A stretch of 11,745 nt of DNA from a virus, in the UHGV virus genome UHGV-1592390; one strand, 5' to 3'. This document shows positions 1-11,745 of the stretch, piece by piece. How positions within the stretch are numbered: the first letter of the stretch is position 1; every line of letters begins with the position of its first letter. The notes below the pieces were generated by a model. That model worked only from the letters and a program-made list of their open reading frames with translations. It was not told the origin of the DNA and searched no databases. Both the position numbers and the translations under genes were made by a program.

Positions 1-74
1 TGATAGAAACAGAAGCCACTGGAGCACCTCAAAAACACCATCATACACTAAATCAGTAAGTTGGCAGCATCACC
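1..74 (-). mobile_element. IS1 terminal fragment (IRL / insA-upstream end); element body lies upstream of the window
   Basis: Bases 1..74 are the reverse complement of the canonical first ~74 bp of IS1 (GGTGATGCTGCCAACTTACTGAT... terminal inverted repeat), ending exactly at 74 (...gcagcatcacc). Recognised from memory of the IS1 sequence; insA/insB would be on the minus strand. Confidence 0.9.
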
Positions 75-83
75 GGAGAGTTC

Positions 84-332
84 TTAATCAGCATTCAGGA
101 GCAATGCGTTATCTATGATGATCTGCTCCCATTCCTCGAATGCCCGATCGCGGACGCCCTGGGGAACGCTGTTAGTTTTGAAATCGACGACCGTCCGCCA
201 TTTTCCGTCCGGACGGTACATGCGCAGAGCTTTACTTCCCCCTTCCCTGCGCACCTCAACGTTATGCTTGTCAGCAAACTCTTGTAATGCTCGTAGCGTC
301 CCATGCTTTACTGTGTAGTATCGCTTTTTCAA
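84..332 (-). CDS. lxc: Small 82-aa protein, likely P1 Lxc/Bof-like modulator of C1 repressor
   Basis: Complete 82-codon ORF. TTG start at 332-330 overlaps the stop of the upstream ORF (TTGA), with a GGAGAG Shine-Dalgarno 5 nt upstream. Size and position (third gene after darB) match my recollection of P1 lxc/bof; the protein sequence itself was not recognised. Stop lies 9 bp from the IS1 end. Confidence 0.55.
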   Translation of the reverse strand: MKKRYYTVKHGTLRALQEFADKHNVEVRREGGSKALRMYRPDGKWRTVVDFKTNSVPQGVRDRAFEEWEQIIIDNALLLNAD

Positions 333-769
333 GTTTTCTCTCCAGCCTGTGCTAAGGCTTCAACTTCCAAATCGTAAGACTCAAACTCATAGTCCTGGTC
401 GTCAACCTCTTCAGGCACTGGCAGTAAATGCCAGGCTGAGTATATCTGACCATTATCAAAACGCTCCTGGCTGTAGAGCGTCGCGGCTATGAGTGTCAGC
501 GCCGGGCGGTCATAACGGTAAATTTTGCGAACGTCACGGTCAACGAGACGACCGAAATTACCATAACCGCGCTCCAGTAATAATTTTTTAATTTCCGGCC
601 AGTATGGGCCATAGCTGCGGTACAGGCGGGGATTTTTCAGTAATCGCCCGCGTAGCCCTGACAGGAAGAAATCAACGTATTCGTCTTCTGTCTTTCCTAA
701 CAATGCCGTACGCAGTACCGCCTCAAGATATGTTTTATTCGGTTTTATTGTATCAGATAGTGTGGCCAT
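329..769 (-). CDS. ulx: 146-aa protein between darB and lxc, probably P1 Ulx-like (Dar system accessory)
   Basis: Complete ORF with ATG at 769-767 and TGA stop overlapping the lxc start. Co-directional and tightly packed with darB, 33 bp downstream of its stop. No recognisable catalytic motif; assignment is by position only. No obvious Shine-Dalgarno; a GC hairpin sits just upstream. Confidence 0.55.
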   Translation of the reverse strand: MATLSDTIKPNKTYLEAVLRTALLGKTEDEYVDFFLSGLRGRLLKNPRLYRSYGPYWPEIKKLLLERGYGNFGRLVDRDVRKIYRYDRPALTLIAATLYSQERFDNGQIYSAWHLLPVPEEVDDQDYEFESYDLEVEALAQAGEKT

Positions 770-778
770 ATTATGCGA

Positions 779-796
779 CGCCCGGCGAACCGGGCG
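779..796 (-). other. GC-rich stem-loop between the darB stop and the ulx start (7-bp stem, UUCG loop on the transcript)
   Basis: Minus-strand transcript reads CGCCCGG-UUCG-CCGGGCG, a perfect 7-bp stem with a UUCG tetraloop, 6 nt after the darB stop and ending 9 nt before the ulx ATG. No U-tract follows, so it is not a typical intrinsic terminator. Confidence 0.4.
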
Positions 797-802
797 CTCC
801 TG

Positions 803-3800
803 TTATGCGTATTGTTGGATGACGGCCAGAACGTCCGCCACGTTGTGTTTTGTCTCGATAATCCACCAGTTACCCGGGAAATCGCTGTTCTTCGCCTTCG
901 CTGGCAGCCAGCGAGCGCCGAATTTCGCCTTGATTGCGTCTTTCGCACGGAAAAGAACGCCTTTCATGCCTGAGGCTTCCTGAAGCCCAAATACCTCGCC
1001 AGCGGCGAATTTTGGTGCGTACATCATCTTCAGGTCGGCGGTGGATACGCGATAATTCAGACCAAGAGACTGAGCTATGCTGGTGGCATCACCCTGTATT
1101 GATGATAACTCTTCTTGTTTCTCGTTTCTGGCGGCAATTTCTTCCTCCGTGATGTTGCCAAGGGCCAGGTTTATCCGATCAGCGTCGGCCTGTTTCTCTT
1201 CATCGGTGCGTCCGGCAAGAACCGTGTTAACTCTCTGCAATATCTCCACATGATTCTTGCGCATGCTGAGCAATTCCGGCGTAACCTCGTTAAGATCCAC
1301 CAGCCCAAGGATGGCAAGGTCGGAAAACATTGATACCAGGTTGTAGGTCATGCGATAGCTGAGTTGACCATAGGCTGATGGCAACTTCACCGCATCCATT
1401 TGATAGGCATCCATAAATTTAGAGCCGTCGTTTACGACATCCGCAATTGCCGGTGTGATTTTTCCTGTGGTGGCGGCCTCCCTGATTGCTGTTACCCACG
1501 ATTGAGTCAGCGCGGCGACTGCATGATTCAGATTGGCTTTCCGTTCTGCTGCAATGCGCGCACTTGCTGCGTCCATTGCCTGCTTGATCTCGTCTTTATT
1601 GCTGTAAATGCCAATGGTGCCAAACTGTGCTGTGGTGATCTCATAATCTGACGCCCGGAACTCATTGGTACCGAAAATGGCATTGGTGACTTCAAGTTCA
1701 GAATCCCCGTTACGAGTAGACCCCTGGCTTGTTTTTTCCGGCATTCTGGCGATCGCATCCGCTATTTTCTCCTGAATTGCTTCAGGGGATAGCGTATCTC
1801 CGTATGACGCGATTACATCGCCATAATTGGAGCCAAACAATTCAACCAGGAATGTTTCTGCCGAACGGATCTGGCGGTTATTCCCTTCCGACATCATACC
1901 AAGCACCCATTTTGCAATTGACGACTTCAGCGCGCCGTCACGGCGATCCGGGTAAACCGCATGCTTCAGTGGGTCCGTATAGGTGCCAACAAAATCAATG
2001 CTATAGCCTGACTCTGTAGTCTGAACGCCGTATGAGTCAGTGATTTTGATCATGCCGCGCTGCTGGAAACGGTAGAAATCGTCACAGGAAATGATGTCGT
2101 TAATCCCGGCGATGGAGACGCCACCACTGATTTTCTGCATAACAGCATCTTCATCGGGAGTTACATCCACCTGTTTATCCAGCGTCTTCACATCCCAGTT
2201 ACCCGATTTGGTGCCTTTGAAGGTAAAGATGATCTCCACGTCTGCGCGCTGGCTGTCGAAGTCCAGCGACTTAATGCGAACGATATCACCGGCACAATCG
2301 TAGTATTGGCCTACACGCCATGAGCGATCGCCGATAACAAGGAACTCACTCGCATGGTTAACCAGGTCAGGATCAACATCCAGAATGCCTTTATTTATTG
2401 CATCCTCCACCAGCGGGCGCAGGCGTTTGATATCCGTCGCGGCCTTCTGAGTACGGTTCAATAATTTCTCATAGCGGGAGATGGCTTGAGTGATATTAGC
2501 CTTGCGCTGAATGGCGCTTTTCAACGACGCGCGATACTGTGCTAACAACATACGGTCTGTGTGATGGACACTCCCCCAGCGGGCCTTCCAGTCTGCGTTA
2601 TCCGCTGCCTTGGCCATTGCCGCCTGTTTGAATTTAGCTACCTCGGCGGTGGTCTTTTCAAGTTCCGCTTTGCTTCGCTCTAATTCAGCGGTAAGTACCT
2701 CCACATCCTCGCCAGCTGCGTGCTGCGCCTTGATGTAGTTCTGAAGGTCGATAGTAGCCTGTTCTTTCTGGCGAGCGCGTTGCGCGGCTTTCGCCTTATC
2801 CATTTGAACCTGCATCATTGCCAGACGTTCGCCATCATCCTTAGCGGTATACATCTGCATTTCGATCATATCGTTGGCGTCGGCGTTCTCCATTTCAGAC
2901 TTATCTGAGCGGAGGATATCGGAGATCCAGCCTGCTTTACGCTTCAGCGTCTTCAGTCGGTATTCATCGAAAGAACCCTTGCCGCAGTAGTAGTGAACGC
3001 GAACGCTTGCACGGTTGGAACCAACTCGGGCACCGCGACCGTTACGCTGTGCGATACTGGCTGGTGTCCATGGCAACGTCAGATGATGGATGTCAGTTGT
3101 TCCTCGATGCAGGTTGATACCCACCTCTGCCTTTTTGTTGCAGATGATGATCGGAGTCCGGCCCTCCTGGAAGTCGGCAGCAATCTTTTCCAGCCCACCC
3201 AGCGACATTTCATTTTGCTGCGCGATATAGGCGTCATACAGAGCCATTTGCTCGTTGTATTTCGCTATCTGTGCATCTGTTGGTTCATCCGGTAGCTCTT
3301 TCGGTGGTTTAACCGCTTTCAGTTTCTTACCGGTTTTACCTGCCTCGGCAACCGTCTGAGCATTCAGGATCCCCACCTTTGAAGGTTCAAGGTTAAGAGC
3401 ATTGCAGATAATGCGCTTGAGCTTCTGGTGTTGCGTTTTTTCATCGGTGAAGATGATTTGCTTACCTTCCGGGAAAAACTCCTTCAGCGTGGCAATCAGC
3501 TTCGCGTATTTGGGCGTAACGGGGTGAGTTACGGTCTGTTCGTCAATGCCAAACTTGGCCAGGCGCTTATTCACTTCCTGCTCAAATGCTTCCGGTACCT
3601 GCAACTGAATAAACTCGCCCTTATCTATCAGGGAGTATTGCGATTGCTGCGTGATCGAATCATCACTGTCGTCGTCTTCGCTGGTGGCTTGTTTAGGCAA
3701 ACTGTCCGCCAGCTGCTGCACCGCATCGGCGTACTCCGGCAGGAAACGATAGGTGATCCTGCGATAGTACAGGTCCATGTCAGTACATACGCGGTCCATA

Positions 3801-6800
3801 TCCCTGATTATTGAGAAGATCGGACGGGCTTTCTCGTGCTCAATCACGCCGTCTTCATTGACCGAGGTCGTTACGCCATTGTTGGCTTTGGCTGCCGCTT
3901 CCGCCTGCTGACGCAATTCTTCATACGCCGCCAGTTGTTCTTCCGTAAGTGGTGCATCCTGCTGGTGTTCGTCCAGTTCCGGGATCTCCACGGTATCCTT
4001 AACGTCTTCCGCCGTTTTAAGCGTTGTCCAGCGATGGAATATGCCGCGCAGCGCATCAAGGTTTTCAAAGCCCACCAGCGCCATTTTTTCTTCAACTTCA
4101 CCGCTGATTTTCTGTACCGTTTCCAGCCTGGTCTTGCCGAAGAATTTTACGAAGTCATCAGGACTGTAGATCCCCATCTTCTGCCAGTATTCCTTCGGCA
4201 GAACATGAGAAAGCATGTTGTATGCATCGATCGGGGTGTTAACGACTGGCGTTGCAGTCAGGAGAACCGGTCCGCGCCCACCATTCTTTTTCATCAGGTA
4301 CGCGTTTTTAATTGCCATATCCCGCGCCGATTGCGCCACCGCGCTGGTGGGCAGATAGGCCAGTTGTGACGCTTCGCGACCATTTTTATAGCTATTGCGG
4401 TAGTTGTGACCTTCGTCAGCGATCACACTATCGAAGCCCATATCCTCAAAGTACGGATACTTCTCTGCTTTTTCGGTGCCGGTATCTGAATACTCCGACA
4501 ATACCCGGCGACGCGCGGCCTCTTTGCGGTGGGAGTCGGAGTCCATTGCGCTGGCTACGCGCCCGGCGGCAACGAAGTCATAAAGCATATCCTGTGCATG
4601 CTCATCTACGGTGTCATCACGTAGCGGAATGCGGGCGTATTGTTCTTTGGTAAACACGACTGCACGGTAATTTGAGTGCGGGATCGCGTTCATCCGCGCC
4701 GTGATAGTGGCTTCATCTGCCAGCTTAAGAGCATCGCGCATAACTGGAGTGCCATCAGTACCAAGAACAGGTTTACCGTTCTCATCGAGCACCGGCACCT
4801 GGCGAATCTGATCGCCATCCATCAGCACATCAAGACCGACGAACAGGTAGTTACTGAATGCCTCTTCACTCAGGAATTCTTTTGCTTCGTAATACCAGTT
4901 TTCCAGCACTGATTTAGGCACTACATACGCAGTACGGGTGGAGCGACCGTTCTCATAGTTGAACGCCTCAAGCGCCAGCGCGGTCGTGGTTTTACCCAGC
5001 CCGGTGCCGAAGCCCAGGATGCCGCGCCCATCTTCGGACAGTCGGCGCACCTCGCTATTCTGGTAATCAAATGGCTGGCGCTTACCGCTTAATCCCTTCA
5101 ACCCAAGCGGATCGCCAGAGTGTTCATACGGGATATTGCTATTGAACACATCGTTGTATTTGGCAACCAGCTCATCGTAGCGATCGTGCGTCTTGATCCA
5201 CTTATTGAACTGGTCCTCAAGCAGTGCCATCTGCTCGCGGTAGCCGTTCGCCGTCGCGCTATCTTTGCCACCGATACGCGCACCATTGAGATACTTTTCC
5301 AGCTGTGCCGGGAACCCGGTCGCGTTTTCACCTGATTTACGGTCCCACTCGTAGCGGATCTCGCCTGTTTCTTTATCCTTGCGCTGGACGACACCGTATC
5401 GGTGCCCGACGAACAGACCATCACCACCGTGATAGGTGTCAGAAACCATTTCGTCGCCTTCCAGCTGCACTGACTGCACATAGCGAAGATCCGGATAGCC
5501 GTTTTCCTGCAAAAATTCCAGAATGACGGAACGGTCGAACCAACGGCTATTGAGCTTAAAGCGGATATTCTCTGCTGGCGTCTTGATGCGCTTCTCTTCG
5601 ATCGCTGCCAGCTGATTAAGGACGTTGTTCTTTACTGGACCGTCGGGGAGTGTGGCAAGGAATTCCTGTTTTGGTACCACTATCTCGTTAATGTCGCCGC
5701 TGGTGGCGCGGGCGAACGGAACAATCCCGCCATACGGTGAAACCGCAATGCCAGGGGTGCTGGCCAATAAATTAAGCAACTCGTCATCACTGGCTGGCAG
5801 TTCGCCGGTAAACGCAAGGCGGAAATCATCGAGCTGGATTGGATCGCGAGTGAGATCACTGTAGAGATAACGCAGGGTGTCCTGATAGCTGGTGGAGTCA
5901 TAACTGGCGCTGGAATCATGCGTAACCAGTTTTCCTGTCAGCTCGTCAGAAATAGTGCCATCCAGCTTAATTGCACCACGGAAAGCAAACCAGGCGCGCG
6001 CACCGCTCCCCGATAATTTCGCTATCGGACCGCGACCGGGGTTACCAAAACGGTCAATCTCTGCCTGCAAACGGGATACCAGAGAAAGGCGCTGCTGTTC
6101 GATTTGTTCAGCACTATGCCCGGCGGCCTTCATGTCCTGATATTCAATTAACATCCGGCCAATCATCGCCCCGCGATACAAGCGTTCACGGTATTTTTCA
6201 GGCTGGCTGTTAATCCAGTCCACCAGCTGCACCATATCGTCGCTGATTGATGTGGTGTACTTATCGCGGACATTTGCCATCTGGGTAAATGTCATACCGA
6301 GACGGCCTTCTGTTGTAGTCAGGTTACGCTGAAGAGCCTCCCAGCTGTCCGCGCCATAACTGGCAACATCAATCTTCAGCTCCTTCCCTGCATCAGCTTC
6401 AATCCAGCGACCACCAGCATATTTTTGCCATACGCCATTAATCAGGCGCATTTCCCCTTCATCAACAACGTCTGCGGTCGGTGACGGTTCAGCCATATTG
6501 AGCAAAGACCAGTCGATACGACTTTCGAAACGATGAATCAGCTTCGCTTTAAGAGCCTGGTTATCAATCTGCCCGTCGGCACGAACCTCAATACGCCCCT
6601 GGAATCCCTTCTCCTGAGTGCCATGAACAAACCGGCGGCCGTCCTTTTCAAACCACTTGCCAGAAATAAACGTTGGCCAAAGCACATTTGCCGATTCAAG
6701 AGTGCCTTCATCCACCAGGGGGATTTTCTCAGCCATCTCCGCCGGATGTTTGCGCATCAGCACCACGTCAACGACCGTACTGGTCCCGTTTGCGTCAAAA

Positions 6801-7570
6801 GTACCGGTAGGCAAGCGGTGGGCACCAAGAAATTCAGCTTTCCGTGATAGGCGCAGGCGTAACCGCTTCATGTTTGAACCTGAAACAATGGACGGCGGCA
6901 CAATCACGCACATGAATCCGCCTGGCTTTATCTTGTCCAGCATGCGGAGCATGAAGTAAGAACCCATGTCCGTTTCTTCTGCGTAAGGCTTATCGATGTT
7001 GCGTGTGTTATCACGACCACCGAACGGAACGTTACCCACAACATGGTCGAATGAATCGTTAGGCGTGCTTACAGCCAGCTGTTCGAACGGGGAAATCTGT
7101 ACGCTGTCTTCCGGGTGTAACAGCTGGTTTATACGACCGGAAACACTGCTGATCTCAGTCGCAGTCATCACCGTACCAACCGGTTTTGTCTCATTAAAAA
7201 CGCCGGTGCCCGCCGATGGTTCCAGAGTGTTACCTACGTCCGCGCCGTAGAGCTTCATGATCTCCCAGACACCTTCAGCGATCGGCTTTGGTGTGTAATA
7301 TTCGGAGACGGACCCGCCAATGCCGCCTTCACCGGTGTACCCAGCCAGGATCTGGCGCTGTTCATCTGTCAGTGTCGCGCCGTCCACCAGCGAATTAAGC
7401 AAATCTATCGCCTTCTGATTCGCCTCCCGGCGCAGTCGGTCATAGCTTTTGCCTTCCACCTTTTCCACGCCGTATTTAATCGGCGCTCGGTGAGATGTTA
7501 TTGCCCTAATGTATTTCAATATTTCGCTGACACTTGAACAGCGAAACACCCCCATAGATAGCTTGTTCAT
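803..7570 (-). CDS. darB: Giant (2255 aa) N6-adenine methyltransferase / SF2 helicase fusion; P1 DarB-like antirestriction protein
   Basis: Uninterrupted 6768-nt ORF with ATG at 7570 and an AAGGA Shine-Dalgarno 6 nt upstream. Gamma-class amino-methyltransferase motifs read from the translation: YYTP (aa 91-94), motif I LEPSAGTGVF (aa 116-125, nt ~7196-7225), motif IV NVPF (aa 180-183, nt 7022-7033). Helicase motifs: Walker A GFGTGLGKTT (aa 853-862, nt 4985-5014), DEGH (aa 1052-1055, nt 4406-4417), motif III LLTATP (aa 1103-1108), motif VI QRNGRGAR (aa 1508-1515, nt 3026-3049). Length and architecture match my recollection of P1 DarB. The C-terminal ~700 aa has a coiled-coil-like stretch and no recognisable motif. 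Confidence 0.85.
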   Translation of the reverse strand: MNKLSMGVFRCSSVSEILKYIRAITSHRAPIKYGVEKVEGKSYDRLRREANQKAIDLLNSLVDGATLTDEQRQILAGYTGEGGIGGSVSEYYTPKPIAEGVWEIMKLYGADVGNTLEPSAGTGVFNETKPVGTVMTATEISSVSGRINQLLHPEDSVQISPFEQLAVSTPNDSFDHVVGNVPFGGRDNTRNIDKPYAEETDMGSYFMLRMLDKIKPGGFMCVIVPPSIVSGSNMKRLRLRLSRKAEFLGAHRLPTGTFDANGTSTVVDVVLMRKHPAEMAEKIPLVDEGTLESANVLWPTFISGKWFEKDGRRFVHGTQEKGFQGRIEVRADGQIDNQALKAKLIHRFESRIDWSLLNMAEPSPTADVVDEGEMRLINGVWQKYAGGRWIEADAGKELKIDVASYGADSWEALQRNLTTTEGRLGMTFTQMANVRDKYTTSISDDMVQLVDWINSQPEKYRERLYRGAMIGRMLIEYQDMKAAGHSAEQIEQQRLSLVSRLQAEIDRFGNPGRGPIAKLSGSGARAWFAFRGAIKLDGTISDELTGKLVTHDSSASYDSTSYQDTLRYLYSDLTRDPIQLDDFRLAFTGELPASDDELLNLLASTPGIAVSPYGGIVPFARATSGDINEIVVPKQEFLATLPDGPVKNNVLNQLAAIEEKRIKTPAENIRFKLNSRWFDRSVILEFLQENGYPDLRYVQSVQLEGDEMVSDTYHGGDGLFVGHRYGVVQRKDKETGEIRYEWDRKSGENATGFPAQLEKYLNGARIGGKDSATANGYREQMALLEDQFNKWIKTHDRYDELVAKYNDVFNSNIPYEHSGDPLGLKGLSGKRQPFDYQNSEVRRLSEDGRGILGFGTGLGKTTTALALEAFNYENGRSTRTAYVVPKSVLENWYYEAKEFLSEEAFSNYLFVGLDVLMDGDQIRQVPVLDENGKPVLGTDGTPVMRDALKLADEATITARMNAIPHSNYRAVVFTKEQYARIPLRDDTVDEHAQDMLYDFVAAGRVASAMDSDSHRKEAARRRVLSEYSDTGTEKAEKYPYFEDMGFDSVIADEGHNYRNSYKNGREASQLAYLPTSAVAQSARDMAIKNAYLMKKNGGRGPVLLTATPVVNTPIDAYNMLSHVLPKEYWQKMGIYSPDDFVKFFGKTRLETVQKISGEVEEKMALVGFENLDALRGIFHRWTTLKTAEDVKDTVEIPELDEHQQDAPLTEEQLAAYEELRQQAEAAAKANNGVTTSVNEDGVIEHEKARPIFSIIRDMDRVCTDMDLYYRRITYRFLPEYADAVQQLADSLPKQATSEDDDSDDSITQQSQYSLIDKGEFIQLQVPEAFEQEVNKRLAKFGIDEQTVTHPVTPKYAKLIATLKEFFPEGKQIIFTDEKTQHQKLKRIICNALNLEPSKVGILNAQTVAEAGKTGKKLKAVKPPKELPDEPTDAQIAKYNEQMALYDAYIAQQNEMSLGGLEKIAADFQEGRTPIIICNKKAEVGINLHRGTTDIHHLTLPWTPASIAQRNGRGARVGSNRASVRVHYYCGKGSFDEYRLKTLKRKAGWISDILRSDKSEMENADANDMIEMQMYTAKDDGERLAMMQVQMDKAKAAQRARQKEQATIDLQNYIKAQHAAGEDVEVLTAELERSKAELEKTTAEVAKFKQAAMAKAADNADWKARWGSVHHTDRMLLAQYRASLKSAIQRKANITQAISRYEKLLNRTQKAATDIKRLRPLVEDAINKGILDVDPDLVNHASEFLVIGDRSWRVGQYYDCAGDIVRIKSLDFDSQRADVEIIFTFKGTKSGNWDVKTLDKQVDVTPDEDAVMQKISGGVSIAGINDIISCDDFYRFQQRGMIKITDSYGVQTTESGYSIDFVGTYTDPLKHAVYPDRRDGALKSSIAKWVLGMMSEGNNRQIRSAETFLVELFGSNYGDVIASYGDTLSPEAIQEKIADAIARMPEKTSQGSTRNGDSELEVTNAIFGTNEFRASDYEITTAQFGTIGIYSNKDEIKQAMDAASARIAAERKANLNHAVAALTQSWVTAIREAATTGKITPAIADVVNDGSKFMDAYQMDAVKLPSAYGQLSYRMTYNLVSMFSDLAILGLVDLNEVTPELLSMRKNHVEILQRVNTVLAGRTDEEKQADADRINLALGNITEEEIAARNEKQEELSSIQGDATSIAQSLGLNYRVSTADLKMMYAPKFAAGEVFGLQEASGMKGVLFRAKDAIKAKFGARWLPAKAKNSDFPGNWWIIETKHNVADVLAVIQQYA

Positions 7571-10367
<2,797 letters not shown>

Positions 10368-10371
10368 CCAC

Positions 10372-10405
10372 CAAAAATAACCCCGGCGGCTGCCGGGGTT
10401 CTCGT
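10372..10405. terminator. Bidirectional intrinsic terminator between convergent pro (+) and lyz/orf84 (-) transcripts
   Basis: Perfect 7-bp GC stem CCCCGGC (10381-10387), loop GGCT, GCCGGGG (10392-10398). On the minus strand it is followed by TTATTTTTGG (strong U-tract); on the plus strand it is preceded by an A-tract and followed by the weaker TTCTCGTT. Lies 14 nt after the pro stop and 14 nt after the orf84 stop. Confidence 0.7.
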
Positions 10406-10411
10406 TAACTA

Positions 10412-10666
10412 TTATCGCCTTCGCCTGCGTGCCATATATTTGCGCACCGCGCGGCGTGGACAATCTGAAGCGGTTTCTTTCTGCTGCATCAATCTTGCAG
10501 CCATGCTCAAAAATGTCAGGCACAGCCGAAGCCCGGCATACAATAGCGGTTCCAGTGGCCACGTCTCATTGAGCACATATACCGCCATGAAAATCGAGTC
10601 AAAAACTATCGCCGCCAGCGATAACTTCATTGTCGAAAGTCGGCGGAGCTGCCGGAGTTTATTCAT
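10412..10666 (-). CDS. Hypothetical 84-aa small membrane protein, translationally coupled to lyz; holin-like features
   Basis: ATG at 10666-10664 overlaps the lyz stop (ATGAATAA arrangement). One clear hydrophobic segment (LSLAAIVFDSIFMAVYVL), a second weaker one, and a strongly basic C-terminus (RRAVRKYMARRRRR). Ends 14 nt before the terminator hairpin. Codon usage looks ordinary. No homology could be checked. Confidence 0.4.
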   Translation of the reverse strand: MNKLRQLRRLSTMKLSLAAIVFDSIFMAVYVLNETWPLEPLLYAGLRLCLTFLSMAARLMQQKETASDCPRRAVRKYMARRRRR

Positions 10667-11216
10667 TGACCAGTCCCGTCAGGCAAAGCTGGCGTTCTTT
10701 TTCACGGCGAATCTTTAAACCTCGCAGGGGCACGCCGTTACTGTTCACGAAATCAGGGAGATGGTTACACATATTCACCCATTCCCCTTTCTGCGCCCAC
10801 TTGTGGATGGACGTTTCTACTCGCATGCCTCGCGCTTTGCTGTAGTAGGTCCGTAAGCTATTGCATCCCATATTGAATGCCGCGCTTGTCATTGCACTGA
10901 AGGCATTATCGGGCATGTCTTTGCCCCGGAAGTGCTGATTAATACAGCGTTCAGCGATCAGGATATTCTTTTCCCAATCAGCGGCGATTTGCTGGTCTGT
11001 TTTTCGCACACCCGGCGTTACCCCGTGTGTATTACCGATCCCGTCAGTCCATACCCCTGCCGGGCACATGTATGGATCACGTCGGCAACCTTCAGCGTTA
11101 CCAATCAGCTCAAGCCCCGCCTGGTTGGTTCGCACATTGCCATTACCCATCACGATGGTAATCATCACCGCGATAGCGCAAATTGCACCGCCTCCTGCGG
11201 CTGTTTTTCCCTTCAT
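10659..11216 (-). CDS. lyz: SAR (signal-arrest-release) endolysin, P1 Lyz, 185 aa
   Basis: From ATG 11216-11214 (GAGGT Shine-Dalgarno 5 nt upstream) the translation begins MKGKTAAGGGAICAIAVMITIVMGNGNVRTN..., with the N-terminal SAR transmembrane segment containing Cys13, then E42 and the Cys44/Cys51 pair (NAEGCRRDPYMC) characteristic of P1 Lyz as I recall it. The ORF track's longer 218-aa version adds an in-frame 33-aa extension with no ribosome-binding site. Confidence 0.93.
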   Translation of the reverse strand: MKGKTAAGGGAICAIAVMITIVMGNGNVRTNQAGLELIGNAEGCRRDPYMCPAGVWTDGIGNTHGVTPGVRKTDQQIAADWEKNILIAERCINQHFRGKDMPDNAFSAMTSAAFNMGCNSLRTYYSKARGMRVETSIHKWAQKGEWVNMCNHLPDFVNSNGVPLRGLKIRREKERQLCLTGLVNE

Positions 11217-11299
11217 AAAGACCTCATAAGCGAATTTTTTACGCTCCAGGACAAACACCCATTCACAGCCAATACCGACTGACTCGATCCCTTTAGAAG

Positions 11300-11326
11300 A
11301 CACAGGATAATGCAAATCACTTGTTA
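11300..11326 (-). promoter_or_regulatory. Candidate late promoter for lyz (shared box plus -10-like hexamer)
   Basis: On the lyz-sense strand: TAACAAGTGA (complement of 11317-11326), 4 nt, then CATTAT (complement of 11307-11312). Same decamer and geometry as upstream of prt. Predicted start near 11300, about 84 nt upstream of the lyz ATG. Confidence 0.35.
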
Positions 11327-11366
11327 GCTACGTTTCAAAGATATACATTATTGCTCTAATTATTTT
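11321..11366 (+). promoter_or_regulatory. Candidate sigma70 promoter for ssb overlapped by a C1-repressor operator-like site
   Basis: -35 TTGTTA (11321-11326), 17-bp spacer, -10 TACATT (11344-11349). Immediately downstream, ATTGCTCTAATTATTTT (11350-11366) matches the P1 C1 operator consensus ATTGCTCTAATAAATTT as I recall it at 15 of 17 positions. ssb GTG start follows at 11386. Confidence 0.5.
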
Positions 11367-11385
11367 ATTTTATTAGGTAAGAAAA

Positions 11386-11670
11386 GTGGCACAACGCGGT
11401 GTAAACAAAGTCATCCTGATTGGTACCCTGGGGCAAGACCCGGAGATCAGGTATATACCAAATGGCGGAGCAGTCGGAAGACTCAGCATCGCAACGAATG
11501 AATCATGGCGCGACAAGCAAACGGGCCAACAGAAAGAGCAAACAGAATGGCATAAAGTCGTTTTGTTCGGAAAACTTGCTGAAATTGCGAGTGAGTATTT
11601 ACGAAAAGGTTCTCAGGTCTACATCGAAGGGAAACTTAAAACCCGTAAGTGGACAGATGACGCCGGTGTA
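11386..11670 (+). pseudogene. ssb: Single-stranded DNA-binding protein gene, 5' portion only (codons 1-95), disrupted by IS1
   Basis: GTG start at 11386 with an AGGTAAG Shine-Dalgarno-like sequence upstream. Translation [95 protein letters not shown] aligns with the N-terminal OB-fold of E. coli SSB ([31 protein letters not shown]...KWTDQSG). After codon 95 the frame runs into IS1 sequence and is open to the window edge; the rest of the OB-fold, the Gly-rich linker and the acidic C-terminal tail are missing. Not in the ORF track because no stop occurs in-window. Confidence 0.85.
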
Positions 11671-11745
11671 GGTAATGACTCCAACTTATTGATAGTGTTT
11701 TATGTTCAGATAATGCCCGATGACTTTGTCATGCAGCTCCACCGA
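11671..11745 (-). mobile_element. IS1 terminal fragment (IRR / insB-distal end); element body continues downstream of the window
   Basis: GGTAATGACTCCAACTTATTGATAGTG... from 11671 is the IS1 right inverted repeat and adjacent sequence, read as the reverse complement of the canonical orientation. Same orientation as the IS1 end at 1..74. Confidence 0.9.

Follow-up and report, generated by a model that had tools for sequence, protein, structure and literature searches.

A P1-like lxc-ssb block on a metagenomic contig that ends in IS1 on both sides

That IS1 occurs within and near the variable regions of P1 is classical knowledge, and IS-bounded cargo in P1-like phage-plasmids has already been described for resistance genes. 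In the annotation of P1 (NC_005856), the relevant genes follow the order res, mod, lxc, ulx, darB, prt, pro, lydE, lydD, lyz, ssb, isaA, IS1 and isaB, in agreement with what a preliminary description of the DNA studied here stated about the P1 map. Two variable regions have been defined in P1-like plasmids, RD-1 (P1 3,469-9,749) and RD-2 (P1 21,540-24,243), which are the res-mod region and the isaA-IS1-isaB region, respectively, and the block between them is conserved (PMC6906374, PMC9603915). The resident IS1 of P1 is flanked by a 9-bp duplication, tgccctctg.

The window analysed here is the whole stretch of 11,745 nucleotides of the virus genome UHGV-1592390. Its interior is collinear with P1 9750-21336, with one gap and 98.4% identity, and the P1-like backbone order lxc-ulx-darB-prt-pro-lydE-lydD-lyz-ssb is preserved throughout; P1 also shares with it the IS1 sequence and the IS1 orientation relative to the backbone. 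The closest backbone was found in the E. coli IncY plasmid pMB9698_1 (NZ_CP103469.1), which matches the interior at 99.8% over 11,599 bases without a gap. All eight complete genes, from lxc to lyz, are open. The features of the window are as follows, with genes named from the P1 annotation and supported by open frames and, for lxc, also by collinear alignment.

1..74, minus strand: IS1, IRL-side end, 74/74 identical to the P1 IS1; the element runs off the left contig end
75..83, no strand: inner flank ggagagttc, 9 bp, the target duplication if the left IS1 is a simple insertion
84..332, minus strand: lxc, C1 repressor modulator, 82 aa, intact, with no internal stop
329..769, minus strand: ulx, 146 aa, intact
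803..7570, minus strand: darB, anti-restriction methylase/helicase, 2255 aa, intact
7646..9355, plus strand: prt, portal, 569 aa, intact
9348..10367, plus strand: pro, head processing, 339 aa, intact
10347-10562, minus strand: lydE, putative antiholin, intact
10412-10666, minus strand: lydD, putative holin, intact
10659..11216, minus strand: lyz, endolysin, 185 aa, intact
11350..11366, plus strand: Ossb (Op21), C1 operator preceding ssb, matching the operator annotated in P1 at 16/17 positions
11386..11670, plus strand: ssb', codons 1-95 of 162, GTG start at 11386, from translation against the intact Ssb of pMB9698_1 and the fusion in L002 and L003
11662..11670, no strand: inner flank gccggtgta, 9 bp, adjoining the right IS1 end
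11671..11745, minus strand: IS1, IRR-side end, 74/75 identical to the P1 IS1; the element runs off the right contig end

Both edges of the window are IS1 termini in the same orientation, as had been noticed in the preliminary description. Positions 1-74 are the final 74 bases of the P1 resident IS1 in the plus-strand reading of P1, and positions 11671-11745 correspond to its first 75 bases with a sole mismatch, which falls on the base annotated in the P1 record as a mutant terminal repeat; the window therefore carries the ordinary inverted repeat. End sequence and imperfect terminal inverted repeats of IS1 are present at both edges, with 18 of 23 nucleotides matching between IRL and IRR. IS1 matches of such length and identity lie far beyond chance. 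Both pieces align plus/plus to the P1 IS1, a minus-strand feature in the P1 annotation, and they are therefore minus-strand in the window as well, in direct orientation, with 74 and 75 bases visible, the IRL end facing lxc and the IRR end facing ssb.

Both IS1 positions depart from the P1 reference. On the left, the lxc stop codon occupies 84-86 (minus strand), so the IS1 end lies exactly 9 bp past lxc, whereas mod and res adjoin lxc in P1. The uninterrupted site in pMB9698_1 reads ...ctaggcc, then GGAGAGTTC, then ttaatc, and ggagagttc lies there within a 41-bp gap between lxc and a convergent SIR2-family gene. On the right, the IRR end is joined to ssb after codon 95, whereas the single IS1 of P1 follows an intact ssb and isaA, 1,289 bp beyond the ssb site of the window; the remainder of ssb beyond gccggtgta begins gaacgttacacg. 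Plasmid pMB9698_1 has no IS1 at either site, its ssb being intact and followed by two hypothetical genes. The placement of one IS1 9 bp past lxc and of another inside ssb was thus read correctly at first sight, as was the point that the inner 9-bp flanks differ and so cannot have arisen as the duplicated target of a single simple insertion.

The window is the entire contig NODE_1310_length_11745_cov_4.927923 of ENA assembly ERZ507907, with name and length in exact agreement. This is a metaSPAdes-style contig from a short-read metagenome, with a k-mer coverage of about 5x (4.93). Assembly halted some 75 bases inside each IS1, a 768-bp repeat that the assembler was unable to pass, and an entire contig with IS1 at either end is what any unique segment between repeat copies would give. 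The "bracketing" by IS1 is mostly an assembly effect, and the earlier caution about a possible artefact across IS1 was well placed. Other draft contigs break at the identical ssb::IS1 junction, with 77 or 54 IS1 bases, and such stops are the mark of repeat-induced breaks. The methodological lesson is that, when a window starts and finishes in one IS, it usually represents an entire short-read contig and not a mobile module. Apart from the window itself, a look-up of the exact DarB protein gave a single metagenome contig, L005, which carries no IS1 and differs from the window at the 3' end of lxc. Within the window, a search for internal repeats and IS fragments gave only short repeats at chance level, and base composition is flat except for an AT-richer ssb promoter region.

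Taken together, the window probably represents the conserved lxc-ssb block of a P1-like phage-plasmid on a whole short-read contig, with two direct IS1 copies abutting it and the assembler having halted in each. The block lxc-ulx-darB-prt-pro-lydED-lyz-ssb would come from a P1-like phage-plasmid with the IncY plasmid pMB9698_1 as its closest relative, the left IS1 would sit in the short spacer beyond lxc at the border of RD-1 (res-mod), and the right IS1 would sit within ssb, 203 bp short of the border of RD-2 (isaA-IS1-isaB). We infer that the contig ends belong to two separate full-length IS1 copies within a larger replicon, and that each copy may be a simple insertion or, towards the adjoining variable region, the inner arm of IS1-bounded cargo or of a deletion next to IS1. 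The finding is an ordinary one, a P1-like plasmid with two IS1 insertion alleles in regions already known to be hot, and the enclosed block is ordinary conserved backbone between two published variable regions. Its overall significance is small.

The right junction is already public: two complete plasmids of the IncY type carry it, NZ_CP061756.1 (E. coli O18ac:H14 873.10) and NZ_CP034659.1 (ATCC 98082), as do about 70 draft contigs. An exact 30-mer of this junction found one further metagenome contig, OGYE01000896.1, which also breaks in IS1, and the 30-mer had no match in IMG/VR or in the GTDB representative genomes. The left junction was absent from IMG/VR, the JGI metagenomes and the GTDB representative genomes by exact 30-mers, and gave no BLAST match in PLSDB or in 5,426 complete E. 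coli genomes. The nearest counterpart on this side is E. coli H15 plasmid A (NZ_CP010179.1), where an IS1-family copy lies just past lxc at the RD-1 border in the orientation seen in the window. That copy is the isoform IS1SD, it stands 38 bp past the lxc stop instead of 9 bp, with a different intervening sequence, and it forms one arm of an IS1-bounded Dyp-peroxidase/encapsulin cargo. IS1 adjoining the lxc-ssb block is common: among the best 40 plasmid matches, 14 included IS1 ends within the joined match. In the Salmonella plasmid pSZL38.1, IS1 lies just after ssb.

Public assemblies of E. coli and Salmonella contain the ssb::IS1 junction widely, whereas the window has it on a different ssb allele. 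All of the about 70 public contigs with the fusion carry an allele other than that of the window; in the public cluster of fusion proteins, 8/8 variants have D20/K48/I59/I64, and the window has E20/Q48/V59/L64. The window-type ssb SNPs span 11523-11595, leaving the nearest nucleotide difference 75 nt from the junction. The window shares neither the ssb allele nor the backbone lineage of the other carriers, a pairing of allele and junction that may be of use to studies of IS1 target choice or of recombination among P1-like plasmids.

A more specific version of the main explanation, which we regard as possible but hold only tentatively, is that the right IS1 is the left arm of a Tn6011-like unit, IS1-mrkABCDF-IS1, encoding type 3 fimbriae. 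Composite transposons carrying mrkABCDF have precedent, as in Tn6011 (PMC3402527). In both complete plasmids, an IS1 occupies the same ssb nucleotide in the same orientation as in the window and is followed by mrkABCDF and then by a second, inverted IS1; next to the IRL end of IS1 in L002, the sequence upstream of mrkA begins gaacaaatgtataatttccgg. Moreover, positions 1-77 of the window equal the mrkF-side IS1 junction of these plasmids, including three flank bases, an agreement at chance level (1/64). Against this reading, the window contains no mrk sequence, the public fusions all carry the other ssb allele, and the backbone shows 1.7-1.8% divergence from that of the window, continuing to within 75 nt of the junction, with four Ssb residues changed. 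At the lxc border these plasmids have no IS1 and carry an HTH gene, an EAL gene and ars genes instead. A mosaic between the pMB9698_1 type and the mrk lineage was considered and rejected, the differences of the window from pMB9698_1 being ordinary scattered variants. The complete plasmids examined do extend the range of IS-bounded cargo to fimbrial, arsenic-resistance and peroxidase/encapsulin genes.

IS1 classically produces adjacent deletions, and one or both junctions could have arisen in this way and not by fresh insertion, for example if a P1-type resident IS1 in RD-2 had removed, starting at its IRR end, isaA together with the 3' 203 bp of ssb. The resident IS1 of P1 has the same orientation, stands 1,289 bp beyond the ssb site and turns its IRR end towards ssb. 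In addition, neither the ssb remainder nor a 9-bp duplication was present past the second IS1 of the two mrk plasmids when both were sought, and the DNA beyond it had no match in P1 or in the phage collection. Yet pMB9698_1, the closest backbone relative, has no IS1 in RD-2, and the IRR of the window lacks the mutant base of P1's own copy, which makes this origin rather unlikely for the junctions seen here; deletion or rearrangement beyond the IS1 copies of the window, as the preliminary description suggested, is possible.

Recurrence of one junction on two alleles also bears on target choice. It is doubtful, though conceivable, that the ssb nucleotide after codon 95 is a true IS1 hot spot, hit independently and in the same orientation in at least two diverged lineages, and that the lxc border is likewise a preferred landing site. 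If so, hot spots at both borders would let IS1-bounded cargo swap in and out of the variable regions flanking the anti-restriction and head block.

The same pairing could instead reflect the assembly. The junction is otherwise known only on a different ssb allele whose last difference lies 75 nt away, and therefore there is room at about 5x for a strain-chimeric contig, in which a body of the pMB9698_1 type with intact ssb would have been joined to IS1-junction reads from a second P1-like plasmid of the mrk type. No other sequence pairs this junction with this allele, coverage is low, and the lineages do not differ anywhere in the final 75 nt of ssb' and the first IS1 base (76 nt), which is enough to merge paths in a k=55 graph. 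However, the contig is unbroken at 11596, the point at which the two alleles would converge, and continues for about 75 nt of IS1. Its ends, 74 and 75 bases long, are those expected of a k=77 graph, and an isolate contig ending with exactly 77 IS1 bases fits such a graph too. There, the allele at 11595 and the IS1-specific base 11672 must be physically joined within one 78-mer, and a chimera would further require a coverage gap of the dominant strain exactly at the junction. We consider a chimera improbable.

Direct IS1 repeats can flank composite transposons, as in Tn9, and homologous recombination between direct repeats frees a circle. It is nevertheless extremely improbable that the 11.6-kb block and its two direct IS1 copies form a composite transposon, or an excised 12.4-kb circle with one IS1: the topology of the contig is compatible with both, but no record in PLSDB, the 5,426 complete E. 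coli genomes, IMG/VR, the JGI metagenomes or the GTDB representatives carries both junctions or even the left one, so that no second IS-bounded unit in an unrelated context was found in these collections, the full-length matches listed are all P1-family phages or enterobacterial plasmids with unchanged gene order and no record was seen to carry the block outside that order, the P1 replication genes repA and repL are not among its genes according to the P1 annotation and map, and excision would take away prt, pro and lyz, scored essential (PMC10695390). The suggestion of a special composite-transposon-like module is not supported, the window being a whole contig with a normal backbone block. 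Any pair of direct IS1 copies can recombine, a generic capacity that is not evidence of function, and nothing shows the block moving as a composite transposon or excising.

The sole functional consequence to be seen in the sequence is that the phage Ssb lacks its C-terminal 67 residues. The ssb' frame runs on into IS1 and, by analogy with L002, would stop two codons past the contig end. In a CRISPRi map of P1, ssb was scored non-essential, and prt, pro and lyz were scored essential (PMC10695390). A 117-aa Ssb variant, P0006, with a frameshift directly after codon 95, was considered as a possible footprint of IS1 excision and rejected, since it differs by a single extra G, which we read as a sequencing error because neighbouring genes in that contig, including the lysozyme gene, are also called as fragments.

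IS1 sequence was found at both edges of the window. Positions 1-74 are identical to the last 74 bases of the resident IS1 of phage P1, read on the P1 plus strand (74/74), and positions 11671-11745 match its first 75 bases at 74 positions. The sole mismatch lies at the base annotated as a mutant terminal repeat in the P1 record, and the window therefore carries the ordinary repeat. Both pieces have the orientation of the P1 IS1 (annotated on the minus strand), so the two copies are directly oriented, with IRL toward lxc and IRR toward ssb. The features at the two junctions are:

75-83, left inner flank, ggagagttc
84-86, minus strand, lxc stop codon, placing IS1 9 bp past it
11386, GTG start of the interrupted ssb (ssb'), cut after codon 95 of 162, the frame continuing into IS1
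11662-11670, right inner flank, gccggtgta

The preliminary description had reported IS1 termini in one orientation at both edges, unlike inner 9-bp flanks, and insertions just past lxc and inside ssb; all the features it described are present in the sequence.

An exact match to the 2255-aa DarB protein (803-7570) led to ena:ERZ507907:NODE_1310_length_11745_cov_4.927923, which has the same size and sequence as the window. The window is therefore an entire contig, not a slice of a longer sequence, and both its ends are assembly ends. ERZ507907 is a short-read metagenome assembly, in which this contig has approximately 5x k-mer coverage. A unique segment in a de Bruijn graph stops at the first k-mer it has in common with further copies of a repeat. 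The IS1 stretch at the end of one isolate contig measures exactly 77 bases and that of another contig 54, fitting k=77 and k=55. The window has 74 (left) and 75 (right) IS1 bases, which fits k=77 if another IS1 copy in the sample happens to have the same 3 and 2 flank bases, and k=55 if the sample's other IS1 variants differ near the repeat tips. Under either value, we infer that the window stops at branch points of the graph within IS1 and that neither end is a biological one. Positions 1-77, including three flank bases (gga), are identical to 26140-26216 of the IncY plasmid NZ_CP061756.1, at the mrkF-side junction of its second IS1. The three-base flank match is at chance level (1/64), and the 77-base identity would fit a k=77 graph vertex common with such an IS1 copy in the sample.

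Between the IS1 ends, window 84-11671 aligns to P1 9750-21336 as a single collinear block with one gap and 98.4% identity, and window 73-11671 aligns without gaps to the E. coli IncY plasmid pMB9698_1 (99.8%, 22 differences). Each of lxc, ulx, darB, prt, pro, lydE, lydD and lyz has an open frame as long as its P1 counterpart, the C1 operator 5' of ssb is kept (16/17), and no internal IS fragments or notable repeats were found within the window. In P1-like phage-plasmids, res-mod (RD-1, P1 3,469-9,749) and isaA-IS1-isaB (RD-2, P1 21,540-24,243) are variable regions, and the operons between them are conserved (PMC6906374; PMC9603915). The window interior is exactly this conserved intervening block. 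The left IS1 lies at the RD-1 border, and the right IS1 lies in ssb, just ahead (203 bp) of the RD-2 border. The equivalent of the left site in pMB9698_1 falls within the 41 bp that separate lxc from a convergent SIR2-family gene, and that of the right site falls in an intact ssb. This plasmid, the closest relative, has the SIR2-family gene (5666-6970) in place of the type III res-mod genes beside lxc, and two hypothetical genes (19005-20880) in place of isaA-IS1-isaB after ssb. The two variable regions resemble interchangeable defence or accessory slots. A metagenome contig (ena:ERZ27258573:k141_17367) encodes a DarB identical to that of the window and differs at 18 of 11,399 aligned bases. 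Eight of the 18 differences cluster in the final 90 bp of lxc (window 88-174), and past the lxc stop codon the contig shows no relation to the window; it thus seems that the RD-1 recombination boundary in this element falls within the 3' end of lxc.

IS1 adjoining the lxc-to-ssb block is common. P1 has one IS1, flanked by the 9-bp duplication tgccctctg, and IS1 ends were also matched nearby in 14 of the 40 best plasmid matches. In Salmonella pSZL38.1, IS1 directly follows ssb and precedes tail-fibre genes. E. coli H15 plasmid A carries IS1SD 38 bp past lxc, in the orientation of the window's left IS1. In that plasmid (1371-6074), direct IS1-family copies, IS1A and IS1SD, flank a Dyp-type peroxidase and encapsulin shell gene pair adjoining lxc; darB lacks an annotation there, although the PLSDB feature table has gaps. 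No second instance of the left junction was found in PLSDB, 5,426 complete E. coli genomes, IMG/VR, JGI metagenomes or GTDB representative genomes. As an insertion site the left junction is new; a known one lies 29 bp away.

Most likely, the window derives from a larger P1-like replicon with two separate IS1 copies, each the mark of a transposition, or of something that followed from a transposition, where a variable region begins or ends, and the short-read assembler broke at both. In two complete IncY plasmids, NZ_CP061756.1 and NZ_CP034659.1, IS1 interrupts ssb at the very base used in the window and points the same way; after it come mrkABCDF and a second IS1, in inverted orientation, an arrangement resembling the mrk composite transposon Tn6011 (PMC3402527). 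That the right IS1 is an arm of such an mrk unit is a tentative possibility, compatible with two separate IS1 copies in a larger replicon. Past the second IS1 of these plasmids (NZ_CP061756.1 26911-28353 and its equivalent in NZ_CP034659.1), neither an ssb remainder nor a 9-bp duplication was found, and no match was obtained to P1 or the phage collection; adjacent DNA was therefore lost with or after the insertion there. Both plasmids have a deletion or replacement beside the mrk unit. An origin of one or both window junctions by IS1-adjacent deletion, also compatible with the proposed reading, is rather unlikely. The preliminary description's composite-transposon-like module, or an excised 12.4-kb circle, is highly improbable, since the block lacks a P1 replication gene and, among the full-length matches listed, occurs in no other setting than phages and plasmids of the P1 family that keep the standard gene order.

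The ssb::IS1 junction of the window also ends the metagenome contig OGYE01000896.1 (JGI/ENA; 54 IS1 bases) and the E. coli draft contig JAWHYZ010000068.1 (77 IS1 bases), and the predicted Ssb'-IS1 fusion protein, used as a query, gave a cluster of eight distinct sequences on ~70 contigs from E. coli and Salmonella. All of these, like both complete plasmids, have the Ssb residues D20, K48, I59 and I64; the window has E20, Q48, V59 and L64, and is the only ssb::IS1 instance found with that allele. The junction lies within window 11386-11745 and NZ_CP061756.1 19300-19665, and also in NZ_CP034659.1 and the loci L007 and L010. Nucleotide divergence from the D20/K48/I59/I64 lineage is 1.7-1.8% throughout, and the difference nearest the junction lies 75 nt away, at 11595. 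Three explanations remain for the junction on a diverged allele: an independent IS1 insertion at a hot spot, an old insertion whose flank was later replaced when P1-like plasmids recombined, and, with low probability, an assembly that joins two strains. A 76-nt stretch identical in both lineages would permit such a chimera if k=55. If k=77, a 78-mer joining the window-type base 11595 to the IS1-specific base 11672 must have existed in the data, which speaks against it.

The visible consequence of the right IS1 is a truncated phage Ssb. In P1, ssb, lxc, ulx and darB were scored as non-essential, and prt, pro and lyz as essential (PMC10695390). Recombination between the direct IS1 copies would delete prt, pro and lyz, giving a defective prophage-plasmid; such potential is a generic property of direct repeats. 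The window shows IS1 in a plasmid of the P1 family, at regions already known to vary, and its right junction is already public in complete plasmids and many drafts. The sole point for specialist follow-up is the occurrence of ssb::IS1 at the same nucleotide on a diverged allele.

An 83-aa TTG ORF (11420-11671) from the mechanical ORF list was rejected as a gene, being out of the ssb frame; it is closed by an out-of-frame TAG that the junction creates at 11669-11671 (ta from ssb, g from IS1). In CATKVD010000003.1 (1710-1725), one extra G directly after ssb codon 95 (ggtgtGagaacg) gives a 117-aa frameshifted Ssb. An IS1 excision footprint is disfavoured here, and the extra G is probably a long-read indel error, because the adjacent lysozyme gene is also split.

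Follow-up and report, generated by a model that had tools for sequence, protein, structure and literature searches.

The left-hand end of the DNA analysed here is probably, and we say so with good confidence, a genuine IS1 transposition junction in the spacer between a SIR2-family gene and lxc, on a P1-like (IncY, Punavirus-type) phage-plasmid with the gene arrangement mat-SIR2-lxc and with no loss of res/mod at the RD-1 site. The window, by which we mean the whole stretch of 11,745 nucleotides, is an entire short-read metagenome contig (ENA ERZ507907 NODE_1310, coverage ~4.9x), and both of its ends lie inside IS1. Mechanistically, the InsAB' transposase would have linked IS1, by its IRL end, to the 41 bp that separate lxc from the convergent SIR2-family gene. 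The element leaves lxc, its three promoters, ulx and darB intact (Table 1): the Lxc protein (82 codons) equals P1 Lxc at 82/82 amino acids, and all three promoters (window positions 377-405, 555-583 and 700-726) are base-for-base those of P1. Since the repeated IS1 broke the contig at both ends, the far side of the element is unassembled, and the contig is evidence neither for nor against a deletion.

Table 1. Positions of features in the window, and of the SIR2_2-domain gene in two comparison loci.
Feature	Position	Strand	Remarks
IS1 left (IRL) end	1..74	minus	74/74 bases as in P1-borne IS1; element cut by contig end
insA GTG start codon	19..17	minus	within IS1 left end
IS1 promoter-like site CTGCCA-16-TATGAT	67..40	minus	pattern scan
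Spacer GGAGAGTTC, 9 bp	75..83	none	between IS1 terminus and lxc stop
lxc (C1 co-repressor, formerly bof)	84..332	minus	intact; named lxc in the annotation of P1, P7 and RCS47
ulx	329..769	minus	holds the three sigma-70 lxc promoters annotated in P1
darB (2255 aa, anti-restriction methylase/helicase)	803..7570	minus	open reading frame; darB in P1 annotation
ssb, truncated after codon 95	11386..11670	plus	compared with P1 Ssb; target uninterrupted in pMB9698_1
IS1 right (IRR) end, GGTAATGACTCCAACTTATTGAT	11671..11745	minus	orientation as left IS1; element cut by contig end
SIR2_2-domain gene	locus L003 2666-3970; locus L012 3164-4468		between mat and lxc

The IS1 termini and the lxc flank

Both sequence and layout identify the left-hand element as IS1. 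The 23-nt IRL GGTGATGCTGCCAACTTACTGAT has a single match in the window, at 74..52 and with 0 mismatches, where shuffled sequence gave an expectation of 0.00; insA begins ~55 nt inside IRL and reads inward, as in IS1, and translation of minus-strand positions 19..2 yields VASVSI, which are residues 1-6 of P1 InsA. The stop codon of lxc is the TAA at 86..84 on the minus strand, and the preliminary description of this DNA was right in placing the IS1 terminus 9 bp past it. This distance equals the length of an IS1 target duplication, given as 8 or 9 bp in a passage of PMC12428005 that cites Grindley 1978. Moreover, the spacer GGAGAGTTC is matched at 9/9 positions in NZ_CP023961.1 and other plasmids of SIR2 type, in which it is preceded by ...CTCCGGCCTAATCTCCCTAGGCC; it is the IS1 target sequence and, if the insertion was a simple one, represents one of the two 9-bp repeats to be expected.

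The element at the right-hand end has the same orientation, and its IRR end matches the IS1 of P1 at 74/75 bases, with the sole difference at the base annotated in P1 as mutant. Window position 11682 has the canonical C, at which the IS1 of P1 is substituted (“mutant terminal IR, possibly defective in transposition” in its annotation), and because of this base the window IS1 is not simply the resident copy of P1. Of each IS1 copy one flank is in the contig, and these inner flanks, GGAGAGTTC and GCCGGTGTA, are not the same, which is what two separate sites should give. P1 (AF234172 / NC_005856) shares with the window the gene order lxc-ulx-darB-prt-pro-lyz-ssb and a same-orientation IS1 on the ssb side; unlike in the window, however, its ssb is intact, with the IS1 placed 1.1 kb further on, past isaA and away from lxc, and mod-res follows lxc. 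The possibility that the window IS1 is P1's own resident element was rejected on the positions: in P1 the element comes after ssb-isaA (22626-23393), and mod stands directly after lxc.

Because each breakpoint falls at the exact base of an IS1 terminus, we take the junction to be the product of a real transposition and not of chance or chimera formation. A low-coverage metaSPAdes contig might have been wrongly extended from P1-like DNA into IS1 reads from the rest of the community, and three observations fit such an artefact: the coverage was ~4.9x, IS1 is highly repeated (matches in 4980/5426 E. coli genomes), and the 40-nt junction gave 0 exact matches in phages, PLSDB, 5426 complete E. coli genomes, GTDB species representatives, IMG/VR and JGI metagenomes. 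However, breakpoints that fall to the base at IS1 termini are not expected of a random chimera, and the right-hand junction is found independently in two finished plasmids; we therefore consider the artefact extremely unlikely. The collections searched contain no earlier record of this insertion site; in other respects the junction is of an ordinary kind for IS1, at a hot spot (RD-1) that was already known. It resembles IS1 insertions and IS1-mediated adjacent deletions in enterobacterial plasmids: the IRL and IRR termini are correct to the base, the start of insA and the promoter inside IRL are in place, and the spacer is 9 bp long. It differs from them in that the window contains only 74-75 bases of each IS1 end, so that most of the 768-bp element, with the -1 frameshift site of insA/insB', lies outside the contig.

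Reading outward on the plus strand, a TTGGCA within IRL (61-66) is followed after a 16-nt spacer by CTTAAT (83-88), so placed that the whole extends over the spacer and the lxc stop. As a hybrid promoter (61-88) directed antisense into lxc, this was set aside as a weak candidate, its -10 hexamer being without an A at position 2 and the scan having made no call.

The DNA that follows lxc

The res-mod locus (RD-1) and the IS1 region (RD-2) of P1 are hot spots that flank a conserved block (Venturini et al. 2019, PMC6906374). The window spans this block, and its left-hand junction is at the edge of RD-1 nearest to lxc, a site of variable cargo; unlike in complete plasmids with an RD-1 region, the IS1 end is 9 bp from lxc and the cargo is outside the contig. 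The cargo seen at RD-1 ranges over type III restriction-modification, a SIR2-like gene, nothing at all, HTH/AraC genes and IS1-bounded cassettes. In P1 and P7, mod-res is directly downstream of lxc, and the P2mod promoter of P1 overlaps the lxc stop. In RCS47 and pO111_2, mat adjoins lxc directly. The plasmids closest to the window have a SIR2-family gene of 434 aa between mat and lxc, convergent with lxc, the product of which matches Pfam SIR2_2 (1.6e-23) and the PADLOC models for PDC-S25, ThsA and LmuA-like proteins.

The preliminary description had given mod/res as the neighbour of lxc in P1 and had proposed that it was displaced or deleted by IS1, with loss of the phage's restriction-modification module and with transcripts of the darB operon running antisense to insA/insB. 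This neighbour is correct for P1, and for P7 as well, and some observations are in keeping with such an ancestor: mod-res stands directly after lxc in both phages, 65 PLSDB plasmids have a mod-type junction, and the DNA beyond IS1 is outside the contig. As the ancestral neighbour in this lineage, however, mod/res does not agree with the flank. In an alignment of the known variants, the mat-SIR2-lxc type agrees with the window at every base of the 9-bp flank and of the final 27 nt of lxc, whereas P1/P7 differ from the window at 4 positions in the lxc 3' end and 7/9 bases of the flank GGAGAGTTC. The four lxc 3'-end substitutions of the window are those of the SIR2/RCS47 type, and the stretch corresponding to P2mod differs from P1; neither mod-type sequence after the lxc stop nor a P1-type lxc 3' end was found in the window.

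The backbone points in the same direction. Synteny over lxc-ulx-darB-prt-pro-lyz-ssb in a single collinear match places the window on a P1-like (Punavirus) backbone, of which the IncY-type replicon and the structural and lytic genes of the phage fall outside the 11.7-kb contig. Positions 73-600 are 100% identical in four PLSDB plasmids, and all checked plasmids with a match starting at position 73 are of the mat-SIR2-lxc arrangement; the CC extending the match also equals the last bases of IS1, which leaves the SIR2 assignment to the 9 bp and the backbone identity, not to cargo. The nearest plasmid, pMB9698_1 (NZ_CP103469.1), covers 75-11670 in one collinear match of 99.8%, is of SIR2 type, and has IS1 at neither the lxc nor the ssb site. 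The nearest backbones as a group (99.5-99.8%) are SIR2-type, against 98.5-99% for P1. Relatives that natively lack mod/res at lxc do exist, in both the SIR2-type and the RCS47-type arrangement. With the flank, the lxc 3' end and the nearest backbones all of SIR2 type, and with the antisense orientation wrong whatever the ancestry (insA being on the lxc strand), the proposed descent from a P1-type ancestor is most improbable. What this lineage most likely had at the site is a SIR2-type gene for defence and not res/mod, and the comparison does not support the loss of a res/mod module from it there.

P1 itself is not a typical member in this respect. PLSDB holds ~670 plasmids with the lxc-ulx stretch, among which SIR2-type and mod-type junctions are equally common (65/~670 each, ~10%). 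The slot occupied by EcoP1I res-mod in P1 serves as an interchangeable slot for defence genes.

A look-up of the exact DarB protein returned only the window contig and ERZ27258573 k141_17367. In the latter (11350-11546) DarB is identical over 2255/2255 residues, the lxc 3' end differs (a TGA stop and several substitutions), and other DNA follows, without IS1. Because an identical DarB is here paired with a different lxc 3' end, a recombination boundary of RD-1 can be placed inside the last codons of lxc.

We also considered the structure of the spacer. In IS1-free relatives of SIR2 type its 41 bp read TAG-tatatttat-CTCCGGCC-taatctcccta-GGCCGGAG-agttc-TTA and contain a hairpin that, as RNA, has a 12-bp stem 5 nt after the lxc stop; the 81-nt hairpin segment of these relatives folds at -25.1 kcal/mol (z -3.8). 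The IS1 junction falls between GGCC and GGAG, in the lxc-proximal arm, and the hairpin is therefore either 768 bp off, beyond IS1, or gone. The nine bases GGAGAGTTC are its remnant, comprising the final 4 nt of the stem and the T-rich tail. In the relatives the hairpin fits the pattern of a terminator on the plus strand only, that of the SIR2 gene, with a T-rich tail GTTCTTAATC overlapping both the nine-base stretch and the stop codon of lxc; in the direction of lxc transcription, the hairpin is followed by AUAAAUAU. Judged from these sequences, the split element is probably in the main the terminator of the convergent SIR2 gene, and in addition a 3' stem-loop of the lxc mRNA.

Within the window, a pattern scan found no terminator-like site on either strand of positions 1-1000, and the minus-strand transcript 110..1 folded no better than shuffled sequence (z = +1.09). 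Scan and folding thus bear out the earlier statement that no hairpin intervenes between the lxc stop and IS1. The related statement, that the darB-ulx-lxc unit retains no terminator, stands as a description, the split hairpin being terminator-like for the convergent SIR2 gene and not for lxc. P1 has no terminator, annotated or predicted, between lxc and mod.

Stem-loops near the end of lxc are found in several of the loci compared, ~5-35 nt from the stop (L002 3470-3500, L003 3979-4007, L004 6075-6112 and L007 11404-11470). Variants without restriction-modification genes (RCS47, H15 plasmid A and ERZ27258573 k141_17367) have an unrelated hairpin of their own just after lxc, and P1 and P7 have no stem-loop before mod. 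From the comparison of variants, a 3' structure would seem to be selected for wherever lxc ends its unit.

Insertion, rearrangement and the ssb junction

A simple insertion would have duplicated GGAGAGTTC and left an intact hairpin, SIR2 and mat beyond IS1, with a reciprocal junction in which ...CCCTAGGCCGGAGAGTTC meets GGTAATGACTCCAACTTATTG...; we regard this as a possible outcome with a chance of roughly one in three. The other outcome, to which we lean at slightly better than even, is that IS1 marks the boundary of a rearrangement or deletion and that SIR2 is no longer adjacent. The leaning is due to a comparison with six complete plasmids in which an IS1 occupies the lxc slot and turns its IRL towards lxc. 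For five of them, a small, BLAST-selected sample, both ends of the element could be placed, and in 5/5 the 9-bp flanks of the element differ, which means that there is no target duplication. Beyond IS1 these five have a truncated mat, IncX-type DNA, the dgo operon, IS3 or an encapsulin/Dyp-peroxidase cassette, all of them non-syntenic. At RD-1, then, IS1 typically is a rearrangement boundary. In complete plasmids with IS1 by lxc, the span from the IS1 end to the lxc match exceeds the query by 29-456 bp, and the 9 bp of the window are the closest approach found. If IS1 marks a rearrangement or deletion here too, the lost or moved cargo would be the SIR2-type gene.

The right-hand junction, ...GACGCCGGTGTA followed by GGTAATGAC, occurs to the nucleotide in 2/5426 complete E. 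coli genomes (NZ_CP061756.1 and NZ_CP034659.1). In both plasmids the IS1 in ssb forms the left-hand arm of a structure IS1-mrkABCDF-IS1, with genes for type 3 fimbriae, and is oriented as in the window; at the far end of this structure no target duplication was found in either. The two plasmids are like the window in the identical ssb::IS1 junction and orientation, and unlike it in that an HTH gene occupies RD-1 and lxc has no IS1 beside it. Over the 1500 bp before the junction they differ from the window at 41 positions, compared with 5 for the IS1-free pMB9698_1, and the sequence comparison points to either recombination near the junction or a hot spot for IS1. The reading frame of the truncated ssb has no stop through the 75 bases of IS1 (11671-11745), and an Ssb'-IS1 fusion peptide is predicted.

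The geometry of the two ends invites a further reading, in which both belong to one IS1 copy. The contig would then derive from a 12.4-kb circle (IS1 plus lxc-ssb'), excised by intramolecular transposition of IS1 or by recombination between two direct copies, or else from a Tn9-like unit in another replicon. IRL faces lxc and IRR faces ssb' in the same orientation, which is exactly the geometry of a deletion circle formed when an IS1 resident at ssb attacks the SIR2-lxc spacer, and two complete plasmids do have IS1 at the identical ssb position. However, the genes of the window include neither a plasmid nor a lytic replicon, and a free circle of such a block should not persist to ~5x coverage; moreover, two direct IS1 copies in one plasmid yield the same contig. 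A single copy joining both ends is accordingly unlikely in our estimation.

Tn9 consists of cat between directly repeated IS1 copies and was first seen on P1Cm. Like Tn9, the window has two direct IS1 ends that bracket a segment of DNA; unlike in Tn9, this segment is 11.6 kb of phage backbone with no resistance gene, and the contig shows no sign of movement as a unit. That the IS1-bracketed block (lxc, ulx, darB, head-processing, lysis, ssb') is itself a Tn9-like translocatable unit seems to us very unlikely. If it were one, it would carry the immunity and anti-restriction functions of P1 between replicons, and its movement, or else a strong IS1 hot spot, would have left a trace in the ssb::IS1 junction that falls at one and the same nucleotide on backbones 2.7% apart.

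Transcription from lxc into IS1

With the insA start on the same strand as lxc (VASVSI at minus-strand 19..2), the earlier statement that read-through would be antisense to insA/insB has to be reversed: by sequence, insA is co-directional with lxc, ulx and darB, and any read-through into IS1 would be in the sense direction. The lxc promoters are without C1 control, and lxc expression is constitutive (PMC8546580). For chromosomal copies of IS1, both insAB' transcription and transposition go up with co-directional transcription from upstream and go down when an rrnB terminator is placed ahead of the element (PMC12428005). We infer that constitutive lxc transcripts, meeting no hairpin, would run in sense into IS1 and add to the transcription of insA/insAB', and that, through this read-through, the present copy of IS1 may be a relatively active one. 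Without its 3' hairpin, the lxc mRNA may be less stable.

Some counterpoints should be kept in mind. InsA bound at IRL may block or damp the incoming polymerase. IS1 insertions are classically polar, and such polarity could damp read-through; older work is also said to have found transposition reduced by transcription across the ends of the element. A scan of the sense strand of IS1 for an intrinsic terminator found none.

In conclusion, the importance of this junction taken singly is low, as it adds one more IS1 junction to an already described hot spot of P1-like elements. Two cautions are of practical use. A contig that ends in an insertion sequence at both ends is no basis for claims of gene loss, and arguments from sense or antisense transcription require that the orientation of the element first be taken from the insA start. 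P1 is a misleading reference for the DNA after lxc, as only about one in ten lxc-bearing plasmids has mod there. If the sense read-through is real, the IS1 copy next to lxc would be a relatively active donor, which would fit the finding of many rearrangements bounded by IS1 at the site.

Follow-up and report, generated by a model that had tools for sequence, protein, structure and literature searches.

The darB gene of bacteriophage P1 has been known since 1987 and is, to our knowledge, annotated in every P1-like genome. Its product is a 250-kDa protein that, according to the literature, is believed to enter the cell together with the DNA. About 40 copies are held in the P1 head, DarB being the last Dar protein to be added (PMC9024508), and the Dar proteins protect in cis only (PMC12707154). 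Protection from EcoB and EcoK requires Ulx, DarB and DdrB; protection from EcoA requires DarA (PMC12810830). The same specificity of DarB for EcoK and EcoB is also tabulated in PMC9024508. How is this protection brought about? The mechanism ‘has not been defined’ (PMC11109961). Plasmid-borne darB relieves EcoKI restriction by virtue of its DNA, which carries Chi and an EcoKI site, and not by virtue of its protein, and in this assay mutants in the catalytic residues are equivalent to wild type (PMC11109961).

In Iyer et al. 2017 (PMC5512222), DarB is the archetype of an LPD36–methylase–SNF2 module of polyvalent proteins. This module combines LPD36 and its GXGU motif with a TP helix, a motif IV of the NPP(Y/F) type and an SNF2 ATPase that contains helical inserts. 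The window protein shows the motifs and the ATPase in the same order, its LPD36 region being a candidate assigned by motif. A model in which methylase and SNF2 ATPase act as a dyad is proposed there. The C-terminal region of about 700 residues, which in DarB is colinear and has four parts, is not among the features described in the sections of that article covered here.

We examined a stretch of 11,745 nucleotides from the virus genome UHGV-1592390 (hereafter, the window). It contains a single very long open reading frame at 803..7570 on the minus strand, which runs uninterrupted for 2255 codons from an ATG to its stop codon at 803–805. A Shine–Dalgarno sequence, AAGGA (7577..7581, minus strand), can be read directly 6 nt upstream of the ATG. 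An earlier, sequence-only reading of the window had placed the gene at exactly these coordinates, as the list of open reading frames and the translation confirm, and had called its product ‘DarB-like’. The alignment is more specific than that. The product is colinear with P1 DarB (AAQ13985), which has the same length of 2255 residues, and is identical to it at 2230/2255 positions (98.9%) with no gaps. The first 60 residues are the same in both proteins, and 15 of the 25 substitutions are located after residue 1650. P7 DarB (AAQ07489) likewise belongs to the closest known proteins. The protein also matches PHROG 1685 over its full length. At the level of DNA, a megablast search of phage records ranked P1, 98.5% identical along the entire window, ahead of SJ46, RCS47 and P7; the best plasmid match, an E. 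coli P1-like plasmid whose genes are arranged in the same order, is 99.8% identical over window positions 73–11671. In the P1 record the matching gene is labelled darB, ‘defense against restriction; putative DNA adenine methyltransferase and helicase’.

The neighbouring genes agree with this identification. The window preserves the P1 order, lxc–ulx–darB, divergent from prt–pro–lydE/D–lyz–ssb. Immediately downstream of darB lies its partner ulx (329..769, minus strand; 146 codons), whose product is identical to P1 Ulx at 144/146 residues, followed by an intact lxc (84–332). Divergent from darB is the portal gene prt (7646..9355, plus strand), with 564/569 residues identical to P1 Prt, then pro (9348–10367), lydE, lydD and lyz, all intact and in P1 order. 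Only ssb is cut, at position 11671; every other neighbour is intact and none carries more than five substitutions. The window differs from P1 in this truncation of ssb and in the IS1 ends that flank its P1 segment. Of the dar set it contains only darB and ulx, the genes darA, hdf, ddrA and ddrB lying outside it. On these comparisons the open reading frame is almost certainly an intact darB allele of a P1-like plasmid prophage of Enterobacteriaceae. We infer from the 99% identity that head loading and cis protection from EcoK and EcoB probably carry over from P1 to this allele. Virion packaging, protection from type I enzymes and a poorly resolved mechanism had all been stated in the sequence-only reading, in agreement with PMC9024508, PMC12810830, PMC11109961 and PMC12707154.

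How common is the gene? Of 5426 complete E. coli genomes, 776 (about 14%) match darB, 441 of these at a coverage of 80% or more, and 825 of 846 locations in such genomes were on plasmids. The darB of the window is thus an already known, common gene, and the find, though real, is ordinary. What is added here is a domain map, the family-wide conservation of an unannotated C-terminal third, a conserved darB–ulx–portal module, and the recognition that one sub-domain (residues 1871–2165) changes at several times the rate of the remaining protein. Together with the invariant catalytic residues, these additions provide handles on how DarB blocks type I restriction.

The N-terminus of P1 DarB carries the signal for packaging: its first 30 residues are enough to guide a reporter into the capsid of P1 (PMC9024508). 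Given that report and the identity of residues 1–60, codons 1–30 of the window gene (7481..7570, minus strand) probably encode the same capsid-targeting sequence. A putative LPD36-like helical region follows at codons ~40–90 (7301..7453, minus strand), assigned by its Y78-[ST]-G80-x-G82-G motif. The window version reads Y78-T-G-E-G-G, and none of the 24 family representatives departs from Y78, G80 or G82.

Codons 86–290 (6701..7315, minus strand) encode a predicted gamma-class N6-adenine methyltransferase catalytic domain; an N6-adenine methyltransferase had been proposed in the sequence-only reading. The Pfam models N6_Mtase (residues 145–290, 32.7 bits against a cut-off of 20.4) and Eco57I methylase (residues 166–244, 31.7 bits against 25.3) both match above their cut-offs. 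The motifs are located where that reading had put them: TP at 93–94, motif I (EPSAGTGVF) at 117–125 and motif IV (NVPF) at 180–183. The assignment to the gamma class follows from the order, motif I preceding an NPPY-type motif IV, together with an N6_Mtase score above the gathering threshold. What are the closest relatives of known structure? By sequence, the best matches are the M subunits of type I enzymes, among them HsdM of EcoKI itself (PDB 2ar0/2y7c). These matches are weak (E about 1e-5 to 1e-3), extend over ~100–180 residues and do not reach beyond the catalytic domain; furthermore DarB, in contrast to HsdM, is without an HsdS partner. In the literature searched we found no report of DarB-dependent methylation or of DarB ATPase activity.

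The second enzymatic domain, a predicted Swi2/Snf2-type SF2 ATPase with a long insert between its two lobes, occupies codons 831–1540 (2951..5080, minus strand). Pfam SNF2-rel_dom scores 41.5 bits (cut-off 24.9; best stretch 849–911), ResIII matches residues 833–904 above its gathering score, and Helicase_C matches 1455–1517 at 27.8 bits (cut-off 23.5). The motifs of the superfamily are present: Walker A (motif I, GTGLGKT) at 855–861, motif II of the DExH type (DEGH) at 1052–1055, motif III (TAT) at 1105–1107 and motif VI (QRNGRGAR) at 1508–1515. A profile search of this region against the PDB returned the ATPases INO80, SNF2 and SsoRad54. The claim of a complete SF2 helicase core thus stands as regards the motifs and the Pfam domains, and requires refinement as regards the word helicase: since its nearest solved relatives are INO80, SNF2 and SsoRad54, the DarB ‘helicase’ is, by prediction, a Swi2/Snf2-type double-stranded DNA translocase, in accordance with Iyer et al. 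2017 (PMC5512222). The conserved ATPase motifs and the SNF2-related Pfam domain are common to DarB, to these remodelling ATPases and to DrmD, ZorD and DpdE. PF28555, which came up in database matches as a candidate C-terminal domain, is a generic ‘Helicase_dom’ and was rejected.

The order of domains, methylase followed by SF2 ATPase followed by an unannotated C-terminal third, is that of the sequence-only reading, which would have been given up had the identity to P1 DarB been low, the domain order different or the enzymatic motifs unsupported; instead the identity is high, the order is the same and Pfam supports both sets of motifs. That reading had overlooked a second unannotated stretch. 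Between methylase and ATPase, codons 291–830 (5081..6700, minus strand) encode some 540 conserved residues, of which residues 331–830 gave no Pfam match even at E ≤ 10.

What, then, is the C-terminal third? Here the earlier claim that it lacks a recognizable motif was borne out by Pfam, in which residues 1540–2255 matched no family even at E ≤ 10. We found neither a sequence relative in the PDB nor a significant fold match for this region. An AlphaFold model of residues 1540–2255 built from 13 aligned sequences attained a mean pLDDT of 80.3, as compared with only 43 for the single-sequence model, and is predicted to have four parts: a coiled coil, a beta-rich, a helical and a terminal alpha/beta part. 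For each of these four sub-regions we searched an HMM against 31 long open reading frames from a scan of species-representative genomes. The predicted coiled coil of three long helices (codons 1579–1726; 2393..2836; this and the following coordinates are on the minus strand) was recovered in 31/31 relatives. The beta-rich domain (codons 1743–1860; 1991..2344), whose strands are modelled with a pLDDT of about 80–92, was recovered in 28/31 and had no significant fold match. The predicted helical domain (codons 1879–2168; 1067..1936), which opens just after the conserved VYPD at 1872–1875, was recovered in 26/31. The terminal alpha/beta domain of about 90 residues (codons 2166–2255; 806..1075), modelled at 2171–2252, was recovered in 29/31, and in each of these 29 relatives the match stops no more than 15 residues short of the C-terminus. 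Two further conserved motifs, D-x-x-G-K-x-G-x-L (about 2198–2206) and G-x-W-W-x-I-P (2233–2239), lie in this region, and W2236 does not vary among 37 aligned sequences. The profile of the terminal domain matched nothing among PDB sequences or Pfam.

The relatives, of ~2000–2600 residues, come from several phyla: their hosts include Enterobacterales, Vibrio, Shewanella, Pseudoalteromonas and Desulfovibrio, and others are found in metagenome-assembled genomes labelled Syntrophorhabdaceae, Phycisphaeraceae, Bacteroidaceae, Spirochaetaceae and Bulleidia. Across them the four parts keep the same order. Because the parts recur in order in such distant relatives, the C-terminal third is by all appearances ancestral to the DarB family and not an addition peculiar to P1. 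We take it to mediate contacts with partners or targets rather than catalysis.

How widespread is the family as a whole? With residues 1540–2255 as query, HMMER run exhaustively against 1.84 billion representatives found only 80 proteins. Those exceeding 1900 residues number 23, all of them DarB-sized (2024–2394 residues), with a C-terminal matched segment in almost every case. The distant relatives came from this exhaustive search alone; word-indexed searches, by sequence and then by profile, gave only near-identical fragments and chimeras. The 23 DarB-sized proteins align with the window protein along its whole length at 31–49% identity. Mean identity to the window protein, calculated in blocks of 50 residues, peaks in the two enzymatic domains (about 0.5–0.64), is intermediate in residues 291–830 (18–48%) and falls to its lowest values in the C-terminal third (0.09–0.29). 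In 24 representatives spanning these identities, motif I and motif IV of the methylase, and the Walker A, DExH, motif III and motif VI arginines of the ATPase, are invariant. We take this invariance of the catalytic residues of both enzymes as evidence that both activities are probably needed.

The rates of change single out one part of the protein. In both enzymatic domains dN/dS is 0.02–0.05, and the terminal domain is conserved to the same degree. In residues 1871–2165, the helical sub-domain, the ratio rises to 0.35–0.42, against 0.13 or less elsewhere; this stretch also has the highest dN at greater distance, and is the fastest-evolving part of DarB. Compared with P1, the last 715 codons differ by 15 non-synonymous and 18 synonymous codon changes and the preceding 1540 by 10 and 66, respectively (Fisher p = 4.5e-4). 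These ratios indicate relaxed or partly diversifying selection on residues 1871–2165, and are not proof of positive selection.

How might a protein so constructed block type I restriction? Since both catalytic centres are invariant, we tentatively favour a cis-acting methylase–translocase that tracks along the injected DNA, a reading we hold to be quite possible rather than probable. DarB would remain on the injected duplex, along which its Swi2/Snf2 motor would track while the EcoKI-HsdM-like N6-adenine methylase modified the DNA. Either this methylation or the moving motor itself would then keep the type I complexes from starting their destructive translocation.

The range of protection is not easily explained by a sequence-blind adenine methylase, for DarB covers EcoK and EcoB, whose target sequences are unrelated, and does not cover EcoA. 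This range fits better with recognition of the type IA enzymes themselves, and here lies the main rival. In this alternative the Swi2/Snf2 domain is a remodeller that would recognize the complexes of the type IA enzymes EcoKI and EcoBI once these sit on the injected DNA, and would strip or stall them; the HsdM-like domain would serve mainly to bind DNA or SAM, or as a mimic of HsdM, and the fast-evolving C-terminal region would recognize the host enzyme. The attraction of such a remodeller is that EcoK and EcoB share interchangeable subunits and not targets, with EcoA left uncovered (PMC9024508, PMC12810830). A methylase whose nearest solved relatives are the M subunits of type I enzymes, EcoKI HsdM included, points the same way, and there is a precedent in the prokaryotic SNF2 ATPase RapA, which frees RNA polymerase from the post-termination complex (PMC5512222). 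The high dN/dS of residues 1871–2165 would suit a surface that co-evolves with its host targets. But that ratio remains below one, so that relaxed constraint accounts for it equally well. Moreover, the SAM-binding and catalytic methylase residues E117-P-S, G123, F125, N180 and P182 are invariant, a pattern not easily reconciled with a domain that need not transfer methyl groups. We consider the remodeller somewhat unlikely, and retain the methylase–translocase as our preference.

A third alternative requires neither enzymatic activity: DarB and the other Dar proteins would simply coat the incoming DNA and occlude it. In its favour are the strictly cis action and a review that proposes physical obstruction (PMC12707154), together with the packaging of about 40 DarB copies per virion (PMC9024508). 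Forty molecules are nonetheless too few to cover 94 kb, and both catalytic centres are invariant at 31–49% overall identity and under strong purifying selection; passive coating is accordingly very improbable. Least credible of all, to the point where it can be set aside, is that the gene is a component of a defence or restriction–modification system (a type ISP or type III-like fusion, DISARM DrmD/DrmMI or BREX PglX): the weak, partial matches to DrmD, DpdE, ZorD, PglX and type I/II methylase models, and the equally partial matches in PADLOC, engage only the generic helicase and methylase cores and reach a small fraction of the equivalog cut-offs (44.9 of 610 bits for DrmD, 31.5 of 500 for DpdE), the accessory domains of those Swi2/Snf2 systems are absent, a Pfam search for a nuclease domain detected none, and the gene lies among head genes as a 99%-identical copy of P1 darB. 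Type ISP enzymes are not known to have the order methylase-then-helicase. The low scores, together with the identity to P1 darB and its context, led us to reject DISARM, BREX, Dpd and type ISP, and uphold the sequence-only view of an anti-defence gene as opposed to a new defence system.

Does the family travel alone? In P1, Ulx is listed as a helper of DarB localization (PMC9024508). In five loci from four distant relatives, a gene of about 145–165 codons lies directly after the darB-like gene, and the products of these downstream genes are 27–47% identical to Ulx. In all five a P1-type portal gene adjoins the darB-like gene, and a homologue of pro lies beside the portal wherever the contig reaches that far. 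The conserved Ulx and portal neighbours fit the view that DarB-family proteins may be head-packaged cargo wherever they are present.

Could the C-terminal third belong to the same arrangement? It may be a module of four parts and ancient origin that accompanies Ulx and the P1-type portal through several bacterial phyla. In this module the fast-evolving beta and helical parts (residues 1736–2165) would set which host restriction enzymes are neutralized, and the conserved terminal 90 residues would dock DarB to Ulx or to the head and ejection machinery. We regard this as rather unlikely, a conjecture. If true, the type IA specificity of DarB would reside in an unannotated region without a library match, and not in the methylase.

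The arrangement itself extends well beyond these five loci. In 36 fetched loci the darB-like open reading frame has a Ulx homologue directly after it, in 35 of them on the same strand, and a P1-type portal adjoins the darB-like frame in 32 loci (34 portal matches) from several phyla, so that the conserved darB–ulx–portal module marks the family beyond the Enterobacteria. The position of the portal varies: in Enterobacterales it is upstream of the darB-like gene and divergent from it, and in the Desulfovibrio- and Vibrio-type loci it is downstream of ulx.

How are Chi sites distributed over the window, and how many fall within darB? There are 14 copies of the Chi sequence GCTGGTGG, spread over both strands, where shuffled sequences would lead one to expect 0.35; 11 of the 14 lie inside darB (803–7570, minus strand). 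This is the same number as that given for darB in PMC11109961, which reports that, on darB plasmids, Chi together with an EcoKI site leads to restriction alleviation without need of the DarB protein.

The record of phage P7 places a hypothetical C1-repressor operator, Op(pro), within darB, at the equivalent of window 7500–7516. This annotation is absent from the P1 record. The window carries ATTGCCCTAATGTATTT at that position, which falls within darB near its 5′ end.

Is DarB always found at its full length? Public assemblies hold many shortened forms, which differ in their in-frame internal deletions. Residues 1–260 are joined to 1478–2255 in one example, 1–297 to 1538–2255 in a second and 1–454 to 1791–2255 in a third. 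In other database proteins, DarA_N/DarA_C or ddrB-ParB domains are fused to the C-terminus of DarB. Since most members of this shortened and fused set (database proteins P0001–P0004, P0007, P0011, P0013, P0018, P0020, P0024, P0031 and P0040) are singletons, they may represent decaying prophages or assembly artefacts.

In Enterobacterales the P1-type portal gene lies upstream of darB and is divergent from it, whereas at ten loci of more distant relatives (L019, L023, L024, L033, L037, L039 and L043–L046; hosts Desulfovibrio, Vibrio owensii, Syntrophorhabdaceae and others) the portal gene is found downstream of ulx and shares its strand with the darB-like gene. One distant DarB-family protein, P0109 (2394 aa), bears an additional N-terminal inorganic pyrophosphatase (InPase) domain. 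At the darB-like locus L005, a separate InPase gene adjoins genes with DarA_N and DarA_C domains; going downstream from the darB-like gene, it is reached after approximately 2.2 kb.

What delimits the window itself? IS1 termini in the same orientation are present at both ends, the left (1–74) being the reverse complement of IRL and the right (11671–11745) the reverse complement of IRR. Because both ends carry such termini, either IS1 copies flank the P1 segment or the contig merely broke at IS1. The ssb gene, which starts at 11386, is truncated after about codon 95. The lyz–ssb intergenic region (approximately 11000–11385) differs from that of P1 by one base in length, which displaces ssb by +1 from the offset to P1 that is constant over the rest of the window.

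Follow-up and report, generated by a model that had tools for sequence, protein, structure and literature searches.

The small gene overlapping the 3' end of lyz in a P1-family genome is lydD, very probably encoding a pinholin that serves the SAR endolysin Lyz

Introduction

In the P1-family element analysed here, an open reading frame (ORF) of 84 codons that follows and overlaps the endolysin gene lyz is lydD, the second gene of the late lyz operon of phage P1; the whole reading, in which its product acts as a pinholin together with the SAR endolysin Lyz, has a probability of about 0.93. The ORF lies in virus genome UHGV-1592390, a stretch of 11,745 nucleotides that is called the window below and to which all coordinates refer unless the P1 record is named. 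The gene is already known: the annotation of the P1 reference record includes it, and its product was recognised as a pinholin by experiment in 2022. A sequence-only reading of the window had proposed that the ORF encodes an unannotated small membrane protein, similar to the class II holins or pinholins that partner SAR endolysins, and that it would add a further lysis-associated protein to those of P1. The functional half of this interpretation agrees with the published experiments, in which LydD behaves as the pinholin partner of Lyz (PMC9025707). The premise of novelty does not hold, as record NC_005856 has both lydD and lydE annotated between pro and lyz, and LydD already belongs to the known lysis set of P1, formed by Lyz, LydA, LydB, LydC and LydD. 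The function of lydD was thus read correctly from the letters, and the error was limited to prior knowledge.

Identity of the open reading frame

10412..10666, minus strand: lydD coding sequence, 84 codons plus a TAA stop, ATG start; P1 pinholin, assigned by the ORF listing, identity to YP_006483.1, PHROG 21930 and purifying selection

The ORF is present as it had been described, on the minus strand and with an ATG start, and its translation gives a product of 84 amino acids, MNKLRQLRRLSTMKLSLAAIVFDSIFMAVYVLNETWPLEPLLYAGLRLCLTFLSMAARLMQQKETASDCPRRAVRKYMARRRRR. By protein comparison this product is identical at 84/84 positions (100%) to YP_006483.1 of P1, which is encoded by P1_gp014 (lydD, 20078..20332 in NC_005856) and annotated as 'holin; putative holin'. 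PHROG 21930, also named 'holin', matches LydD over positions 1-84 of 84 with an E value of 9.3e-59, while no NCBIfam model matches LydD or LydE, and a Pfam scan of LydD at E <= 1 returned DUF7940 as its sole match, below threshold. At the DNA level, a 501-nt region containing lydD is 99.4% identical to phage P1, with three base differences from NC_005856, two of them synonymous in lydD and one located in the loop of the terminator described below. The window comes from a P1-family element and is about 98.5% identical to P1 over its full length, and the placement of lydD relative to lyz and pro is the same as in P1. PMC9025707 credits the P1 genome paper of Lobocka et al. 2004 (its ref. 40) with the prediction that LydC and LydD have the features of holins.

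Elsewhere in the window, at 11386..11745 (plus strand), the ssb gene starts with a GTG at 11386 and is cut at about 11671, where an IS1 terminal repeat (GGTAATGACTCC...) follows immediately. The junction lacks 1289 bp of NC_005856 (21337..22625, comprising the 3' part of ssb and isaA), which suggests either a deletion next to IS1 or an IS1 inserted at another site.

Organization of the lyz operon

10659..11216, minus strand: lyz, SAR endolysin, 185 amino acids from the ATG at 11216; Pfam Phage_lysozyme, E 2e-22; lyz in NC_005856 (20325..20882)
10659..10666, minus strand: lyz/lydD overlap, 8 nt, AATGAATAA, read from the sequence
10369..10400, minus strand: intrinsic terminator at the end of the lyz-lydD operon, with its stem at 10400..10379 and a T-run after it; from a terminator scan and RNA folding
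11304..11322, minus strand: late promoter LPlyz, -10 TATCCT, -22 box AAGTGATTT; 20969..20987 in NC_005856, identical sequence found in the window

LydD is encoded in the same orientation as lyz, downstream of the annotated LPlyz and upstream of the terminator. The N-terminus of Lyz, MKGKTAAGGGAICAIAVMITIVMG, is hydrophobic and rich in Gly and Ala (KD15 2.44), as in SAR-type endolysins. The lyz 5' leader carries an A-run (11236..11241) that differs in length by one base from NC_005856 (aaaaaa against aaaaa). It had been stated that lydD starts inside the lyz stop codon; the ATG (10666..10664) instead overlaps the final pair of lyz sense codons (AAT GAA), the lyz TAA being 10661..10659, in the arrangement GTC A-ATG-AA-TAA, which gives the 8-nt overlap. 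The same overlap is found in the P1 record, and the junction ATGAATAA is also present in two divergent homologues (L082 and L084). Because the only Shine-Dalgarno (SD)-like signal upstream of lydD is a weak GGGA at -11..-8, translation of lydD is probably started by coupling to the end of lyz through this overlap.

The claim that the ORF ends just before a strong intrinsic terminator is borne out. The stem has nine pairs, seven of them G-C, is followed by ATTTTT and begins 11 nt past the lydD stop, with a folding energy of -20.5 kcal/mol (z = -2.96), and it lies where the pro and lyz operons converge. Overlap with lyz and terminator, the arrangement that places the gene in the P1 LydD group, are therefore both seen in the window, and the same arrangement recurs in divergent homologues. 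For pro itself (9318..10367, plus strand), the RefSeq record NC_005856 gives 'tail fiber protein' against an original note of 'head processing...', and the RefSeq label looks like an annotation-transfer error.

Coding constraint on lydD and on the overlapping lydE

10347..10562, minus strand: lydE, annotated 'putative antiholin', GTG start, 71 amino acids, in the +2 frame over the 3' part of lydD; 20013..20228 in NC_005856

A sample of 80 P1-family loci from IMG/VR, representing 41 nucleotide alleles of lydD, was used to examine constraint on the reading frame. The frame is intact in every locus (80/80), the distinct variants are 31 synonymous against 4 non-synonymous, and the length varies solely through the loss of whole Arg codons from the C-terminal run (3 to 5 Arg). 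This run (10412..10426, minus strand), with alleles RRR, RRRR, RRRRR, RRRSR and RRRKR produced by in-frame codon indels and point changes, is the sole noticeably variable part of LydD among close relatives. More divergent homologues of 84 amino acids share 75-83% protein identity and 68-74% DNA identity with lydD; the corresponding pN is 0.13-0.17 and pS 0.69-0.79, that is, a pN/pS of about 0.2 or lower with synonymous divergence at saturation. In the other two frames of the same alignments pN is equal to or greater than pS, and stop codons are present. lydD is a real coding gene, and the conservation pattern that had been put forward as a check, an intact frame across the P1 family with a synonymous bias, is what the loci and the homologues display.

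These data bear directly on the possibility that the frame is open by chance, within a 3' untranslated region that follows lyz. Such a frame could be suspected from the weakness of the GGGA signal and from the lack of an above-threshold model in Pfam and NCBIfam, but it would not be expected to show a 31:4 synonymous excess, 80/80 intact frames with in-frame indels only, a pN/pS of about 0.2 or lower, 84-residue homologues in other genera and mutant phenotypes such as those published for lydD (PMC9025707). A chance frame was rejected on the conservation pattern, and its probability is negligible.

The annotated lydE behaves differently. Across the same 80 loci its distinct variants are 33 non-synonymous against 5 synonymous, many alleles are truncated (11, 50, 63 or 67-70 amino acids), and in divergent relatives the frame is broken by stop codons. 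The lydE ORF also traverses the terminator hairpin and runs into the 3' end of pro. Removal of lydE gave no phenotype (PMC9025707). Because signs of coding constraint are lacking and a phenotype is absent from the published work, lydE is probably not a functional gene but a spurious annotation, a result of use to annotators who meet it under the name 'putative antiholin'.

Predicted membrane features of LydD

The hydrophobic segments and polybasic C-terminus noticed in the sequence-only reading correspond to two stretches of unequal strength and a terminal RRRRR. Residues 15-33 are clearly hydrophobic (mean KD19 1.89; Kyte-Doolittle, 19 residues), whereas the second stretch, at about residues 38-59, is weaker (KD19 maximum 1.4) and includes R47 and R58; since this segment is only moderately hydrophobic, the topology with two transmembrane domains (TMDs) is a prediction. 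The N-terminus is basic, with four positive charges in residues 1-12, and nine Arg/Lys lie in residues 71-84, which fits the basic C-terminus of class II holins. An AF2 model built from a five-sequence alignment has two helices with a break at 36-39, at low confidence (pLDDT 66, pTM 0.30). Hydropathy and this low-confidence model both agree with a helical hairpin that has its break at W36-P40.

Homologues and the link to DUF7940

A word-indexed protein search with LydD gave eight clusters, among which the exact P1 cluster was absent from the list. The distant homologues of 84 amino acids come from records or assemblies of Enterobacteriaceae, Salmonella and Klebsiella aerogenes, and in P1-like phage-plasmids they directly follow a Phage_lysozyme gene, whose 3' end they overlap. 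Their neighbours on the downstream side are a convergent ProQ-like gene and RepL, not pro. All four close 84-residue homologues (4/4) adjoin lysozymes with SAR-like N-termini. Three rare single-record variants (P0005, P0006 and P0008) are frameshifted into the lydE frame, and one GenBank record names a LydD homologue 'putative antiholin'.

A profile of the LydD clade, made from five proteins, was compared with 1.84 billion representative proteins and found only 14 hits, which include small proteins of 54-82 amino acids with E values of 8e-18 to 4e-4. Six of the seven small matches that were scanned (P0009-P0015) are above-threshold members of DUF7940 (36-50 bits) and also match PHROG 1356 'holin'; the seventh (P0020) matches PHROG 21930 only. 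LydD itself aligns to DUF7940 (PF25612) over profile positions 7-63 of 63 with 22.8 bits and E 1.4e-4, below the gathering score of 27. On these profile comparisons LydD is best called a divergent relative of DUF7940. The genomic context of the relatives of 72-82 amino acids was read at five loci (L090-L094), and in 4/5 the gene lies directly after, and overlaps, a Phage_lysozyme gene whose product has a SAR-like N-terminus. In two of the relatives' loci the next gene belongs to DUF2570 or DUF2514, which are spanin-like families. Pfam still calls DUF7940 a family of 'unknown function', although its members sit in cassettes of endolysin and spanin genes, and PHROGs call it 'holin'; experiments on LydD could serve to annotate DUF7940.

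Published function of LydD

LydD was studied by Bednarek et al. 2022, who concluded that it is a pinholin (PMC9025707). With lyz and lydD together on a plasmid, lysis of E. coli was quicker and more complete than with lyz by itself, lydD single mutants were delayed in lysis, and plaques were formed by a lydA lydC double mutant but not by a lydA lydD double mutant (PMC9025707). In liquid culture of E. coli, LydD alone could not replace LydA (PMC9025707). The label 'pinholin' for lydD is repeated in later work of that group (PMC10067587). In a genome-wide CRISPRi screen lyz was essential, while lydD and lydE were non-essential (PMC10695390), which for lydD fits an accessory role.

The same experiments distinguish the pinholin from a canonical class II holin that would open large, non-specific holes. 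A canonical holin would agree with the two predicted hydrophobic helices and the basic C-terminus, which are as in class II holins, and with the plain label 'holin' in GenBank, RefSeq and PHROG. LydD fails, however, with the soluble lambda R endolysin in both settings: in P1 phages in which lyz was replaced by R, lydD contributed nothing, and in a two-plasmid system LydD with R gave no lysis, although cfu fell (PMC9025707). Time-lapse observation adds that wild-type P1 lyses with the morphology of the SAR-endolysin/pinholin type and that a lydC lydD mutant changes to the canonical type (PMC9025707). Adjacent SAR-like lysozymes in most of the relatives (4/5 of those with 72-82 residues and 4/4 of the close 84-residue homologues) also argue against it. 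We regard a canonical holin as very unlikely.

Even less likely is that LydD is mainly a regulator and not a pore former, be it as an antiholin, as an antipinholin or by adjusting the timing of LydA/LydC. Its four positive N-terminal charges might be read in this way, as added N-terminal charges turn S21 into an inhibitor (PMC9025707, discussion), and so might the 'putative antiholin' label of one homologue and the dispensability of lydD under CRISPRi (PMC10695390). On the other hand, LydD kills cells when expressed by itself (PMC9025707), and lydD mutants lyse late, not early. Both the canonical holin and the antiholin readings were rejected on the published phenotypes (PMC9025707).

Proposed mechanism

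As a pinholin, LydD may be pictured as follows. lydD is transcribed together with lyz from LPlyz and is probably translated by coupling to the end of lyz through the 8-nt overlap. The product is a small inner-membrane protein with a basic N-terminus, two predicted hydrophobic helices (about residues 15-33 and 38-59) and a polybasic tail that is predicted to face the cytoplasm. As it builds up in the membrane, LydD would produce small lesions and thereby depolarisation, upon which the membrane-tethered Lyz would be released and activated; the lesions would be too small for a soluble canonical endolysin to pass. In P1, LydD works beside two unlinked canonical holins, LydA and LydC, and an antiholin, LydB, and its weight varies with the host and the growth conditions.

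LydD might also have a dual start like those of lambda S107/S105 and S21 71/68, in which the 84-residue form from Met1 would be an antipinholin, its four N-terminal charges keeping TMD1 in the membrane, and a 72-residue form from Met13 the active pinholin. Met1 and Met13 (codon 13, 10628..10630, minus strand, ahead of TMD1) are invariant in five P1-like homologues. The sequence before the Met13 ATG (CTCCGCCGACTTTCGACA) contains nothing SD-like, and in more distant DUF7940 relatives the equivalent residue is L, I or V. We consider a dual start unlikely, but if it were true it would supply the missing regulator, which lydE apparently is not.

Comparison with known lysis systems

The nearest counterparts of the LydD encoded in the window are those of P1 and P7 (PHROG 21930), with the same protein, position, 8-nt overlap with lyz and terminator, and with nothing of substance that differs. 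The proteins of DUF7940 and PHROG 1356 share with LydD a common core, (D/E)xxF...NE(T/S/K)(W/F)P..P..Y..(L/I)R..LT..SM.AR, but are without the extended polybasic tail, and their genes are followed by spanin-like genes whereas the spanins of P1 are unlinked.

In phage 21 the pinholin gene lies upstream of the endolysin gene, unlike lydD, which lies downstream of it. As expected of a pinholin gene, lydD is adjacent to the gene of a SAR endolysin, since it overlaps lyz. S21-68 of lambdoid phage 21, the prototype pinholin and partner of the SAR endolysin R21, resembles LydD in being small, in its two hydrophobic helices, which for LydD are predicted, in its basic C-terminus, and in the position of its gene beside that of a SAR endolysin; like LydD, it serves a SAR but not a canonical endolysin (PMC9025707). 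The two proteins show no detectable homology (DUF7940 was the only Pfam match of LydD at E <= 1, and NCBIfam gave none). LydD further differs in the four positive charges of its 12-residue N-terminus, much more basic than that of S21 and odd for a pinholin, in a TMD2 that is without a glycine zipper, and in that no dual-start antiholin has been demonstrated for it (PMC9025707). Because of the missing sequence match, the absence of a glycine zipper and the more basic N-terminus, the pore mechanism of LydD may differ from that of S21. Within P1, LydA and LydC, canonical holins of class II type, are unrelated to LydD in sequence, have their genes in unlinked operons and, unlike LydD, can serve the canonical R endolysin; they share with LydD, whose two TMDs are predicted, the build of small two-TMD proteins that cooperate with Lyz in the same phage (PMC9025707).

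Follow-up and report, generated by a model that had tools for sequence, protein, structure and literature searches.

An orthologue of the P1 operator Ossb (former Op21) upstream of an IS1-truncated ssb gene in a P1-like DNA segment

Does the AT-rich intergenic region upstream of ssb in virus genome UHGV-1592390 carry an operator for the P1 repressor C1, and what would such an operator control now that ssb is interrupted by an insertion sequence? The DNA analysed, hereafter the window, is a stretch of 11,745 nucleotides in which a preliminary description, made from the letters alone, had noticed a C1 operator-like site. In phage P1, the binding sites of C1 are single asymmetric 17-bp operators dispersed throughout the genome, and Lxc (also called Bof) strengthens the complexes that C1 forms with them. 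Reports of C1 control over P1 ssb go back to 1989 and 1999, and the underlying arrangement, in which one asymmetric operator covers an early promoter at its start, has been known in P1 for decades. Operators Op21, Op68 and Op88, together with the control of ssb by C1, were reportedly described by Citron, Velleman and Schuster in 1989, and work on P1 Ssb by Lehnherr and colleagues in 1999 is said to have found ssb-P1 fully repressed in lysogens.

The operator and its promoter

The site lies at positions 11350-11366 of the window (plus strand) and reads ATTGCTCTAATTATTTT. It agreed with the asymmetric 17-bp C1 operator consensus ATTGCTCTAATAAATTT at 15 of 17 positions, exactly as the preliminary description had stated; the two mismatches are T12 and T14, whereas P1 Ossb displays a single one (T12). 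Sites with at most three mismatches to the consensus numbered two in the whole 11.7-kb window, against 0.01 expected from 200 dinucleotide-preserving shuffles.

Comparison with P1 and P7 was made on an ungapped alignment of 111 columns (mean identity 99%) including two P1 records, AF234172.1 and AF125376.2, and the P7 record AF503408.1. The site fell exactly onto an annotated operator in all three: 21015-21031 in AF234172.1 ('monovalent C1-controlled operator Ossb; corresponds to former Op21'), 5683-5699 in AF125376.2 ('operator 21 (Op21); binding site for the major P1 repressor protein C1') and 24773-24789 in AF503408.1 ('monovalent C1-controlled operator Op(ssb); controls expression of ssb'). 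The sole difference within the operator was position 14, which is T in the window and A in both P1 and P7, so that 16 of the 17 bases are shared with P1 Op21 (also under M25412). Placement relative to lyz, its late promoter LPlyz, the -35 and -10 hexamers of the ssb promoter P2ssb, the ribosome binding site and the GTG start of ssb was the same as in P1. P7 displayed an equivalent locus and annotation, but with A14 in its operator and an intact ssb. Judging from this alignment, segment 11350-11366 is the positional orthologue of P1 Op21/Ossb. The site is thus real and was read correctly in the preliminary description, yet it is a rediscovery of an operator that is already known in P1; what is new here, the one-base operator allele and the IS1-disrupted ssb, is minor in both cases.

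The 60 bp upstream of the operator were identical in the window and in P1. They contain the -35 hexamer TTGTTA (11321-11326, plus strand) and the -10 hexamer TACATT (11344-11349, plus strand) of P2ssb, formerly Pr21, identical to the minus_35_signal and minus_10_signal annotated for this promoter at 20986-20991 and 21009-21014 in P1. With the promoter assignment taken from the P1 record, the first operator base is the one right after the -10 hexamer, and the transcription start is therefore expected inside the operator. The earlier suggestion that the site adjoins the -10 and start region of the ssb promoter was accordingly correct. Downstream follows the ssb ribosome binding site (11370-11378, plus strand), which matches 5703-5711 of AF125376.2 ('ribosomal binding site of ssb-P1'). 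LPlyz, with its -22 box and -10, occupies 11304-11322 on the minus strand; it is identical to 20969-20987 of P1 and is divergent from P2ssb, the two promoters standing back to back. A generic scan for sigma-70 promoters and terminators called neither between 11200 and 11450. P2ssb (TTGTTA-17-TACATT) was missed since it fits at 8 of 12 positions, which is under the cut-off, and the negative scan is no evidence against the annotated promoter. Position 11383 is A in the window and T in P1 (TAAGAA versus TAAGAT), whereby the final -10 T of a second and merely predicted promoter, P1ssb, is lost. The same A is common to P7 and to sibling plasmids of the window, so the predicted P1ssb is not conserved.

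The preliminary description had proposed that the site be scored against a matrix of known P1 operators, a poor score being counted against it. The 20 C1 operators annotated in AF234172 were extracted and a log-odds matrix was built from 19 of them, Ossb being excluded. This matrix gave 24.2 bits to the window site, 25.7 to P1 Ossb and 27.8 to the consensus, the T14 allele ranging 1.4 bits below P1 Ossb. In a leave-one-out ranking the window site came about 9th of 21, above Oref, Olpa, Omat and OpmgRa (the validated operators of ref, lpa, mat and pmgR); being in the upper half of the annotated P1 operators, its score is not a poor one. When the whole P1 genome was scanned, annotated operators reached 14.7-27.8 bits, the degenerate Oc1b excepted, and sequence devoid of operator annotation stayed at or below 12.7 bits apart from two sites, at 17.9 and 16.0 bits. 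For Omat (Op2b), the record AF234172 annotates 18 bases on the minus strand (2628-2645), whereas the consensus-like sequence CATGCACTAATAAATAT is found on the plus strand at 2628-2644; the strand given in this record therefore looks wrong.

Both departures from the consensus have precedents among the annotated P1 operators. T at position 14 occurred in five of the 20 (O26/Op82, OpmgRa/Op86a, Oc1e/Op99e, Orlf and Oc1c) and T at position 12 in four, Ossb itself included. Like the window site, the monovalent operators O26/Op82 (ATTGCACTAATAATTTT), Oc1e/Op99e and OpmgRa/Op86a display the 17-bp asymmetric motif with T14, but they are found at other loci and control other genes. An inverted second half-site, as in the bivalent operators Op72ab and Op99ab, was also looked for: the lone overlapping match on the reverse strand scored just 3.3 bits, which indicates that Ossb is monovalent here, in agreement with its annotation.

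A set of 84 P1-like contigs, taken from IMG/VR and GTDB, served to survey operator variation. Allele ATTGCTCTAATTAATTT was by far the most frequent (71/84), followed by ATTGCTCTAATCATTTT in seven contigs, GTTGCTCTAATTATTTT in three, ATTGCTCTAATTGATTT in two and ATTGCTCTAGTTGATTT in a single one. Positions 2-9, 11 and 15-17 were invariant in this set, changes being limited to positions 1, 10, 12, 13 and 14. Variable columns amounted to 5/17 in the operator and to 14/70 and 6/16 in its flanks, figures that come from 84 very close relatives and from a search pattern that itself fixed part of the flank. Overall, conservation was not higher in the operator than in the flanks; with relatives this near the comparison counts for little, and the informative part is the position-specific pattern. 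The window allele ATTGCTCTAATTATTTT was encountered in none of these 84 contigs. Among 490 P1-like plasmids from PLSDB, on the other hand, 12 (in E. coli and Klebsiella) carried the exact 85-bp window allele (11316-11400), all with an annotated ssb at this place, which points to a minor circulating allele and not to a lesion tied to the IS1 event. A pattern scan of genome contigs returned mostly chance matches in unrelated MAGs; three of its hits were P1-like (two from Escherichia and one from a 'Proteobacteria' MAG, with a P1-type operator).

A P1-like segment bounded by IS1 and its truncated ssb

The window was about 99% identical to phage P1 across lxc-ulx-darB-prt-pro-lydED-lyz-ssb, and its genes followed the P1 order: lxc (84-332, minus strand), ulx, darB (803-7570, minus strand), prt, pro, lydE/lydD, lyz (minus strand) and ssb (plus strand). 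P1 homology begins at base 74. The preceding bases (1-73, plus strand) aligned to the right end of the P1 IS1; they represent the final 73 bases of a further IS1 copy, which points the same way as the copy at the right end of the window. This left IS1 end stands where P1 has mod after lxc. Positions 73-11671 gave single-piece matches to P1-like plasmids with 99.5-99.8% identity, and the last 1.1 kb up to base 11671, where IS1 takes over, were 98.5-99.2% identical to P1, P7, SJ46, RCS47 and other Punavirus records. In the phage, plasmid and E. coli collections, no record matched the window from end to end as one unbroken stretch; full-coverage matches consisted of two to four joined pieces with 98.3-98.7% identity. 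On these alignments, the window looks like a draft-assembly contig broken at IS1 repeats. Since both ends are IS1 in the same orientation, a contig break is probable, with two or more IS1 copies bordering the P1 segment, or with the segment lying between the ends of one and the same copy. As judged from its relatives, the window is carried by a P1-like plasmid prophage.

The ssb gene starts with GTG at 11386 and retains the first 95 codons of P1 ssb (11386-11670, plus strand), the translation being 100% identical to residues 1-95 of P1 Ssb. After codon 95 the frame is broken and reads on into the terminal inverted repeat of IS1 (GGTAATGACTCC...) at 11671. The start of this IS1 copy occupies 11671-11745 (plus strand), as recognized from the junction alignment and from 100% matches to IS1 in many records; the truncated ssb-IS1 fusion mentioned in the preliminary description was therefore confirmed. 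In plasmid NZ_CP061756.1, which has the identical junction, translation showed that the frame stops after 26 IS1-encoded residues. P1 itself has an intact ssb, and its resident IS1 is located about 1.1 kb further on, after isaA.

Against the Pfam SSB profile (PF00436), the fusion covered positions 1-93 of 104 and the intact P1 Ssb positions 1-100. The fusion lacks the last part of the OB fold as well as the linker and the acidic tip DFDDDIPF that closes P1 Ssb; it consequently falls short of the complete OB fold and acidic C-terminal tip by which a bacterial-type SSB is recognized. The truncated Ssb-IS1 protein is probably non-functional, as far as can be predicted from its sequence.

IS1 was inserted at the identical ssb nucleotide in two IncY P1-like plasmids, NZ_CP061756.1 and NZ_CP034659.1, the latter being the ATCC 98082 cointegrate. 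Both differ from the window by a P1-type operator and by an ssb allele with about 10 differing positions. In both, the IS1 in ssb is followed by mrkABCDF and then by a second IS1, whereas the window ends inside IS1. Insertion at the same nucleotide of different ssb alleles implies, on this comparison, either recombination after one insertion event or a hot spot for IS1.

Probable immunity control of the truncated gene

The lxc (bof) gene (84-332, minus strand), encoding the co-repressor that enhances C1 binding, is intact, with 82/82 residues identical to P1 Lxc and a stop codon 10 bp from the IS1 end. The P1 record describes its product as 'modulator of C1 action; enhances binding of C1 to all its operators'. 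In P1 the repressor gene c1 is found at a distance of about 20 kb; it lies outside the window, and its presence in the element that carries the window is deduced from relatives. NZ_CP061756.1, with the same ssb::IS1 junction, encodes a 'phage repressor protein C1'. This plasmid is heavily rearranged, with IS1-flanked mrkABCDF, ars genes, a heat-resistance island and IS26 copies; besides C1 it retains Ant, Icd, KilA, Lpa and the IncY replicon. By analogy, the element carrying the window probably retains immunity as well. In a P1 c1.100 lysogen induced by heat, ssb was measured by rt-qPCR among the C1-controlled genes, and ref displayed lower expression than ssb, dmt and kilA, with a slightly later peak (PMC4713147).

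The preliminary description had placed ssb under control of the immunity repressor, a proposal supported by orthology to Op21/Ossb, which three GenBank records annotate as C1-controlled or C1-binding. Annotation and literature concern the P1 allele, and C1 would be expected to bind the T14 allele likewise. The monovalent Ossb comes right after the -10 of the sigma-70 promoter P2ssb; because of this position directly 3' of the -10, bound C1 would cover and occlude the transcription start and block ssb in the lysogen. Lxc/Bof, encoded in the same window, would assist C1 binding. Inactivation of C1, whether through Coi, through Ant or, for c1.100, through heat, would let the promoter fire. In the window this promoter-operator unit is intact save for an A-to-T change at operator position 14 that is presumably tolerated. 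Since ssb is cut at codon 95 by IS1, the regulated product would be a truncated Ssb with a 26-residue IS1-encoded tail. Taken as a whole, the reading that we favour, with a probability of roughly 0.93, is that of a P1-family Ossb (Op21) and a C1-repressed P2ssb now driving an IS1-truncated ssb. Its sequence, orthology, matrix score and the truncation of ssb were observed directly.

Other readings were weighed against this one. That the site is a chance match of no regulatory meaning could be argued from the AT-rich spacer and from the generic promoter scan, which was empty there. Yet the best scores of 200 Markov-1 random windows had a mean of 9.6 bits (sd 2.9) and a maximum of 20.7, all below the 24.2 bits of the site, and neither the expectation of 0.01 sites nor the exact coincidence with an annotated operator is in keeping with chance; the probability left to this reading is negligible. 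It is also quite unlikely that A14T, on top of T12, lowers C1 affinity enough for the ssb promoter to leak in the lysogen. Such a weakening would agree with two consensus mismatches instead of one in P1, with the loss of 1.4 bits and with the minority status of the allele (12 of 490 plasmids and none of 84 contigs), but T14 and T12 are both used by annotated P1 operators (five and four, respectively, with Ossb counted), four of these operators (Oref, Olpa, Omat and OpmgRa) score lower than the window site, and P1-like plasmids that are otherwise intact have kept the allele.

The operator might also be an orphan to which nothing binds: the 11.6-kb P1 segment would then be a remnant, bounded by IS1, whose replicon or cell has lost c1, and the promoter of the truncated ssb would be constitutive. 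IS1 at both window ends, the absence of c1 from the window itself and the heavy rearrangement of sibling plasmids, with their cargo islands, are all compatible with this possibility. However, IS1 at both ends resembles the break of a short-read contig at a repeat, complete P1-like plasmids match the segment at 99.5-99.8% identity, and the rearranged NZ_CP061756.1 has kept c1, ant, icd, kilA, lpa and its IncY replicon; the orphan state is considered unlikely. A more speculative extension would combine a leaky T12/T14 Ossb with a truncated Ssb that has lost its C-terminal tip but in which most of the OB fold is preserved; such a protein would be scarce in lysogens and abundant after induction, and it would interfere with host SSB tetramers. 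IS1 at the exact same nucleotide in different ssb alleles would fit selection for such a product as well as a hot spot, but we regard this scenario as very improbable. Under the favoured reading of a C1-repressed P2ssb, the significance of the locus beyond its correct annotation is slight: an IS1-bounded fragment is assigned to a P1-like plasmid prophage that has kept the immunity-controlled ssb promoter, and a minor natural allele of Op21 is recorded together with an IS1 disruption of ssb.

Other operator-like sites in the window and in P1

A second C1 operator-like sequence, ATTGCCCTAATGTATTT, was found at positions 7500-7516 of the window (plus strand), corresponding to 17166-17182 of P1 AF234172. 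It has three mismatches to the consensus and scored 16.0 bits, which is above the annotated Oc1c and near Orlf and Olpa. It falls inside the opening codons of darB, a gene of the minus strand, and is directed toward prt, with the late promoter LPpro about 70 bp further downstream. The sequence is identical in P1, where it carries no operator annotation. Its score exceeds the average best score of the random windows by about 2 sd, and chance may account for it. The top-scoring unannotated site of the P1 genome was ATTGCTATAATTATTTG (AF234172 1485-1501, plus strand; 17.9 bits), which is located in the cre-c8 interval, a short way upstream of the start codon of c8.

Follow-up and report, generated by a model that had tools for sequence, protein, structure and literature searches.

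P1-like phage-plasmids carry two hot spots of variation and cargo, RD-1 (res-mod, P1 3,469–9,749) and RD-2 (isaA-IS1-isaB, P1 21,540–24,243) (PMC6906374, PMC9603915). In the P1 annotation, lxc (82 aa) adjoins ulx and darB, and the intact ssb has 162 codons (NC_005856, 21051–21539; AF125376.2), its 162-aa product having a complete OB fold, a linker and the acidic tip DFDDDIPF. The resident IS1 of P1 lies in RD-2, to the right of ssb and 1,087 bp past it, is flanked by a clean 9-bp duplication, TGCCCTCTG, and has a base change that marks its “mutant” inverted repeat (IR). IS1 elements generate adjacent deletions. Expression of SSB-P1 was reportedly weak in a 1999 study, and the P1 and E. coli SSB proteins are said to be interchangeable. 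C-terminally truncated variants of E. coli SSB, both proteolytic cores and tip deletions, retain the whole OB domain (about residues 1–112) and still form tetramers. A genome-wide CRISPRi study counts P1 ssb among the non-essential genes, its knock-down giving an efficiency of plating of 0.57 (PMC10695390). Finally, mobile IS-flanked mrk cassettes have been described as variations of the composite transposon Tn6011 (PMC3402527).

The stretch of DNA analysed here, “the window,” is 11,745 nucleotides long and is 100% identical to the whole of a low-coverage short-read metagenome contig of about 4.9x (ENA ERZ507907 NODE_1310_length_11745_cov_4.93), to which it was matched via the exact DarB sequence. 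In it, the ssb of a P1-like phage-plasmid gives way to an IS1 after its 95th codon. We consider it very probable that this is an IS1-truncated ssb pseudogene at the RD-2 cargo border of such an element, and that the loss of its function is tolerated. The features of the window are as follows:

1–74, minus strand: terminal 74 nt of an IS1 (IRL end, ...GGCAGCATCACC), 100% identical to the IRL end of the P1 IS1 (piece L001, 4955–5028)
84–332, minus strand: lxc (82 aa), the first conserved gene of the P1 block after RD-1 (ORF list, P1 annotation, gene calls)
329–769, minus strand: ulx (146 aa; ORF list, gene calls, P1 annotation)
803–7570, minus strand: darB (2255 aa), antirestriction methylase/helicase; the annotation in relatives is N-6 DNA methylase
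7646–9355, plus strand: prt (portal, 569 aa; ORF list, P1 annotation, gene calls)
9348–10367, plus strand: pro (head processing, 339 aa; P1 annotation, gene calls)
10659–11216, minus strand: lyz (endolysin, 185 aa; Pfam Phage_lysozyme)
11321–11349, plus strand: counterpart of the sigma-70 promoter P2ssb (TTGTTA ... TACATT), placed by alignment to the P1 annotation, hexamers unchanged
11350–11366, plus strand: counterpart of the C1 operator Ossb/Op21, ATTGCTCTAATTATTTT, placed by alignment to the P1 annotation
11386–11670, plus strand: ssb′, codons 1–95 of a P1-type ssb with a GTG start, a truncated pseudogene
11671–11745, minus strand: first 75 nt of an IS1 from its IRR end (GGTAATGACTCCAACTTATTGAT...), with the last insB codons and the insB stop at 11686–11688

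Between the two IS1 termini the gene order is lxc, ulx, darB, prt, pro, lydE, lydD, lyz and ssb′. This lxc-to-ssb synteny and the high identity of the block (98.96% to P1 over 8700–11671, and 98.4% to an IncY plasmid over 88–10564) place the window on a P1-like (Punavirus, IncY) backbone. Judged by gene order and P1 coordinates, it is exactly the conserved block that separates RD-1 and RD-2: the left IS1 terminus lies 9 nt past the lxc stop, exactly at the RD-1 (res-mod) border, and the RD-2 border is here shifted 203 bp into ssb. We picture the source as a P1-like (Punavirus/IncY) phage-plasmid that would carry IS1 copies at both borders of the lxc–ssb block, with the assembly stopping in each, and in which IS1 would stand at the right border in place of everything from ssb codon 96 on.

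The breakpoint itself is clear. Translation of the frame from the GTG at 11386 gives 120 codons without a stop as far as 11745, the first 95 residues of which align with residues 1–95 of P1 Ssb at 95/95 identity. By megablast against phage records, 11200–11671 matches P1, P7 and other P1-like phages at 98.3–98.9% identity, P1 homology ending at window position 11671, which is P1 coordinate 21336 (98.9% identity); 11671–11745, in turn, is 100% identical to IS1 copies of several unrelated phages, the right end of the IS1 (GGTAATGACTCC...) running from 11671 to the window edge. In the alignments the break falls after GTA (codon 95), followed by the IS1 right end GGTAATGACTCCAACTTATTGATAG..., and its position leaves a one-base ambiguity, as the G at 11671 suits ssb and IS1 alike. 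Codons 96–120 are IS1-derived and antisense to the 3′ end of insB (insB stop complement at 11686–11688), giving the fusion an IS1-derived tail of 25 residues within the window; since P1 ssb has 162 codons and 95 are kept, 67 are missing. The terminal inverted repeat of IS1 (GGTAATGAC.CCAACTTATTGAT / GGTGATGCTGCCAACTTACTGAT) is present at both ends, with the IRR end starting at 11671 and the IRL end finishing at 74, and both ends are 100% identical to annotated IS1 copies, although the IS1 sequence within the window amounts to just 74 nt and 75 nt, including the last insB codons on the minus strand (11686–11745). An earlier note, made from the letters of the window, had described an ssb that is intact for 95 codons and then continues into IS1, and this is confirmed: the junction at 11670/11671 is real.

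The same note had described the ssb–IS1 frame as open. There is no stop inside the window, so that much of the description stands; the frame is open, however, because the window stops there. In NZ_CP061756.1, where a full IS1 follows an identical junction (piece L002), the sequence continues CACCGA TTT TGA, and a second IS1 copy of the same plasmid (piece L004) reads the same, CACCGATTTTGA. The frame would therefore stop two codons past the window edge (TTT TGA), for an IS1-encoded extension of 26 codons antisense to insB and a chimera of 121 aa. A public protein of 121 aa with the same architecture, MDY8219853.1, is named “single-stranded DNA-binding protein [Escherichia coli]”. As a general caution, frames that are open to the end of a contig, and fusion frames found there, are usually assembly breaks in repeats.

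In one piece, the junction occurs in two of 5,426 complete E. coli genomes: on NZ_CP061756.1, a 116-kb IncY plasmid of strain 873.10 (beef trimmings, Uruguay), and on NZ_CP034659.1, a 454-kb IncHI1B/IncY plasmid. RefSeq annotates both ssb copies as pseudogenes (IEC99_RS24975 and EKH78_RS24240, respectively), in both cases as [quoted passage not shown]. The junction is also present on one JGI metagenome contig (OGYE01000896.1), and the exact 41-nt junction is absent from the IMG/VR viral contigs and the GTDB representative genomes. In a collection of 15 billion proteins, the 121-aa chimera is encoded, in another allele, by at least 55 contigs and is listed in 60 blocks, many of them from human-gut metagenome assemblies, next to partial versions cut at contig ends, one of which is from Salmonella. 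With the same junction in public records and RefSeq annotating it as a pseudogene, the truncation is already catalogued; it is an ordinary example of a gene broken where P1-like plasmids are known to take up cargo.

IEC99_RS24975, EKH78_RS24240 and MDY8219853.1 share with the window the breakpoint nucleotide, the IS1 orientation and the IS1-derived tail (the 25 residues, followed by F). They differ from it in allele, having D20, K48, I59 and I64 where the window has E20, Q48, V59 and L64; over the 95 codons the two alleles differ at 8 nucleotides, the last of them at 11595, and in 4 amino acids, and the backbone of the junction-bearing relatives is diverged from the window by about 1.8%. The window's own fusion, as 120 or 121 aa and with either V or M first, has no exact match in the 15-billion-protein collection, and its combination of allele and junction has no second instance among the records searched. 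Given the other allele of the relatives and this unique combination, common descent of the junction followed by recombination upstream is an assumption.

The same facts invite a technical explanation, in which the assembly would be a chimera that joins an intact-ssb plasmid with the window's allele to an ssb′::IS1-mrk plasmid through a shared stretch of 75 nt. The coverage of 4.9x, the unique combination of allele and junction, and the identity of 11596–11670 in both alleles, as long as a typical k-mer, all fit such an event. However, an assembly graph holding both continuations would normally break at 11670 rather than 75 nt into the IS1, and the junction is real in independent complete plasmids, so we regard a chimeric assembly as quite unlikely and an IS1-truncated pseudogene as the better account of the contig.

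The nearest relative of the backbone is ENA ERZ27258573 k141_17367 (L011), whose DarB is identical to that of the window and whose nucleotide sequence agrees with it to 99.84%; this contig is uninformative on the junction, ending inside ssb at window position 11486, short of the breakpoint. The two junction-bearing plasmids, NZ_CP061756.1 (L008, L009) and NZ_CP034659.1 (L022), are heavily remodelled P1-like elements with a frameshift in the portal gene and a ref that is in two pieces. Their cargo includes arsRDABC, a locus of heat resistance (clpK, yfdX, kefB-GI and others), type I restriction-modification systems and many copies of IS26, IS30 and IS1, and in both an EAL-domain gene and an HTH gene fill RD-1 beside lxc. 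A link between these lxc-side genes and the mrkJ-like EAL gene that follows mrkF in another record (L013) was considered and rejected, the identity being only 27%.

Since the window ends after 75 nt of IS1, the relatives have to serve as the guide both to what adjoins the IS1 and to what became of the ssb 3′ half. There, a full 768-bp IS1 stands at the junction, followed by mrkABCDF and then by a second, inverted IS1; in a 28-kb metagenome contig the cargo additionally includes an EAL gene and a GerE/LuxR gene ahead of the second IS1. The joint between the IS1 IRL end and the region upstream of mrkA is common to 98 plasmid records, with about 97.5% identity for most among the matches listed; they include NC_013503.1, NC_019256.1 (Shigella sp. 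LN126) and CP017222, the last being the IncX1 mrk plasmid pFAM21845_2 (PMC5514686). By analogy with these relatives, the junction IS1 of the window would form the left arm of a Tn6011-like cassette that is flanked by IS1 and carries mrkABCDF (type 3 fimbriae). In the junction IS1 of NZ_CP061756.1 (L002, 6855–6878) the inner (IRL) end carries three changes, AATAATTAGGTTGGCAGCATCACC as compared with the canonical AATCAGTAAGTTGGCAGCATCACC, which may affect the ability of that IS1 to transpose.

At the other end of the window, the IS1 terminus has the same orientation as that at the junction, so an 11.6-kb lxc–ssb′ block lies between direct IS1 termini. As both contig ends are IS1 termini, the assembler probably broke in the repeat on each side, which is how de Bruijn graph assemblers behave at repeats. 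The bracketed block could be a composite-transposon-like unit, or both termini could be one collapsed IS1 node in the assembly graph. The left IS1–lxc junction was not found in one piece in complete E. coli genomes; the nearest arrangement is that of NZ_CP010179.1, where a copy of the IS1SD family lies about 29 nt away from this position. Unlike the window, NZ_CP061756.1 and NZ_CP034659.1 are without an IS1 at the lxc side; L011 also lacks one there and runs on into other AT-rich sequence. Window positions 1–74 are 100% identical to IS1 copies in NZ_CP061756.1 as well, and the match extends to positions 1–77 (74 nt of IS1 plus GGA) at the IS1–mrkF joint of that plasmid (L004, 14864–14940). This 77-mer would be a weak hint of a mrk cassette in the same sample, as a vertex shared in the graph if k = 77; the three extra nucleotides may, however, match by chance.

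The earlier note had called ssb “interrupted,” which would place its 3′ half beyond the IS1. This does not agree with NZ_CP061756.1, which has the identical junction: no ssb 3′ sequence exists anywhere in the whole plasmid by blastn and tblastn, and the idea that the 3′ half lies elsewhere on it was rejected on the same searches. A 9-bp target duplication is likewise absent from NZ_CP061756.1, the outer flanks GCCGGTGTA and GCCCTAGTC being different. With neither a 3′ half nor a duplication, the event in that plasmid is a truncation or replacement.

If the window instead held a simple and recent insertion of IS1, one would expect the ssb 3′ half and a 9-bp duplication past a single 768-bp IS1, and P1-like backbone from there on. 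The window ends 75 nt into the IS1, its allele differs from those of every mrk-linked relative, so that an independent event is conceivable, and the IS1 of P1 itself is a simple insertion with a duplication. Nevertheless, it is improbable that an independent insertion would hit this very nucleotide with the orientation unchanged, the fully searched NZ_CP061756.1 lacks the 3′ half, and the left 77-mer, which equals the IS1–mrkF joint, weakly hints at a mrk cassette in the sample. We therefore judge a simple insertion to be unlikely. In the reading that we prefer, the truncation would have arisen by IS1-mediated deletion or replacement, or by IS1–IS1 recombination; a possible path would be the insertion of a composite element followed by IS1–IS1 recombination or deletion, or alternatively a one-ended event.

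The orientation of the window IS1, which is that of the IS1 of P1, suggests one further origin: a resident P1-type IS1 could have transposed intramolecularly into ssb, deleting the 3′ end of ssb and isaA, so that isaB-hxr would come next. A Salmonella plasmid whose IS1 lies about 140 bp past ssb and points the same way would also be in keeping with such an adjacent deletion. The inner flank in the relatives with the same junction, however, is mrkA and not isaB, and the IS1 end in the window lacks the base change that marks the “mutant” IR of P1. An adjacent deletion of this kind is thus very unlikely.

What the truncation costs the protein can be read from the domain matches, and the expectation of the earlier note, that part of the OB fold and the acidic tail would be lost, is borne out. 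The Pfam SSB profile PF00436 matches residues 6–99 of the chimera (E = 6.5e-36), covering profile positions 1–93 of 104, compared with 1–100 in intact P1 Ssb, and the acidic tip (...DFDDDIPF) of P1 Ssb is absent from the ssb–IS1 fusion. The E. coli SSB structures 1sru and 1eyg match ssb′ with E values of about 1e-49; the likeness stops at residue 95–97, while the crystallised cores comprise 113–116 residues. The OB-fold domain is thus incomplete, lacking its last strand, and the linker is missing too. Because the last OB strand and the C-terminal partner-binding tip are gone, the 121-aa chimera is, from its sequence, most likely inactive. A single-sequence AlphaFold2 model of the fusion is unreliable (pLDDT 45.9).

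The signals for expression, namely the start codon, the Shine-Dalgarno region and both hexamers of P2ssb, are conserved. A consensus promoter/terminator scan of 11150–11745 found nothing, P2ssb being missed because the promoter is too weak. The operator ATTGCTCTAATTATTTT differs from P1 Ossb, ATTGCTCTAATTAATTT, in one base (T for A at position 14), so the C1-operator-like site is not strictly “intact,” as it had been called; from what we take to be the C1 operator consensus, ATTGCTCTAATAAATTT, it differs at two bases. Nor does the step from an intact operator to expression follow, as a working C1 operator would instead mean repression in the lysogen. The operator variant ATTGCTCTAATTATTTT is also found in L011; P1 and the plasmids of the mrk lineage have ...TTAATTT at this site, and a Salmonella plasmid has ...TCATTTT. 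Two further differences from P1 lie in this region: a one-base T insertion at 11235, in the lyz–ssb intergenic sequence, and an A for T at 11383, which changes the predicted P1ssb −10 hexamer from TAAGAT to TAAGAA and lies in the Shine-Dalgarno spacer.

The conserved expression signals could also be taken to mean that the 121-aa SSB(1–95)–IS1 chimera is made, in lytic growth or on induction, and is active, for example by poisoning host SSB tetramers as one of their subunits, or by serving as a mini-SSB that lacks the tip. The residues W41, W55, H56, F61 and W89 are kept in ssb′, and we take their E. coli counterparts to serve in ssDNA binding or tetramer contacts; at the place of the last OB strand, the IS1-derived tail (LLIVFYVQI) is hydrophobic and prone to form a strand; and the identical chimera is widespread among P1-like plasmids of gut E. 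coli. Against this, the Pfam match ends short of the full profile (position 93 of 104), the AlphaFold model cannot be relied on, and the weak promoter lies next to a C1 operator. The spread of the chimera, moreover, looks clonal (identical protein, backbone and cargo) and so does not count as evidence of selection, and its host plasmids are decaying prophages with the frameshifted portal gene and split ref described above. If it were true, host replication or the SOS response would be altered, the IS1 tail standing in for the missing OB strand, but we consider an active chimera extremely unlikely, and a dominant-negative fusion against host SSB tetramers is speculation.

For a truncated pseudogene, the consequence would be that the phage loses its own SSB and that the host SSB substitutes for it. 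The reliance on host SSB that the earlier note had proposed is plausible, because P1 ssb scored as non-essential under CRISPRi (PMC10695390), and the loss of ssb would be tolerated because the host protein can take its place. Nevertheless, the P1-type ssb is essentially full length in 497 of the 501 PLSDB records that hold the gene, which suggests that selection normally keeps it; the tolerance may therefore be that of a prophage in decay. The loss of ssb is a rare event, seen in elements that are laden with cargo and degenerating.

The biological weight of the finding is small: this is one more pseudogene made by an insertion sequence at the cargo edge of a P1-like phage-plasmid, where the RD-2 cargo border encroaches on a gene that about 99% of such plasmids otherwise keep intact. 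Its practical use lies in the junction, which marks a P1-like plasmid lineage common in human-gut E. coli and carrying a type 3 fimbriae (mrk) biofilm cassette.

Compared with the systems described at the outset, the window shares with P1 ssb the GTG start, the P2ssb hexamers, the position of Op21/Ossb and the divergent lyz, and differs in that codons 96–162 are replaced by IS1. Its IS1 has the same orientation and lies at the same hot spot, to the right of ssb, as the resident IS1 of P1, but inside ssb rather than 1,087 bp past an intact gene with a 9-bp duplication and a mutant IR base. The Salmonella plasmid pSZL38.1 (NZ_CP085986.1; L012, 4458–5225) has a same-orientation IS1 about 140 bp past an intact ssb, with a tail-fibre gene directly after it, so that the IS1 positions at the RD-2 border form a series: 1,087 bp past ssb in P1, about 140 bp past it in pSZL38.1 and inside it in the window. 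The junction IS1 of the relatives has the same IS1–mrkA joint as the Tn6011-like mrkABCDF cassette of the IncX1 plasmids pOLA52, pMAS2027 and pLN126_33; the cassette of the relatives, however, sits on a P1-like phage-plasmid, not on IncX, and is seen with no flanking target duplication. Like the truncated variants of E. coli SSB, ssb′ has lost the acidic partner-binding tip and kept the aromatic residues expected to bind ssDNA; unlike them, it ends at residue 95, within the OB fold, and has 26 unrelated residues added.
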